From Candidatus Poribacteria bacterium (GTDB lineage Bacteria > Poribacteria > WGA-4E > WGA-3G): a stretch of 64,000 nucleotides of DNA. Position numbers and translations under genes: made by a program. Each line of letters opens with the position of its first letter. Position 1 is the first letter of the stretch. Below are positions 1 through 64,000 of this stretch, piece by piece. The notes below the pieces were generated by a model. The model was not told where the DNA came from. It saw only the letters and a program-made list of their open reading frames with translations, and searched no databases. Location of the stretch: contig JAPPBX010000117.1 of NCBI GenBank assembly GCA_026702755.1, forward strand, positions 28,578-92,577, written 5' to 3'.

Positions 1-480
1 GCTTTCGTGTCGTTGCATCCGTTTCGGTGCAAGAACACGGTCAATGATGACTGCTTGAAGCGACCAACCGATGAAGACTGCCGCGATTGGCGTAAAAAGC
101 AGAGACAGTTGGCTATGCGTCAGGAACGCTGGCAGTGCGGTTCCGGCACCACCGAGGGCTGCCCACAAGAAGCCGATAGCGAATAGATTCGCAAATCCGT
201 AAAACACGGTCAACGATTGTGATGAATGGCTGTACCCAACGACCATCATATATGACATACTTCCGCCGAAAGACCAACCGATTGCTCCAAACAGCGCGAA
301 GTAGTGAACATGCCGCCACCAATCCTCTCGCCCGGAGAGTAAAGCGATTGCTATCGCTCCGAGTGCACCCGCGAGTGCCGCACCATATTCATGTCCAAAG
401 TTACCGCGTATCCCCCATCCAACACAGACCGACAAACCACACAAAAGTACCATTTGCCACGGGATGATTGTTATGTCCAT
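1..480 (-). CDS. Integral membrane protein, N-terminal 160 aa (gene runs off the window start)
   Basis: Absent from the ORF track because there is no stop in the window. The minus-strand frame is open from 480 to 1. ATG at 480-478, with GGAGG (revcomp of 488-492) 7 nt upstream. Translation MDITIIPWQMVLLCGLSVCVGWGIRGNFGHEYGAALAGALGAIAIALL... is strongly hydrophobic. Track ORFs 113-322(-) and 219-467(+) are off-frame shadows. Confidence 0.6.
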   Translation of the reverse strand, partial: MDITIIPWQMVLLCGLSVCVGWGIRGNFGHEYGAALAGALGAIAIALLSGREDWWRHVHYFALFGAIGWSFGGSMSYMMVVGYSHSSQSLTVFYGFANLFAIGFLWAALGGAGTALPAFLTHSQLSLLFTPIAAVFIGWSLQAVIIDRVLAPKRMQRHES

Positions 481-518
481 ACCTATACCTCCGTCTTACG
501 ACTGATTTGGTTGCGTTT

Positions 519-547
519 ATTATGGCGTTTTTCGCGTTTATTGTCAA
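519..547 (-). promoter_or_regulatory. Sigma70-like promoter for the membrane-protein gene
   Basis: On the minus strand: TTGACA (547-542), 17-nt spacer, CATAAT (524-519), about 40 nt upstream of the ATG at 480. Confidence 0.5.
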
Positions 548-570
548 CTTTCTGATGATGTGAACTTCTT

Positions 571-596
571 GTAGGAGCGAGTTGTGCTCGCGATTC
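571..596. repeat. REP-like hairpin repeat, family A (GTAGGAGCGAG-N5/6-CTCGCGA)
   Basis: gtaggagcgagttgtgctcgcgattc. Near-identical copies lie at 27395-27420, 27456-27481 and 3x at 41455-41538. It contains the GCGAG/CTCGC inverted repeat. Confidence 0.7.
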
Positions 597-751
597 TTAC
601 GCTATTGTAGCGAAATCCTCTTTCAGAAAAAATTTCGCAAACTTCATTAGAGTCCCTGAAAAAATGGTAAAATTGGGCAGGATTTGGAAAGTGTTTCGCC
701 TGCCGCGCGGTAACGGTTATAGTAAGTCCGATTTAAAGCCTATTTAAAAAT

Positions 752-780
752 TTGACAATTTTTGCATTTCATGGTAAACT
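752..780 (+). promoter_or_regulatory. Sigma70-like promoter
   Basis: TTGACA (752-757), 17-nt spacer, TAAACT (775-780). It precedes a leader of about 215 nt before the RBS/ATG at 1006. Confidence 0.5.
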
Positions 781-1005
781 TTATATGACGCTGATTTCAT
801 GCTGAAGCACATCTGCTAACACCGCCTGGGTCGCGTCAGGGGCAGCTCCCCCGTTTTCGGGGTGCGCAGCAGGTGTACCAAGCACCTGCCACGCGTAGCA
901 CTGCCATAGATCAAGTATGACAACGCTGGTTTCTATTATAGCAAATAACGATTTTCGTTGCGTGTTATTTTATAGGGACCAGCCCCTAAAAAAGGAGTGC
1001 CTAAC

Positions 1006-1188
1006 ATGAAAACACACCTCTTGCGGTGGGTCCCCATCGCGCTTTTCTTCGTCGTGGCGACATTCAGCGTCGCGCTGCACCTTACACGCGCCGCGTATGA
1101 ATCCTGCCATCCGATCCCCGAAATCTGCCACCCTGAAATACAACCACCACCGTGTCAACCGATCACTTATCCGGATGCGGAATTGTAG
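1006..1188 (+). CDS. Small membrane-anchored Cys/Pro-rich peptide (60 aa)
   Basis: AAGGAG at 992-997 lies 8 nt before the ATG at 1006. Sequence MKTHLLRWVPIALFFVVATFSVALHLTRAAYESCHPIPEICHPEIQPPPCQPITYPDAEL: one TM/signal helix followed by a CHP..CHP..C tail. I recognise no homolog. Confidence 0.4.
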   Translation: MKTHLLRWVPIALFFVVATFSVALHLTRAAYESCHPIPEICHPEIQPPPCQPITYPDAEL

Positions 1189-1215
1189 GTTTTACACATC
1201 AGGAGACCTTTTCTC

Positions 1216-2025
1216 ATGGCAGAAAGAACAGATCCAACACAAAAAGAGAATCATCCATTTTACTGTCAGTATCGCGCCGTCTATGAATACGCAACACAAT
1301 TCACACAGGGGCAGCGCGTATTGGACCTCGGATGCGGCGAGGGATACGGTGCCCACCTATTGGCACAACACGCAAAAGAGGTCGTCGCCGTTGACAAAGA
1401 CAAAAAGACCATACAACAAGCAAAGCAAAAATACGATCTCCCCAATCTCGATTTCTACATCCAAGATGTCTCACAACTTCACAAATATTTTCCTTATACG
1501 TTTGATGTCGTCTGCTGTTTTCATCTCATTGAATACCTAAGAACTCCCGAGTATTTCTTGGAGGAAGTCGCCAAACGCTTGGTCCACCCCGCAGCAGTGC
1601 TTCTCATTTCAACACCGAATCGATATTCTCCACTTCGGGAGTCTACAAGTCTCCAATCGCCCTATCACGAATGCGAATACAACGCCAGCGAGTTCCGAAA
1701 TCTTCTTTCAATGCATTTTAAAGATGTGACGCTTTATACACTCCAAGGGAGTTCAAAAGTACAGCAATTTCAAGAGCTCCGGGCACAGCGCATCCAAAAG
1801 ATTTTCAACTATGATATCCTAAAAATGCGGCACTGGCTCCCCAAGCCACTCTTACGACTGAGTTTTGATGTCGGCGGAAGGTTATTAAAATCCTTCCTAA
1901 GTGCCACGCATGACGACTTGACGCATAGCATCACTACCACCGATTTTCACGTCACCGAGGTACAACTCTACACAGGTTTAGATTTAATCGGAGTCTGTCG
2001 AACCCCATTGGACCCGCTTGCATAA
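1216..2025 (+). CDS. Class I SAM-dependent methyltransferase
   Basis: AGGAGA RBS. Motif I VLDLGCGEGYG, then an acidic residue after beta-2 (VVAVD). Typical Methyltransf_11/23-like layout. Confidence 0.8.
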   Translation: MAERTDPTQKENHPFYCQYRAVYEYATQFTQGQRVLDLGCGEGYGAHLLAQHAKEVVAVDKDKKTIQQAKQKYDLPNLDFYIQDVSQLHKYFPYTFDVVCCFHLIEYLRTPEYFLEEVAKRLVHPAAVLLISTPNRYSPLRESTSLQSPYHECEYNASEFRNLLSMHFKDVTLYTLQGSSKVQQFQELRAQRIQKIFNYDILKMRHWLPKPLLRLSFDVGGRLLKSFLSATHDDLTHSITTTDFHVTEVQLYTGLDLIGVCRTPLDPLA

Positions 2026-2245
2026 AAACCTATACCTCACCCAAGTTGCTACTAACAAATAGTAGGACGTTTTATAGTAAAACCCAAAAATAAAAGGGCA
2101 CTTTGGAAAACACAAAACACCTCACCGCTGCTGGCGAGGTTTGATGAAGATTAATTATTTAAATCGGTAATTCCAATTTTCCCCAGGCCGGTAGGTGCGG
2201 TTTGGAACTGCGCCATAGGTGTCAATTTAGGGATTCTGTGCTCTT

Positions 2246-2492
2246 GTAGGTTGGGTTGAACGGCGTTGAGAGGGAGATGTGGGTGTTTCAAACACACCTC
2301 AAATCTAAGAGGCTGCGATATGCACTCAAGAACATAGTGAAACCCAACTTCATACGTCCCCTCGGAGGTGTGGCACTTCAGAACAAGAGCGTTGGGTTTC
2401 ACTCGGTCTCCGGCGGATGTGGCGTGTCTGGAGAAAAGTTCGTTTTTCTATGATTTCCACGGTTTTGGTGACATCCGTTCAACCCAACCTAC
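2246..2492. mobile_element. MITE-like element, family B (18-bp terminal inverted repeats)
   Basis: GTAGGTTGGGTTGAACGG (2246-2263) and its exact reverse complement CCGTTCAACCCAACCTAC (2475-2492). Internal inverted pair GTGAAACCCAAC (2337-2348) / GTTGGGTTTCAC (2391-2402). A second full copy is at 44465-44708 and a half copy at 41550-41655. It is flanked by an outer inverted pair gtgtcaatttag (about 2219) / ctaaaattgacac (about 2516). Confidence 0.6.
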
Positions 2493-2603
2493 GCTGCTAT
2501 GAGGCGGTTTTTTCTAAAATTGACACTTATAGTGCGGTTTGGAACCGCACCAATCGCAGCTTCTAACCACTGACGGCGAAATTACGATTTTTTTCGGAAT
2601 TTT

Positions 2604-2632
2604 TTGACTTTCAGTTCAAAGTAGGTTATAAT
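2604..2632 (+). promoter_or_regulatory. Sigma70-like promoter
   Basis: TTGACT (2604-2609), 17-nt spacer, TATAAT (2627-2632), upstream of the CDS starting at 2789. Confidence 0.6.
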
Positions 2633-2788
2633 ATAATCATAATGGCTCATAATTTATTTACTATAATAAGTCATAAATAATAATTTTATATGATATATTT
2701 TGATTTTGTCGCAATTTCTATTTACAAGGAACGTTGTTTCTTGCCTTATTATTTACGCAAAATCACTATCTTTTTTAAGGAGTTTATC

Positions 2789-4480
2789 ATGATAAGACGA
2801 ACTGTTGATTCTAAAACCATAGTGTTAATACTCGCGATGGGACTCTTCCTAATTGGCGTAACAAGCATTGGTGATACACTACCATCTTTTGAAAATGTCG
2901 AGGACACCGCCACGCGATCCGTAGATGAAAATGCTGATGTAGGCACAGATGTCGGTGCCCCATTTGCAGTAGATAAAGACGGTTTTAAATCCATCAGGTA
3001 CGAATTTCCGGATTATAACAATAAGTTCGAGTATATTGTCAGTTTCAATAAAAATTTTGTTCAGATAAAAACTAAAGTGAGACTTAATTACGAAGTACAG
3101 AGCAGCTATACGGTAAGGCTTATACTCAAATATTTTGACAATAACCCCTACAACGATGGCAGTCCTTTGGGGATAGCTGACACCCTCACCGTCACTATCA
3201 ATGTCAATGATGTCGCTGAACGACCCACTTTACCATTTCCTTCTGCTGCGGATGCTCTGCGAACCTTTACCAGTGAAGAACGCCAGCATGTCATTTCTCA
3301 GCTTACGCTTGATACAATTATCTTCAATGAATTCTTCAATGCATCGAACGATCCACACGATTGGGTGGAGTTGCGAAACGTTACCAGCACAGATGTCGAT
3401 CTCAGTGGGTGGCACTTAGTTATTGTTAAAGAAGGAACGATCGAAAACTTTGAGTTCCCTATAGGAACAGTGCTTCCTGCTGAAGAGTTGCTCTTGCTCC
3501 TCAATACCGATCCAAATGACCCTGGCATGCCGCTGGTAATCTCTGAGGAACCTTCATACCATTATCTTGTAGATGAGGCTTTCACTTTACCGCAGGAAGA
3601 TTTTATGTTGATACTCCGCAGTCCATCTGCATGGGAAGACAGTGCAGGCGATTATCTCTTTGGACAAGAGAAATTGCCGACGACAGCAGATTTTGATTTA
3701 GATACGGCATGGTTCCGTGCTAAGTCAACTGTCCTCGGACATCAAAGTGACGCGTGGATTATCAGTGGATACCACGGCGGACTCGGTTATGATAGTGATA
3801 CACCCAAAGACATGAATCTCGGCACACCCGGATACCCACACGAGACAATCATAGGGGATGCAAATAGCGATGGCATCGTCAATATTTTGGATATCGTTTT
3901 GGTTGCTTCACAGATCGGGCAGTCCGGTAATACGAGTGCTGACATAAATGGCGATGGTCAGGTCAATATCCAAGATTTAATTGTGATTGCCAATGGACTG
4001 GGGAATATTGCTGCGGCACCTTCAGCACACGCGTTGACAGCAGCGCAGGTGCAGGAATGGCTGAGTCAGGCGAAGCAGAAGATTTCTCATCCAATTCAAA
4101 TTCAGAGTTCTCTATCTCAAAGCGATTTCTCGTATGAACGAGGGATCCAGATACTGGAGCAGCTCCTGAAAATGCTAATTCCTAAAGAGACCACACTGTT
4201 GGTAAACTATCCGAATCCATTCAACCCGGAAACATGGATACCGTATCAGTTAGCGACTGCGGGCGATGTGCAAATTACGATTTACGATGGGCGAGGCACT
4301 TTGGTGCGTCAATTTGATTTGGGGCATCAGCCTGCGGGGTTATACCAGAGTCGTAGTCGTGCCACGTATTGGGATGGGACCAACGCGTTAGGGGAATCTG
4401 TTGCAAGCGGCATCTATTTCTATACGCTCACAATAGGTGACGATTTCTCTGCTACACGCAAAATGCTAATCTTGAAATAG
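2789..4480 (+). CDS. Secreted multidomain protein: cadherin-like region, lamin-tail (LTD)-like domain, dockerin repeat pair, T9SS-type/FlgD-Ig-like C-terminal domain
   Basis: I prefer the start at ATG 2789 (AAGGAG upstream; MIRRTVDSKTIVLILAMGLFLIGV signal/anchor) over the track start 2690. LTD-like IIFNEFFNASNDPHDWVELRNVTSTDVDLSGWHL. Dockerin EF-hand pairs DANSDGIVNILDIVLV and DINGDGQVNIQDLIVI. C-terminal NYPNPFNPETWIPYQL...IYDGRGTLV...GIYFYTL matches the Por_Secre_tail pattern. Confidence 0.75.
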   Translation: MIRRTVDSKTIVLILAMGLFLIGVTSIGDTLPSFENVEDTATRSVDENADVGTDVGAPFAVDKDGFKSIRYEFPDYNNKFEYIVSFNKNFVQIKTKVRLNYEVQSSYTVRLILKYFDNNPYNDGSPLGIADTLTVTINVNDVAERPTLPFPSAADALRTFTSEERQHVISQLTLDTIIFNEFFNASNDPHDWVELRNVTSTDVDLSGWHLVIVKEGTIENFEFPIGTVLPAEELLLLLNTDPNDPGMPLVISEEPSYHYLVDEAFTLPQEDFMLILRSPSAWEDSAGDYLFGQEKLPTTADFDLDTAWFRAKSTVLGHQSDAWIISGYHGGLGYDSDTPKDMNLGTPGYPHETIIGDANSDGIVNILDIVLVASQIGQSGNTSADINGDGQVNIQDLIVIANGLGNIAAAPSAHALTAAQVQEWLSQAKQKISHPIQIQSSLSQSDFSYERGIQILEQLLKMLIPKETTLLVNYPNPFNPETWIPYQLATAGDVQITIYDGRGTLVRQFDLGHQPAGLYQSRSRATYWDGTNALGESVASGIYFYTLTIGDDFSATRKMLILK

Positions 4481-4512
4481 GTGCTGGCTCATACCAAACA
4501 GTGCTGAACCAG

Positions 4513-4538
4513 AAGGGCGGAGTCATATCTCCGCCCTT
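4513..4538 (+). terminator. Rho-independent terminator hairpin
   Basis: aagggcggag-tcatat-ctccgccctt followed by a T-rich tail, 33 nt after the stop at 4480. Confidence 0.6.
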
Positions 4539-4585
4539 ATTCTTGGTCTGAAAAATAATAGTTACGGTAATTCGTCCCCTTTCAA

Positions 4586-4707
4586 TTTATAGTAAAACCT
4601 ACAATTAATTAGACATTGTGAAAAGGCGAGGATACAATCCTCACCAGCGGCGGTGAGCGTTCTAATCGCCAAACAACTGTCTCCATATTTTCAGGTTTTA
4701 CTATAAA
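4586..4707. mobile_element. MITE-like element, family C (TIR TTTATAGTAAAACCT)
   Basis: tttatagtaaaacct (4586-4600) and aggttttactataaa (4693-4707) are exact inverted repeats. The core ggcgaggatacaatcctcaccagcg recurs at about 11521-11545. A half copy with the same TIR lies at 2071-2139. Confidence 0.55.
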
Positions 4708-4743
4708 TATTCTTTCGCTTCTACAAAATACTCAGGACGCTTC

Positions 4744-7716
4744 ATGAACAGAATCCGTATTTTCGTACTCAACTTAATTCTCATTTCAATCATAAATCAA
4801 CAAATCGGTTTTGCACAGGATGTTTCACAATCACACGTCCCCGATGGTGCTATGGTACGTCTGGGAAAAGGCAGAATAAACGGGATAACCTATTCCGCAG
4901 ATAGTACTCAACTTATCATCGCCAGTAGCATTGGGGTTTGGAGATATAATATAGATACCGGTGAAGAATTCCCTTTGCTCACAGAATATACCGGTTTTGT
5001 TCCGAGTATCGCGTATTCTCCAAACGGTCATATACTTGCAAGCGCAGATGAGGATAGCAGTGTGCGTTTGTGGGATGCCAATACCGGGCAACCAATCGCT
5101 CCACTTGCTGGACACACCGATTCGGTGACCTCCGTAGCATATTCCCCGGACGGGAATATGCTTGTCAGTGGCGGTCGGGATAATACAGTGCGTTTGTGGG
5201 ATGTCAACACTGGACACCTTAAGGCAACGCTCACTGGACATTCGGATTGGGTGACCTCCGTAGCATATTCCCCAGACGGCAGACACATCGCCAGCGGCAG
5301 CGAAGACAGTACCGTGCGTTTGTGGGATACCAACACGGGTGAATTGACTGCTACGCTCACTGGACATACTGGTTGGGTTTATGATGTAGCCTTCTCACCA
5401 GATGGTAGGTGGATAGCCAGTGGAAGTAGAGACCGCACGGTACGTCTGTGGGATGCTAATACAAGCCAACCTGTTGCTATATTTATAGGGCACACCGGCT
5501 CGGTGACTTCTATCGCGTATTCGCCCGACGGTCGCACAATCGTGAGTGGAAGCAGCGATAATACTGTGCGTTTATGGGATGTTATCACTGGCAAATCTAT
5601 TGCCATGCTTACGGAACATACGGGTCAAGTGACATCGGTTGCGTATTCCCCCGATGGTCGCACACTTAGCAGTGGAAGTGGGGATGGAACCATACGTTTA
5701 TGGAACACCGATACCGGTAAACTTATCGTTACGCGCACAGGTTATATTGATAGGATAACTTCAGTAGCGTATTCCGCCAATGGTACAACACTCGCCAGCG
5801 GGTGTGCGGATGGAACCGTACGTTTGTGGGATGCTAACATAAGTCAACCCCTTCCCACATTTATTGCACATCCCAACGAGGTAGCTGCTATAGCATATTC
5901 CCCGGATGGTCGGACAATCGCGAGTGTCGGAGGTATTGGCGATAATACCGTGCGTTTATGGGATGCCACGACAGGGCAATCACTTGCTGTACTCACTGGA
6001 CATGTTTCCTCCGCTTATACTGTTACGTATTCCCCGGATGGTCGCACAATCGCCAGTAGTGGTGGATTTGGAGGAAACATTATCCGTTTGTGGAATACTG
6101 CCACGATGCAACTCAAAACAACTCTCACCGGACATACCCGTAGGATTAGTTCCATTGCTTTTTCACCGGATAGTCGCACGCTTGTGAGCGGGAGTCGAGA
6201 TGGGACAGTACAATTGTGGGATGTCAACACTGCACAACCCAAAACTACACTCACAGAGCATACTGACACCATTTATGCCGTAGCATATTCCCCGGATGGT
6301 CGAACGATTGCAAGTGGCGGACGAGATGATACTGTACATTTGTGGGATGCTGAAACGGGGCAGCTCAAAACCACCCTCATTGGACATGCTCACGATGTCC
6401 GATCCGTGGCATATTCTCCAGATGGAGACACACTCGTAAGTGGCGGTGAAGATGGCACGGTCCGGTTATGGGATGCTGCTACAGGGTATTCGATTGCAAC
6501 ACTCGCTGGACATACCAGTTGGGTAACATCAATTGCATATTCTCAGGGAGGCAAAACACTCGCAAGTGGAAGTGAGGACGGCACGGTCATTCTGTGGGAT
6601 TTTACCTTACTCCGTACACAGCAACAACAGCTACAGCAGGCAATATCCCAACTTCAACAGGATCGAGATCAGCCTAAAGTGCGGTTGATTTATTTTCATC
6701 CAAGCGACCGCGCGCCCGATCACCGTATAGAATCACAGGCAGATAGGGTGATCAAGGATGTTCAACTCTTCTATGCACGTCAGATGCAACACCACGGGTT
6801 CGGTATAAAGACCTTCACGCTTGAAACGGATCTAACCGGCAAAGCAGTGGCGCACCATGTAGAGGGGAAATTTCACGAAAAATATTATCACGACCAACCC
6901 TACGACAAAATCTTGGAGGAGCTTGATACACAATTTGACAGATCTCAGGATATTTTACTCGTCTTTTTGGAGGGGGGCGATAGGGACATTCTGGGACATA
7001 ACGTCTGTGGTCTTGCTGGAACTCATTCATCTGGCGGCGGTACAGCGATCCTCCCTGCTACTGACAATTGTTTTAGTTTTCGTATCGTTGCCCATGAACT
7101 TGGGCATGCTTTTGGCTTATATCACGATTTTAGTGAACCCAATCTTATGGATGATGGCAGCAGATACTTGGCTGAACTTTCCCCATGTGCCACTGAAGCG
7201 TTAAATGTACACCCATTTTTCAACACCCCTCAGGACGATCTCGCACCGACAACCATTCAGCGGTCGCCGCTGTTTGCGTCTTCGTCCAATATTGTCCGTC
7301 TCCATTTTGAAGTAACTGATCCGGATGGTCTCTATCAAGCGCAGTTAATTACGCCATCAACGCCTCAAGATCCGATTCAAGGATATAAAATGCTTGACTG
7401 CAAACGATTAGACGGCGAACGTGCCACAATCGAATTTACTGTCTCTGAATTAATAGCGGTCCCAGAGATTTTTATAGGTCTTCAGGTGATTGATGTTCAT
7501 GGAAATGTGACACTACAGTGGCAGAAAAACGAGATAGATCCCTTCGGACCTCTTGATGTGAACAAGGATGGGGTCGTGAACGTCTTAGACCTGGTATTGG
7601 TTACCTCACACTTCGGGCAGACGGAGACATCAGATCGTGCAGATGTAAATAAGGATGGAGTCGTGAACATTTTAGATCTGGTGTTGATTACTGATGGGAT
7701 AAAAATTGATAACTAA
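4744..7716 (+). CDS. Secreted 14x WD40 (two 7-bladed propellers) - metzincin-type Zn-metallopeptidase - dockerin fusion protein
   Basis: Signal-like N-terminus. 14 units of about 42 aa of the type GHTDSVTSVAYSPDGxxxASGSxDxTVRLWDxxTG. A Q-rich linker. HELGHAFGLYHD (the HExxHxxGxxH metzincin motif). Two DVNKDGVVN(V/I)LDLVL(V/I) dockerin repeats at the C-terminus. Confidence 0.85.
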   Translation: MNRIRIFVLNLILISIINQQIGFAQDVSQSHVPDGAMVRLGKGRINGITYSADSTQLIIASSIGVWRYNIDTGEEFPLLTEYTGFVPSIAYSPNGHILASADEDSSVRLWDANTGQPIAPLAGHTDSVTSVAYSPDGNMLVSGGRDNTVRLWDVNTGHLKATLTGHSDWVTSVAYSPDGRHIASGSEDSTVRLWDTNTGELTATLTGHTGWVYDVAFSPDGRWIASGSRDRTVRLWDANTSQPVAIFIGHTGSVTSIAYSPDGRTIVSGSSDNTVRLWDVITGKSIAMLTEHTGQVTSVAYSPDGRTLSSGSGDGTIRLWNTDTGKLIVTRTGYIDRITSVAYSANGTTLASGCADGTVRLWDANISQPLPTFIAHPNEVAAIAYSPDGRTIASVGGIGDNTVRLWDATTGQSLAVLTGHVSSAYTVTYSPDGRTIASSGGFGGNIIRLWNTATMQLKTTLTGHTRRISSIAFSPDSRTLVSGSRDGTVQLWDVNTAQPKTTLTEHTDTIYAVAYSPDGRTIASGGRDDTVHLWDAETGQLKTTLIGHAHDVRSVAYSPDGDTLVSGGEDGTVRLWDAATGYSIATLAGHTSWVTSIAYSQGGKTLASGSEDGTVILWDFTLLRTQQQQLQQAISQLQQDRDQPKVRLIYFHPSDRAPDHRIESQADRVIKDVQLFYARQMQHHGFGIKTFTLETDLTGKAVAHHVEGKFHEKYYHDQPYDKILEELDTQFDRSQDILLVFLEGGDRDILGHNVCGLAGTHSSGGGTAILPATDNCFSFRIVAHELGHAFGLYHDFSEPNLMDDGSRYLAELSPCATEALNVHPFFNTPQDDLAPTTIQRSPLFASSSNIVRLHFEVTDPDGLYQAQLITPSTPQDPIQGYKMLDCKRLDGERATIEFTVSELIAVPEIFIGLQVIDVHGNVTLQWQKNEIDPFGPLDVNKDGVVNVLDLVLVTSHFGQTETSDRADVNKDGVVNILDLVLITDGIKIDN

Positions 7717-7804
7717 CAGAGGCGTTCATTTCTCTTGTAGGCAAGGTCGCTGAATTCCGAATCTTGATTACTGATGGCTGATAACCGACAACCGATAACT
7801 GTCG

Positions 7805-7833
7805 TTGCATCTATTTCGTGTACGTGATAGGAT
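7805..7833 (+). promoter_or_regulatory. Sigma70-like promoter
   Basis: TTGCAT (7805-7810), 17-nt spacer, TAGGAT (7828-7833), upstream of the ATG at 7874 (GGAGG RBS). Confidence 0.45.
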
Positions 7834-7873
7834 ACACGCATAAGAAAGCGTTATCTGCTGGAGGTTAAAATTT

Positions 7874-9001
7874 ATGAGTCGTATACGGATAGGTGTTATC
7901 GGTTGTGGTGCAATCGCACAAGTACATCATCTCCCCAATCTTACCGCGCTCCATCGGGAATTTGAGGTGCCGATTGTCTGTGATCTCTCTCGCGGTGCTG
8001 CACAAGCGGTTGCAAAACGATTCCATGTTCCCCAATTCGTGACGGATTACAATGAATTGTTGGCGACGGATGTAGATGCTGTACTGCTATGCCACGGAGA
8101 CCCGAAGACGCAGGTGGCACTCGCTGCGTTTGAAGCGGGGAAGCATGTCTTTATTGAGAAACCCGTCTGCTTTTCACTTCAGGAGATGGATGCGATGTTG
8201 GCAGCGCAACATAAGGCTGGCACCGTCGCGCAAGCCGGTTATATGAAAGTGCATGATCCTGCTTTCCAGGTCGCTAAGCGTGAAGTGGATACGATGGAAA
8301 GTTACCGCTTCGTCCAGATTAACCATCTCCATCCGAATAATAGTTTACACCTAAGCCAATTCGATGTTGAGCGATTCAACGATGTTCCAGCGGACGCGTT
8401 TAAGCCAGCGGGCGCGGCGCGTGAAAAAGCACAGGCAGAAGCCATCGGAGAGTTGTTATCACAAACCGGACTTGAAAGCGACATCCAAAGCAAGGCAGCA
8501 CGAGTGTTCTATCTGCTTGCTGGCAGCATGATCCACGACATCTATAGCCTACGGGTAATGCTCGGCTCACCGAGTGAGGTAGTTAGCGCGGAAGTCTGGT
8601 CCGAAGGACGCGGTGTGACGATTGTGTTTGGCTATCCGAATGGCGCACGCTGTGTCGCTACGTGGGTAGACCTTCCAGATTTATGGGACTTTAGGGAGAC
8701 GTTGGAAATCTACGGCGATACCAAACGTGTACTCGTATCCTATCCGACCGGTTTTTCTCGGGGTATCCTGTCAGAAGTGACGATATACGGAATAGATGCC
8801 GATGGCACGACCTATAGCAAGACACCTGCGGTTGAATGGGAGAGCGCGTTTGTGAGCGAACTACGTCATTTCCATGCTTGCATCACGGAAGGTGAACCCT
8901 GCTATACCTCACTGGAATCAGCGCGAAACGACATCGCACTCATCATCGACGTTGTGCGGTGTTATGTACAACGGGGACCCGTTGTGCGTGAAAGCACATA
9001 G
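7874..9001 (+). CDS. Gfo/Idh/MocA family NAD(P)-dependent oxidoreductase
   Basis: N-terminal Rossmann motif IRIGVIGCGAIAQVHHLPNL and the EKP motif (FIEKPVC) typical of the family. Confidence 0.85.
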   Translation: MSRIRIGVIGCGAIAQVHHLPNLTALHREFEVPIVCDLSRGAAQAVAKRFHVPQFVTDYNELLATDVDAVLLCHGDPKTQVALAAFEAGKHVFIEKPVCFSLQEMDAMLAAQHKAGTVAQAGYMKVHDPAFQVAKREVDTMESYRFVQINHLHPNNSLHLSQFDVERFNDVPADAFKPAGAAREKAQAEAIGELLSQTGLESDIQSKAARVFYLLAGSMIHDIYSLRVMLGSPSEVVSAEVWSEGRGVTIVFGYPNGARCVATWVDLPDLWDFRETLEIYGDTKRVLVSYPTGFSRGILSEVTIYGIDADGTTYSKTPAVEWESAFVSELRHFHACITEGEPCYTSLESARNDIALIIDVVRCYVQRGPVVREST

Positions 9002-9030
9002 ATAACAACGCTGTTGGAAAAAGAAAAAAA

Positions 9031-9058
9031 TCTGGGCAGTTCCGAAAACCTGCCCAGA
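9031..9058. terminator. Hairpin terminator between convergent genes
   Basis: tctgggcag-N10-ctgcccaga. An A7 run lies on its plus-strand 5' side, which gives a U-tract for the minus-strand gene 9102-11270. Confidence 0.55.
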
Positions 9059-9101
9059 TGGTTATAGATATTGTGGTCTGGTGACCGATCCTACTTTGGG
9101 A

Positions 9102-11270
9102 TTATTCTTCTTCCACGGGTTCGACAGGTAACTCAGGTAATTCTGGAATCATCCCATCACCTATATCCATATCTTCACCTTTTATCGTGACTGTTATATC
9201 TTTATAACCCGTCACGATGAATCCATCAATGATGAGTTTAGCTTCGACAGTCGGCGGTGGTCCAATATCCTCTGGGAATGGTAATCCATCAAGCGGTGGA
9301 AAACCTTCGGGGAGTTGTAAATCTGATGGTATTTCACCATCACCGTTCCCGCCGTCCTCACCATCTTCAGGCATCTCGCCGTCTTCTGGCATTTCACCAT
9401 CACCGTTTCCGTTATCCCCTTCTTCGCCATCTTCTGGCATTTCACCGTCTATTGGTGGCAAGAAATCTTCAGGAAACGGGATATCTCCCGGTAGTAGATC
9501 TGTTGGTAATCCTGGGAAGTCTCCACCAAAGGACGGTATCAGGGTTACCGTGATTAAACCTGGATCCACCTGAGCTTCCAGCATCTGTTTAATCAGTTCG
9601 TCCAGATTTTTGGGTGTGGGTTGTTCCTCTTCGGCACCAAATCCACCAACTCCGAAATCGGGAACGACTGCGAAATCGGGAACGCCATCAATTGGCGGTC
9701 CAAACCCCTCGAACCCAAAAAAGCCAAATGAACTGCCAGAAACATTAATGTTTGCCTCACCGGTGGGAAAGTCTTCAGGAATTTCGAGCGTAATATCTCT
9801 CTGGATTGTCCGTTCATCCCCAGCGGCACTCCAGTGGGGAAGCAGCACGATTGAGACCGTCGCACTTTCACCCGGTGTAATCTCTTCAGGCGCGATAACC
9901 TCTGTGATCTCTGCTGTGGTGATTTGTGGTTTGTCCGTGACGGAGATTGATACCGCTTTCAGTGTCGCTTTACCAGTACTGTTTGTAAGTGTATCGCTGA
10001 AAAACTGGACAATCTGACCTGTGTTTACCAACACATCTTCAGATGGAGAGGCGGAAGCACTCCGAAACGATTCAGTATAAACGGTATCGGTTTCTTGAAA
10101 CTCGAGCGTAACAGTTGTATCAACAGTAGCATTGCTGAGTTCCATCCGAAGTGCCGCTACAGTAGCCGAGGCAACAAGAGGAATATACGATTCTTGTCCG
10201 TACGCCACACGATGATGTTTCTCTATCGCTGTTGAACTATTCGCCGGATGGTAGGAGACCTTGACAGGAATCATTGGTGGCGGTGCACCAAATTCACCGA
10301 CGATCGCTGGTGTAAGGTCTTTCGTTATCGTTCCGATTGGATTCCCGTAAATGGAAGCAGATTTATAGGATGCCAGTAAATTTGGAACAATGCCATTGGT
10401 GACGGCTCTATATACTGGCAATGCGGACTTTCCGGTGCCGTACATCGGATGCCCGAATGCCACAAATTTATCGTCGTAAACTTGGGTCACAGTTCCAAAG
10501 CCTATTGCGTTCACAATGTCCCCCGTCGCTATGGCAACCCCAATCATATCGCCTGCTGATAGTTTCGGCGAGGTCCCCGCTGGAGGTGCCGCGGGTGCGC
10601 CACCAATATGGGCAAACAATTCAACGAAGTTGCGTTGTGCATCAGGGAGCTGTGTAGAAAATTCCTGAATCTTATGTGGTTGTATTCCGGTGATCATTAT
10701 AGGCGTTTTAACTGGCGCGTAGGTAGCATTAATTCCTGCAGCTGGCGCGGCAGGTGCAGCCTCTTGCTCGAGAAATTCACCGAGCGGCTGGTGATCAATC
10801 GAAGCTTCCATTGCATCAATTGATGTTACCCAGAACCGAGTAGGTGCTGTTGCGAAGAGGTCACCAAGGGCAAGCGCGCCCATGATACGCCCCGGCGGAC
10901 CGACTGGACTTCCCGACATTCCTTGGGCAATGCCACCCATAGCCTCAGCCGATTCATCCATCAGTTCGCATTCATAAAGTGGAAATCCGAAGCCGAAATC
11001 TCGAACGCCACGAAACCGAGCCTGAAGTACAACTCTGCTCGTGCCTTCAAGCACTGTAACGATTTGAACGGGCGTTTTATCCACCAGTTTCCGGGCTTCG
11101 TCCTCATACATATTTTCAAGGACGACATCCCCTAAGAGTGGGGCGTTCAATCCAGTTATTGTATCGCTTATCAAAGGATTTTCGGTTTGCATCTGCTCTT
11201 CGTCGGGAGAACAGCTCAATTGACAAAAAATCACAATAGCGATGCTTGTCATCATAAAGAATTTTTTCAC
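9102..11270 (-). CDS. Lipoprotein with SpoIVB/S55-like serine-peptidase motifs and an acidic Gly/Pro/Glu/Asp-rich repeat tail
   Basis: Lipobox MKKFFMMTSIAIVIFCQLSC. GMSGSPV (a GxSGxP-type serine motif) and FVAFGHP. C-terminal repeats GEMPEDGEEGDNGNGDGEMPEDGEMPEDGEDGGNGDGE. The family assignment is tentative. Confidence 0.5.
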   Translation of the reverse strand: MKKFFMMTSIAIVIFCQLSCSPDEEQMQTENPLISDTITGLNAPLLGDVVLENMYEDEARKLVDKTPVQIVTVLEGTSRVVLQARFRGVRDFGFGFPLYECELMDESAEAMGGIAQGMSGSPVGPPGRIMGALALGDLFATAPTRFWVTSIDAMEASIDHQPLGEFLEQEAAPAAPAAGINATYAPVKTPIMITGIQPHKIQEFSTQLPDAQRNFVELFAHIGGAPAAPPAGTSPKLSAGDMIGVAIATGDIVNAIGFGTVTQVYDDKFVAFGHPMYGTGKSALPVYRAVTNGIVPNLLASYKSASIYGNPIGTITKDLTPAIVGEFGAPPPMIPVKVSYHPANSSTAIEKHHRVAYGQESYIPLVASATVAALRMELSNATVDTTVTLEFQETDTVYTESFRSASASPSEDVLVNTGQIVQFFSDTLTNSTGKATLKAVSISVTDKPQITTAEITEVIAPEEITPGESATVSIVLLPHWSAAGDERTIQRDITLEIPEDFPTGEANINVSGSSFGFFGFEGFGPPIDGVPDFAVVPDFGVGGFGAEEEQPTPKNLDELIKQMLEAQVDPGLITVTLIPSFGGDFPGLPTDLLPGDIPFPEDFLPPIDGEMPEDGEEGDNGNGDGEMPEDGEMPEDGEDGGNGDGEIPSDLQLPEGFPPLDGLPFPEDIGPPPTVEAKLIIDGFIVTGYKDITVTIKGEDMDIGDGMIPELPELPVEPVEEE

Positions 11271-11644
11271 TTTTACTCCTTGATAAAAATGCTTGACCCC
11301 TTAGGTCAGCTCTTGTAAGTTAGGCAAAATCTTTCGATCATGCGTCCATTCGTTGGATTAGTATATTCCAACGCAAATTCTCTTTGAAAAAGATTCGGAT
11401 TACCTATTTGCAAGTGAGATTTGTAACCTCACTATCGGAAGTGGGCTTAATCCTAAAATCAACTATAACAACGTTAATTTGGGGACAGAAGATTACACGA
11501 GGTTGTGAATTATTAACACAAGGGCGAGGATACAATCCTCGCCAGCGTTGGTGGAGAGTTTGTTCCCTGACGAACTGTAAACATATTTTCGGATTCTACT
11601 ATAAGACTCTCAAACTATTTGTGAGACGCGCTGTACATAAAAAT

Positions 11645-11666
11645 GGCGCGGTTGGGAAACCGCGCC
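11645..11666 (-). terminator. Terminator hairpin, palindrome family D (GGCGCGGTT..AACCGCGCC)
   Basis: ggcgcggtt-ggga-aaccgcgcc lies 31 nt downstream of the minus-strand SDR stop. A T-run follows on the minus strand (atttttat). Confidence 0.6.
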
Positions 11667-11696
11667 TACATTTTGGAATTTAGAGAAGCCTGGGAA

Positions 11697-12461
11697 TTAC
11701 CAAGCGACCCAGCCACCATCGACTGCGATTGTTTGTCCAGTCACCCAGTTCGCTGCATCTGACGCTAAGAATAGCACTGCACCGACAACTTCGTCCACCT
11801 CGCCGACACGTCCCATCGGGATACGGCGGACGACATCCTCGTAAAATTCTTTACGCTGCAAAAGCACATCCGCGAGCGGGGTTCGAGTAAACGCTGGTGC
11901 GACAGCATTCACCGTTACGTTGTGGGGTGCCCATTCAACGGCGAGTCCTTTGGTTAAAAGCACGACACCGCCTTTGCTCCCCGAGTAGGCAGTACGTAAT
12001 GGACCGCCGACCAATCCCATCGTTGAGGAGATGTTGATAATCTTCCCGTTCTCACGTTCTATCATCGGTTTGACGAGCGTCTGTGTCAGAAAGAACAGAC
12101 CCTTGAGATTGAGGTCATAGATAGCATCCCAATCCTCTTCGGTTAACTCAAGTGCGGGTTTCGGGCGGTTGGTGCCGGCGTTATTGACGAGGACATCCAC
12201 TCTACCCCAGACATCAATCGCTTCTTGTGCGCCTTTAGCGACCTGTGCAATATCGCTAACATCGAATACAACTGATTCCGCTTCACCACCGTCGGCGCGG
12301 ATCTCACCCGCGACCTCTTCAAGGTCAGACGGTGTACGGCTATTCAAAATAACCTTTGCCCCCATCTGCGCGGCGGCGAGTGCGATACCCCTGCCGATGC
12401 CTTTGCCCGAACCCGTGATTAACATCACTTTATCTTTTAACTCAAATCCTGGAAACGCCAT
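11697..12461 (-). CDS. SDR family oxidoreductase (classical short-chain dehydrogenase)
   Basis: TGSGKGIGRGIA glycine motif, NNAG, and the YSGSK catalytic Y-x3-K. Confidence 0.85.
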   Translation of the reverse strand: MAFPGFELKDKVMLITGSGKGIGRGIALAAAQMGAKVILNSRTPSDLEEVAGEIRADGGEAESVVFDVSDIAQVAKGAQEAIDVWGRVDVLVNNAGTNRPKPALELTEEDWDAIYDLNLKGLFFLTQTLVKPMIERENGKIINISSTMGLVGGPLRTAYSGSKGGVVLLTKGLAVEWAPHNVTVNAVAPAFTRTPLADVLLQRKEFYEDVVRRIPMGRVGEVDEVVGAVLFLASDAANWVTGQTIAVDGGWVAW

Positions 12462-12464
12462 ATT

Positions 12465-13298
12465 TTAGCCTCCAATTGCTAATTTTAAAGTATTTTCTAA
12501 TAACATCGCGCGCGTCATGGGACCGACGCCACCCGGTACCGGTGTGATAAATCCAGCGACCTCTTTAACTTCCTCAAATTTGACATCCCCGACTGCCCGT
12601 CCGTCAACATGGTTAATACCGACATCAATGACGACGGCACCGGGTTTTACCATATCTGCCCTGATGAATTCGGATCTACCTACGGCAGCGATGAGAATAT
12701 CCGCTTGTTGTGTTTGCGCTGGCAAATCGGCTGTTCGGGAATGGCAGTAGGTGACGGTGGCATTCCGATTCAGCAACATCAACCCGACAGACTTACCGAC
12801 GAGTGGGCTTCTACCAATACAGACGGCATGTTTGCCTTCGATCTTTTCGCCTGTCAATTCAATCAAACGGATAATTCCGGTTGGTGTACAAGGTGTCACA
12901 TGCTCGCGATTGATGAGCAGATTCCCTAAATTGACAGGGTTTAACCCGTCCGCATCTTTATGCGGGGCGATCATGTCAATAACCGCCTCTTTATCTATGT
13001 CCTCCGGTAGTGGCATTTGCACAAGGATTCCATGGATGTCCGTTCGCTCGTTGAGAGTTTCAACGTGTTCAATGAGACTCTTTTGGCTAATAGTTGCTGG
13101 TAGACGATGGACTTCGGAATGGAAATGTACCTTCTCACAATCACGTTGTTTATGTTTGATATAGAGCGTTGACGCGGGGTCATCGCCGACTTGGACAACA
13201 GCGAGCCCTGGGGTAAACGTCAGTTTTTTTAACTTTTTCCGAATTTGGGTCCGGGTGCGCTGTGCAAGACGACTACCATTAAGGAGTTCGGCTGACAA
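12465..13298 (-). CDS. folD: Bifunctional methylenetetrahydrofolate dehydrogenase / methenyl-THF cyclohydrolase
   Basis: LLNGSRLA...PGLAVVQVGDDPAS..Y...K...C......H.....LP, GILVQMPLP, DADGLNPVNLG, GRSPLVGKSVGLMLL, PGGVGPMTRAML. Apparent TTG start. 3-nt gap to the downstream SDR gene (operon). Confidence 0.9.
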   Translation of the reverse strand: MSAELLNGSRLAQRTRTQIRKKLKKLTFTPGLAVVQVGDDPASTLYIKHKQRDCEKVHFHSEVHRLPATISQKSLIEHVETLNERTDIHGILVQMPLPEDIDKEAVIDMIAPHKDADGLNPVNLGNLLINREHVTPCTPTGIIRLIELTGEKIEGKHAVCIGRSPLVGKSVGLMLLNRNATVTYCHSRTADLPAQTQQADILIAAVGRSEFIRADMVKPGAVVIDVGINHVDGRAVGDVKFEEVKEVAGFITPVPGGVGPMTRAMLLENTLKLAIGG

Positions 13299-13448
13299 AT
13301 CCCTTTTCCTCCAATTTATGCTTCTCTTGAATCAATGTATTATCGCAAAATTATTTGATTCCCCAGTAGAAGAGGTGCCGAGTTATGACACTTCTAAAGC
13401 AAAAGAGAGCCGCCTATAGAAGTTGGTGACTCTCTGACGCTAAAAGCC

Positions 13449-13910
13449 CTATTCAGTACCGTTTTGTGGCACGCCGGGAGGCGGTTCAGTGAAGGTCTCG
13501 CCGCGCTCCTCCGCCTCTGTTCGACGGGCATGCCAAGCCACGATCTCTTGATAAACCTCGGCTTTGCCTTCCGCTTTGCCTTCCGCTTTGCCTTCCGCTT
13601 TGGCTGCCTGAATTCGTTTTTCTTGTCTCGCTAAATACCAATCTGACAATAACATGAGGAAATCTATGCCTCCCACTATCATTCCAACAAATGCTCCCCC
13701 AACGGGGATAAAGTCCGAAGTATCCTTCAGTACATTTTGAATGGATTCGTGCCCTTTCCAACCTCTTGTTAGTTCATAATCTAAAGCGATGTAACCATAG
13801 ATGATAACAAAGAAAGAAATCAGAAATAGGGCAACCCCCGCTTTCCCTGTCCGCCAAAAGTCTCTTACGGCTCTCCAGAATACTCCTGATTTTTTCAAAA
13901 TGTCCTCCAT
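13449..13910 (-). CDS. Membrane protein with KAEG tandem repeat
   Basis: I prefer the start at ATG 13910 (MEDILKK...). The track start 14114 would overlap the plus-strand promoter at 14077-14105. Two TM segments, then AKAEGKAEGKAEGKAE encoded by a 12-bp tandem repeat (about 13560-13605). Confidence 0.5.
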   Translation of the reverse strand: MEDILKKSGVFWRAVRDFWRTGKAGVALFLISFFVIIYGYIALDYELTRGWKGHESIQNVLKDTSDFIPVGGAFVGMIVGGIDFLMLLSDWYLARQEKRIQAAKAEGKAEGKAEGKAEVYQEIVAWHARRTEAEERGETFTEPPPGVPQNGTE

Positions 13911-14076
13911 TAAATTAAAAATATAATAGCATATCCGATATAGATTGTCAACGAAAAAATCTGTCGGTTCTATCGGAGAAATCGCGAGCCGGCACTTCAC
14001 TCCTACAGGTGTCTGTCGGGGTTTGGAAATCTCGCCTGCTACAAAACTGAGAGTCCTATTCTTTTTACGCAAATTG

Positions 14077-14105
14077 TTGACCTTTTCTAACAGATACTGT
14101 ATGAT
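14077..14105 (+). promoter_or_regulatory. Sigma70-like promoter
   Basis: TTGACC (14077-14082), 17-nt spacer, TATGAT (14100-14105). Confidence 0.6.
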
Positions 14106-14130
14106 GTGCAACAAAAGGTAGGTGAGAAAA

Positions 14131-15303
14131 ATGATTCATGTAGGTGTAGGACATTCGCAAAGTCTCTCCACTGTGGAAGCAGCGGATCGCGCGACGCTTA
14201 TGGCAATGGGGAACGCCGGGATTGCTAAAGCCGACCTTGCCATTGTGTTTGCTACCATTAACTATCAGACAGAATATGAAGAATTATACCAAGCGGTTCA
14301 TGCCGCCTCCGGTTGTGATGAGCTCATCGGGTGTAGTGGAATGACTGTCCTCACTTCAGCAGGGGAGTTTGAAGAGGAACCTGCACTCGCTGTAATGGTC
14401 CTCCGTAGTGAGCAACTTTCCGCTGTGTCATTTAGTGCACAAGGGACAGCGTCCGAGATTGGGGAACAGATACACGGACGCATTCAGTCGGGACTTGAAG
14501 ATGACTCGCTCTTGATAATTTTCCCAGATGTTCGTGCTGTGAATCCAGCGGAACTTGTGGAGTGTATCGGTAGTGATGGGACTACCTTGCCTATTGTAGG
14601 TGCTGCTGTTTCCGGTGATGCGACGGGCGCGCAAATGTACCATTGGAAAGGTGATCAGGCAACAGCGGGCGGTGCTACAGGTGCTCTCTTGACTGGGGAT
14701 TTCAGTGCCGAGATCGGTGTTGCCCAAGGATGTCAACCTATCGGTGAGCCGCGTGAGGTCACGAAGGCGGATGGGCGCGTTATCTTTGAGTTGGCGGATG
14801 AACCCGCATTAGAAAATTTCAAGGGAACACTACAAGTGCTAACACAGGACGATATTCGGCGGTCGGGTGGCACAGTTTTCGTCGGAATCGCAATGGATCC
14901 TGAGAACAAAAATCCGGCCCGCGGTGATTTTCTGATTCGCAATCTTGTGGGTATTAATGAGGAACACGCCGCCCTCGCCATATCCGAGGAAGTGACAGAG
15001 GGGCAACTGGTGCAATTCCATCTGCGGAATCCGCTCGCCGCAGCAGAGGAAATCCAAGCAATTATAACGCAGTTGGCTGAAAAAACACGTTCGCAGTCCC
15101 CTGCGTTTGGGCTTTATTTTAACTGCTTAGGTCGTGGCAAAGGATTGTATGGCGCGGCAAATCACGACATCGGCATTATCCAAGAGAAGTTTCCGGGACT
15201 CCCTGTTATCGGATTCTTCGGCAATTCAGAATTTGCACCAATTGGCGGACACAACTTCGCCCATGCCTATACGGGTGTATTTGTGCTTTGCTCCGCAAAC
15301 TGA
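14131..15303 (+). CDS. FIST (FIST_N + FIST_C) sensory-domain protein
   Basis: MIHVGVGHSQSLSTVEAADRA...ADLAIVFATINY... and the C-terminal GLYFNCLGRG...GFFGNSEFAP pattern typical of FIST proteins. ATG 14131 is preferred over GTG 14122 because of the RBS and predicted TSS spacing. Confidence 0.7.
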   Translation: MIHVGVGHSQSLSTVEAADRATLMAMGNAGIAKADLAIVFATINYQTEYEELYQAVHAASGCDELIGCSGMTVLTSAGEFEEEPALAVMVLRSEQLSAVSFSAQGTASEIGEQIHGRIQSGLEDDSLLIIFPDVRAVNPAELVECIGSDGTTLPIVGAAVSGDATGAQMYHWKGDQATAGGATGALLTGDFSAEIGVAQGCQPIGEPREVTKADGRVIFELADEPALENFKGTLQVLTQDDIRRSGGTVFVGIAMDPENKNPARGDFLIRNLVGINEEHAALAISEEVTEGQLVQFHLRNPLAAAEEIQAIITQLAEKTRSQSPAFGLYFNCLGRGKGLYGAANHDIGIIQEKFPGLPVIGFFGNSEFAPIGGHNFAHAYTGVFVLCSAN

Positions 15304-15319
15304 ATTTGAGGGACCAAAA

Positions 15320-16156
15320 ATGAATGAAGAACTTTTTGTGAGTCGAGAATTTACACCCGTCGACGGGTTTACGTCCGGAATTGAGGGACCCGCCTGTGAC
15401 GCAGCGGGCAATCTATACGCTGTGAACTACGAGAGACAGCACACGATTGGTAAGGTGACACCAGATGGCACCGCAAGCGTTTTCATCGAATTGCCAACCG
15501 GTAGTATCGGCAACGGTATCCGTTTCGACAGTGAAGGTTTTATGTACATTGCCGACTACACGAACCACAATGTCCTCAAAGTGGATATGGACACACGGAA
15601 CATCAGCGTTCATGCACACGAACCGACAATGAACCAACCTAATGACATCGCTATTGGTGCTAACGATATTCTCTATGCCAGCGACCCGAATTGGGCTGAG
15701 TCAACTGGGCAAATATGGCGGGTGGATACAGATGGAAAAGTAACGCTACTTGAAGCGGACATGGGCACGACAAACGGCATTGAGGTGAGTCCTGATGAAA
15801 AAGTGCTGTATGTCAACGAATCGGCGCAACGTAACGTCTGGGCTTATGACCTATCGGCTGGAGGGGAAATCAGTAACAAACGCCTCCTAATCCAGTTTCC
15901 TGATTTCAATATGGACGGGATGCGGTGTGATATTGAAGGCAATCTCTATATCGCCCGGCACGGTAAAGGCACGGTGGCAAAACTCTCCCCCGCAGGTGAG
16001 GTGTTATTGGAAGTGCAGTTAACGGGTAAGCTCTGCTCGAATATTGCCTTTGGGGGGCCAGATGGGTGTACCTGCTACGTCACGATGGCAGACCGTGGGA
16101 ATGTAGAGGTGTTTCGCGCTGACCTCCCCGGTAGAAGTTGGCAGCTGTTCCAATAA
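15320..16156 (+). CDS. SMP-30/gluconolactonase/LRE family beta-propeller hydrolase
   Basis: Start at ATG 15320. The track start 15134 overlaps the FIST gene. Motifs EGPACDAAGNLY, GNGIRFD, PNDIA, TNGIEVSPD, DGMRCDIEGNLY, NIAFGGPD. Confidence 0.8.
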   Translation: MNEELFVSREFTPVDGFTSGIEGPACDAAGNLYAVNYERQHTIGKVTPDGTASVFIELPTGSIGNGIRFDSEGFMYIADYTNHNVLKVDMDTRNISVHAHEPTMNQPNDIAIGANDILYASDPNWAESTGQIWRVDTDGKVTLLEADMGTTNGIEVSPDEKVLYVNESAQRNVWAYDLSAGGEISNKRLLIQFPDFNMDGMRCDIEGNLYIARHGKGTVAKLSPAGEVLLEVQLTGKLCSNIAFGGPDGCTCYVTMADRGNVEVFRADLPGRSWQLFQ

Positions 16157-16185
16157 ACCAATTTTGTGCCAGAATCAAAACATAT

Positions 16186-16214
16186 TTGACAGGTACCACG
16201 ATTTGTGGTATTAT
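16186..16214 (+). promoter_or_regulatory. Sigma70-like promoter
   Basis: TTGACA (16186-16191), 17-nt spacer, TATTAT (16209-16214). Confidence 0.6.
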
Positions 16215-16247
16215 TATACGTATAACTATCTATTATGGAGGTAACAC

Positions 16248-17030
16248 GTGAAACAACTGTTTATTATTTTAATTCTCGCCTTTGCCTGCAGCACTTATGC
16301 CGCTGCTGATTTGTTAGAAGGGCTTGTCCTGTACATGCCGCTTGATGAAGGGAACGGTAAAAAGACCGAAGATTTCTCGGAAAACGGCTTTGAAGGTGAA
16401 CTCACCGGCGGTGCCAAGTGGGTTGATGGTAAATTTGGGAAAGCACTCGAATTTAGCGCATCCAGTGATTTTGTTGCAATTGAGGATGACGAAGCTTTTC
16501 ACATTGAAGATGAAATCACACAGGCCGCGTGGATTAATCTCAACCGACTGCCGAGCGCACACGCTATTGTTTTCGGCACCCGTATGGGTGGCGGTGGAAG
16601 ACACATCGGATTCGGGTACGGGATGAACCCCGGAAACGGTATCAAAGTCTGGACGAATGGTGCCGGTGGTGGATTCTTGGACATCAACGATAACAAAACA
16701 GGCTTGGATACCGGTAAATGGTATTACCTTTCCTATACCCACACATCGGACAACAAAGGCAAGGTAAAAATTTACGTGGATGGCAAGGTAACCCACGAAC
16801 AGGATTCTAATAATCCGGTAGCACCTGCAGGGGCTACGAGCCAAATTCAGATCGGCACATGGTCGGGTGAGGCATGGCCTGGTATGGTTGATGAGGTTCG
16901 TCTCTGGAACCGTGCGCTTTCTGACGACGAAATGGAACAGAGCATGGAGATGGGGGCTGACGAGTTCTTGGCTGTCAATCCGAAAGATAAACTCGCCACA
17001 TCCTGGGCCAAGATTAAGAAGCTTCGCTAA
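16248..17030 (+). CDS. Secreted LamG/concanavalin-A-like lectin domain protein
   Basis: GGAGG lies 6 nt before the GTG start. Signal peptide MKQLFIILILAFACSTYAA. The pattern LVLYMPLDEGNG...GKFGKALEF...VDEVRLWNRALSDDEM is typical of Laminin_G_3 domains. Confidence 0.75.
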   Translation: MKQLFIILILAFACSTYAAADLLEGLVLYMPLDEGNGKKTEDFSENGFEGELTGGAKWVDGKFGKALEFSASSDFVAIEDDEAFHIEDEITQAAWINLNRLPSAHAIVFGTRMGGGGRHIGFGYGMNPGNGIKVWTNGAGGGFLDINDNKTGLDTGKWYYLSYTHTSDNKGKVKIYVDGKVTHEQDSNNPVAPAGATSQIQIGTWSGEAWPGMVDEVRLWNRALSDDEMEQSMEMGADEFLAVNPKDKLATSWAKIKKLR

Positions 17031-17038
17031 CGGAAACG

Positions 17039-17070
17039 AGGCGGCAATTTTTGTCGCCTTTTTCTTTTTA
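17039..17070 (+). terminator. Rho-independent terminator
   Basis: aggcggca-attttt-gtcgcct followed by ttttcttttt. Confidence 0.65.
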
Positions 17071-17096
17071 TAAAAGAGCCAAGCACGCTGTCCCCT

Positions 17097-17648
17097 ATGA
17101 AAAATTACAAATCTGTTTTAAAACGCCTTGAAAAAACCGCGAAACAGTATACCAATATCGCGCCCGAGAACGGGCAATTTCTCTCTATTCTTATCCAATC
17201 TATTCAGGCGCGAAACGTCCTTGAAGTTGGGACGAGTAACGGATATTCGACAATCTGGATTGCCGCTGCTCTGAAAGAGACCGGCGGTAGACTCATCACG
17301 CTTGAGTTTGACCCGGGACGAGCGAAAGAAGCACAGGCGCATCTTCAGGAAGTCGGGCTGGACAGCATCGTTGAGATACGCGTTGGAAACGCACTTGACG
17401 AAATCCCGAAGTGCAACGTAACCTTCGATCTCGTGTTCCTTGACGCTGAGAAAAACGAGTACCGACGCTATCTTGAATTAGCGTTGCCGAATATCCGTAC
17501 GGGTGGTCTCATCGTCGCAGATGACACCGTAACGATGCGCGATGAAATGCCGGATTATATCGAATACGTCTTTAACACGCCAATATTAAGCTCAGTTGAT
17601 ATTCCCTTGGACGACGGTATTATTGTGAGTTACAAAACCGGAGATTAA
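17097..17648 (+). CDS. Class I SAM-dependent O-methyltransferase (family 3, caffeoyl-CoA OMT-like)
   Basis: VLEVGTSNGYSTIWIAAAL, ITLEFDP, FDLVFLDAEKNEY, GGLIVADD. Confidence 0.85.
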   Translation: MKNYKSVLKRLEKTAKQYTNIAPENGQFLSILIQSIQARNVLEVGTSNGYSTIWIAAALKETGGRLITLEFDPGRAKEAQAHLQEVGLDSIVEIRVGNALDEIPKCNVTFDLVFLDAEKNEYRRYLELALPNIRTGGLIVADDTVTMRDEMPDYIEYVFNTPILSSVDIPLDDGIIVSYKTGD

Positions 17649-17687
17649 GATATAGTCATACATTAAGATACCAAGAGGGCATCCAAA

Positions 17688-18881
17688 ATTTCGCTCCAAT
17701 CTAAACTCTCAGACAAATCCACCCGTTTTACCGAATCTGTCATCCGTGGCATGACGCAGCTCTGCCTGCGCTACGATGCGATCAACCTATCTCAAGGCAC
17801 GCCAGCGTATCAACCCCCTCCCGAAGTCAAAGCCGCAGCGATTCAAGCAATCCAGGAAGGATATAATCAATATAGCATCACGTGGGGAGCACCGACGTTT
17901 CGAGAAGCAATCGCGCAGAAGATGACGACGTTTAACGACATTCCCACCGATCCTGACAGGAACGTCACCGTCACCTGCGGTTCAACGGAGGGCATGCTCT
18001 CCTCGCTCCTTGCAGTTATCAATCCCGATGACGAGATTATCATCTTTGAACCCTTTTATGAGAACTACGGACCGGATACGATCATCTCTGGTGCGAAACC
18101 GGTCTATGTAGCATTGCAGGAAACACCGGTACCTGACGGCACTCTTCAATTTACTTATGACGCAACTGAACTCCGAGATGCTTTCTCTGCCAATACGAAA
18201 GCAATCATCATAAACACTCCGAATAATCCGCTCGGCAAGGTGTTTAGCCGAGACGAACTTCAACAGGTTGCTGACCTCTGCTGTGAGTATGACTCGCTCG
18301 CTATCACTGATGAAATATATGAGCACATGATTTACGATGGAAGACCGCATGTCAGTATCGGTGCTCTGCCGCAGATGCGGGACCGGACGATTACTGTGTC
18401 AGGATTAAGCAAAGCGTATTCAATGACTGGGTGGCGATTAGGTTATGTCGTCGCACCAGAGCTGCTAACCGATGCGATCCGAAAAATGCACGATTTCCTG
18501 ACAGTCGGGGCACCCCACCCACTTCAGCGCGCTGGCGTTGTTGCCCTCAATTTGCCACCGAGTTATCATCAAGAGCTGGTCGCGAAATATGATAAGAATC
18601 GCAAACGTCTCGTAAATGACCTCACAGAAGCCGGGTTTGTCTGCCATCAGCCGGAAGGTGCCTATTACATCATGACCGACATCACCGATTTTGGATTTCC
18701 GGACGATACGGTTTTTGCCCACTGGTTGGTGAAGGAGATTGGCGTAGGCGGCGTGCCGGGTTCCAGTTTCTACAGCCGTCCGCACTTCGGCAGGACGAAG
18801 TTTCGGTTTATGTTCAGCATGGCGGACGACATCCTCACTGAAGCCGCTGAACGATTGATGCAAATCAAAACGAAAATCTGA
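17688..18881 (+). CDS. PLP-dependent class I/II aminotransferase (YbdL/kynurenine-type); proposed ATT start
   Basis: AINLSQGTPAY, N-P-NNPLGKVF, and the SGLSKAYSMTGWRLGY Lys motif. The first ATG is 17751, but the in-frame upstream codons encode ISLQSKLSDKSTRFTESVIRG. This looks like the conserved N-terminus of this family as I recall it (E. coli YbdL ...PQSKLP...T.F..M). The only plausible start is ATT 17688, 8 nt after AGAGGG (17674-17679). An in-frame stop lies at 17664. Confidence 0.8.
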   Translation: MSLQSKLSDKSTRFTESVIRGMTQLCLRYDAINLSQGTPAYQPPPEVKAAAIQAIQEGYNQYSITWGAPTFREAIAQKMTTFNDIPTDPDRNVTVTCGSTEGMLSSLLAVINPDDEIIIFEPFYENYGPDTIISGAKPVYVALQETPVPDGTLQFTYDATELRDAFSANTKAIIINTPNNPLGKVFSRDELQQVADLCCEYDSLAITDEIYEHMIYDGRPHVSIGALPQMRDRTITVSGLSKAYSMTGWRLGYVVAPELLTDAIRKMHDFLTVGAPHPLQRAGVVALNLPPSYHQELVAKYDKNRKRLVNDLTEAGFVCHQPEGAYYIMTDITDFGFPDDTVFAHWLVKEIGVGGVPGSSFYSRPHFGRTKFRFMFSMADDILTEAAERLMQIKTKI

Positions 18882-18935
18882 TAAGAATAGTTTTCAGTTT
18901 TCAGTTTTCAGTTAAGAGGGTTTCTAGTCCCTGTG

Positions 18936-18956
18936 GGTGTGGTTTGTAACCGCACC
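18936..18956 (+). terminator. Terminator hairpin, palindrome family D
   Basis: ggtgtggtt-tgt-aaccgcacc followed by gattttgcggtttt, 55 nt after the aminotransferase stop. Confidence 0.55.
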
Positions 18957-19072
18957 GATTTTGCGGTTTTCGTTAGAACCAATCCGTAGTCCATAACGTA
19001 GTGGAGGACGGATTTGAGGGACGTACCTCAAAGTCAAAACGCACTTCATTACTCCGCAAGGTAAAATTAAAA

Positions 19073-19279
19073 ATGGACATTTCTCTTGAAAATGAAACCC
19101 AAGATATCTACAGAAGGGAAATTGAGGCACTTATTCAGCGCGACGAGAAGTATAGAGATTTAGGTCCCGCGGAACTTGAGGCGATTGTGCGTGCCTTTGA
19201 ATTGACTTTGACAAACGGACGTGAGAAGGTCCGAGCACAGATGCTTTATGACCTCATTCACCAAAAGAGAGACGATTGA
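19073..19279 (+). CDS. Small hypothetical protein (68 aa), translationally coupled to the downstream ATPase
   Basis: ATG 19073 (MDISLENETQDIYRREIEALIQRDEKYRDLGPAELEAIVRAF...). The stop at 19277-19279 is 1 nt before the ATG at 19281. The sequence looks helical and charged. I recognise no family. Confidence 0.45.
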   Translation: MDISLENETQDIYRREIEALIQRDEKYRDLGPAELEAIVRAFELTLTNGREKVRAQMLYDLIHQKRDD

Positions 19280-19280
19280 T

Positions 19281-21134
19281 ATGCAGTTAGAACGGATCCG
19301 GCTTAAGACTTTTGGCTGTTTCCAGCAGCGCGATTTTGAACTCCATAACGGCATTAATCTCATTTTTGGTCCCAATTTCAGTGGGAAAAGTACGCTTGTC
19401 AACGCCATCTTCTTCACACTGACAGGGAAACCGATTGTTCCGCGTGTGGATACCTCTGCCATTAAAAACGCCAAAGCCTATAGCGGTACAGCCGGACTTC
19501 AATTTCTCGTGGATGGTGTGCGTTACCAGCTCTACCGTGCTACCGGGAAGCGCATCCAACTCCGTTCTGAGAAAAACGGCGCGTGGCAGATCCTTTTTGA
19601 TGAGAAGCGAGTCAAGGTGACGGAGACCATGTTGCAGGAGCAATTCGGGATTATGCACGAGCAACTTGCCCTCACTACTTTCCTCCGCGAGGGAGAGATT
19701 TTTGAATTCCTCGCCCGCCAGACAGCGAGCCGTCGCGATATCCTTCACACCCTCCTCGGTATCGATAGGTTGATTGAGGTTCGGCAGCGGTTCATCGACA
19801 CGCGCCGTATCGCTAAGCGAGAACAGGGAAGGATCCATGCCCATCAAAATAGTCTGCGGTTCAATGCTAAGAACGCAAACGAAGCCGAGATCAAGCGGAT
19901 TGAAGCGAAGTTGAAAGATTTGGAAGCCGCTTACGGTGCTGAAACGGGTGATGCTGCACTGATCGCAGAGTGGCTACAGCACCAGAACCGCTTGCAAAAA
20001 CAATTGGATACGCTGACATACGAACAGCGCGAGGCATTGAGTGGTTTCGAGGGTGTCGTACATCTGCGGAAAATGATAGCCACAATTGAGGCTGCCGTTC
20101 AGGAAGCCGTCGGATTAGAAACAAAACGTGAGAAACTCATACAGCAAATTGGAAGTCATGAATCACAAATTATGGCGTTGACAAACGTCTGTGATACGCT
20201 CCGTACCTTGATTGAGAGTAACGACCAGCACTGTCCAACCTGCTATCAAAAGGTTGAGCAGGAAGTGGTGCAACAGATTATTGATGAAAAAGAGACTGAA
20301 AAATCGCAACGCCAAACTGAATTGGATGCCTACAAGCAATCTTTGGACACAGAAACCACAAATTTAGAGAGTCGGCGCGAACTTGAAGAACGGCTGCAAA
20401 CTTTGCTGAGACTTTTGACGCAATTTGAACAACGCTCTGGTGAAATTGAGGAGATTCAAAACGAACTCCGTACACTAACTTCTCGTTTGGCTGAGAGGGG
20501 CATCCAAAAAGGTGAACAATTGCCTTCTGAAGCATCTGCCGGTCTTGACAAACCGAAATTGAAAGCCCAAATTGATCAGGAACGGAAACGGCTGGATCAA
20601 CTCAAGCAACAAGAGGCTGTCCGCTTGGACAGACTTGGTGCGCTCCAGAGAGTAAATAGAGACGCAGCAAAGGTTGAAAAGACGCTCCTGAGTTTAGAAC
20701 TCGCCTGTGCAGGCGTTGACAAAACCATCGAAACCCTCCAACAACAGATCCTAAAGCCTGCCGAGGCGGAATTGCATCACTGGCTCGAAAGGATGCAGCT
20801 CTTCGGACAAACGCGCGTTGACTTGCAACGCCAACACCTACTCCCTTCACTTACAATAGATGGTGTCGATCGAAGTTTAATGTTGCTCAGCGGTAGCGAG
20901 AAGATGTTTCTCTATCTCTGCTTCAAAGTTGCACTCGCCAAGGTATTGGGTAATCCTGGTTTCTTCGTGTTCGACGATCCAACGCTCCATTTAGATGGTG
21001 AACGGAAGGCGTTGATGGTAGACTTTATCCGTCAACTCGCTGAAGAGCATCAGGTGGTCGTGACGAGTTATGATGAGGATGTCCGTTCGGGATTGGAGGG
21101 CGCGCATCTCATTGAGATGAGCAGAGAAGCATAG
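19281..21134 (+). CDS. Rad50/SbcC-like SMC-family ATPase with coiled coil and CxxC zinc hook
   Basis: I prefer the start MQLERIRLKTFGCF at 19281 (the typical AAA_23 N-terminus). Walker A GPNFSGKST. A long heptad-rich middle with CPTC at 20232-20243. Signature LSGSE. Walker B FFVFDDP. Confidence 0.8.
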   Translation: MQLERIRLKTFGCFQQRDFELHNGINLIFGPNFSGKSTLVNAIFFTLTGKPIVPRVDTSAIKNAKAYSGTAGLQFLVDGVRYQLYRATGKRIQLRSEKNGAWQILFDEKRVKVTETMLQEQFGIMHEQLALTTFLREGEIFEFLARQTASRRDILHTLLGIDRLIEVRQRFIDTRRIAKREQGRIHAHQNSLRFNAKNANEAEIKRIEAKLKDLEAAYGAETGDAALIAEWLQHQNRLQKQLDTLTYEQREALSGFEGVVHLRKMIATIEAAVQEAVGLETKREKLIQQIGSHESQIMALTNVCDTLRTLIESNDQHCPTCYQKVEQEVVQQIIDEKETEKSQRQTELDAYKQSLDTETTNLESRRELEERLQTLLRLLTQFEQRSGEIEEIQNELRTLTSRLAERGIQKGEQLPSEASAGLDKPKLKAQIDQERKRLDQLKQQEAVRLDRLGALQRVNRDAAKVEKTLLSLELACAGVDKTIETLQQQILKPAEAELHHWLERMQLFGQTRVDLQRQHLLPSLTIDGVDRSLMLLSGSEKMFLYLCFKVALAKVLGNPGFFVFDDPTLHLDGERKALMVDFIRQLAEEHQVVVTSYDEDVRSGLEGAHLIEMSREA

Positions 21135-21146
21135 AGAGATGGGATG

Positions 21147-21175
21147 TTGAATTTATTTTTTCAATTGGATACACT
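21147..21175 (+). promoter_or_regulatory. Sigma70-like promoter
   Basis: TTGAAT (21147-21152), 17-nt spacer, TACACT (21170-21175), upstream of the ATG at 21209. Confidence 0.45.
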
Positions 21176-21208
21176 TAATGCTATACCACTCCTACTGATG
21201 AGAGAGCA

Positions 21209-22816
21209 ATGAAAACGTTTGGAACCGAAGGTCCCGTGTCCCCAGAGAAAAACTACATTGTCAGCCGGACTGCTGAACTCACTGACTTTATTGATCGCAT
21301 CAAACAGGGAAAATACCTTGTTATTTTTGCACCGCGCCAAACTGGCAAGACTACATTTTTCCAATTCGCACTTGATATGCTTGTCGCCGAGGATTCAACT
21401 TATTTCCCTATCGAACTTAACTTTGAAGCGTATGTAGATGTAGATCCAGTCGATTTTTATAGAAACCTTGTTGAAGATATTCGTGAAGGGATGTTACACA
21501 ATTTTGAAAAATATGGAAGCCTGCCTACTGAAGCATTGGTGTCTTTTTTAGACACCGCAGAGATAACGGATCATCTGTCGATGCTAAGGTTTTTCCAACG
21601 TTTGGCGAGCTTGCTTGGTAATCAAAATTTTGTTGTTATCATTGACGAGTTTGATGCCATTCCCAAAACTGCTGTGAGAGGTTTCCTCCATTCGTTGCGC
21701 CGTATCTACCTCACCCGTAGTGCTCCGCAATGTCCACACAGCGTCGGCATTGTTGGTGTTAAGAGCATCGCCCAACTTGATTACGACCGCTCAGTATCCC
21801 CCTTCAATATTCATGACGAGTTTGCGGTGTCCAATTTCACCCTCGAACAGGTGCGTGAACTTCTTGGACAATATACAGACGAAGTTGGCCAAGCCTTCGC
21901 GCCTGAAGTCATCGAAAGTCTTCACAAACAGACAGGTGGACAGCCCTTTCTCGTCAACCGATGCGCCCAAATTCTCACAACAGAACTGGAAATTCCAAAG
22001 ACTGGACCGATTACAATGGAGCATTTCTCAAGCGCACATACGCGGCTCCTTCGGGAACAAAACCGCAATATTCAGCATTTGTTGACGAATATCCGCAGAA
22101 ACCCGCGTTTTGAGAAAATCCTGATGCAGATCACCTCTTACGATGAAGGCGTGGCTTTCAACTTGGACAATGAAGCCATCAGCAAACTCGTTACGTATGG
22201 CGTGATTGAGGAAGATACCGGTGGTGTGTGTAGGATTGTTAACCCAATCTATCAATTCCGTATTATGCAGGCATTCAAGCAACCCATTAACGGCTTAGAG
22301 CGGGACTACCTCCCGGAAGACACCCGTGCCGGCTTTCGCGATTACCTTACACCTGATGGACACATCCACATGCAATCCCTCCTTGACAACTTCAAGGATT
22401 TCATCGCCCGCGCAGGTTTCAGAATACTGCAAATTCCAGACACACCCCACGAGTATGTCGGGCAGTATCTCCTTTTTGCCTATCTCGACCAATTCGTTCG
22501 TCTCGTTGGCGGGAACATGTACCTTGAGGTCCCAACCGGGCGCGGCAGAATGGATCTGCTCATTCTCCACGATGCCCGCAAGTATGTGGTTGAAACGAAA
22601 ATTTGGGAGGGTGATCTGCTCTATGAGGCGGGTAAAGAGCAACTCGCGAAGTATCTCAGCATAGAAAATGCCGACGAAGGCTATTACGTGGTATTTGATC
22701 ATCGCAAAAATCCGGAACCCCGGGTAGAAACCGAAACAATACAAGATTTAACGATTCGGAGTTATGTCATTCCTGTCGTGCAAGCTCGTCCCTCCACTCC
22801 TACTGTCCATATTTAA
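21209..22816 (+). CDS. AAA-like ATPase (AAA_35/Arch_ATPase-like) with C-terminal PD-(D/E)XK nuclease-like module
   Basis: NYIVSRTAELTDFIDRIKQGKYLVIFAPRQTGKTT (Walker A), VVIIDEFD (Walker B). C-terminal GRGRMDLLILHDARKYVVETKIWEG fits D...ExK. Confidence 0.7.
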   Translation: MKTFGTEGPVSPEKNYIVSRTAELTDFIDRIKQGKYLVIFAPRQTGKTTFFQFALDMLVAEDSTYFPIELNFEAYVDVDPVDFYRNLVEDIREGMLHNFEKYGSLPTEALVSFLDTAEITDHLSMLRFFQRLASLLGNQNFVVIIDEFDAIPKTAVRGFLHSLRRIYLTRSAPQCPHSVGIVGVKSIAQLDYDRSVSPFNIHDEFAVSNFTLEQVRELLGQYTDEVGQAFAPEVIESLHKQTGGQPFLVNRCAQILTTELEIPKTGPITMEHFSSAHTRLLREQNRNIQHLLTNIRRNPRFEKILMQITSYDEGVAFNLDNEAISKLVTYGVIEEDTGGVCRIVNPIYQFRIMQAFKQPINGLERDYLPEDTRAGFRDYLTPDGHIHMQSLLDNFKDFIARAGFRILQIPDTPHEYVGQYLLFAYLDQFVRLVGGNMYLEVPTGRGRMDLLILHDARKYVVETKIWEGDLLYEAGKEQLAKYLSIENADEGYYVVFDHRKNPEPRVETETIQDLTIRSYVIPVVQARPSTPTVHI

Positions 22817-22903
22817 ACACAACCTACCAAACGTAAGTTCGACATAAAAATAGGGTGAGGTCTCTGTGCCTCGCCATTTTCTTTACGCTGAGGAAAGGGA
22901 TGC

Positions 22904-24289
22904 TTAAAATCGTTCAAGATAAATATCACCCTTGTCTTCTTGCATGTTGCTCCAGACGACAACCCATTCCCCGTTTCCAACGGATGCCACAAAAGGTGGG
23001 TAGTGTTTTCCCGTGCTTGTAGAGATGGGCACGCCGTTTTTTTCCCATAACAGAGTTCCTGATAGATCAATTTGCTGTCCGTAGATGGCATCTTTACTCT
23101 CTTCACCGAAGTCTTCCCGGTAATCTACCCATGCCACGGAAAATCGATCCTGCTCAGTCTGCACGATGAACGGTTTGTCTTGGTGACCGCCCGCTGTGCA
23201 GAGCGGAATGCCGTCCTCTTTCCAGACAGGGGTTCCGTCCGCACGGATACGCTGCGCGTACAGGTCAGAATAGATATCGCGTTCGTCGCGCCAAACGGTG
23301 ATAAAACCCCCTTCGCCGTCGTTCACAATTGAGGCGTGTTTTTGGATGCCCGGTGCAGTACAGATGGGAACACCAGTGTCCTGCCACAATTTACTGCCGT
23401 TAGGACTCATTCGCTGCGCGTAGAGTTGATCGTTGATGAAATTTTCGTACACCTGCCAAAGCACGATAATACCGCCTTCGCCATCGGCAATCACACGCGG
23501 TTCACCTTGCATCCCTTCTGTTGGGGAGACAAGGCGCGGACTCTCCCACAACGGTGTCGCGTCTAAACGCATCCGATACGCCATGATATGCCAGGCATCA
23601 TATCCGATAACATCCCACCAAACCACATAGAAGCCTCCCAACCCATCTGCAACCAGAATTGGCTCGCTTTGTAGAGATTCCGATGGAAAAACGGGGATTC
23701 CATCGGGTGCCCACATCGTTTCTCCTTTGGCATTAACCCGTTGGATGTAAAGGTCTTGGAATTCAGAACTTCGGCGTTCATCTTCCCAAATAAAGATGGC
23801 ACCGCCTTTACCATCGCTCAAGATCGCCTGTGTTGATTGGTCTGCGTTATTTGTGCAGATAGGAATCCCGTTTGTTTGCCACAGAATCTCACCGTCGAGC
23901 GTCACTGCTTGGGCGTAAATATCCCAGTTGCTTCTGACACGTCTATCGTTCCAGACGACAATCGCGTGCCTGTCGTGTCGAATCATCCGTAAGCGACGTT
24001 GATTTCTACCCGCTGTGCAAATTTTTATACCGTTCTGTTCCCAACGCGTTGTGTTCGTGGAGTCAACACGTTGGGCGTAAACATCCCAATCCTTACCAGT
24101 CCGATAATCCTCCCACATAACGATAACACCGTTTTCACCGTCGTCCACGACCCATGGAAGGAATTGTCCGTCTATAGCGGTTGAAACTGGAATTTCAGCC
24201 GACGTGGTCCTGCACAATAGGCAAGAACCTACGAGTAATAGGAATATTAAGAGGCGTTTCAGTCGATGAAAAGCGTTTTGGGTGTCCAT
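22904..24289 (-). CDS. Secreted beta-propeller-like repeat protein (about 8 repeats of about 52 aa)
   Basis: Signal peptide RLKRLLIFLLLVGSCLLCRTTSA. Repeats follow the pattern W..NG(I/V)P(I/L)C....Q....I..DG.GG.I.VW.D.R....D(L/I)YAQR(I/V)...G...W. The 5' end overlaps the sixA 3' end by 31 nt. Confidence 0.65.
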   Translation of the reverse strand: MDTQNAFHRLKRLLIFLLLVGSCLLCRTTSAEIPVSTAIDGQFLPWVVDDGENGVIVMWEDYRTGKDWDVYAQRVDSTNTTRWEQNGIKICTAGRNQRRLRMIRHDRHAIVVWNDRRVRSNWDIYAQAVTLDGEILWQTNGIPICTNNADQSTQAILSDGKGGAIFIWEDERRSSEFQDLYIQRVNAKGETMWAPDGIPVFPSESLQSEPILVADGLGGFYVVWWDVIGYDAWHIMAYRMRLDATPLWESPRLVSPTEGMQGEPRVIADGEGGIIVLWQVYENFINDQLYAQRMSPNGSKLWQDTGVPICTAPGIQKHASIVNDGEGGFITVWRDERDIYSDLYAQRIRADGTPVWKEDGIPLCTAGGHQDKPFIVQTEQDRFSVAWVDYREDFGEESKDAIYGQQIDLSGTLLWEKNGVPISTSTGKHYPPFVASVGNGEWVVVWSNMQEDKGDIYLERF

Positions 24290-24756
24290 AAGCTGATTAA
24301 GATTCCCTTTGTATACAGATTGAGTTCTTCCCAGCGTTCTATAGGGAGTTCAATGTGGGCGAGTGCTGCTGTCGGCATTCGTTCGATGAGTCCTGTCAGA
24401 TGGCCCACGAGCTGTTCCATTGTGGGGTTGTGTCCAACCACCATAACGCACTGATATTTGTTCGGAAGTGCTTGTAATGTTTCAAAGTAAACTCCCGGTA
24501 CAGTATCATAAAATACATCTAACTTTTCTACTTTTCCTATATAACCGGACGTTTTTGCGACTTTGCTCGCTGTTTTTCTTGCACGCTTTGCCGATGAAGT
24601 GAGGATCCGATCAGGAATTAATCCTTCTTGACGTAGGTGTTCGCCCATACGCGGCGCATCGCGTTTACCGCGTCTATTGAGAGGGCGGTCGTAATCGGAG
24701 AGTTCTGGGTAGTTCCAACTGGATTTGGCATGTCGCAGAATCAGAAGTGTTTTCAT
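24259..24756 (-). CDS. sixA: Histidine phosphatase family protein (SixA-like phosphohistidine phosphatase)
   Basis: MKTLLILRHAKS (RHG-type catalytic motif), RPLNRRGKRDA, and VVGHNP. Confidence 0.75.
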   Translation of the reverse strand: MKTLLILRHAKSSWNYPELSDYDRPLNRRGKRDAPRMGEHLRQEGLIPDRILTSSAKRARKTASKVAKTSGYIGKVEKLDVFYDTVPGVYFETLQALPNKYQCVMVVGHNPTMEQLVGHLTGLIERMPTAALAHIELPIERWEELNLYTKGILISLWTPKTLFID

Positions 24757-25000
24757 TTTTTAATTTTACCTTGCAGTTCAGGGATGTGGTTTGTATCCAC
24801 GCCTTCCGGTGAGTATCCAAAGAATTAAGGACTTTACGAGGCATTCCTCGTATTGTATCATAATTGGGACAGCATGTCAATTTTTGACTTGCATTCTCAA
24901 GGCTTTTGTGATATTATTTAATAAAATGTCTGTCAACGATTTTATGGAAATCTCCGTTATAGAGTCTAAATGTAATTTAAACTCTTAAGGAGATAGACAA

Positions 25001-25801
25001 ATGTTATCTAAAATTAACGGAATACTCATTACACTAATGTTCGCGATGCTGTTTGGCGGCATCAGTGGCTGTTACATTGACACTACTGACGATAGAGATG
25101 ATGAACCGCCCGCTATTCCGCGTGGTGTCAGAACGATCACAGGGGACGAACAGGTTACTGTTGAATGGTATCCTAACGGCGAATACGACTTGGCAGGCTA
25201 TAGAGTGTGGCGAGGTCCCGACGGCACGAATTTTAATGAAATGTTGATAGAGGCACCGCAAGGCACCACACGTTACACGGATACAACCGTGCGAAATGGA
25301 GTGACCTACTATTACGCTGTTTCCGCTTATGACATTCACGGAAACGAAAGTGATCTCAGCCCTGAAAATGCTTGGGATACACCACGACCGGAAGGACGAA
25401 ATATCGCGCTTGATGACTACAACCTTTTTCCTGAAAGAAGTGGTTTCGATTTCTCACAACCGCAAAAAGGGAGTATCCCGTGGGATGCCGCCGCAACCGA
25501 TATCTATTTTGGACTTGATATCGAAATCGGTGTCACCTATCTCTATTCCGATAATGAAACGCTCATGCAGGATTTAGGGTATCACGAACACTTTGATGAA
25601 GTTGATGTCGTTCCAGAAGTCGGGTACACGACGCTATTTGTTGAACTGCTCGAAGGACATATCTATGCTATCTATACACCCGATGGTAATTTCGCCAAGA
25701 TTCGGGTGCGCGAGCTTTATGACGATGCCGTCATTTTTGATTGGGCATACCAGACGGATCCTGAAAATGTCCAATTGGCTCCGTCTCTCAAGATCCCTTG
25801 A
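25001..25801 (+). CDS. Lipoprotein with fibronectin type III domain
   Basis: Lipobox LFGGISGC. FN3-like region PRGVRTITGDEQVTVEWYPNGEYDLAGYRVWRG...YYYAVSAYDIHGNES. Confidence 0.7.
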   Translation: MLSKINGILITLMFAMLFGGISGCYIDTTDDRDDEPPAIPRGVRTITGDEQVTVEWYPNGEYDLAGYRVWRGPDGTNFNEMLIEAPQGTTRYTDTTVRNGVTYYYAVSAYDIHGNESDLSPENAWDTPRPEGRNIALDDYNLFPERSGFDFSQPQKGSIPWDAAATDIYFGLDIEIGVTYLYSDNETLMQDLGYHEHFDEVDVVPEVGYTTLFVELLEGHIYAIYTPDGNFAKIRVRELYDDAVIFDWAYQTDPENVQLAPSLKIP

Positions 25802-25816
25802 TGAGGAGTGCACTTC

Positions 25817-26464
25817 ATGACAAACAGACTTGAGGCGGCACAGGTGTCGCCTCTATTATACATGCTTCTTACATTTCTGCTTGTTTTCATCATTGGCACT
25901 GTTTCGGTGAACGCTGAAACCAAAACCACTGATGAGAAATCTAAGCCTGAAAATCAAAGTACTCAACCGCTTCTGCGTAACTATTTGAATACGCCTGAAA
26001 CTGAATCGGAGTATCCACTGTTCCGGTCACACCCAGAGCGCTACTACCCTGCGCTTGATCTCCAGAAGGCAAGGCGGTTATCAATACTTATGCCGGGTTT
26101 GGGTCAAGCTTACGCCGGTAATTACACAAAAGCAACGCTTTTCCTTACCGTTGAATTGGGTACGTTTGCATTTGCTGGTTATAACATCGCGCGCGCCCTA
26201 CATTACAATAAGCAAGATATTTTTGAAACTGGATTTCAGGACATCCGGACAGGTGAGTTTTTAACATACGATCAGGGACGTACCCGAATGAAAAACCACG
26301 CATTTCTCAGTGGTGTTCTTCTCGCAACAGGCATCGGGATCCATATTTGGAATATTTTTGATGCCCCGAAGACTGCCGAAGCGTATAATAATCAAAGATT
26401 TTCCGTGCAAGTGCAACAAAGGAGTAGTGGTATCAGATCTCTAATCTTTACACATAGGTTTTAA
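25817..26464 (+). CDS. Membrane protein of unknown function
   Basis: GGAG lies 8 nt before the ATG at 25817. There is an N-terminal TM, and the PGLGQAYAGNYTKATLFLTVELGTFAFAGY segment resembles TM2/DUF5683-like proteins (weak). Confidence 0.5.
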   Translation: MTNRLEAAQVSPLLYMLLTFLLVFIIGTVSVNAETKTTDEKSKPENQSTQPLLRNYLNTPETESEYPLFRSHPERYYPALDLQKARRLSILMPGLGQAYAGNYTKATLFLTVELGTFAFAGYNIARALHYNKQDIFETGFQDIRTGEFLTYDQGRTRMKNHAFLSGVLLATGIGIHIWNIFDAPKTAEAYNNQRFSVQVQQRSSGIRSLIFTHRF

Positions 26465-26487
26465 CATCCGCACCTACCGGGTCTGGG

Positions 26488-27264
26488 GTGAAAAATTTGC
26501 AGTACGCAGAGCACCTAATCTTCATCTTTCTTCTTATAGGCTGTCTTGCCGTAAATGGCACCTCCCAATCGCTTGTTGAAAGTCCAAACATTGCGCCTCA
26601 CCCACTACGGGTCGGTGAAAAGTTAACTTACAATATTCATGTGGCAAAAATGCGTGCTGCTCAACGGACAGACTGGATTGTTAAAGAAGAAGCAGTAAAT
26701 GGAGAGACGGTTTATCATATCCAGTCTGAACTGAAAACCCGTGCTCTTTTTAGACTCTATAGTTTTGGGAGGCAGGAAGAAACGTATTTGAATCCAAAGA
26801 CACTCTCACCCATCCGCTTCCGAAATCAGTTGCGGGATCAAAAATATCGTGCTACTGTGACAATTGATTTCCGAGAGGAAACAGCAGATTATGAAAAAAT
26901 CTCGCGCCCGAAGCCGAAATCGCCTGACAAACGCGAGGCAAAAGTATTAGAGATACCTGCTGGTACACAAGATGAACTGTCAATGCTCTACTTCCTACGT
27001 TCTAAACAGCTTGCAGTTGGTAAAACTTATTTCTTTCCGCTTATAGCGAAGGGCAAGGTTCAGAAGGTTACGCTCACTGTTGAGCGCAGAGAGAAGGTAA
27101 AGAATAAGAAATTGGGCATCGTCACAACCCTCGTTTTACGAACTTCAACAGGGGACCGCTTCTGGTTCACGGACGACAAACGTCGGATACTCGTCAAAGC
27201 AGCAACCAAAAGGGGACGCTGGACAGCAAATGCTACTTTAGCCGACATCGAATTTACCGACTGA
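26488..27264 (+). CDS. Secreted protein, DUF3108-like
   Basis: Signal peptide, then GEKLTYNIHVAKMRAA... with a beta-rich pattern reminiscent of DUF3108. The family call is tentative. Confidence 0.45.
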   Translation: MKNLQYAEHLIFIFLLIGCLAVNGTSQSLVESPNIAPHPLRVGEKLTYNIHVAKMRAAQRTDWIVKEEAVNGETVYHIQSELKTRALFRLYSFGRQEETYLNPKTLSPIRFRNQLRDQKYRATVTIDFREETADYEKISRPKPKSPDKREAKVLEIPAGTQDELSMLYFLRSKQLAVGKTYFFPLIAKGKVQKVTLTVERREKVKNKKLGIVTTLVLRTSTGDRFWFTDDKRRILVKAATKRGRWTANATLADIEFTD

Positions 27265-27368
27265 GACACGGCAGTCGGCAGTTAGCAAAGAGGTTCCTTA
27301 CTGAAAGCCGATCGCTGATCCGCACTTCACTGGTGAGGTTGGGAAACCTCATCTGTTGATGGTTAACT

Positions 27369-27507
27369 GCTGATGACTGACAGTTTCTCGTTTTGTAGGA
27401 GCGAGCTGCGCTCGCGATTCTTGCTGGCGGCTGATGACTGACAGTTTCTCGTTTTGTAGGAGCGAGCTGCGCTCGCGATTCTTTCTGACGGCTGATGACT
27501 GACAGCC
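27369..27507. repeat. 61-bp tandem repeat (2.3 copies), each unit embedding a family A hairpin
   Basis: The unit gctgatgactgacagtttctcgttttgtaggagcgagctgcgctcgcgattcttgctggcg starts at 27369, 27430 and 27491 (the last is partial). It ends 17 nt before the mfd start. Confidence 0.85.
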
Positions 27508-27523
27508 AATTAAGGAAACAGTA

Positions 27524-30500
27524 GTGATAGAATTTTTACGCAAAACTGAAAATTACCAAACACTGGTGGCATGCCTCAAAGGTGGTAAGCAGCTCCCATG
27601 GCTCAGAGGATTGGCAAACGCATCGACCGCGTATCTTTTGGCAACGCTCACTGACGATTTTCCAGAAAAATCCTTCCTGATTGTGCTGCCCTCACAGCGT
27701 GAAGCCGAACAAGTCTTGGAAGAGATCTGTACGTACCGGTCATACCCTACCTTGGAAACCGCCCTTACTGCCGATGAACAGCCTGAAATTAACTTGTTTC
27801 CTGCTTGGAACCCGAAACTTTTTGATCGTATTGCCCCTCCTAAAAACATTGTCTCAGACCGGATGCGGTGTCTGGAACGCTTAGTCCACGAGGAACGAAG
27901 TGTCGTTGTAACAACAAGCCAAGCGATGCTTTACAAATTACCGCCGCGCGAACGTTTTGCCGTAGCTTGTTGTGTTCTTAACCTCGGAGATGAAATAGAC
28001 CCGGACGATGTCGCGGCGATGCTCATCCGTGGTGGTTACCAGAACGTTGAACTCGTAGAAGTCAAGGGTGAATTTGCACGCAGAGGTGATATCTTAGATG
28101 TTTATCCGCTTACTGCTGACACCCCGGTACGCATCGAATTTTTCGGCGATGAAATTGATGCTATCCGCGCCTTTGATCCAATATCGCAACGTTCAACAGA
28201 ATCGGTTCAGTCGGTTTCATTTACACCGCTACGGGAAGTTTTTTCCGATGATGTATCCGTTGATCATTGGCAAGCCCGGGTGGATGAATTGATTCAGGAG
28301 CATGCGACACCGCAATTAATAAATGCTGTCCGGGAAATAACACAAAGTTTAACGGAGGCTGCGTCGTCTCAATATCGGCTTGAAGAATGCCCACTCAATG
28401 ATGGCATTGAGGCGTTTTTGCCAATGCTCATCCCTGAAACTGGACTCCTCACCGATTATTTACCTGACGATACAATCGTCTGCTTGATAGAGCCGCAGTG
28501 GCAGAAGCGCGAAGCATCGCAGATGCACGAGCGGATGCAGGAATTGTTTCAAAAGAAGTTGGAAGAATCGAGCCTCATGGTCCCGCCGGATGAGTTGTTA
28601 GTCTCCTTTGAAACACTCAGTATCGAATTAGAGAAGTATCCCGTCATCTCAACGTCTTTGGCACCGCCTCGTGAAGCCGTAGAAAATGCCTTGGAACCAC
28701 TGCATTTTGAAATGAAACCGCTTGTATTGCCCTCTGGCAACTATCAGACGGTCATTAACCAGATGAAAACGTGGACAGCTGAAGGCATGCAGATTCATGT
28801 TTTCTGTGAAACGCCTCAACAGTCAAAGCGTGTCTCTGAGATTTTAGCGGAGCGCGAGTTGTTTCCTCCAGACATTAACACCAGCGTGGGAGCAATTAGT
28901 GAAGGGTTTCTCAATGAATCGCTAAATCTTATTGTCATTTCTGAAGATGAACTCTTCGGCAGTCGCCAGCGTCGCCCGATCCGGCACAGACCGTCTACAG
29001 ATGGCACCCCGATTCTCAGTCTAATCGATCTAAAGGTTGGAGATTACGTCGTACACGTCTCACACGGCATCGCTGTTTATGATGGGATACGCCGATTGGC
29101 AATTGATGGCAAATCACAGGATTTCCTAATACTCAAATACAGCGCGGACGACATCCTCTATGTGCCGACCTATCAGGTTGACCTTGTTCAGAAGTATATC
29201 GGCAGCAAGGACAATAACTATAAGCCGCGTGTTGACAGGCTCGGGGGGACCGCTTGGGGACGACGAAAAAGTAAAGTCAAAGCGTCAATTGAACAGATGG
29301 CGGATGAATTGCTCAAACTGTACGCCCTTCGCCAAGCGCGGAAAGGATACAGTTTTCCGGCTGAGGTGCCGTGGCAAACTGACTTTGAAGCACTCTTCCC
29401 GTATCAGGAAACGGATGATCAACTCCAAGCGATTGAAGACGTGAAAACCGACATGGAAGATGAGCGTCCAATGGATAGACTCGTCTGTGGAGATGTGGGT
29501 TACGGAAAAACGGAGGTCGCGTTGCGTGCCGCTTTCAAATCTGTTATGTCTGAAAAGCAGGTAGCGATTCTTGTGCCTACCACGATTCTCGCACTCCAAC
29601 ACCACGACACCTTTGAGAAACGTTTTCAATCTTTTCCAGTCAATATTGAGATGTTAAACCGGTTCCGGACACCGAAGCAAATAAAGGAGATTAAAGAGGG
29701 ATTGGCAAACGGGACGGTGGATATCGTTATCGGGACGCACAGTCTCCTCTACAAAACGGTCGAATTTGACAACCTTGGGCTTTTGATCGTTGACGAGGAA
29801 CACCGTTTCGGCGTTAAGCACAAAGAGAAAATCAAACAGTTTAAAGAGACGATTGACGTGCTTACGTTGACTGCTACGCCGATTCCACGTACGCTTCACA
29901 TGTCGCTTGTTGGTATACGGGATTTTAGTATTATTAATACCCCACCAGCAGATCGGTTGCCGATTCAGACATTCGTTATGCCTTATGATAGCGAGGTCAT
30001 TCGTGAAGCGATCATTACCGAATTAAGTCGTGATGGACAGATATTTTTTGTTCATAACCGCGTTCAGGATATTCAAAGTATCGCGCGAATAGTTCAGGAA
30101 CTCGTACCAGAGGCGCGTATCGCTGTCGCGCACGGACAAATGCCAGAGCGTGAATTAGAGACCATTATGCTTGAGTTTATTCGCCACAAACACGATATCC
30201 TCGTCTGCACAATGATTATTGAGTCAGGTCTGGATATCCCTAACGTGAATACTATCCTCATTAATCGGGCAGATGCCCTCGGTTTAGCGCAACTCTACCA
30301 GTTGCGTGGACGTGTTGGTCGTGCGACGACGCAGGCTTATGGCTATCTGTTCTATCCGCAAGACCGAGCGATTACTGAAGGTGCTCAGAAAAGACTCCGG
30401 GTTATTGAGGAGTTCACAGACCTCGGTTCAGGTTTCAAAATAGCCCTCCGAGACTTAGAGATTCGGGGGACCGGGAATATTCTCGGTGCGGAACAGCACG

Positions 30501-31027
30501 GTCATATTGTCACCGTAGGCTATGAACTTTATTGTAGACTCCTTGAAGAGGCAGTCATGGCATTGAAGGGTGAAACAGTCGAGGAAACCGTGGAAACACG
30601 TATCAGTTTCCCCGTTGAGGCGTATCTGCCTGATGATTACGTACCGGACAGTCGTCAGAAGATCTCTATCTACAAGAAAATTGCTGGGTTAAAGGATCCG
30701 GATGCACTTGATGAACTCCGCGAAGAGCTCAGAGATAGGTACGGTGCGATTCCGGAGCCTACAGAAGTGTTACTGGAGATTGCCAACATCAAGCAGCTCA
30801 GTCAACGTCTTGGTATTACTGCCATTGTTGCTGGAAAGGAGCAGGTAAAGGTTACTTTTGACGAACGAAAACCGCGAATTAATGTGAAGAAATTGGTTGA
30901 GATTGTCCACCAAAGTAAGGAACTTGAACTACAACCCCCGGCACAACTTAAAATTCGGATGCCGGGAGTAACTGGCACGAATATGTTAATCGAACTGCAA
31001 CAAACCTTAAAGTTGTTTGTTGCGTAA
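27524..31027 (+). CDS. mfd: Transcription-repair coupling factor
   Basis: 1167 aa. UvrB-homology N-terminus, CarD/RID region ([20 protein letters not shown]), helicase motifs [11 protein letters not shown] and DEEHRFGV, plus TRG and C-terminal D7-like regions. GTG start 7 nt after AAGGAA. Confidence 0.95.
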
Positions 31028-31171
31028 TCGTAAAAGCGAAGCTCCACTGAGAAAGACGTGCTACGCACATTTTCCAAAGTGCGTAAGCCTAACCAATGGG
31101 CAGGCTGGATATACGGAAAGGCATTTCATTTCCTAAATCCGCCTGACTGAACCGCAAGGAACATTAAAAAT

Positions 31172-32143
31172 ATGAAAAAAACGATTACTATTTTTGTAAT
31201 TGTCGCTATGACTTGTCTGTTGACATGGCGGTTTGTTCAATCTGATGGTCATGAACAACCTGAACCTGCTATGGACGAGAGCCAAGTGATTTTGGTGGAA
31301 TACAAATGGAACGGTGAATCCCATCAAATCTCGTTGGCAGACCTGAACGCGGCAATCTCAGAATTGCCGGTTTACCGTCAGCAGAACTATAAGAGTCGAG
31401 CAGACAAAGCCGAGTATCTTGAGGAATTGATAGAGGAGAAACTCAAAATCCTTCGTGCTGCTGACGAGGGGTTTGATACGCTCCCCGAACACCTCAACAA
31501 ACTCGAAGATTACACCCATCAGCTCATGGTTGAGAAGTTAACCGAGGCGGAAGTAGATAATAAAATTGTCTATACCGACGAGGAGCTCATGACGCACTAT
31601 CAAGCGAATTTGAGTGAATACGTTGAGGATGCCAAAGTTCGCGCAACCTGCATTACCCTTGATGACGAAGATTTCGCCAATGAGACGTTGGATGCTATCA
31701 AAGCGGGTAAGGACATCATTGAGATGGCGAAGGAGCTCTCGGAAGCTGGAAAACTTGCTAATGGACCCGGTAGTTCCGACCCGGATGATCCGGGCAATAC
31801 CTACTTCTTCACAAAGTCTGCCTCACCGCGCTGGGAGGAATTCATTGAGGCTGTTTTTGAGCAAGAAATCGGCGAAATGACGGATGTCCTTTTTGAGACT
31901 GATGTCAATGAGGAAACCTTCTACCTCATCTTCCGTAAGGAAGAACACCATCCAGACCGTCAGCAGGAATTCGATGAAGTCAAGAGCGATATCCAAAGGA
32001 CGGTTGAACGTGAAAAGAAACGCTCACGCATCAATGAATGGGTCACCGAAATTACTGAGAAAGGCAAGTTACGCACCTATCCTGAAAATATTCCGGAACC
32101 GCCGAAACCAGAAGAAGCGGAAACCGACGAGTCAGACCAGTAG
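31172..32143 (+). CDS. SurA/PrsA-like periplasmic chaperone with degenerate parvulin-like domain
   Basis: N-terminal anchor. The parvulin-like segment KVRATCITL...GNTYFF...FIEAVFEQEIGEMTDVLFET...FYLIFRKEE lacks the canonical His residues. Acidic C-terminal tail. It is a paralog of 32281-33315. Confidence 0.6.
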   Translation: MKKTITIFVIVAMTCLLTWRFVQSDGHEQPEPAMDESQVILVEYKWNGESHQISLADLNAAISELPVYRQQNYKSRADKAEYLEELIEEKLKILRAADEGFDTLPEHLNKLEDYTHQLMVEKLTEAEVDNKIVYTDEELMTHYQANLSEYVEDAKVRATCITLDDEDFANETLDAIKAGKDIIEMAKELSEAGKLANGPGSSDPDDPGNTYFFTKSASPRWEEFIEAVFEQEIGEMTDVLFETDVNEETFYLIFRKEEHHPDRQQEFDEVKSDIQRTVEREKKRSRINEWVTEITEKGKLRTYPENIPEPPKPEEAETDESDQ

Positions 32144-32280
32144 CAATTAGCTGTCAGCCATCAGTGAAGAAGTAAATCTGTAACAAGAGACCCTATCTTG
32201 GTGTACTCGTAGGGCGCAGTAAATTGTTACAAAGAACCCTTTTTGTTGATTGCTGATAGCCATAAGAAAAGGAGTAAAAA

Positions 32281-33315
32281 ATGCTCACAGCAGTTGCCCG
32301 CCTCATGGGCAGAATCAATAGTCAGTTCCGGCTTCCGGTTGTCCCTTTACTTTTACTTGGGATTCTTGCCACACACCCTATTTTCTATAGCTGTGGTGAC
32401 AAGGCAATTGGTGCTGACGGAACAGTCATTGCTGAATTTGATTGGAATGGTAAACAACGCATCACCCTTGAAGAGATGATGCAAGAGATTAGCGAACTCC
32501 CTGAGTACAAGCAGCGTCAATATCAAGACAAAGAGGGATTAGAAACCTATATGCTTCTCATGGCAGAGAGTCGCTTAATTCTCAATCTCGCCCGGGACGA
32601 AAAGCTCAATGAAGACGCGGAAATTCTCAAGAAGGTTCAGGATTACCTTCACGAGTTGATGGTCAAGAGGATTACGACGCAAGAGGTTGACGATAAGCTC
32701 ACTTTAAGTGAAGACGACTATATTCAACACTATGAAACGCACAAAGGGGACTACGTCCGCCCTGAGCAAGTGAGGCTTTCATGTATTACGCTTCTTGATA
32801 AAGAGCGCGCTGATGAAACGTTCGCACAAATCAAAGGCGGCAAAGACATCCTTGAGGCCGCCCAAGAGCTTTCCGATCGCGGTGAACTCGTCGGTCCTGG
32901 GGCGAATCCAGCCACCCCCGGTGACACGAACTACATTGGTCGGGATTCCTTCCCAACGGGAACTGAGCCTTTCTTAGATGCAGCGTTCGCTGCGGAGATC
33001 GGTAAACTCCATGATGGGGTTATTGAGGTCGATGTCCAGGGGCAGAAGTACTACATGATATTCCGAAAAGATGAGGCTCGTGACGAATACCAAAAGCCAT
33101 TTGACGACGAAGATGTTCGTAAGAGTGTCGAGCGGAAAGCGGAACGCGAAAAACGACAACAACTCATGGATGATTGGATTCGTCAGCTTCGTGAACGTGC
33201 CGAGGTCAAAACCTACATAGATCGCATCCCGGAGGCACAATCCGAAGAAGCCGAAGAGGCATCGGAGGAAGAGCACGCCGAAGAGTCTTCTGGGGAGACA
33301 GAACCTGAAGAGTAG
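32281..33315 (+). CDS. SurA/PrsA-like periplasmic chaperone with degenerate parvulin-like domain (paralog)
   Basis: Same architecture as 31172-32143 (WNG..(H/R)(Q/I).(S/T)L(A/E)(D/E)(L/M), ELPxY(R/K)Q, QVRLSCITL..., YYMIFRKDE). Glu-rich tail. Confidence 0.6.
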   Translation: MLTAVARLMGRINSQFRLPVVPLLLLGILATHPIFYSCGDKAIGADGTVIAEFDWNGKQRITLEEMMQEISELPEYKQRQYQDKEGLETYMLLMAESRLILNLARDEKLNEDAEILKKVQDYLHELMVKRITTQEVDDKLTLSEDDYIQHYETHKGDYVRPEQVRLSCITLLDKERADETFAQIKGGKDILEAAQELSDRGELVGPGANPATPGDTNYIGRDSFPTGTEPFLDAAFAAEIGKLHDGVIEVDVQGQKYYMIFRKDEARDEYQKPFDDEDVRKSVERKAEREKRQQLMDDWIRQLRERAEVKTYIDRIPEAQSEEAEEASEEEHAEESSGETEPEE

Positions 33316-33419
33316 CAAACTCTTGGATGGAAGAAAGGAAGGATGGAAGGATAGGCACCCAATCTTCCTTTCTTCCAACCTTTCATCCCATATCATTTAC
33401 TGCGAGGAATCATTAAAAA

Positions 33420-34724
33420 ATGGCTTACAGAATTGTTGCTTATCTTATGCTCTGTTTATTGCTCATCAGCAGTAGTGTAAGCGTCAGTGTTGCTCGCACT
33501 TTTGACAGAATTATCGCTTACGTCAATGACGATGTCGTAACCAAGCGAGAACTTGATGTCTTGGTGAAGCAACGCGCGATGGAACTCCAGCAAGTCTATC
33601 GCTACAGCGAGCGCGAAGCACTCAATGAATCCGAACGACAACGACCTGAACTTCTCGATCGGCTTATCAGACAAATGCTTCTTTTGGAAGCCGCGCTAAC
33701 CTTGAAGATTACCGTCAGTGATGTGGACATAGAGCAGTACGTTCAAGACTTTAAAAAGAGATACCAAATTGAAACCGATGAGGAGTTTGAAAAGCAGTTA
33801 AACCGAGAAGGTATGACACTCTTTGCTTTTCGTGAGCAATCGGAGCGGAACCTTAAAGCGGAGAGACTTGTGATGGGGAGGATTGTGCCGCGATTACAAG
33901 TCCGCGACAGCGAGATCCAAAAGTTTTTTGAAGAGAATCGAGACCAATTGCCAACTAAATCAGATAAAGTCGGTTTGCGACACATTTTTGTTGCTTTTAA
34001 ACCGAATCAAGCCGACCGAGATGCTGCATTTGAAACCGTTCGGAAAGCACTTGATGAAATCGCAGCAGATAACACAAAGTTTGAAGAACTTGCACGGCGG
34101 TATGCCCCCAAAAAGAATTCAAGTTCGCAAGCCGGGATGCTCATAGAAGCCACCACTGAAGAACTCAATCAATTTCCAGAGATATTTCAGAATGTCCTGA
34201 AAGACTTGGCAGAGGGCGCGCTGAGCGAACCGATTGAGGGAAACGAAGGACTCTACGTGTTCGCTGTGGAACAGAAAACCGACGAGATGATTGCCTTTCG
34301 GTATCTCATTGTTCCACTTGTGCCCAGTGCGGAGGCTATGCATGAGGCACGCGAGGATATCGTCGAAGTTTACAAAAAGTTGGAAAATGGTGAGGATTTT
34401 ACAGCACTTGCCGCAGCACATTCCGACGATGTTGAAACACGAGAGAACGGCGGTGACCTCGGGGTTCGTTCCCTGGCGGAACTCAATCCTAAAACGCGTG
34501 CCGTGATTGAAGCACTGGAAACTGGGGCTTACAGCCAACCCCACGAAACTGAATCTGGACTCCACATTTTTAGAGTTGACGAGCGAAATAGCCCTGACCT
34601 GAGTGAAGCGGAGAAAAGACAGATCACCTCCATACTCCGTCAGCAACGGTTTCAGGAAGAATGGGATGCGTATACCGACAAACTCCTCGAAAATGCCTAC
34701 GTCAAAATCCAATTGAAAGAGTAA
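33420..34724 (+). CDS. surA: SurA-like peptidyl-prolyl isomerase/chaperone
   Basis: Signal peptide, SurA_N-like DRIIAYVNDDVVTKRELD, and two parvulin regions (GLRHIFVAF...; GGDLGVRSLAELNPKTRAVIEAL..G..S.P.ETESGLHIFRVDE). Confidence 0.65.
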   Translation: MAYRIVAYLMLCLLLISSSVSVSVARTFDRIIAYVNDDVVTKRELDVLVKQRAMELQQVYRYSEREALNESERQRPELLDRLIRQMLLLEAALTLKITVSDVDIEQYVQDFKKRYQIETDEEFEKQLNREGMTLFAFREQSERNLKAERLVMGRIVPRLQVRDSEIQKFFEENRDQLPTKSDKVGLRHIFVAFKPNQADRDAAFETVRKALDEIAADNTKFEELARRYAPKKNSSSQAGMLIEATTEELNQFPEIFQNVLKDLAEGALSEPIEGNEGLYVFAVEQKTDEMIAFRYLIVPLVPSAEAMHEAREDIVEVYKKLENGEDFTALAAAHSDDVETRENGGDLGVRSLAELNPKTRAVIEALETGAYSQPHETESGLHIFRVDERNSPDLSEAEKRQITSILRQQRFQEEWDAYTDKLLENAYVKIQLKE

Positions 34725-34731
34725 AAAATCC

Positions 34732-37700
34732 GTGAGAAAGAACGCGTCTGACGTGCCTACCTGTTATCAGTATCAATACGCGAAGGCGGTGCAGCAGTAC
34801 GCTGTCCGCATCGCAACGTCAGGAATTGAGCGTATAGTGCTCACGATGTTCGTCATTGCATGTCTGCTTTGTCCGCTACAGGGCGTTATCGCGCAAGATG
34901 CGCAACCCTCTGAACCTTCCACGACTGAAACAGCACCCCCCGAATCCACAGATCAAACACAGCAGGAAGAATCCGCCTCAGAACGGTTGAATCCTGAAAC
35001 AGATGTCCCTGAAGAAGGCATGGTCATCGGCGATGGTGACGATATGGCTATAGTCGATAATTTCGTTCAAATTCACGGGAACGCGCTTATCAAATTTGAG
35101 GATGTCATTCTCCGGGCTGACCATATCTGGGCTGACTTTGACGAAAACCTGATGCGAGCTTCGGGAAACGTTCACCTTAAGATAGGAAACGAGGAGACTT
35201 ACTCCGATGAACTCATCTTCAACCTTGAAAATAAAAAGGGAATTGCCCGCAACGGCTTTACGTTCAGTGATCCGTGGTATTTTGGGGGCAGTGAAATCTT
35301 TAAAATCCAAGAGGATCGTTCCTATATCCGCGGCGCGACGCTAACGACGTGTTCATTGGAACATCCGCACTATTATTTCAGTGTTTCTGAAGTCATCGTC
35401 CGAATGAATCAGGAGATGATCGCGAAAAATATCGTTTTGCGTATTGGTGGGTTTCCCCTGTTCTATTTCCCCGCGATTCGGCGGGACCTGCGTAAAGGTA
35501 AGATCGCGAAGATCATCGTCAAAGTTGGCACGGATAGCTACCAAGGTCCCAACCTGAGTATCATCTTACCTGTGGCACGTAAACGGCGTTATGATGGGGC
35601 GTTGCTCTATGATAGGAGTGCGAGACGTGGGCAGGGTTACGGGTTTGAGGGAAAGTACCGATTCAATGACACACAGTTTCAAGAAATCTATATCCCTATC
35701 CCTCCGGACGTAACACCGAACCAACGCACGAAGTTAAAGGAGAAGGCGGACGAATTACATGACCGGCTTGATGGTGAATATGACCGCTATTGGTTGCGGC
35801 AAATTTTCCTTGAATATAAAATCACTGACGAGGATGTGAAGCGCGCGAAAGATCGCGCCGAAGAACTCCGCACGCAGCTTCAGGAAGAGGATGCTGACTT
35901 CGCACAGATCGCACAGAGCAATTCAGACCATTACGATACCCGTTATGATGGCGGGGATATGGGATTCCTCGTTCCCGGTGAAGTTGATGAAGAAGATAAC
36001 CCGAAACTCGACCCTGTTTTGGAGGAAGCCGTCTTTGCACTACAAGAGGGTGAAATTAGTGCTGTCATCCAAACTGAATCCGCTTTCCATATCTTCAAAG
36101 CGGAACAGGTCCTTGATGTCTATGGTGAGCGCGAAATTAAACTCAGCCGTATTGATGTGGCTATTACTGCGAGTGATGATACAGAATACGTCATACGCGA
36201 GTTGGCGAACGATATGCTCAAACGTGCCCAGGAAGGGGAGCCTTTTGAGCAATTAATACAAATTCCCGATGAATTTACTGATGTTGCCCAACCCGTCTTG
36301 TCAGAACTCAATGAAGGTAAGGGGATGCTGCTAAATGAGATGGAATCCTCTTGGCAACCTTCAGTCAGACGCTTAGAAAATCCAGGTGATGTCACTGAAC
36401 GTAGACCTATTTCTATGCCCGAAGGACTTTACATTTTCCAACTCATTAGAAAAGAGCAAACCCCAACTTTTGAGGAAGTCGCTGAACAGTTTGAGGCAGA
36501 ATGGGATGCTTTTTACGAGGAACTGATGAATCCTCCGCCAGAGGAAGCCGTAGAAGATGGAACGCCTACAGATGACATTGGGGATACAGAGCAGAGTCAA
36601 CCAGTGAATGGAGAGGCGAGCGAAACCGAAGAAGGTGATAAAGCAGAAAACACAACCGAGAACGTTCAACCCCAAGAACCCGATACTGTTACCACTGCAC
36701 CAGAGCTGCGACAAGCACCTGATCCCACCGATGCTGACGATGCTGCTGACAACAGCACGGATATGGAACAGAGCGAACCGGAGAATGTGGAGGAAGGCGA
36801 AACTGATTCTGATCAGGTTGAAGGCGAAGCTACCGACGGAGACGAAGAAGGTGAAACCTCCGAAGAAGACGCGGAGGACGAAGACGAACTTAAGGTCTAT
36901 CGGAAACACGGATTCCGAGGACGGTGGGAGGATCCGAGTGCCGTAGCCTCAGATGCACAGAGCATGTACGCGGGTGAATTTAGCAGACGGCCCATTCAAA
37001 CCAAAAAGTCCTTTCGCCTCCTCAAAGTTGATAAAAAACGAACGTATCGCGGGGACATCTACTTCTACGGGGCAGACCGCTACTCCTACGAGCGACAGAA
37101 CGCCACCCGAATCGGTAGACGTTGGAATATGCGGTGGGCACACACCCAATCCTTCTATACGCCGTGGGATGACCGCCAAGCCGGCAGGCGTCCGATCAAT
37201 TTCACAGGTAGGACGGAGCTGCAAGCCCGGAATTTTAAGGAAGAATTAAAACTTCCCAGCGAATCCACACTCAACTCTTTTGGAATACTCACTTACGGGA
37301 CAGGTTTTTCCACCGTTGCTGACGAGGATGTTGATGAGAACGGCAACCTGAGGTTCTCGCGAGAAACTATCGGTGATTTGACAAGCAGGCTTGAAGTGCG
37401 ACACATTCACGATTTCACGGGTGAAGGCACGACCTCGCTACAAAAGCTTCCGCAGCTCACTGTAAATTTATCGCGGATGCGTGTGGATGCTTTTCCGCTC
37501 TTTAAGACCCTTAACGATGGTATGGAGACCCTTGCCGAAAGATTCGGAACCGAAAAGCCATTTCTTTCACTGCTCGCTTTTCCAACCCTTGACAGCACAA
37601 GTGTTGACCTTGATTTTGAGTTCGGCAATTTCTTTAGAGAAGTTTATCGCGCTAAAGCGGGTGAAGAGAGAGATGTATTCCTACAGACAGTAGACCTTGG

Positions 37701-38724
37701 ATTTGATGTCCGCAAGCAGTCAACGCTCCTTATTACGCCTTTGCGCGAGCTTCAACTCGGTCTCAATCTCAATACGAACATGGTTTGGCACGACCGGGAT
37801 CAGGAAAATAATAAGAACATTATAAGGGGGGTTTACAGTTTTAATGGAACTGCTACGAACACCCTGTTCCGTATCTATAATATCAGTTATATCCCCGGAA
37901 TGCGAAGGTTGCGACACGAAATACAATCCTCACTCCGGTTTAATTATCAGCCCGCTGTCGATCAAGATGAGAGCCTCTATCCTTTCGGTCCCAGTACCTA
38001 TTTCTATGAACGGAAGAGACTCACGTATAACTTCAATACGAACTTTGAAATCAAGACCCGACGGAGTCAGTCGGCACACCGTATCTTCTATTTTGATACA
38101 CGGCTTACCGCCGATTTCACTGAATTCGATCCTTTGTATGAGCGTCAATTTGAGCCTATTGAGAGTGATTTTACATTCGTTCCGCTTCCGAGTCGAAACC
38201 TAAACATGACCTTTCGAGTTACGCACGATCCGAATCCGCATCCGGTTGATGGCAAACAGTTCAAAGTCGTTGGAATCCGTACCAATATCCGTTATACTCG
38301 GCAGTCGTGGAACGTAAGTATCGGTAACTCGTTTAGTAAACGCCATACATCGAGACGCGCGTCGCGGTCTCTCACTGCCACCGGTCGGTACCGTTATAGC
38401 CAAAACCTTGAATTCGATCTGAGTCTCATCTATTATCCTATTGATCGGCAGTTTTACTCACAACGTCTCACAGTTACACGTAACCTCCACGATTGGAGTC
38501 TCCGAATTTCTTGGAGTCGAGTCGGTATTGACCGCGGCGATCCGCGTTACAACAACGTCCGCCAAGACTTTACATTCCAAGTGAGTCTGATTCAAGAACC
38601 CGCGATTTCCATGGGTGTCGGTTACGACGCGACGACTGAAACTTGGGGACTCCGAACCATACCAGCTGGCATGCCTTACAACGCATTTGGCTCCGGCAAT
38701 TCACTCGGCAGGTCTTACTTCTAA
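34732..38724 (+). CDS. lptD: LptD/OstA-like outer-membrane LPS-assembly protein with an inserted parvulin PPIase domain and a long acidic low-complexity segment
   Basis: OstA_N-like [38 protein letters not shown]...[12 protein letters not shown]...GGFPLFYFP. Insert with [12 protein letters not shown]...[21 protein letters not shown] (35.8-36.1 kb). Asp/Glu-rich region 36.5-36.9 kb. Beta-barrel-like C-terminal part ending ...NSLGRSYF. The start could instead be ATG 34846 ([13 protein letters not shown] signal). Confidence 0.7.
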
Positions 38725-38734
38725 TATCTACCCT

Positions 38735-40300
38735 ATGAGCACCAACCTCGCAGAAATCGAAAGTAGACTGTGGAGCGCTGCAGATGAACTCAGAGCCAAC
38801 TCCCGCCTCAGAGCCTCAGAGTACTCAACGCCTGTGCTTGGGCTTATCTTCTTACGGTATGCAGATCATAAATTTACACAGGCTGAACAAGAAATCGGTC
38901 GTGAAGCCGCTACAAACACGCGCAGACGTACCGATCCAAAAACGCAATATCAGGCTCGCGGTGTATTTTATCTGCCAGAGAAAGCGCGGTTTCAGTACCT
39001 CCTGAGTTTACCGGAGGGTGAAAACATCGGACAAGTTGTTACGGATGCGATGAAGGCAATAGAAGAAGAAAACCCTCAAGTTGATGGTATCCTACCCAAG
39101 ACTTACAATCGGCTTGAAAAGAACACGCTTCTTGAACTCCTCCGTATCATGGAACAGATCCCTATGGACATTGAGGGCGATGCTTTCGGAAGGGTTTACG
39201 AGTACTTTCTCGGCAATTTCGCCATGAGCGAAGGACAACGCGGCGGAGAGTTTTTCACCCCCACCTCCCTTGTTAAACTTATCGTTGAGATTATCCAACC
39301 TTTTCACGGTCGTATTTTTGATCCCGCTTGTGGCTCTGGCGGCATGTTCGTCCAGAGTGCGGCGTTCATTAGCAACCACAAGAAAAATGGAAACCCCGGA
39401 GACATCAGCATCTACGGCGTTGAACGCGTCGCCGAAACTATCAGGTTGTGCAAAATGAACCTCGCAGTCCATGGACTTGAAGGCGATGTCAAGCAAGCCA
39501 ATAGTTACTATGAGGATTCGCATAACTGTCTCGATAGATTTGACTTCGTCATGGCAAATCCACCCTTCAATGTTGATCGCGTAGACATGGAACGCATTAA
39601 AGACGATCCTCGATTTCCGTTCGGTATGCCACGCGTTGACAATGCCAACTATCTCTGGATTCAACTTTTCTATAGTGCGCTCTCCGAATCCGGGCGCGCA
39701 GGCTTTGTGATGGCGAATTCCGCCGCCGATGCCCGTGCCTCCGAACTCGAAATCCGCACACAGATTATCAAATCGGGGTCAGTAGATGTTATCGTCAGTA
39801 TCGCTTCAAATTTCTTCTACACTGTTACTTTACCCTGTACCCTCTGGTTTTTCGACAAGTCAAAACCGGATAGTGACAGACGTGATAAGGTATTGTTTAT
39901 TGATGCACGCCACCTCTATCGGCAGGTGAGCCGCGCACATCGGGAATTCACACCTTTGCAGCTTGAATTCCTTGCCAATATTGTGAGACTCTATCGTGGA
40001 GAAATTCCTGAAAATCAACACGACAGCGCGGATTTCCTTACCACGAAATTTCCCGATGCAGCGTATATTGATGTTCCCGGACTTTGCAAGGTGGCTACCG
40101 TCGCTGAAATTGAAGCGCAAGGATGGAGTCTCAACCCCGGACGGTATGTCGGTGTTGCTGAACAGACGGCTGACGATTTTGATTTCGCTGAAAGATTTGG
40201 GGAACTCAACGAAGAATTGGAGGTACTAAATGCTGAGGCACGTCAATTGGAGGAACGGATTGCTGAAAATGTTGTAAAGATTTTGGAGGATACGGTATAA
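38735..40300 (+). CDS. hsdM: Type I restriction-modification system, DNA methyltransferase subunit M
   Basis: I prefer ATG 38735 ([25 protein letters not shown].., the HsdM_N pattern). [11 protein letters not shown] (motif I) and NPPFN (motif IV). It starts only 10 nt after the lptD stop. Confidence 0.92.
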
Positions 40301-40319
40301 TATCAGATGGAGGCAAAAA

Positions 40320-40649
40320 ATGAGTGAAGAAGTAAAAGTTGAGGAAAGTTCTGGGAATGTGTTTCTGGATATAGGTTTCTCTGAAGAGGAGGCTGAATAT
40401 GAACAGCTAAGGTCGTACCTTGCCTTTCATGTTTATAGTCTTTTTGAGGAACTAAAATTGACTCATGCAAAAGCGAAGGCACGTTTTGGAATTGATGCAG
40501 ATGATGTATCTCGAATACAAAAGGGAGATTTCCATCTTTTTACCGTGCCACAGCTGCTTTTACTCTTGAAGCGGTTGAGCCGCAATATTGAAATTCGCAT
40601 TACACCTTCGGATGAAAAAGTTGGGCACCTGCAAGTTGTTTCAACTTAA
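40320..40649 (+). CDS. XRE-family HTH protein (HTH_37/antitoxin-like)
   Basis: SSGNVFLDIGFSEEEAEYEQLRSYLA......LTHAKAKARFGIDADDVSRIQKGDFHLFTVPQLLLLLKRL..NIEIRI matches the pattern of PF13744-type antitoxins/regulators. No toxin-like ORF is adjacent. Confidence 0.65.
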   Translation: MSEEVKVEESSGNVFLDIGFSEEEAEYEQLRSYLAFHVYSLFEELKLTHAKAKARFGIDADDVSRIQKGDFHLFTVPQLLLLLKRLSRNIEIRITPSDEKVGHLQVVST

Positions 40650-40663
40650 GGAAGCGTTTTTTA

Positions 40664-41437
40664 ATGCTACTCAAGGATCGCGTTTGCATTGTAACCGGTG
40701 GAAGTTCAGGCATCGGACGAGGTATTGCACTCGAATTTGCCCGTGAGGGTGCGCGTGTTGCCGTTGTTGATAGGCAAGAGACACCCCTTCGCGGCAAGTA
40801 TCACGAAACCGATGTCACAACACCAACCGTTGCAGAGATCGAAAAACTCGGCGCGCAGGGTATCTTCCTCCAAACCGATGTCGCTGACGAAGCGCAGGTC
40901 GCTGACGCTATCCAGCAAACTGTCGAACACTTTGGTGGACTTGATATTCTCGTCAATAACGCCGGTATCCACATCCCGGGTGGCGCGCAGGAGATTTCAA
41001 TCGCTGACTGGGACAAGGTTGTGGGTGTCAACCTCCGCGGTGTTTTCGTCGCGACGAAACTCGCTATTCCTCACCTAAAGCAATCGAAATTTGGAAGGAT
41101 TATCCAGATCGCCTCTGTCCATGCCTACGGAGGCGGCGCGGGACCTGCGTATGCCCCCGCTAAGGCTGCGCTCGTCAATATGGTTCGAGATACGGCGTTA
41201 GAAATCGGGCAATTCGGTATAACCGTCAATGCTATCTGTCCCGGTTATATTGAGACAGCAATTCAGGATTACCTCACCCCGGAACAGATCCAAGAGGCGT
41301 TGGAAAAGACAGCCTTGCCGCGCTTCGGTCTACCGAGAGACATCGGACGTGCCTGTGTCTTTCTCGCCTCCGACGATGCGGAATGGGTCACCGGTGCTTC
41401 TCTGCTCGTTGATGGTGGATTCGCTGCAGGCGTGTAG
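40664..41437 (+). CDS. SDR family oxidoreductase
   Basis: TGGSSGIGRGIA, NNAG, and YAPAK (Y-x3-K). Confidence 0.85.
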   Translation: MLLKDRVCIVTGGSSGIGRGIALEFAREGARVAVVDRQETPLRGKYHETDVTTPTVAEIEKLGAQGIFLQTDVADEAQVADAIQQTVEHFGGLDILVNNAGIHIPGGAQEISIADWDKVVGVNLRGVFVATKLAIPHLKQSKFGRIIQIASVHAYGGGAGPAYAPAKAALVNMVRDTALEIGQFGITVNAICPGYIETAIQDYLTPEQIQEALEKTALPRFGLPRDIGRACVFLASDDAEWVTGASLLVDGGFAAGV

Positions 41438-41454
41438 AAAAACTGTATTTCTTC

Positions 41455-41538
41455 TGTAGGAGCGAGTTTTACTCGCGACTGTTGTAGGAGCGAGTTTTAC
41501 TCGCGACTGTTGTAGGAGCGAGTTTTACTCGCGACTGT
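41455..41538. repeat. Perfect 28-bp tandem repeat x3 (family A hairpin unit)
   Basis: tgtaggagcgagttttactcgcgactgt at 41455, 41483 and 41511. Each unit carries a GCGAGT-TTT-ACTCGC hairpin. It begins 18 nt after the SDR stop. Confidence 0.9.
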
Positions 41539-41549
41539 TATAGTAGCCC

Positions 41550-41655
41550 GTAGGTTGGGTTGAACGGAATTTTACTGAAAACCACATAGACAAGATAACC
41601 TCAAATTCGTCAAGAAATCTGAGATCACCAAGAGACGGGTGAAACCCAACGCATT
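41550..41655. mobile_element. Truncated family B MITE (left half)
   Basis: GTAGGTTGGGTTGAACGG at 41550-41567 and the internal GTGAAACCCAAC block at about 41638-41649. No right TIR. Confidence 0.5.
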
Positions 41656-41707
41656 TTCTGATCGCTGATGGAAACCGCCCGCCGACAGCCCATTAAAGGA
41701 AAACATA

Positions 41708-42505
41708 ATGCAAACAAACCCATGGGGAACAATCCGTTTTACAGATAAAGTCGCATTGATAACCGGTGGTGCCTCCGGTATCGGCAGAGCAACGGCGAAC
41801 CGCCTTGCAGCTGAAGGCGCACAGGTTATCATCGCTGATAACAACGCCGAGATGGCGCGTAAGGCAGTCGCCGAAATCCAAGAATCAGGTGGGAAGGCAC
41901 TTTTTATAGAAGTTGATCTTGCTGATGATGACAGCGTTATCGCCGCTGCGCGGACTGTTGCCGAAAAGTTTTCTGCCCTTCATGCTCTTGTCAACAACGC
42001 CGCTATCTTGAGAAGCGGCAAAATTGAAGACGGCGCGTGGCTACCCAATTGGGAACCCGAAACCGCGATTGGTCTCCGAGGCTGGGTGCTGATAACACAA
42101 CATCTGTTACCACTACTGAAAAAAGAGGATGCCGCGATTGTTAACCTCTCATCGGAAGGCGGATTCCTCGGTAGACCTGGACAGTGGGTCTACGATGCAA
42201 TCAAAGCGGGACTCGTCTCTCTCACGAAAACAATGGCTACCGAATTCGTCGAATACGGTATCCGAGTCAACGCTATTGCGCCCGGGTGGATTGTTACGGA
42301 GATGCATTTCGGTAAAGCACCTGACCCTGCTGCTCGTAAAAAGGAATTAGAGGAAACCGCGATCAATTCGTGTATCATGAAACGGCTTGCTAAACCAGAG
42401 GAGGTTGCTGCCGCGATCGCTTTTCTCCTCAGCGAAGATGCTTCTTACATCACAGGACAGACGCTACACGTTGATGGTGGTCGTTGGGGAATGTCCGTCG
42501 GTTGA
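41708..42505 (+). CDS. SDR family oxidoreductase
   Basis: TGGASGIGRATA and NNAA. The expected Y-x3-K position reads YDAIK. Confidence 0.85.
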   Translation: MQTNPWGTIRFTDKVALITGGASGIGRATANRLAAEGAQVIIADNNAEMARKAVAEIQESGGKALFIEVDLADDDSVIAAARTVAEKFSALHALVNNAAILRSGKIEDGAWLPNWEPETAIGLRGWVLITQHLLPLLKKEDAAIVNLSSEGGFLGRPGQWVYDAIKAGLVSLTKTMATEFVEYGIRVNAIAPGWIVTEMHFGKAPDPAARKKELEETAINSCIMKRLAKPEEVAAAIAFLLSEDASYITGQTLHVDGGRWGMSVG

Positions 42506-42532
42506 TGATTACTGACAGCTATTATTTCACTT

Positions 42533-43066
42533 ATGCCAACTAAAACCCACACCACAGCCGTCGTTCTCATCCCACCAGAAACGGTGCAGCCGCTTATCCA
42601 AGCCATCCGCCAGATTCACGACCGGAACTTCAGGCGATGGATGCCACACATAACATTGCTTTATCCGTTCACAGAACGTCGCGATTTCGCCTCTGTTATC
42701 CCCGCGCTCATAAAAACCGCGGAACAAGTGTCACCTGTTTCCGTTGAGTTTACGCGCTTTGACGCTTTCAAACACCGCAAATCGTGTACGATGTTCCTTG
42801 TTCCAGAACCCGAAGACGAGATCGTGCGATTACACAGTGTCCTGTTGGAACATCTACCAGACTATGACGACACGGCGCGGTTTGCCTGTGGATTCCATCC
42901 ACATCTCTCGGTCGGGCAATTCCAGCACCGTTCCCTGCCATCCGAACAACAGCGACTCCAAACCGAATGGCAACCGGTCCGGTGTGAAATAGAAGCAATT
43001 AGTCTCATTTATCGCTCCCCTGAAACAGATGATAAATTCGTCGTCGCAGAGCAGTTCGATTTCTGA
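42533..43066 (+). CDS. 2H phosphoesterase superfamily protein (LigT/2'-5' RNA ligase-like)
   Basis: Two HxT/S motifs: PHITLLYPF and HPHLSVGQF, with the spacing typical of 2H enzymes. Confidence 0.7.
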   Translation: MPTKTHTTAVVLIPPETVQPLIQAIRQIHDRNFRRWMPHITLLYPFTERRDFASVIPALIKTAEQVSPVSVEFTRFDAFKHRKSCTMFLVPEPEDEIVRLHSVLLEHLPDYDDTARFACGFHPHLSVGQFQHRSLPSEQQRLQTEWQPVRCEIEAISLIYRSPETDDKFVVAEQFDF

Positions 43067-43073
43067 CATCAAT

Positions 43074-43102
43074 TTGCAAATCGAAGTGCAGCGCATTATA
43101 AT
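43074..43102 (+). promoter_or_regulatory. Sigma70-like promoter
   Basis: TTGCAA (43074-43079), 17-nt spacer, TATAAT (43097-43102), about 100 nt upstream of the GTG at 43203. Confidence 0.6.
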
Positions 43103-43202
43103 ATTGTAGGTCAAATTAACTTGAGGTCGTATCGTTTTTCTTTGGTTTAGCGGAGCGGTCCGACAATAGCATATCAATCTTAATTCAGAAAAGGAATTAG
43201 TA

Positions 43203-44387
43203 GTGAACACAAAAACTTTTATCTCGATTTTCCTAACCTTAATCGCAATCTTAATCATATCCGTTTCTGGATGCGAACGAATACAGCAGGTTATCCTATC
43301 CGAACCCGTTCCCTCAGACACGGTGTCCACCGTCAAAGTTGGCGTAATTCAACCCTCGAGACTGGCTCCCAATTTCACCAAGGGCGCAGAACTTGCACGT
43401 TCTCAGATTAACGAGGCTGGTGGACTGCTGGGAATGCAGGTCGAATTTATCGTCATGGATAATCAACGCGAGCGGGACTTCCCGGATGCCGCGGAAAGTG
43501 TCCGCATCGCCCAATTACTGATTGAACAAGAGGGGGTTGTCGCAATCCTCGGGCCCCTCCTCTCAACGAATTCCATGCAGGTCGGACCGGTTGTTTCTCT
43601 GCTTCGGCGACCCATAATTACCGGTTCCTCCGGTGAGAAAGTAACCTCAACAGGCGAATTCGTGTTTATTACGGTGACTCCGTCCTCGGTTCAGGGCATG
43701 AAAACAGCGCAATTCGCATTGGATCCGACAGAACGCAACGCGAAAACCGCCGCAACCATCCGTCAGGCAGGCGATGTATACTCCGGTGCAGTTGCGGATG
43801 CCTTTGAGGAGAATTTCCAAAAGCTCGGTGGGGAACTCGTCGCGCGTGAGGTCTATCAACACGGCGATAGAGACTTCACCGCGCAGTTGACAAAGATTAA
43901 AGCCGGGGCACCGGATGTGCTTCTCGTTGCCGGTTTTAGCCCAGAAATTCCGCTGTTTGCATTGCAAGCGAGGAATATGGGGGTTGACGCAACTTTTATC
44001 GGGACCAACGGTTGGGATGAACCCGACAAACTCCTCGGCACTTTAGATGACAACACACCGTTAGAAGGTTCTTACTTTACGAGAGGTTTCAATATCGAAT
44101 CTGTCAGTGCAGCTGCTTTCGTTAAAGCCTACACCGCAATGTATATGGAGCCACCGGACGGTCCCTCGGCGTGGGGCTACGATGCGATGTCGTTACTGGC
44201 ACTCGCCATCGAAAACGCTGAGACATTGGAACCTGATGCCATTCGGGATGCCTTGGCGAACACGACTGACTATCAAGGTGCAACGGCTATCTCCCATTTT
44301 GATGAGAATCGGCATCCTGTCAAGTACCTTGAACTCTACACAATTCGCAATGGGAAGATTGAACTCTACAAGGTTATTACGCCGTAA
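43203..44387 (+). CDS. ABC transporter substrate-binding lipoprotein (type 1 PBP, LivJ/branched-chain amino acid-like)
   Basis: Lipobox ILIISVSGC. VKVGVIQP.S, GPLLSTNS, and FIGTNGWD, the Peripla_BP_6-like pattern. Confidence 0.75.
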   Translation: MNTKTFISIFLTLIAILIISVSGCERIQQVILSEPVPSDTVSTVKVGVIQPSRLAPNFTKGAELARSQINEAGGLLGMQVEFIVMDNQRERDFPDAAESVRIAQLLIEQEGVVAILGPLLSTNSMQVGPVVSLLRRPIITGSSGEKVTSTGEFVFITVTPSSVQGMKTAQFALDPTERNAKTAATIRQAGDVYSGAVADAFEENFQKLGGELVAREVYQHGDRDFTAQLTKIKAGAPDVLLVAGFSPEIPLFALQARNMGVDATFIGTNGWDEPDKLLGTLDDNTPLEGSYFTRGFNIESVSAAAFVKAYTAMYMEPPDGPSAWGYDAMSLLALAIENAETLEPDAIRDALANTTDYQGATAISHFDENRHPVKYLELYTIRNGKIELYKVITP

Positions 44388-44464
44388 CAACAAACCTTGT
44401 CCAAAACCGGTAGGTGCGGTTTCCTAATCGCCCCATGGGTGTCAATTTAGGGTTCCGTGCTCCC

Positions 44465-44708
44465 GTAGGTTGGGTTGAACGGCATTGAAAATCAAAGGTG
44501 GGTATTTCAAAATACATCAAACTTAATATACCCGCATAGACATAGAGAAACCGAGTGAAACCCAACACTCTTTGCGTCAAACGCTACAAATATAGCGGTA
44601 GGTTCGCGTTGGGTTTCGCTGTTTCCTTGATTGATAGCATGGTATAGGGTGGTAAAAGTGCTTGGGATATCCGTATCACTTTTTTCGGTTCCGCTCAACC
44701 CAACCTAC
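44465..44708. mobile_element. MITE-like element, family B (second full copy)
   Basis: GTAGGTTGGGTTGAACGG (44465-44482) and CCGCTCAACCCAACCTAC (44691-44708). Internal GTGAAACCCAAC (44555-44566) / GTTGGGTTTCGC (44608-44619). The left flank (44408-44464) matches the left flank of copy 1. Confidence 0.6.
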
Positions 44709-44762
44709 GATGCTGCCGGTTTAAACTCCACAAATGGATTATCCCATAAAAACCCTGTTTAA

Positions 44763-44887
44763 CCTCGTAGAGGCGACATGTTTATAGAGGGTGTGTGTCC
44801 CCTCGGTCTACAACCCCGTAGGGGTGGCATATTTATAGAAACGCGTGCCTTTTGTTTTCAGCCCCGTAGGGGCGACATCTGTATAGC
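44763..44887. repeat. Three direct copies of a 26-bp palindrome-containing motif, spaced 51 and 48 bp
   Basis: cctcgtagaggcgacatgtttataga (44763), ccccgtaggggtggcatatttataga (44814), ccccgtaggggcgacatctgtatagc (44862). The last copy ends 27 nt before the hsdS ATG. Confidence 0.75.
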
Positions 44888-44914
44888 ATCTATCCAGATT
44901 TTCTCAATAGTCTT

Positions 44915-46306
44915 ATGAGCAAGCAGAGCGAAGAAATTATGAAAAAAGAAGATAAAAAACGAGATCCAATGCCGCCTCCCGATGCAACACCAGACGAGAT
45001 CGGCGAATTTTGGGATACACATAGCCTTGCCGATTATTGGGATGAAACCCAAGAAGTAGAAGTTCAGGTTAACCTAAAGCCACATAAAAGAGAAAACAGG
45101 ATGAGAGACACAATTCGTTTTGGCGATTTTGTTGAAGTTAATCCGCGCATCCGGTTAGAGAAGGGAAAAGAGTATCCGTACATTGAAATGGCTGATGTTA
45201 ATCCAGGCAATGGATTTGTTTTCCCACAGAAAAAACGGGTTTACAAAGGTGGGGGTTCGCGGTTTCAATCTGGTGATACGCTTTTTGCGCGTATTACACC
45301 TTGTTTAGAAAATGGGAAGATCGTCCGATGCATGCATACAAGTAATGGACCTTGTTTTGGATCGACTGAATTCTTTATCTTTCGTGGTAAGCCCAATGTA
45401 TCAGACTCAACTTATATATTTTACTTGGCTCTGAGCCCTATGATTCGAGAACCTGCTGTGAAAAGTATGACGGGGGCATCAGGACGGCAGCGCGCTATAT
45501 TGTCATCCGTTGAAGACATCCATGTTCCAGCCTATTCTCTCGCAACCCAACGCAAAATCGCCGCTGTCCTCTCTGCCTACGATGATCTCATCGAAAACAA
45601 CACCCGCCGCATCAAAATCCTTGAAGACATGGTACAAACCCTCTACCAAGAATGGTTCGTCCATTTCCGATTTCCCGGACATGAGAACGTTCCTATGGTA
45701 GAATCACCGTTGGGCCCAATACCGGAAGGGTGGGCGATTAAGAGTTTTGGCGAGGTTTCCCTTAACTTTGATCGCCAGCGTAAGCCACTATCAGGACGGG
45801 TTAGGTCAACAATGCAAGGCGAATATCCATATTATGGTGCTGCTAAAGTCTTAGACCATATTAATGATTATCTATTTGATGGAAGGTATTTGTTGATTGG
45901 AGAGGATGGTAGCGTTGTTACTGAAGAAGGAAAACCTGTACTGCAATTAGTAACAGGTAAGTTTTGGGTGAATAATCATACGCATGTTATCCAAGGAAAG
46001 GCACCAATTTCGACAAATTTTCTTTATGTGTTTATGTCTAATGTAGTTATTTCAGGTTATGTTACAGGTACTGCACAGCCAAAGATTAACCAGCAAAACT
46101 TGAATAGAATTCCGGTCATTATGCCTCCACAGAGTCTATTAGAAAAATTTAACCAAATGGTTGAACCTTGTTTTGACAATATCGTTGCCTTAAACCTTAA
46201 AAGCACAAACCTCAGTGAAACCCGTGACCTCCTCCTCCCCAAGCTCATCTCCGGTGAGATTGATATATCCGAACTTGACATTGACACGGCTCCTAAAAGC
46301 AATTGA
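44915..46306 (+). CDS. hsdS: Type I R-M specificity subunit S with a ~60-aa N-terminal extension
   Basis: Two TRD-like halves (FGDFVEVNPRI...GDTLFARITPCLENGK; GWAIKSFGEVS...YPYYGAAKV...NNHTHVI) and conserved helices (IAAVLSAYDDLIENN; TRDLLLPKLISGEIDI). N-terminal residues 20-50 PDEIGEFWDTHSLADYWDE resemble BrnA/CopG-antitoxin N-termini. Confidence 0.88.
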   Translation: MSKQSEEIMKKEDKKRDPMPPPDATPDEIGEFWDTHSLADYWDETQEVEVQVNLKPHKRENRMRDTIRFGDFVEVNPRIRLEKGKEYPYIEMADVNPGNGFVFPQKKRVYKGGGSRFQSGDTLFARITPCLENGKIVRCMHTSNGPCFGSTEFFIFRGKPNVSDSTYIFYLALSPMIREPAVKSMTGASGRQRAILSSVEDIHVPAYSLATQRKIAAVLSAYDDLIENNTRRIKILEDMVQTLYQEWFVHFRFPGHENVPMVESPLGPIPEGWAIKSFGEVSLNFDRQRKPLSGRVRSTMQGEYPYYGAAKVLDHINDYLFDGRYLLIGEDGSVVTEEGKPVLQLVTGKFWVNNHTHVIQGKAPISTNFLYVFMSNVVISGYVTGTAQPKINQQNLNRIPVIMPPQSLLEKFNQMVEPCFDNIVALNLKSTNLSETRDLLLPKLISGEIDISELDIDTAPKSN

Positions 46307-46331
46307 TATATACAACACGACGGTGTATAAT
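46304..46331 (+). promoter_or_regulatory. Sigma70-like promoter overlapping the hsdS stop codon
   Basis: TTGATA (46304-46309), 16-nt spacer, TATAAT (46326-46331). It is followed by AGGAGG and a 19-codon micro-ORF (46360-46419). Confidence 0.5.
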
Positions 46332-46465
46332 TTGCAATAACGGCATTAGGAGGAGACTTATGCGCGATGTCAACGCTCGGCATCTTGTTGATTGTGTTGG
46401 AAAATGCCCGTATAAGTAGGTAGAGGGGCTTAACCATTCGTAGTATTCAGGAAGGAGAAAATGAG

Positions 46466-46705
46466 ATGAGTGGAACCACTGAATTAGCAACTGATCAAGA
46501 AGGATTATCAAAAGATAAGCAGCTGCCCCCGCGTGATACTATAAATCAAACGGATGCTGAACGAAAGGCACTTATGGATTACGCCGAGGCACAACTTCGG
46601 AAGTTATCCGCGTCTCGAGGTTTAGATTGGGATAGAGTGAGCGATGAGGAGCGCATATATTTTGTTGATGACCTCATCCACGAGGACCGCGCGTGCAAAC
46701 GTTAG
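46466..46705 (+). CDS. Small hypothetical protein (79 aa)
   Basis: AGGAAGGAG RBS. MSGTTELATDQEGLSKDK...RGLDWDRVSDEERIYFVDDLIHEDRACKR. I recognise no family. Confidence 0.45.
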   Translation: MSGTTELATDQEGLSKDKQLPPRDTINQTDAERKALMDYAEAQLRKLSASRGLDWDRVSDEERIYFVDDLIHEDRACKR

Positions 46706-46736
46706 CCGTTTACGACACAAGATATCGGAGGAAATC

Positions 46737-46994
46737 GTGCAAGAATCTTCTATCATCCAATACTTTAGTGAGAAAAGTTTTGAGCAAGGCATCGAACAAG
46801 GTAAAAAACAGCAAGCCGTTGAAGCGATCCTCACGGTGCTGGAGGTTCGCTTTCAGACCGATGTCGCCGAGAAACTAAAGCCTTTTCTTAGAGTCATTGA
46901 CGATCTGCAGCGTCTGGATCAGTTAAACCGGGTTGCTGCACGTGCCTCAAACATTAAAGAATTTACGGATGCGCTCTTGAACCTTAAAAACTGA
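46737..46994 (+). CDS. Small DUF4351-like protein (85 aa)
   Basis: GGAGG lies 5 nt before the GTG at 46737. FEQGIEQGKKQQAVEAILTVLEVRFQTDVAEKLKPFLRVIDDLQRLDQL resembles the DUF4351 C-terminal domain of Rpn/PD-(D/E)XK transposase-like proteins. The nuclease part is absent. Confidence 0.5.
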   Translation: MQESSIIQYFSEKSFEQGIEQGKKQQAVEAILTVLEVRFQTDVAEKLKPFLRVIDDLQRLDQLNRVAARASNIKEFTDALLNLKN

Positions 46995-47018
46995 GCTGTA
47001 CGAACGTTTAATCCCTAT

Positions 47019-48203
47019 ATGGAGATGAAACCTATGTCCGAACAGAAAGCGTTTTTAGAGAAAGTTCATATTAAAAACTACCGTAGTTTACGGAATGTTA
47101 CGCTTCCGCTCAAGTCTCTGACGGTTCTTGTCGGTCCGAATGCAAGTGGGAAATCGAATACTTTGAACGCATTACGCCTTTTCCAGGGGATCCTGAGTGT
47201 TGAAACCCCTCCTACAAAGGCAAATTTTCTCAGAGATCGCCTTTGGGTAGGCGGAGGCGACCACATCACTTGCGAACTACATGCCAAGGTGAAAGAGAAA
47301 TTAGCACAATATACATTGGTGTTTAAAACTAAAGATGAAGATCTTTCTATTGACGAAGAATTATTGGTTAACAGCGTAAAAGTTATCTCAATTCAGAATG
47401 GAGAAGGACAAGTTCAGGATGAAAATAGTAAGAATGCAACGAAATACACATCCAATAAACTCGCTTTGAGATCTGCTGGTGATTATGGACATAAACCTGT
47501 TACGAGTGCGTTAACAGCGTTTATTCAAGGATGGGAATTTTATGACTTTGAACCAAACTACATGCGAACTAATTCTGATAGATCTTCTGTTAAAAAAGAA
47601 ACTCTTGATTCTCAAAAACTTGGTAGCTATGGTACAGGGGTACCGGACATACTCCAGGACTGGTATGAAAATTCGCCAGAGGATTTCCAATACGTTAGTG
47701 AAGCCTTAGCAGCTGTCACGAATATCAATATAGACTACTGCAAAATTGATGGCGGATCCCAACTCTGCCTTCTTGAAGGATATAAGAAACCGATACCTTT
47801 AACAAATGCCTCTGATGGAACATTGCGTCTTCTTGCATATAATACCTTGCTCAATCAATCTAAATTACCGCCGCTGATTACCATTGAGGAACCGGAGCGG
47901 AATTTACACCCTGGTGCCCTGAAGGATATTGCATACATACTTGAGCGTCTTGCTGAACGAACACAGGTGATTATTACTACGCATAGTTCTCAACTCCTTG
48001 ATACCTTCAGTTCTAAGAGTTTATCAGATTCGCTCGGTGTTTTGCTGTTGCGCAACCGCCCCAAACTCGGCACAGAAGTACTCAACATTGAAAATATCCG
48101 TGATAAGCGTGAAGCATTTGCTGACTGGATCGCTGATTTTGGAATCGGCAGTGCGGTTTTCGACAGTGGACTGCTACAAGATCTCATGGAGGAACCGATA
48201 TGA
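47019..48203 (+). CDS. ABC-type AAA ATPase (AAA_21/OLD-ATPase-like)
   Basis: IKNYRSLRNVTL...LVGPNASGKSN (Walker A), SDGTLRLLAY (signature-like), LITIEEPERNLHP (Walker B), IITTHSSQLLD (H-loop). Confidence 0.8.
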   Translation: MEMKPMSEQKAFLEKVHIKNYRSLRNVTLPLKSLTVLVGPNASGKSNTLNALRLFQGILSVETPPTKANFLRDRLWVGGGDHITCELHAKVKEKLAQYTLVFKTKDEDLSIDEELLVNSVKVISIQNGEGQVQDENSKNATKYTSNKLALRSAGDYGHKPVTSALTAFIQGWEFYDFEPNYMRTNSDRSSVKKETLDSQKLGSYGTGVPDILQDWYENSPEDFQYVSEALAAVTNINIDYCKIDGGSQLCLLEGYKKPIPLTNASDGTLRLLAYNTLLNQSKLPPLITIEEPERNLHPGALKDIAYILERLAERTQVIITTHSSQLLDTFSSKSLSDSLGVLLLRNRPKLGTEVLNIENIRDKREAFADWIADFGIGSAVFDSGLLQDLMEEPI

Positions 48204-48763
48204 TAAGCATCCGAATCTGGAGTTTGGAATCTGACCGAGATGCCAAAGCAGTCAAATTTTTGGAAAATGAATTTATCAGATTCAGGCATCTTGGGGATAT
48301 CGCTATCCGAACAGCCGGAAGAAGTACACTTCGCAAGTGTCATAGGAAAGGCACGCCTATAAGCAGCAGCCTAAGGAAGGCGATTGAGCATTATCTCAAG
48401 CAGGATGATTATATTATTTTTATCGTTGATTCCGATCAGCAACGACAGGATGGGTCAAAACCTCTTGCTAATGAGGTTAAACGAATCGTCAAAAATTGTA
48501 ATTTGTCTGATAAGGTGTTTTTCGCGCCCGACATTCAAAAAGACGAATCTGCCATACCAACGCAGTGGCAAGACATCGTTTCGCACTTTCGCTCTGAAGT
48601 TGAAAGTGAGCGCAAAAGGTTTCGGGAGGAGTGGGATAGGACCTTAGCATATTTCCACAATGTCTTTGCCGATATTCCAGAGGAGGAAGTGATGCGTCAT
48701 TTTGAGGAAGCACTTGCAGAGGTGAGACGTGAACGCGCCGAAGCCGCAGATATTCACAAATAA
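48200..48763 (+). CDS. Small Toprim-like protein (DUF4276/RloB-like pattern), overlaps the ATPase stop (ATGA)
   Basis: N-terminal IRIWSLESDRDAKAVKFL (conserved-Glu position) and IIFIVDSD (DxD-like) fit the E...DxD Toprim layout seen in RloB/DUF4276/AriB-type partners of AAA_21 ATPases. Judged by eye only. Confidence 0.45.
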   Translation: MISIRIWSLESDRDAKAVKFLENEFIRFRHLGDIAIRTAGRSTLRKCHRKGTPISSSLRKAIEHYLKQDDYIIFIVDSDQQRQDGSKPLANEVKRIVKNCNLSDKVFFAPDIQKDESAIPTQWQDIVSHFRSEVESERKRFREEWDRTLAYFHNVFADIPEEEVMRHFEEALAEVRRERAEAADIHK

Positions 48764-48770
48764 ATTCTGA

Positions 48771-49106
48771 ATGGAGCAGATCCCAATGATTCAAATTTCT
48801 GAACCGATAACACTTGAAAAACTATTGCCGTTGATACGAAAGCTGCCCAAAACTGAGCGCGAGCAGTTGCGTAAGTCCCTTGAAGAGGAATCACAGTTGG
48901 ATGCCGCGATTGTGTTATATCAAAACGGTGAAGTGACGCTCGGGAGAGCTGCTGAGTTGGCTGGCATCCACCGTTTTGAGTTTGAAGAGGCTTTGGCAGC
49001 AAGGGGTATATGGAAAATCGTCGAAGTTGATTCAGCAGAAGCATTGAAAGAGGGAGTCTCTCTTATAAAAAGCCTTCATAAATCAAACGTTAGCACAGAG
49101 GAATAG
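48771..49106 (+). CDS. UPF0175-family antitoxin-like protein
   Basis: AAIVLYQNGEVTLGRAAELAGIHRFEFEEALAARGI is the characteristic UPF0175 HTH-like core. Confidence 0.7.
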   Translation: MEQIPMIQISEPITLEKLLPLIRKLPKTEREQLRKSLEEESQLDAAIVLYQNGEVTLGRAAELAGIHRFEFEEALAARGIWKIVEVDSAEALKEGVSLIKSLHKSNVSTEE

Positions 49107-49111
49107 TAGTT

Positions 49112-49603
49112 TTGGTTTTTGTTGATACCGATGTGCTTTCAATTTTCGCCAAAATTGAGCGTTTGCCATTGCTATTTGTCGTTTTTGACCAAGAGACGCT
49201 TAATATTGCTGAGGCAGTAGAAAATGAGGTCAAAATAGGGGTATCAAAAGGATTCTCTTTTTCTAACGACATCATCGCATTGCAAACGCACGGACAGGTT
49301 CGCACATATCATACAACGCTCGCGGATCAGGAGTTTATGAGTTCCTTACCACAAACGCTTGGTGCAGGAGAGAGTGAATCTATGGCACTCTGTAAACGCT
49401 TCGCCGCGATTTTTGCAAGCAACGAACGACGAGTAATGCACTATTGTAAGGCAAACGAGATTCATTGCATAGACTTAGTTCGGATTTTACGAGCATTCTG
49501 GGAGTTACAAATTTTGACCCAAACCGATGTGCGGAAAGTTATAACAGAGATTGAGACAGAAGACCAACTCAAATTTCGATCTATTGACCCGATTTTCAAA
49601 TGA
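49112..49603 (+). CDS. PIN-like (DUF3368-type) nucleic-acid-binding/toxin-like protein
   Basis: TTG start. VFVDTDVLSIFAKIERLPLL and LGAGESESMALCKRF..IFASNERR fit the DUF3368 pattern. The usual DD is replaced by SN. It is the known partner family of UPF0175. Confidence 0.6.
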   Translation: MVFVDTDVLSIFAKIERLPLLFVVFDQETLNIAEAVENEVKIGVSKGFSFSNDIIALQTHGQVRTYHTTLADQEFMSSLPQTLGAGESESMALCKRFAAIFASNERRVMHYCKANEIHCIDLVRILRAFWELQILTQTDVRKVITEIETEDQLKFRSIDPIFK

Positions 49604-52600
49604 ACCCATACAGCGAAGATGAACTCATAGAACAACCCGCTATCAGCCTACTTGAAAGGATGGGGTGGGAGACGCTGAACTGCTACAGCGAATTTGAACA
49701 AACCGAAGGGAGTCCACTCGGTAGACAAACAAAATCAGAAGTCGTCCTCACCTCTCGACTGCGCCCCGCGTTAGTCCAACTCAACCCCGACGCAACCGAA
49801 GATACCATTACCAAAGCGATTGAGCAACTCACCGACTCCCGCGCACTGATGAGTGCTGTCGAAGCCAACCGTGAGATATACACCCTCCTGAAAGATGGCG
49901 TGAAGGTTTCCCTTAGCGAGCCAGACACTGAAGGCGAGACCGTCGAAGTGCTGCAGGTGATTGACTGGGAAAACCCGGAAAACAACGATTTCTTCGCTGC
50001 ATCCCAATTCCATATTACTGGCGACATGTATATGAGACGACCAGATATAGTATGTTTCGTCAACGGAATTCCCTTGGTCCTGATGGAATTCAAACGGATT
50101 GACGTAAGCCTCAAAGCCGCTTATGATGACAACCTCCGAGACTACAAAGATACCATCCGACACCTCTTTTGGTACAACGCCTTTATTGTGCTCTCTAACG
50201 GGACCGAGAGTAAGGTAGGCAGCCTCACCGCCAGTTGGGAACATTTTGCTGATTGGAAGCGCGTTCACACTGAAGACGAACCGTCCAAGGTCTCTTTAGA
50301 GACGATTCTGCAGGCACTCTGTGAACCGCAACGCTTACTTGATGTCATCGAAAACTTTATCCTATTTATGGAGGCGCAAGGCGGATTAATCAAGATTCTC
50401 GCCAAGAACCATCAATACCTCGGTGTCAACAACACGATTGAATCCCTGAAGGAGATTGAAGATAATCAGGGTAAGCTTGGTGTCTTTTGGCATACGCAGG
50501 GGAGCGGGAAAAGCATCTCGATGCTCTTCTTTGCACAGAAGGTGCTCAGAAAAGTACCGGGAAACTGGACATTCGTTGTCGTTACGGATCGCAAGGAATT
50601 GGACGACCAAATCTACAAGACCTTCGCGAGTACGAGTGGTGTCCTGACACAGCAGGGGGTGCATGCAGAAGATATAAAGCATCTCCGCCAACTCCTCGGT
50701 GAAGACCATCGCTATATCTTTACCCTCATTCACAAATTCCAGACGCAAGGCAGCGAGCGGCACCCCGTTCTCTCTGACCGGTCAGACATCGTCGTCATCA
50801 CCGATGAAGCGCATCGAAGTCAATACGACACACTCGCCTTGAATATGCGCACCGCACTCCCTAACGCTGCATTCGTCGCGTTTACAGGGACACCGCTTAT
50901 GGCGGGTGAAGAAAAGACAAAATCGGTCTTCGGTGCCTATGTGAGTATTTACGATTTTAACCAATCTATCGTTGACGGTGCAACCGTGCCTCTCTACTAC
51001 GAAAACCGGGTGCCAGCCCTACAGTTGATAAATGAAGAGTTCAACGAAGACATGGAACAGGTCCTTGAGGATGCCGAGTTGGATGAGGCACAAGAGGCAA
51101 AAATTGAACGCGAGTTTGGCAGAGAGTATCATCTCATCACGCGAGATGAGCGATTAGAAACCGTCGCTGAAGATATTGTTGAACATTTTATGGGCAGAGG
51201 CTACCGAGGGAAAGCCATGGTCATCTCAATCGACAAAGCCACTGCTGTCAAGATGTTCGACAAGGTTCAGAAACATTGGCAGCAGTACATTGAACGTCTA
51301 AAATCGGAGATGACCACACAGACCGGTAGCGAGCGGCTCTTCTCAGAGGAAAGGGTTCGCTATATGGAAGAGACCGATATGGCAGTCGTCGTTTCTCCGG
51401 GGCAAAACGAAATTGATGACCTCAGCCAAAAGGGAGCGGACATTGGACCCCACCGTGCCCGTATGAACGCTGAGGATTTGGACACCAAATTCAAGGATGC
51501 CAATGATCCTTTCCGAATTGTTTTCGTCTGTGCGATGTGGATCACAGGTTTCGATGTGCCTTCTTGTTCTACAATCTATCTTGATAAACCGCAACGGAAC
51601 CACACCTTGATGCAGACCATTGCCAGAGCCAACCGTGTCTTCGGTGATAAAAACAACGGCTTAATTGTTGACTACATCGGGGTTTTCCGTTATCTTGAAA
51701 AAGCGTTGGCGATTTATGCGACCGGTGCCGATACGGAAGGAAACCAGAAACCGATTGCGGATAAGTCGAAACTGGTCGAAAGGCTCAGAGAGGCAATCGC
51801 TGAAACCTCCGAATTCTGTCGAGGTCTCGGTATTGACTTCGCAGCAGCCCAAACCGACGACGCTTTGCAAAACATTAACCAAATTCAAGAGGCGATGGAT
51901 GCCATCTTGGAAAACGATGAGACCAAACGAAACTATTTGCAACACGCGACGAACATCACGAAACTATACAAGGCAATTCTACCCGACCCCGATGCACACG
52001 CGTTTACCAGAATCTGCCAACTTACCAGTGTTATCGCACAGAAAATCAAAAATTTAACACCCTCGACTGACATCTCAGGTGTGATGATAGGCGTTGAAGA
52101 CCTACTCGACCGATCAATTGCACCTGAAGGTTTTCTCATTCCGATACCACCTGACAGTTATGATAGCGAACCGATAGATTTGAGCCAGATTGACTTTGAC
52201 CAGCTAAGCGAACAATTTCAGACGGAACACAAACGCGTTGAGGCGGAGAGACTCAGAGGCGCGATCAACGGTAAACTCGCCGCGATGATTCGTCTCAATA
52301 GGAGTCGGATGAATTATCAACAGAAATTTGAGCAGATGATCGCGGAATACAACGCGGGGACCATTGATGTTGATGATTTCTTTGAGGGACTTTTTAACTT
52401 CGCTGGTGAACTCCATCAGGAAGACCAACGCGCTGATGCGGAAGAATTCTCGGAAGAAGAATTGGCGGTGTTTGATCTCTTGAGGCAACCTGAGCTGCGG
52501 CTAACCCTTGCTGAACGAGATGAGGTAAAAACTGCTGTGCGGAAATTGCTTGAGACGCTCAAGCGAGAGAAGTTGGTCTTGGATTGGCGTAAACGGACAC

Positions 52601-52761
52601 AGTCGAAGGCGGAAGTGAAAGAGACTGTTGACAACATACTTGATGATGAACTGCCACAACCTTACACCCCTGAACTGTTCAATCAGAAATCTGGGGCGGT
52701 TTATCAACACATCTACGATTCTTACTACGGTGAAGGGAAAAGCATCTATACGCAGAATTAA
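49600..52761 (+). CDS. hsdR: Type I restriction enzyme, R (endonuclease/translocase) subunit
   Basis: 1053 aa. N-terminal PD-(D/E)XK region (RPDIVCFVNGIPLVLMEFKR), helicase motifs HTQGSGKS, VVITDEAHRSQ, FTGTP and QTIARANR. The start ATG overlaps the PIN-like gene stop (ATGA). Confidence 0.93.
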   Translation: MNPYSEDELIEQPAISLLERMGWETLNCYSEFEQTEGSPLGRQTKSEVVLTSRLRPALVQLNPDATEDTITKAIEQLTDSRALMSAVEANREIYTLLKDGVKVSLSEPDTEGETVEVLQVIDWENPENNDFFAASQFHITGDMYMRRPDIVCFVNGIPLVLMEFKRIDVSLKAAYDDNLRDYKDTIRHLFWYNAFIVLSNGTESKVGSLTASWEHFADWKRVHTEDEPSKVSLETILQALCEPQRLLDVIENFILFMEAQGGLIKILAKNHQYLGVNNTIESLKEIEDNQGKLGVFWHTQGSGKSISMLFFAQKVLRKVPGNWTFVVVTDRKELDDQIYKTFASTSGVLTQQGVHAEDIKHLRQLLGEDHRYIFTLIHKFQTQGSERHPVLSDRSDIVVITDEAHRSQYDTLALNMRTALPNAAFVAFTGTPLMAGEEKTKSVFGAYVSIYDFNQSIVDGATVPLYYENRVPALQLINEEFNEDMEQVLEDAELDEAQEAKIEREFGREYHLITRDERLETVAEDIVEHFMGRGYRGKAMVISIDKATAVKMFDKVQKHWQQYIERLKSEMTTQTGSERLFSEERVRYMEETDMAVVVSPGQNEIDDLSQKGADIGPHRARMNAEDLDTKFKDANDPFRIVFVCAMWITGFDVPSCSTIYLDKPQRNHTLMQTIARANRVFGDKNNGLIVDYIGVFRYLEKALAIYATGADTEGNQKPIADKSKLVERLREAIAETSEFCRGLGIDFAAAQTDDALQNINQIQEAMDAILENDETKRNYLQHATNITKLYKAILPDPDAHAFTRICQLTSVIAQKIKNLTPSTDISGVMIGVEDLLDRSIAPEGFLIPIPPDSYDSEPIDLSQIDFDQLSEQFQTEHKRVEAERLRGAINGKLAAMIRLNRSRMNYQQKFEQMIAEYNAGTIDVDDFFEGLFNFAGELHQEDQRADAEEFSEEELAVFDLLRQPELRLTLAERDEVKTAVRKLLETLKREKLVLDWRKRTQSKAEVKETVDNILDDELPQPYTPELFNQKSGAVYQHIYDSYYGEGKSIYTQN

Positions 52762-52762
52762 A

Positions 52763-52783
52763 GGCGCGGTTTCAAACCGCGCC
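52763..52783. terminator. Bidirectional terminator hairpin, palindrome family D
   Basis: ggcgcggttt-c-aaaccgcgcc lies between the convergent hsdR and pfk genes. Confidence 0.65.
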
Positions 52784-52807
52784 TGTATTTACTGAAAATC
52801 CTGATTT

Positions 52808-54010
52808 TTATTCAATCTCGTCAATCTCAATCAATCGATCATCCAGAGACACATCTGGACGCGGGAGATCACCGAAAAGCGGACGGAAGTATCCAACACC
52901 TGCGGGGGATATCTGATACCGTTCCTCATCGTAGAACCGTAAATCAAGGTCCCTTCGGACAACATGTCCAGACGCATCCCGTTTGAGTACCTGCTCTAAC
53001 GGCAACAGCGTCGGTTCAATGCCGACCTCTGTTCGCGTAATCGTTGCGACACCGTTGAACATCCCGTCTGAGAGTGCTTGCACCGCCATAGCCCCAGCCT
53101 TCATAGCGATGTCTCTATCCAATGGTATCGGGCTACCGCACCTCTGGAGATAACCGAGGATCAAAGCACGAAACGCCGACTCTGAAATCTCGGGAAGCAG
53201 TTTTTTCATCGTCTCAACGATAATTTCTGAACACCCTCCCGGTTTCGTATGCCCAAAAGCATCAAGTTCCTCTTGTGAAGTAATCATCAGTTCCCCAGCA
53301 TCATTCCGAATCCCTTCCGACACGACGACGATGACGTTCCCTTGTGCTGCATGTTTTTCGCGAATCGCTTCTGCCAGTTTATCCGGTTGATATGGGATTT
53401 CGGGGACAACGATAAGATCCGCTTGCCCGTAGGCTGCAGATAGCGTTAACCAACCCGCATCTCTCCCCATGGCTTCAACAACAATCACACGATCGTGGGA
53501 GTAGGTCGTTGTCCGCAGATCTTGGACGTAATTGATGACTCTGTTCGCAGATGACGGGAAGCCGGGACAGAAATAGTTCACCATCTTGGAGTAATCGACA
53601 GCATCCCCTTCAGGTGGATTGATACCCACATCGTTATCAATTGTTTTAGTGACAAACGTGGTTGTGAACTGATCGGACAGTGCGGTTCCGACCGTCAAAG
53701 TATCATCACCACCTATCGGAATCAGACCGCTAATATCCAGTTTCTTCAGATTACTGACTGCCTCATCTAACTTATTATCTTTGATTAGATTCGTACGTGA
53801 ACTCTTTAATAACGTTCCACCTCGGTTTTCGTCAATCAGGTCGGGTGTCAGCGTAAAGTAGCGTCCACCTTTCAAAACACCACGCCATCCTTCCATAAAT
53901 CCGACCAGTTCAAAACCGAGTTCTTCGGATTTCAATGCGATGCCTTTGAGGGTGGCGTTGAGCGCGCTCGTATCGCCGCCCCCTGTTAGAACACCGATTT
54001 TTTTTGCCAT
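52808..54010 (-). CDS. pfk: 6-phosphofructokinase (ATP- or PPi-dependent)
   Basis: KIGVLTGGGDTSALNA, PIGGDDT, KTIDNDV, and EAMGRDAGWL. Confidence 0.88.
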   Translation of the reverse strand: MAKKIGVLTGGGDTSALNATLKGIALKSEELGFELVGFMEGWRGVLKGGRYFTLTPDLIDENRGGTLLKSSRTNLIKDNKLDEAVSNLKKLDISGLIPIGGDDTLTVGTALSDQFTTTFVTKTIDNDVGINPPEGDAVDYSKMVNYFCPGFPSSANRVINYVQDLRTTTYSHDRVIVVEAMGRDAGWLTLSAAYGQADLIVVPEIPYQPDKLAEAIREKHAAQGNVIVVVSEGIRNDAGELMITSQEELDAFGHTKPGGCSEIIVETMKKLLPEISESAFRALILGYLQRCGSPIPLDRDIAMKAGAMAVQALSDGMFNGVATITRTEVGIEPTLLPLEQVLKRDASGHVVRRDLDLRFYDEERYQISPAGVGYFRPLFGDLPRPDVSLDDRLIEIDEIE

Positions 54011-54127
54011 ACCAAACTCCTTTATATTGGCTTTCAGTTTTCGGTCTTCGGCTTTCGGTCAAGAGATTGTTTCTCTTCTACGGATAACTAACAGCCGATA
54101 GCCATTAGAACGATTGTGCGATATGGA

Positions 54128-55687
54128 TTACTTAATCACTTCGAGGAGAACCGGCTTATCCAATGCGAGTGCCTTTTCAAACGTTGGCTTAAAGTCTCCT
54201 GGGTCTTCAACACGTAATCCAACCGCACCGAACGATTCCGCAAACTGCACGAAATCAGGGTTGACCAATTCGACACCGATCCGTTTACCGAAACGTCGAA
54301 GCTGCCCGCGTTCAATTGAGGTGTACTGATTGTCGTTCATCACGAGCGTCACAACCGGTAGGTTATACATCACCGCGGTTGCGAAATCCGGGCACGTCAT
54401 TAAAAACCCGCCATCACCGCTTAGCGCGACGACTTTCCGCTCAGGATACGCAACTTGTGCACCGATAGCACCCGTCAATCCGATTCCCATTGCCACAGAT
54501 ACACCGGAGAAGATGTAACTTCCCGGATGATAACAGGGGAAATGCTGCAGGGCACCGTAGCCGGTGATGTTAACGTCAACCGACAAGATGGCATCGTGAG
54601 GCAGGACATCGCGCATCTCTTGGAGGATTTGAGGGCGTTCAATCGCCATGAATTGTCGGTGTAATTCGCGTAACCCGTCACCCCAACCGCCTGTGTGTTT
54701 CTCATCGCGTAGCGCAGTGTTCAATTGGCGTAAAACCAGTTTCGGATTCGCACCAATACCAACAGTCGCCGGATATTCCTTATGAATCTCTTCAGGGTCC
54801 GCTTCAATATGCAACAAGGGTTGTGGAATCTTGAGGCTCCAGTTGCCGGTATCACGATAGTTGAATCTGGTGCCAACAGCAACGATGAGATCGGAGGCAT
54901 CCATTGCTGCTTGGGCGATGCCGTCTCGGAAGATACCGATGGAATACGGCGAGTCTTCCGGCACTGAACCCTTTCCAAAACCTGTCATCACGATGGGCGC
55001 GTCAAGTCGTTGTGCGAACTCCAGTATTTCCGCGGTCGCACGCGTATGGTTGATACCGCCACCTGCAACGATCAACGGACGTTCCGAGGTGTTCAACAGT
55101 GCTACTGCTGCGTCTACATCTTGCGGACTTGCTGTTGTCTGGATACCGTTGTTGTATGGAGGGATTGGCAAGTCTGCCTCGGCATCCAATGCGTCTTTTG
55201 CCAGTTCAATCAGCACAGGTCCAGGTCTCCCTGAACGCAGCGCACTGAAACTCCGATTGACGGCATCGGGAATCTGGTCTACCCGATGGATTATCTCCAG
55301 ATGTTTCGTCATCGGTGTGAAGGCAGCTCTCTGATCCAACCCATGGAAACTCTTTTTCGGATCCCGTGATGCCAAATAGGATGGATTCTGTCCGGTAATC
55401 CAAAGCACAGGCGAAGACGCTGTGTTTGCTTCGCCTATACCGATAGAGGCGTTGTTTGAACCGGGCCCCGGCACAGTCATACAGACACCAACATCGCCTG
55501 TCGCGCGCGCGTAGCCGTCCGCCATAAATGATGCGCCGCCTTCGTGCCGTGTGACGTAATGCTGGATGCTGTCTTGATTGTTGTATAGCGATTCATAAAC
55601 GGTGTCTAAATGGTTTCCCGGTAAACCGAAAATAACCTTAACACCTTGTGCTTTCAAGCACTCAACAAACATATCTCCACCTGTCAT
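54128..55687 (-). CDS. Thiamine pyrophosphate-dependent enzyme (acetolactate synthase large-subunit-like)
   Basis: N-terminal TPP-pyrimidine domain (GVKVIFGLPGNH, RHEGGASFMADGYA) and the C-terminal GDGGF...NN TPP-binding motif. Confidence 0.85.
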   Translation of the reverse strand: MTGGDMFVECLKAQGVKVIFGLPGNHLDTVYESLYNNQDSIQHYVTRHEGGASFMADGYARATGDVGVCMTVPGPGSNNASIGIGEANTASSPVLWITGQNPSYLASRDPKKSFHGLDQRAAFTPMTKHLEIIHRVDQIPDAVNRSFSALRSGRPGPVLIELAKDALDAEADLPIPPYNNGIQTTASPQDVDAAVALLNTSERPLIVAGGGINHTRATAEILEFAQRLDAPIVMTGFGKGSVPEDSPYSIGIFRDGIAQAAMDASDLIVAVGTRFNYRDTGNWSLKIPQPLLHIEADPEEIHKEYPATVGIGANPKLVLRQLNTALRDEKHTGGWGDGLRELHRQFMAIERPQILQEMRDVLPHDAILSVDVNITGYGALQHFPCYHPGSYIFSGVSVAMGIGLTGAIGAQVAYPERKVVALSGDGGFLMTCPDFATAVMYNLPVVTLVMNDNQYTSIERGQLRRFGKRIGVELVNPDFVQFAESFGAVGLRVEDPGDFKPTFEKALALDKPVLLEVIK

Positions 55688-55723
55688 AATAACTCCTTTT
55701 CTATAGTCTTGTACCTACTGAAT

Positions 55724-57708
55724 CTATGCGGCTGAGTCGAGTGCCTTCGCTTTCTCAAAGTCAGCCTCTGCTGCTTCTTGTTGACCTAATTTCTCCTTCA
55801 CATACCCGCGATTCCGATGCGCCTTGACATGCTTCGGATTTAACTGAATCGCTTTATCCAGATCTGCAATCGCCGCTTGATAGTGACTCTCTGCTTCCTG
55901 TAAATTTCCGCAATCAGACTCGGATTGACCTAAGCGGTACTTCGCAAGCCCGCGATTGTTGTAAGCGGCAGTATACTTTGGATTTAGCCGGATAGCCTCC
56001 GTACAATCGGCAACTGCCCCGCGCAAATGATATTTCGCTTTTTCTGGATTCTCTCGGCGCAACTCACGCCGTCCCAAGGCATTCTGCGAAAGTGCCCGAT
56101 TGCTGTAGGCGGAAGCGTATTCTGGGTTTAACCAGATCGCCTTATCAAAACTATCCATTGCGGCTTCGTACGCGCGTCCATCATTTTTTCCGCGTCCGTC
56201 TTTGTAGTAATCCTCTGCCACATCTCCGTTTATCCGCGTTGCTTTCTCAAAGTCGGCTTTTGCAGCATCCCTTTCACCGAGTGCTTCCATTGCAAACCCG
56301 CGATCGAGGTAGCTTATTGCTGTCTCCGGATAGAGTCGGATGGCGGCATCGAAATCTGCAATTGCATTGTCATAGTCACCAAGGGCAGCCCTTGCAGCCC
56401 CGCGAGTATGGTAGGCAGCACTGCTATTCTTATCTGCTGAGGCTAACTGGATAGCGACATCACTGTCAACGACCGCGCTTTGATAGTACCATTCGGCTTC
56501 TCCACTGTTCTCTCGTTCAGTTACAATTTGCCCGAGGAGATATTTTGTCCAGCCGCGGACATTATAGGCTGAGGCAAACTTTGGTTCCCATTCAATGAGA
56601 TGCGTAAAGTCGGCGATCGCCGCGTGATAGTGCTTTCGGGCTGCTGCTATATCCCCGTGTTCGACTTTGGACGCGCCACTTCGCATCTTTGCGTTTGCGC
56701 GGGCGTACATTGCCTTTGAGTTGTCTAACCATCGTAAGGGGATTAGAAATAGTTGAGCGAACATTCGCTTCCTGAAAGCCCGGAAAGTTGGCAGAGAATA
56801 ATTCGTTGACATGAGTCGATAAGCCTTCACCCGGTCCATAAGGAGTGCTATACCATCAAGCGAGTCAAACTGCTTATAGTCCCCCTTAGTATTGAGCCTT
56901 ACCAATTTAGATTGCGTCTCACTACGGGCTGTATAGGCGTTAGGTATATCCGGGTTAAGATTGATAGCTTCATTATAGGCGGCAAGAGCACTTTCAAAAT
57001 CGTCTCCTGCTTGATGCGCTATGCCCTTTTTATATTCAAGATAGGCACGTATTCGCGGGCGGTTTTGCCATTCCGTTAAAGACTGAACTTTCGTCCGTTC
57101 TGCCGCCGTGAGCAATGCTTTGAGCGCTTTTGAAGGGACAGCATACCCCTTACCCTTACCGGGTTTGAAGCTGCCCCGCGAAAGCACGGCTATAACTTCG
57201 CCTTCGTTGTTTAGCAAAGGGCACCCACTCCACCCAGGTCCTGCAGCAGGTATATGTAACCGAAGCCATTTATCCTTTTTCTCAATACACCGTACTATAG
57301 CCGCTGCGTTGTTTTCCTTGTCCCCGTCGTAGCCGATGGCACAAATGCGCGCTTTTTTTTTACAGTCTCACTGTTGCCAAGGGGGAAAGGGATCTCCTCT
57401 TCCGAAACTTTTAGAACAGTGAGATCATTCTTTTCATCAAACGCTGTGATGCCTTCAATTGTGTACGCGGCTCCTGTGTCAACATGCTTTGCGGTAATGC
57501 TCATGGCACCTTCTAAAACGTGAAAACTTGTCGTAATTTGATCACGTTCCACAAAGAAACCACTACAAGTACTAACGTTAACTTCGTATTTGTTGCTGCC
57601 GAGATACTTCTGAAAAGTCTCTGCCTCCAAAATCGCCATGGTTCCTTGGATCTTTTGGGGGATTTTTTGGGCATGCTGCTGATGTGAGTTCTCTTTTTTT
57701 GATGTCAT
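55724..57708 (-). pseudogene. Trypsin-like serine protease - TPR repeat protein, interrupted by a frameshift in an A9 tract
   Basis: ORF 57708-57295 carries the His (TTSFHVLEGA) and Asp (NDLTVLKV) regions. The frame continuing from 57367 to 55724 carries ICAIGYDG... and the Ser motif GWSGCPLLNNEGEVIAV, followed by about 10 TPR units. The two frames meet at T9 (57353-57361, A9 on the coding strand). A10 would give one continuous ORF ...SETVKKKARICAIGYDG... Confidence 0.75.
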
Positions 57709-57760
57709 AAGGCATCTGTCCTTTGTAAAATCTATTGTTTTAGCCGAGTGTTTCCTTACC

Positions 57761-59575
57761 TTAGGAAACCACGAAAAGCCTTGCCTGTCTCGGGGCAAAT
57801 GTACAGTTCAGATATGTTTTTCCATCGGCGTGCCAAAAGTCGATGCTCTCTCTGACATTCTTAGGTAGATCCCACTCCGCGAGATGGGATGCCTTCCGGT
57901 GTATTTCAATCAAGGTATCAATTGATTCAGTCCCTGTATGGAAAAGATAAAAAAGTTCAGATTTCTCTGCCACCCGATGGTGTATTTGAACGGTATTCGT
58001 TGCTTCGTTTTTAGGTTTTAGATACACCGATACGGTAGGACGTACCCATTTGCGGAGGCATTTTTCGAGTTTCACCTTTTTCTCATCGGGTGGACCACGG
58101 AGAATAGTCGTACGCCGTCCATAGATGAGTTGCTCCAGCGGATACGGCTCCAGTCCAATCCTCCCATTAAGCAGATACGGTATCGGTTCGTCTGCTATCA
58201 ATCTGCCTTTCGCTTTTGTGAATGCCTTTAGGCATTTAACGCTCTCCTCTTGGAGCGATATGCAACTCGGAAGTAGAACGACACTATAGATTTCCTGAGT
58301 GCCCATCTGGTTGTTGAAAAAACTGAGTCCGCCACTTCTGCTACTACGACCTCCTGTGCTTACAATTTCTGCTGCGCTCAGCTCCTGCTCCGAGACGATC
58401 CTGAAATCGTATCCCAATTCCCAGACGCTTTGGCACAACCATCCCCACGCTTTTGTCAATCCATTCCACTGTTTCTCATCAGGTTTTGTCCAGAGACTCT
58501 GTGTCGGTGCCACCATAAGGAGGGGTCTCTTCGGATAGCCATGCGATAACGTTTCCGTTATAGAGATGGATTCCGGTATCGCAGCACGATCTCCGTTTAT
58601 CCACAGATTAAAGCCGAGGCTTGCCTCTTCAAGCACTGTCTTTTTATTCCTTTTATCAGTTTCCTTCCGTGAAATGCCGGCATATTGTGTGTCGCTGCAG
58701 ACCCACTTTGCAACGACGAATCGTTTGGGTGTATCTATTTCCGCGGTTTTTAGAATCGGGCAATCCACGTGTGCCAACATTGCGCTGAGTTCAAATTCTA
58801 ATGTCTTTGCACTTGTAGGGAGGCTTAAGGCAAATTGTAACGCCTCCTGATGACAGAAATCGCGGATACCACCAAGAAAGCAGGTTGCAAATCGCGTCGT
58901 CACTTCACGCCAAAACGTATTCCTGACCGCTGCTGAGTTATAGGTTTCATAGAACACTAAAGGGAGATATTTCGTAAGTGTTTCCCTTATCGTGTTTGAC
59001 AGCTTAGGACTCCACGGGACCGACGATGTTTCTCCGCCCAAAACGCTTGCGAGTGAAAGAAACCTTGGTAATTCACAGGTGAAACCGACAAGATGTTTTT
59101 TGCCGTGAGCCTTTAAATAGTTTGCCAGTACTTGTTCCGTGAACCTTGAAACGCCGGTATCGCTTAAAAGATCCGCTGCCGCGCCTTCCGTCTGGTAGAT
59201 ATTAATCACTGTTCGCCCGCGGAGCCGTTCAGCAATTGCGAGATCACCTGCGACACATTTTTGGACGTAGTCGCTGATGTTATAGCAGGGAGCCTCTGCT
59301 TGCGGTTCCGCAATTAAGTAGTGCTGTCCGAGTTCTGGACTGTGCTGTAGGTAGGACTGCCGAAGTGTTGCTTGGATTGCTGTTGGTTCAGCATCGCCAA
59401 AGGAATATTCTACGGCGTTCAACCGATATCGCGTTTCCAGTAATCCAGACGGTAGCGCAACCCATGCGCGCTCGCCTCGTCGCAGCAATCGGGTTAATTC
59501 TGCCCGATGCGCCGCTGCTCCTTGTCCGCTCCGCCACGATAGGATACTGCCCGCGTCAAAAGAATCCGTCTGCAC
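57761..59575 (-). CDS. Hypothetical protein (604 aa); possibly glycoside-hydrolase/GATase1-like
   Basis: Long uninterrupted ORF. The only hint is a weak resemblance of LLMVAPTQSLW...WGWL...LGYDFRIVSEQEL to beta-galactosidase trimerisation-type domains. Confidence 0.5.
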   Translation of the reverse strand: MQTDSFDAGSILSWRSGQGAAAHRAELTRLLRRGERAWVALPSGLLETRYRLNAVEYSFGDAEPTAIQATLRQSYLQHSPELGQHYLIAEPQAEAPCYNISDYVQKCVAGDLAIAERLRGRTVINIYQTEGAAADLLSDTGVSRFTEQVLANYLKAHGKKHLVGFTCELPRFLSLASVLGGETSSVPWSPKLSNTIRETLTKYLPLVFYETYNSAAVRNTFWREVTTRFATCFLGGIRDFCHQEALQFALSLPTSAKTLEFELSAMLAHVDCPILKTAEIDTPKRFVVAKWVCSDTQYAGISRKETDKRNKKTVLEEASLGFNLWINGDRAAIPESISITETLSHGYPKRPLLMVAPTQSLWTKPDEKQWNGLTKAWGWLCQSVWELGYDFRIVSEQELSAAEIVSTGGRSSRSGGLSFFNNQMGTQEIYSVVLLPSCISLQEESVKCLKAFTKAKGRLIADEPIPYLLNGRIGLEPYPLEQLIYGRRTTILRGPPDEKKVKLEKCLRKWVRPTVSVYLKPKNEATNTVQIHHRVAEKSELFYLFHTGTESIDTLIEIHRKASHLAEWDLPKNVRESIDFWHADGKTYLNCTFAPRQARLFVVS

Positions 59576-59750
59576 AACTATCTACTCCCAGTTATGAAAC
59601 CCAAAAGATTTGCAACGCTTAGCGTTCTGTGATATACTTTTAACACTGACAGAAGGGTGAAGGTTTGCGAGTTTTCTCCATATTTTGTATTAAGAGTTTA
59701 GCACACCTTGAGAATTCGTGCAATCAAAAGTTTTCTTGTGAAGGATAGAC

Positions 59751-61001
59751 ATGAACATACTGGAAAATCTCATCTCAGCATTTTCTGTGCTTCGCGGGAG
59801 CAAACTCCGTACGATTCTCACACTTTTGGGAATTACGATCGGTATTGCGGGTGTGATAGCGATGATGTCTTTCGGCGCGGGTGCCGAGAAACTCCTTATG
59901 TCCGAGATCAACAATATCGGTGGACCGAGTATGTTCGGTGTTTATCGTCCTGGGTATGTCCGAAAGAACAACCGTTGGCAACGCAACAACAGCCCACATC
60001 ATTTAGAGATGAAAGACCTTCGCGACGTTCTGGCGGAATGTCCGTCCGTTGAAGTTGCCACCGTTGAAGGCAGCTACTACATCAGTCTCGGTGTTGATGG
60101 GAAATTTCAGAAAACCTATCTCCGCGCAACAACAAAGGAATACCAAGACGTTCGCGAATGGCAGACACAATACGGCAGATTCCTCGCTGACACTGACATG
60201 GACACTTGGACAAAGGTCTGTGTTATCGGTTCAAAGATTTGGAAAGAGCAGTTTAAAGGACAGGATCCGATCGGTAAGGAAGTCATCATCAACAATCATG
60301 GGAACAACAAACGTTTTACTGTTATCGGGATCATGGAGAGCCGAGGGGATGGGTTAGAGCGAGGAAAGAGCGACGACAATATGCTCTTTATTCCCATTAC
60401 GACCGCACAGAAACGGTTTTGGGGACACGATCACGTTGGACATATCATGGTGCGTGCTAAGAGTCCACTCTTAGTCGATCAAGCGTTGAAAGAGGTAAAG
60501 ACTATTATTATGCGCAACCACGGTGGTGACGACACTTTTTTCCGAACGTGGTCGGCGAAAAAGGGAATCGAACATGCGAAAAGAATGATTTTTATCATAG
60601 AATCGGTTCTCGTGGTTATTGCGTCTGTTGCGTTGATTGTTGCAGGTATCGGCATTCTGAATATCATGCTCGTCTCGGTGACAGAGCGGATACCCGAAAT
60701 TGGACTCCGAAAAGCAGTCGGCGCGAAGAGTTTTAACATCCGTTTGCAATTCCTCACGGAATCTGTGTTGTTGTGTCTGATTGGAAGTTTACTGGGCATT
60801 GCGTTCGGTGCTGTGGTTGGGCAAGGCTTCGCGTGGGTGGTTGCTCAGTTCATTCCAGAGCTTGCTTGGCCCTCTGTGCTTACGCTGGAGGCGATCTCCA
60901 TCTCTGTCGGCGCAGGTGCAGCCGTCGGTATCTTCTTTGGCTATTATCCCGCCAGCCAAGCCGCGAAAATGACCCCCATTGATGCTATCCGTCATACATA
61001 A
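59751..61001 (+). CDS. ABC transporter permease, MacB/FtsX-type (copy 1)
   Basis: N-terminal TM (LRTILTLLGITIGIAGVIAM), a MacB_PCD-like periplasmic domain, and a C-terminal FtsX domain (TERIPEIGLRKAVGAK...YYPASQAAKMTPIDAIRH). Confidence 0.88.
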   Translation: MNILENLISAFSVLRGSKLRTILTLLGITIGIAGVIAMMSFGAGAEKLLMSEINNIGGPSMFGVYRPGYVRKNNRWQRNNSPHHLEMKDLRDVLAECPSVEVATVEGSYYISLGVDGKFQKTYLRATTKEYQDVREWQTQYGRFLADTDMDTWTKVCVIGSKIWKEQFKGQDPIGKEVIINNHGNNKRFTVIGIMESRGDGLERGKSDDNMLFIPITTAQKRFWGHDHVGHIMVRAKSPLLVDQALKEVKTIIMRNHGGDDTFFRTWSAKKGIEHAKRMIFIIESVLVVIASVALIVAGIGILNIMLVSVTERIPEIGLRKAVGAKSFNIRLQFLTESVLLCLIGSLLGIAFGAVVGQGFAWVVAQFIPELAWPSVLTLEAISISVGAGAAVGIFFGYYPASQAAKMTPIDAIRHT

Positions 61002-61013
61002 TAGGGAGCGAAA

Positions 61014-62252
61014 GTGCAAATCTTAGAGAATCTCATCTCAGCGTTTTCCGTGCTTCGCGGGAGTAAACTCCGTACGATTCTCACGCTTTTGGGGATTACC
61101 ATCGGTATTGCCGGTGTGATAGCGATGATGTCTTTCGGCGCAGGTGCTGAAAAACTCATGATGGCAGAGATTGAGAATATCGGTGGTCCGAGTATGTTCG
61201 GTGTTTATCGTCCCGGATATGTCCGAAAGAATGACCGTTGGCAACGCAACAACAGCCCACATTACTTAGAGATGCGGGATCTGCACGACATTCTGGCGGA
61301 CTGCCCCTCCGTTGAAGTCGCCACCGTTGAAAGAAGTCACCCCATTGACTTTGAAGTTGAGGGTAAGCACCAACGGACCTACCTCCGCGCAACAACAAAG
61401 GAATACCAAGCCGTCCGACGATGGCAGACTGAATACGGTAGATTTCTCGCCGATACCGATATGGACTTCTGGAATAAGGTTTGCGTCATCGGGGCAAGGG
61501 TCTGGAAAGAGCAATTTAAAGGGCAGAATCCGATTGGCGAGGAAGTCAGCATTAACAATAGACGCTTTACCGTTATTGGCGTTATGGAGAGCCGTGGGGA
61601 TGGGTTAGAACAGGGCAGAAGTGACGATAACATGATCTTTATCCCAATTACCACTGCCCAGACCCGCTTTGGTGGACGGAATCGGGTTGGTGCTATTATG
61701 GCACGTGCCAAGAGTATTGATTTAGTTGAGCAGGCACTCAAAGAGGTGAAGACCGTGATTATGCGTAACCACGGTGGCGACGAGACGTTTTTCCGAACAT
61801 GGAACGCGAAAAAGGGAATTGAAGGCGGAAAAAGGATCATTTTTATTATAGAGATGGTGCTCGTGATTATTGCGTCTGTTGCGTTGATTGTTGCTGGCAT
61901 CGGTATTCTGAATATCATGCTCGTCTCGGTGACGGAACGGATACCCGAAATTGGGCTTCGGAAAGCGGTAGGTGCAAAAAGCTTTGATATTCGGTTACAG
62001 TTTCTCACGGAATCCGTGTTATTGTGTCTGATTGGGAGTCTACTCGGTATTGCGTTTGGTGCTGTGGTTGGAAACGGTTTTGCATGGGCGGTGGGTCACT
62101 TCTTTAATGAGCTTTCCTGGCCCGCAGTCATTACTCTGAGAGCCGTGCTGATTTCAGTTGGTGCGGGCGCGGCCGTAGGTATCTTCTTCGGCTACTATCC
62201 CGCCAGCCAAGCCGCTAAGATGACACCGATTGATGCTATTCGGCATACGTAA
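61014..62252 (+). CDS. ABC transporter permease, MacB/FtsX-type (copy 2, tandem paralog)
   Basis: GTG start. About 85% aa identity to copy 1 by eye. The termini are near-identical at the nucleotide level, and differences cluster in the periplasmic domain. Confidence 0.88.
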   Translation: MQILENLISAFSVLRGSKLRTILTLLGITIGIAGVIAMMSFGAGAEKLMMAEIENIGGPSMFGVYRPGYVRKNDRWQRNNSPHYLEMRDLHDILADCPSVEVATVERSHPIDFEVEGKHQRTYLRATTKEYQAVRRWQTEYGRFLADTDMDFWNKVCVIGARVWKEQFKGQNPIGEEVSINNRRFTVIGVMESRGDGLEQGRSDDNMIFIPITTAQTRFGGRNRVGAIMARAKSIDLVEQALKEVKTVIMRNHGGDETFFRTWNAKKGIEGGKRIIFIIEMVLVIIASVALIVAGIGILNIMLVSVTERIPEIGLRKAVGAKSFDIRLQFLTESVLLCLIGSLLGIAFGAVVGNGFAWAVGHFFNELSWPAVITLRAVLISVGAGAAVGIFFGYYPASQAAKMTPIDAIRHT

Positions 62253-62271
62253 TCAACCAATTGGAGAAATA

Positions 62272-63201
62272 ATGCCTATTTTCAGATTAGAAGGTGAAGA
62301 CATGTCTGAGGCAAGACTCGTCATAGCGCAAGAGACAAATCTTGAACTCGAAAGTCATCTGGAAGATTGGCTTGAAAACAGTCCTCAGGCTCTTACTCAA
62401 GAACCGCTTCTCTGGATTGGGAGGCAAACAAGTGCTTCAGTTGAAGATAGAACTATCTTTCCAGATTTACTCGGAGTTGATGCTGAAGGAAACCTGATTA
62501 TCGTTGAACTCAAACGAGACGAGGCTCCCCGCGAAGTCGTAGCACAATTATTTGAATATGCAGCATGGGCAAATGAACTTTCAGATTCCCAAATTCATAG
62601 GATTGCCGAAACTTATTTTGCAACTCGCAGTGAGGTCCAAGATAAAACTTTCGATGATGTGTTCAGAATTGTATTTGATATACTTGAAACCGATGAACTT
62701 CCTCCGCTAAATCGGGTTTTACGTTTATTCATAGTAGCTGAAGAAATACCAACACGAATAGCACAGGTTTGTCGATTTCTTCGGACCTCATATAGTATGA
62801 ATATCGTCTGTATAGATGTTTCAACCTTTCAAACAGAATCTAATGAACGAATTATAAGTATGGAAGCAAAGGTTGGAAATGAAGAACTTAACACTTCCAG
62901 AAACCAGAGGCAAGCTGTTATCCAGATCTCCCGATGGTCAGAAGACCAATCAACACAAGAAGTGCTGCGGGATGTAGTACAAGGGTTGACAAACGGAGAT
63001 GTCAATGTTGTTTTTAAACAGAAAGATATTTTGGAGAAATATCCGAACTTCAATGTGAATACCTTAAGACGCGTTATTATAGAGGACTGTGCTAACGGTC
63101 CACCACCCAATGATAATATCGTTATCAACCCCCATGGTAAATATTGGTGGGTCGCCAGAGGAGAGTATCGTCTGTATGATCCTGCCAGAGACAAGGGGTA
63201 G
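62272..63201 (+). CDS. NucS/DUF91-like PD-(D/E)XK nuclease-domain protein with an uncharacterised C-terminal half
   Basis: GGAG RBS, ATG 62272. ESHLEDWLENSPQAL...FPDLLGVDAEGNLIIVELKRDEAPREVVAQLFEYAAW matches the D...ExK core plus the QxxxY helix of NucS-type nucleases. Confidence 0.6.
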   Translation: MPIFRLEGEDMSEARLVIAQETNLELESHLEDWLENSPQALTQEPLLWIGRQTSASVEDRTIFPDLLGVDAEGNLIIVELKRDEAPREVVAQLFEYAAWANELSDSQIHRIAETYFATRSEVQDKTFDDVFRIVFDILETDELPPLNRVLRLFIVAEEIPTRIAQVCRFLRTSYSMNIVCIDVSTFQTESNERIISMEAKVGNEELNTSRNQRQAVIQISRWSEDQSTQEVLRDVVQGLTNGDVNVVFKQKDILEKYPNFNVNTLRRVIIEDCANGPPPNDNIVINPHGKYWWVARGEYRLYDPARDKG

Positions 63202-63224
63202 AACGATGATGATTAGGTTAGTTG

Positions 63225-63452
63225 ATGAATAAACAGAAGATGACGTATTTTGAGAAAGAAGATATATCGCATCTCGTGATTTCCGATGATCCTGAAAGCG
63301 ACAGTTTAGAGTTGAGCCCTAATATCACTGCTGAACTGAATGAGAATGGTGAACTTATCGAAATTGAGATTCTCAACGCAAGTGCTTTCATTCAGGATGC
63401 GGTCTTGAATACGGATTTCGCTGAAGGGATTTCTTTGGTTAACAAAAGTTAA
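63225..63452 (+). CDS. DUF2283 domain protein
   Basis: MTYFEKEDISHLVISDDPESDSLELSPNITAELNENGELIEIEILNAS is the typical DUF2283 pattern (Y....D.l.i.l.........e.....v.d.d..G.l.giEil.as). Confidence 0.65.
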   Translation: MNKQKMTYFEKEDISHLVISDDPESDSLELSPNITAELNENGELIEIEILNASAFIQDAVLNTDFAEGISLVNKS

Positions 63453-63547
63453 TGGGTCTGGTCGTTTTGCTTTTTTTGACAGATTTCTTCAGACGTGTTA
63501 GTATGTTTACGACTTTGGTTGTTGATTCTGCAAAAAAGGAAGGCTTC

Positions 63548-64000
63548 ATGAACAATAACAATCCTTACGATGATTTCACTACTCGTTTGAAGTTGCTGGT
63601 TAGCAAGCATCCACAGTTGATCACAACTACTCTCAGTAATATTTTTACTATGAGGCTCCTTGGAAACAAAACTCATGGAGATTTAGCGGAAATTGGCATC
63701 TGTGAATTTATTAATCAATATATGTATGATTTCAAATCTATTCACGTTGGCAAAGATCTCTATCGGGCAAAATCAAAAGAAGAAGACATCAAAATTATCA
63801 ACGAAATTACTGAAGACGAGTTCCCAGTTAGTCTTAAAGCTTACGGTCATGGTCCGCTCCAACTGTCAACCGACAAAAATTCTCTCATGTTTCCAAAACT
63901 GACGCAAACCGGAAGAGAGATAAAGGATCAGGACACCATCCAAAATCTTTTAAAGGATACTGCTTTTGCTGAGTTTGATAGCATCAACGTGTTACCTTTA
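63548..64000 (+). CDS. Hypothetical protein, 5' fragment (runs off the window end); possible PD-(D/E)XK restriction-endonuclease-like
   Basis: Absent from the ORF track (no stop in the window). AAGGAAGG RBS, ATG 63548, open for 151 codons. GDLAEIGICEF ... EDIKIINEITEDEFPVSLKAYG could be a D/E...SxK nuclease core (weak). The minus-strand ORF 63449-63676 is a shadow. Confidence 0.5.
   Translation, partial: MNNNNPYDDFTTRLKLLVSKHPQLITTTLSNIFTMRLLGNKTHGDLAEIGICEFINQYMYDFKSIHVGKDLYRAKSKEEDIKIINEITEDEFPVSLKAYGHGPLQLSTDKNSLMFPKLTQTGREIKDQDTIQNLLKDTAFAEFDSINVLPL

Follow-up and report, generated by a model that had tools for sequence, protein, structure and literature searches.

Among the systems described so far, the closest to the locus analysed here is HEC-01 (Hma-embedded candidate 01), a named family in PADLOC (Payne et al., bioRxiv 10.1101/2024.01.29.577857). 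In this two-gene system an ABC ATPase (HEC-01A) is followed by a small TOPRIM/DUF4276-like protein (HEC-01B), which has a conserved Toprim metal-binding site (bioRxiv 10.1101/2024.01.29.577857). The first HEC-01 representative gave no defence in the original screen (bioRxiv 10.1101/2024.01.29.577857), while one cold-seep representative was reported in 2026 to be protective (PMC12881386); HEC-01 and PDC-S70 representatives protected E. coli B (PMC12881386). The related HEC-03 system combines an ABC ATPase with a PIN protein, and defence requires both genes (bioRxiv 10.1101/2024.01.29.577857). PARIS consists of the ABC ATPase AriA and the DUF4435 Toprim protein AriB, and is triggered by the anti-restriction protein Ocr (PMC11464382). 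Finally, Mad4 of the MADS system is a DUF4276 protein (PMC12065111), and deletion of mad3 or mad4 lowers MADS defence in Pseudomonas aeruginosa (bioRxiv 10.1101/2023.03.30.534895). The remark of the earlier note on this DNA, that DUF4276 is not known to have been characterised experimentally as a defence component, is therefore superseded by the mad4 deletion (bioRxiv 10.1101/2023.03.30.534895; PMC12065111).

The window, i.e. the whole stretch of 64,000 nucleotides that was analysed, comes from the genome of a Candidatus Poribacteria bacterium (sponge symbiont). Inside a type I R-M operon it carries an ATPase gene and a gene for a 187-aa protein (referred to below as the short form), which the earlier note singled out as a candidate uncharacterised defence pair. 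The gene arrangement described there was reproduced by our ORF check: the ATG of the short form overlaps the TGA of the 394-aa ATPase ORF (ATGA at 48200-48203), gaps of 7 nt and 5 nt precede the UPF0175 and PIN-like genes, respectively, and the latter overlaps hsdR by 4 nt (Table 1). The genes hsdM, hsdS and hsdR of the host system are all present as full-length ORFs; the true start of hsdM is probably located near position 38735, since its orthologues are 521 aa long. No convincing terminator was found between the promoter-like site downstream of hsdS and the hairpin downstream of hsdR, and the module is probably co-transcribed with the R-M operon in which it is embedded, as had been supposed.

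Table 1. Features of the type I R-M operon and its embedded module (positions within the window)
Feature	Coordinates	Strand	Basis and remarks
hsdM methyltransferase	38615..40300	+	Full-length ORF from GTG; the L001 orthologue carries HsdM_N and N6_Mtase
hsdS specificity subunit, 463-aa ORF with N-terminal extension of ~60 aa	44915..46306	+	Pfam Methylase_S 5.9e-21, two stretches
Promoter-like site TTGATA-17-TATAAT (11/12 match), just after the hsdS stop	46303..46331	+	Consensus match only; total site counts not above shuffled controls
Conserved 79-aa protein	46466..46705	+	Occurs ahead of the ATPase in L001, L061 and L086 as well
Gene remnant, C-terminal ~106 aa of a gene of 318-322 aa	46710..46994	+	tblastn/blastp against the intact L091 and L092 proteins
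HEC-01A-type ABC ATPase, 394 aa, ATG, intact	47019..48203	+	Pfam and PADLOC models
Short form, 187 aa, ATG	48200..48763	+	DUF4276/Toprim-derived N-domain (~1-117) and C-terminal helical hairpin (~121-186, module b)
UPF0175 antitoxin-like protein, 111 aa	48771..49106	+	Pfam UPF0175 4.8e-13; PADLOC PDC-S70 1.9e-7
PIN-like protein, 163 aa, DUF3368 type in orthologues	49112..49603	+	PADLOC PDC-S70 4.3e-7
hsdR restriction subunit, 1053 aa	49600..52761	+	ORF; L001 orthologue with HSDR_N, ResIII, SWI2_SNF2, T1R_D3-like and T1RH-like_C
Hairpin of 10 bp, GC-rich, immediately past the hsdR stop; possible bidirectional terminator	52762..52784	.	Total site counts not above shuffled controls

The ATPase was matched by the Pfam models AAA_21 (1.5e-29) and AAA_15 (1.4e-25) and by the PADLOC model HEC-01A (PDLC04178; E 1.1e-46, covering residues 6-329 and positions 1-333 of the 399 in the profile), with five more HEC-01A models matching at 1e-32 or better. 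The motifs listed in the earlier note (GPNASGKSN, SDGTLR, IEEPERNLHP and TTHS) are present, and the Walker A, signature, Walker B (IEEPE) and H-loop positions are invariant or nearly so across 76 orthologous ATPases. Among solved structures, its closest relatives are the OLD nuclease 6p74 (2.3e-8), the retron Ec83/PtuA ATPases and SMC heads. By profile comparison the protein is thus an intact HEC-01A-type member of the ABC/AAA_21, OLD/PARIS-like group of defence ATPases, which upholds its original assignment. The family is thus already covered by a named system. The 187-aa protein gave a direct HEC-01B match of E 0.027, restricted to residues 61-111 (PADLOC).

Membership of other ATPase-containing systems was considered and rejected. 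MADS resembles the locus in that a Mad3 ATPase and the DUF4276 protein Mad4 lie inside a methylation-based defence operon and the window ATPase matches PADLOC mad3 at 7.6e-26. However, its score of 98.9 bits is below the NCBIfam MAD3 cut-off of 420 and the 187-aa protein has no mad4 match (PADLOC); moreover, the host is a classical hsdMSR system and, judged from the ORFs, the hsdS-hsdR interval offers no large gene besides hsdR for the mandatory MAD6-8. In PARIS, too, an ABC ATPase serves as the sensor and the Toprim-family partner is a protein of its own; PARIS is functionally tied to type I R-M through its trigger Ocr, and the window ATPase matches the PADLOC AriA models at 1.6e-28, far more weakly than HEC-01A. 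The 187-aa partner, however, is much shorter and is not a DUF4435 protein, no DUF4435 or AriB match having been obtained for it (Pfam, PADLOC). RloA/RloB and AbiL resemble the locus in placing an AAA_21-type ATPase and a small Toprim-superfamily partner (RloB) between hsd genes; AbiLi matches the window ATPase at 1.2e-24, over part of the profile only. The window protein shows no match to PF13707 and only 2 of 35 relatives match it (at ~0.006), in agreement with the earlier opinion that the small protein is not RloB-like. In OLD and Gabija the ATPase and the Toprim domain form one polypeptide, whereas they are encoded by separate genes here; matches to the GajA and Old models are largely confined to the P-loop region. 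Gabija also has the helicase GajB, and the operon contains no UvrD-like gene.

The affinities of the short form are less direct. A Pfam search with it gave no match, and none to PF14103 (DUF4276; gathering score 30.2 bits) at E<=1. When the profile of short forms was compared with that of their long-form relatives (DUF4276-like proteins of 235-260 aa), hhalign returned a probability of 99.85% (E 1.3e-30). The long forms themselves score 15-25 bits against PF14103 in one scan, and several carry a precomputed PF14103 annotation. In a scan of 35 sequences (that of the window together with closer short forms and relatives of the long type) PF14103 was matched by 22, at best at 3.2e-8, and HEC-01B by 23, at best at ~1e-8. 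The proposed DUF4276 likeness therefore holds at the level of profile comparison and fails as a direct PF14103 match; on the same grounds, the 187-aa protein is a descendant of the DUF4276/Toprim-like, HEC-01B-related lineage and a paralogue of the long form.

The homology does not extend over the whole protein. The alignment of short and long forms stops near residue 133, and the C-terminal DUF4276 region ('GDTE..GG.G.KEYL...LNP...RN.SL') is replaced in the short form by a helical hairpin. The ELEAW motif is absent, the equivalents of long-form E116, E118 and D124 are lost, and K114 stands where long forms have an invariant E. An AF2 model based on close homologues only (alignment A1) was unusable (pLDDT 59), whereas a deeper alignment (A2) gave a model with pLDDT 88, predicting the order β1-α-β2-α-β3-α-β4 followed by two long helices, with E10 after β1 and D77/D79 after β3. 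A Foldseek search with the latter model revealed nothing significant in PDB or BFVD (best E 0.01 and 0.007, TM ~0.3), and the top sub-significant matches (KaiC, flavodoxin-like proteins and nucleoside deoxyribosyltransferases) are generic α/β sandwiches. The putative Toprim fold is based on the sequence-profile homology and on published work that places DUF4276 in Toprim (PMC12065111). The long-form alignment profile yielded only sub-threshold Arf-like matches among PDB sequences. Such similarity probably accounts for the source annotation of the relative P0115 as 'GTPase SAR1 family protein', which we rejected.

A survey of homologous loci changed the view of which protein is the partner of the ATPase. 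In 74 of 80 GTDB loci the long form is immediately preceded by the ATPase gene, with examples from Poribacteria, Latescibacterota, Anaerolineae, Cyanobacteria, Parabeggiatoa, Desulfobacterales and Gemmatimonadota. The long forms share an invariant E, DxD, ELEAW..D set (E11, D15, D74, D76, E116, E118 and D124). This distribution shows that the canonical partner across phyla is the long form, which was not found anywhere in the window, and not the 187-aa protein, as the earlier note had it. The short form is limited almost entirely to Poribacteria; a metagenome scan with alignment A1 gave two loci only. Its gene immediately follows the long gene in nine loci, and the order ATPase-long-short was seen in L018, L019, L021, L022, L024, L025, L035 and L092. 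In the window and in L001, L086, L087, L090, L084 and L085 the long gene is missing from between the other two, an arrangement common to genomes diverged to dS ~0.5-0.9. In L088, L089 and L091, by contrast, the ATPase is gone, leaving a short 3' fragment (L088, L089) or the last few codons only (L091), and the short form is intact beside UPF0175/hsdR. The ATPase and the short form are therefore not an obligate pair, contrary to the pairing first proposed.

Comparison of these loci shows the ancestral order to have been ATPase-long-short-UPF0175-hsdR. A clean deletion of the long gene in the lineage of the window then brought the short gene into overlap with the stop codon of the ATPase. An alternative origin of this junction, in which the long and short genes recombined at their 5' ends, was rejected: the first codons in the window match the short and not the long gene, which was cleanly removed.

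The earlier note had itself named conservation of the Glu and DxD residues as a test of its proposal. They are present in the window copy, in IRIWSLESDRDAKAV (E10) and IIFIVDSD (D77, D79), but only 38 of 121 short-form orthologues retain all three, which by the note's own test goes part of the way towards refuting its proposal. In 73 of the 121 the catalytic Glu has given way to Q, L, V, A or K (position 10: Q51/E48/L15), and the substitutions at catalytic positions are scattered over the tree; no correlation of E10 loss with the presence of the long form or the ATPase was seen. Median dN/dS, at dS 0.5-1.5, is ~0.20 for the short form and ~0.21 for the ATPase. Both are real genes rather than chance ORFs, since they are conserved in many Candidatus Poribacteria genomes at dN/dS ~0.2. 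These sequence comparisons show that the catalytic positions of the short form change without apparent constraint, whereas purifying selection acts on the protein overall. The 187-aa protein is a shortened and probably non-catalytic copy of the nuclease partner, although residual nuclease activity of the window copy is possible because E10, D77 and D79 are still present. Purifying selection on an ATPase that lacks its long partner would also fit a short form acting as a working effector.

The helical hairpin of the short form (module b) also occurs in antitoxin-like proteins. It is fused to UPF0175 (P0123), to DUF433 (P0142, P0183, L015, L020 and L045) and to an addiction-module-like N-terminus (P0186); at the single locus inspected for a stand-alone module-b protein (P0215) no adjoining toxin was seen. 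UPF0175 is the next gene after the short gene in 14 of 19 loci; in L084, L085 and L090 an overlapping PIN_3 gene takes this place. The latter gene order (ATPase-short-PIN_3) recalls HEC-03, and the window, too, has a PIN-like gene, two genes downstream. PF11848 (DUF3368) is present in the L001 and L086 orthologues of this PIN-like protein, and no Pfam match was found for the window copy. The window ATPase, however, scores with HEC-01A and not HEC-03A models, and the putative pseudo-Toprim and UPF0175 genes are interposed; any coupling of ATPase and PIN protein in the window is hypothetical. Upstream of the ATPase, the C-terminal module (module c) of the 79-aa protein is found fused to a DUF4276-like/Toprim-like N-domain in P0141 and P0147. 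The adjacent gene remnant shows 76% identity to the L091/L092 proteins over their residues 213-318 only (tblastn/blastp); by eye, and not from the output of any tool, we would read it as Rpn/YhgA-like (DUF4351-type).

Our preferred reading, to which we give a probability of about 0.5, is that the locus is a reduced, lineage-specific HEC-01 derivative within a type I R-M operon, in which the short form may serve as a non-catalytic adaptor or regulator. The locus shares with HEC-01 the ATPase followed by a small protein of DUF4276/Toprim-like ancestry, but differs in its partner (with neither the ELEAW motif nor the C-terminal half, and with a foreign helical tail), in a metal-binding site that is not conserved among short forms, in the absence of the canonical long form, and in its host, which is type I R-M and not Hma. 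If PARIS, OLD and HEC-03 are taken as guides, the ATPase might sense an infection cue. The Toprim-derived domain of the short form, a putative 'pseudo-Toprim' rather than a nuclease effector, would dock onto the ATPase, and its antitoxin-like tail could link the ATPase with either the adjacent toxin-antitoxin-type effector (UPF0175/PIN) or HsdR. In that case Toprim cleavage would give way, as the output, to RNA cleavage of the PIN type with growth arrest.

A bolder version of this scheme would make the 187-aa protein the founding 'pseudo-Toprim' adaptor, i.e. a dead HEC-01B/DUF4276 paralogue which has kept the ATPase-docking fold, acquired an antitoxin-type hairpin and rewired an ABC-ATPase sensor from a Toprim nuclease to PIN/UPF0175 or HsdR. 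The occurrence of modules b and c (orf79-type) in fusions with Toprim-like, UPF0175, DUF433 or addiction-module domains points in the same direction, but we consider the proposal speculative and rather doubtful. If it were true, the exchangeable tails would constitute a docking code through which the effectors of embedded defence modules could be recombined.

A reading along the lines of the earlier note, that the ATPase and the 187-aa protein form a complete, active PARIS/HEC-01-type pair, with the latter as nuclease effector and the whole as a back-up or anti-anti-restriction sensor for type I R-M, appears unlikely. The retention of E10, D77 and D79 in the window copy, the ATGA overlap, the purifying selection on both genes and the persistence of the ATPase-short arrangement in diverged genomes all agree with it, as do the protective HEC-01 representative (PMC12881386) and the triggering of PARIS by Ocr (PMC11464382). 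Against it stand the replacement of the catalytic Glu in most orthologues, the loss of the E116, E118 and D124 equivalents and of the C-terminal half of DUF4276, the three loci in which the short form persists without the ATPase, and the conservation of the long form as the true partner.

Alternatively, the short form could be a pseudo-enzyme that inhibits the long Toprim nuclease or serves as its 'antitoxin', for example through inactive heterodimers, which would make the window copy an orphan immunity or anti-addiction remnant and leave the ATPase alone or with other partners. AriB-type Toprim effectors of PARIS act as dimers, and an inhibitory role would suit a paralogue with a relaxed active site, encoded immediately after the long gene in nine loci and bearing a tail common to antitoxin-like proteins. 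In 54 of the 74 adjacent ATPase-long loci, however, namely those outside type I R-M, there is no short form or module-b gene, so the long nuclease does not generally need such an inhibitor; furthermore, the short form is held at dN/dS 0.2 long after the loss of the long form. We regard this explanation as quite improbable. That the module is merely the eroding, functionless leftover of a HEC-01 insertion is very unlikely, for although the long partner was deleted, a gene remnant lies next to the ATPase and some sister genomes have lost the ATPase or carry a split long form or hsdR, both ORFs in the window are full length, the ATPase motifs are invariant, and selection and a shared arrangement are evident across diverged genomes.

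Few genes are found embedded in modification-based defence systems as often as HEC-01-type modules, and data on their activity conflict. HEC-01 itself has already been named; what is new here is a reduced variant with a short-form partner, which would escape PADLOC-type callers because this partner scores too low. Should the short form be no more than a remnant, the locus is an example of ordinary turnover in a defence hot spot. A natural dissection series exists within one phylum, all of it at a single chromosomal site flanked by hsdS and hsdR, and comprises ATPase with nuclease, ATPase with nuclease and presumably dead paralogue, ATPase with dead paralogue (the window), and dead paralogue alone. 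Comparison of these four arrangements could show what the ATPase needs, and whether a non-catalytic Toprim paralogue regulates the system or redirects it to a PIN effector.

Comparison with distant relatives showed the window's 187-aa protein (with its orthologues, the short form) to descend from the DUF4276 partner. The protein itself gave no Pfam match to DUF4276, RloB or Toprim at E<=1, and a single faint match to HEC-01B of the PADLOC candidate defence family HEC-01 (E 0.027, residues 61-111). At E<=1e-3 the protein has 294 close homologues, the top 120 sharing 67% identity or more, and all those with an organism named in the source belong to Candidatus Poribacteria. That the short-form family is small follows from an exhaustive HMMER search, in which 1.84 billion representatives yielded only 103 proteins. 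The more distant matches were proteins of 235-260 aa (the long form), homologous to the window protein over their N-terminal 130 residues (hhalign 99.85%, E 1.3e-30). The long forms share the motifs W.LES.nD, IFV.D.D and ELEAWLL.D, with E11, D15, D74, D76, E116, E118 and D124 invariant, and several carry a precomputed PF14103 annotation. An alignment of 35 sequences, made up of the window protein, closer short forms and long-form relatives, contained 22 that matched Pfam DUF4276 (best 3.2e-8) and 23 that matched HEC-01B. DUF4276 has been placed in the Toprim superfamily, with these long-form residues as the catalytic set (PMC12065111). Taken together, the long-form homology, the matches of the relatives and this assignment bear out the earlier note's guess of a DUF4276/Toprim ancestry.

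The neighbouring gene is that of an ABC ATPase, which is intact and belongs to the HEC-01A family. PADLOC HEC-01A was its top match in any library (1.1e-46, nearly full length), the AriA, mad3, AbiLi, Old and GajA models scoring far lower; Pfam matches were AAA_21 (1.5e-29), AAA_15 (1.4e-25) and SMC_N. The closest solved relatives are the OLD-family nuclease 6p74, the retron Ec83/Ec78 ATPases, PtuA and SMC heads. The ATPase's Walker A, signature, H-loop and Walker B motifs do not vary across 76 orthologues, Walker B always reading IEEPE, and dN/dS is ~0.21. One genome per GTDB species was scanned with the long-form motif as seed, which yielded 80 loci from Poribacteria, Latescibacterota, Anaerolineae, Cyanobacteria, Parabeggiatoa, Desulfobacterales and Gemmatimonadota. 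Since in 74 of these the gene immediately upstream of the long form encodes a homologue of the window ATPase, the two genes are a strictly co-conserved module; in three further loci the ATPase is displaced or fragmentary and was hence not scored as adjacent, and in three it is missing (two contig edges, one short fragment). hsdR or hsdS was found nearby in only 20 of the 80, all Poribacteria. The module occurs in a defence island (Eco57I-like gene, TIR, PemK, integrase, IS elements) at one related locus (L082) and alone among housekeeping genes at another (L083).

Nine Poribacteria loci have the order hsdS-...-ATPase-long-short-(UPF0175)-hsdR, which identifies the 187-aa protein as a second, paralogous copy positioned after the canonical partner. 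No long form is present anywhere in the window, and the junction sequences show that its gene was cleanly deleted: the canonical partner has been lost in this lineage. The same sequences ruled out a long/short chimera at the junction. In a rival reading, the short form would be a pseudo-enzyme that inhibits the long nuclease and has been orphaned here. The long form is also present in nine of the 19 loci holding a short form and is absent from seven that keep ATPase and short form (the window, L001, L086, L087, L090, L084 and L085). In the remaining three (L088, L089, L091) the ATPase is deleted, leaving a short 3' fragment in the first two and only the last few codons in L091; in some genomes, the short form is independent of the ATPase. 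Its 3' neighbour is UPF0175 in 14 of the 19 loci, an overlapping PIN_3 gene in three and hsdR directly in one.

The conserved Glu/DxD active site that had been expected across the homologues was not found. Among 121 close homologues, position 10 is Q in 51, E in 48, L in 15 and V in 4, and D77 and D79 are each ~88% conserved; all three acidic residues are kept in only 38, which bears on the rival proposal, that of the earlier note, of an active ATPase-Toprim pair. At the first Glu of ELEAW, 88 homologues have E and 29 have K, as does the window protein; the second Glu is lost together with W and D124, and a helical module, EEWD..L..FH..FADIPEEEV.R.FEEALAEVRRER, takes the place of the entire DUF4276 C-terminal half. 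An AF2 model from a deeper alignment is confident (pLDDT 88), with residues 2-110 forming a b-a-b-a-b-a-b core and residues 121-186 a hairpin of two long helices; Foldseek gave no significant match to it, so the fold assignment rests on sequence. Catalytic-position substitutions are scattered over the tree, and the short form is under the same purifying selection (dN/dS 0.20) as the long form (0.23) and the ATPase (0.21), a result to be set against simple decay of the module. The short form's active site is thus relaxed under overall constraint; with overall conservation and freely varying catalytic positions, it is most simply a non-catalytic derivative.

The C-terminal module of the short form has counterparts elsewhere, in stand-alone proteins of ~80 aa (P0186, P0213-215), whose N-terminal segment, EPITLEKLLPLI..LP..EREQLR, also opens the window's UPF0175 protein, and in fusions to DUF433 (P0142, P0183, L015, L020, L045) and UPF0175 (P0123). 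A conserved 79-aa ORF upstream of the ATPase ends in a different module, DYAEAQLR.L..SRGLDWD...E.R..FVDDLIHEDR.C. This module is joined to a DUF4276/Toprim-like N-domain in P0141 and P0147 and comes after the long form in L027, and may serve the system as a further component or for docking. Evidently, small helical modules of this kind are exchanged between the Toprim-like and antitoxin-like proteins of the hot spot. Among fusion or deletion products from metagenomes, P0123 combines the short form with the C-terminus of UPF0175, P0175 the N-terminus of the ATPase with the short form's helical module, and P0136 a remnant of the ATPase start with the short form.

The layout of the locus agreed with the earlier note in its ORF coordinates, quoted motifs, ATGA shared by the ATPase and 187-aa ORFs (48200-48203) and close spacing up to hsdR.

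Coordinates of features in the window
Feature	Position	Strand	Remarks
hsdM	38615-40300		
HTH_37 gene	40320-40649		after hsdM
Four apparently metabolic genes	40664-44387		
hsdS	44915-46306		extra N-terminus, 44915-45100
Promoter-like site	46303-46331		strong, 11/12; after hsdS stop
Conserved ORF	46466-46705		79 aa
Gene remnant	46644-46994		homology limited to 46710-46991
ATPase	47019-48203	+	394 aa
Short form	48200-48763	+	187 aa
UPF0175 protein	48771-49106		7-nt gap after short form; Pfam 4.8e-13
PIN-like protein	49112-49603		5-nt gap after UPF0175 gene
hsdR	49600-52761		4-nt overlap with PIN-like gene
GC-rich hairpin	52762-52784		after hsdR stop

The placement of the promoter-like site and hairpin is compatible with co-transcription, although total counts of such sites are not above shuffled controls. 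The extra ~60 aa of hsdS (PDEIGEFWDTHSLADYWDE...), which the 467-aa orthologue in L001 shares, have weak CopG/BrnA-antitoxin similarity (PF12441, E 0.029). The metabolic genes code for two short-chain dehydrogenases, a LigT/2H-phosphoesterase-like protein and a periplasmic binding protein. Their position, between hsdM-HTH_37 and hsdS in the window but upstream of hsdM in L001 and L088, indicates that the R-M operon was rearranged; a LigT-type RNA end-healing enzyme beside RNase toxins is curious. The window's HTH_37 (HigA-like antitoxin) gene has no Gp49/HigB-like toxin gene, which precedes it in L088, L091 and L092, and looks like an orphan antitoxin; in L001 two HTH_37 copies flank the metabolic genes and hsdM. 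The remnant just upstream of the ATPase corresponds to only the ~106 C-terminal residues of a protein of 318-322 aa, intact in L091 (6957-7925) and L092 (5072-6028) and, as we read its sequence, probably Rpn/YhgA-like. Rapid turnover of the hsdS-hsdR hot spot in sister genomes is also seen in two tandem ATPase-long pairs (L020, 8814-12839), a long form split into two ORFs (L092, 7247-7991), and a fragmented hsdR with a PIN_3 toxin-antitoxin pair in place of the ATPase (L088, 8888-12058; L089).

The pair can no longer be called uncharacterised, as it belongs to a named, partly tested family, HEC-01, related to MADS Mad3/Mad4. HEC-01, an ABC ATPase with a TOPRIM partner, was introduced as a candidate embedded in Hma, and its tested representative gave no defence; for HEC-03 (ABC ATPase plus PIN) defence was seen and both genes were needed, and embedded same-orientation genes are frequent in type I R-M systems (bioRxiv 10.1101/2024.01.29.577857). 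A 2026 study reported one HEC-01 and one PDC-S70 representative as protective in E. coli B, the latter cutting plaquing 100-1000-fold (PMC12881386). PDC-S70 is matched by the window's UPF0175 (1.9e-7) and PIN-like (4.3e-7) genes (48771-49603), a pair that may be the more active embedded defence element. The PADLOC and NCBIfam MAD3 models match the window ATPase (NCBIfam 98.9 bits, cut-off 420). In MADS, deletion of mad3 or mad4 lowers defence, and the methyltransferase gene mad5 is deletable only with mad2 or mad3 also deleted (bioRxiv 10.1101/2023.03.30.534895). Mad4 is a DUF4276 protein (PMC12065111), and the premise that DUF4276 had never been implicated in defence also falls. PARIS is an example of an ABC ATPase that holds a Toprim effector and is responsive to an anti-restriction protein (PMC11464382).

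The observation behind the earlier note was thus confirmed and its interpretation only partly supported. We consider the short form most likely to be a non-catalytic adaptor or regulator, which would dock on the ATPase through its Toprim-derived domain and connect through its antitoxin-like tail to the neighbouring UPF0175/PIN module or HsdR. Tentatively, sensing by the ATPase might then lead to PIN-type growth arrest and not to Toprim cleavage. What is new here is a HEC-01A ATPase left with a degenerate Toprim paralogue bearing an antitoxin-like tail, for which the sister genomes provide a natural series of related arrangements.
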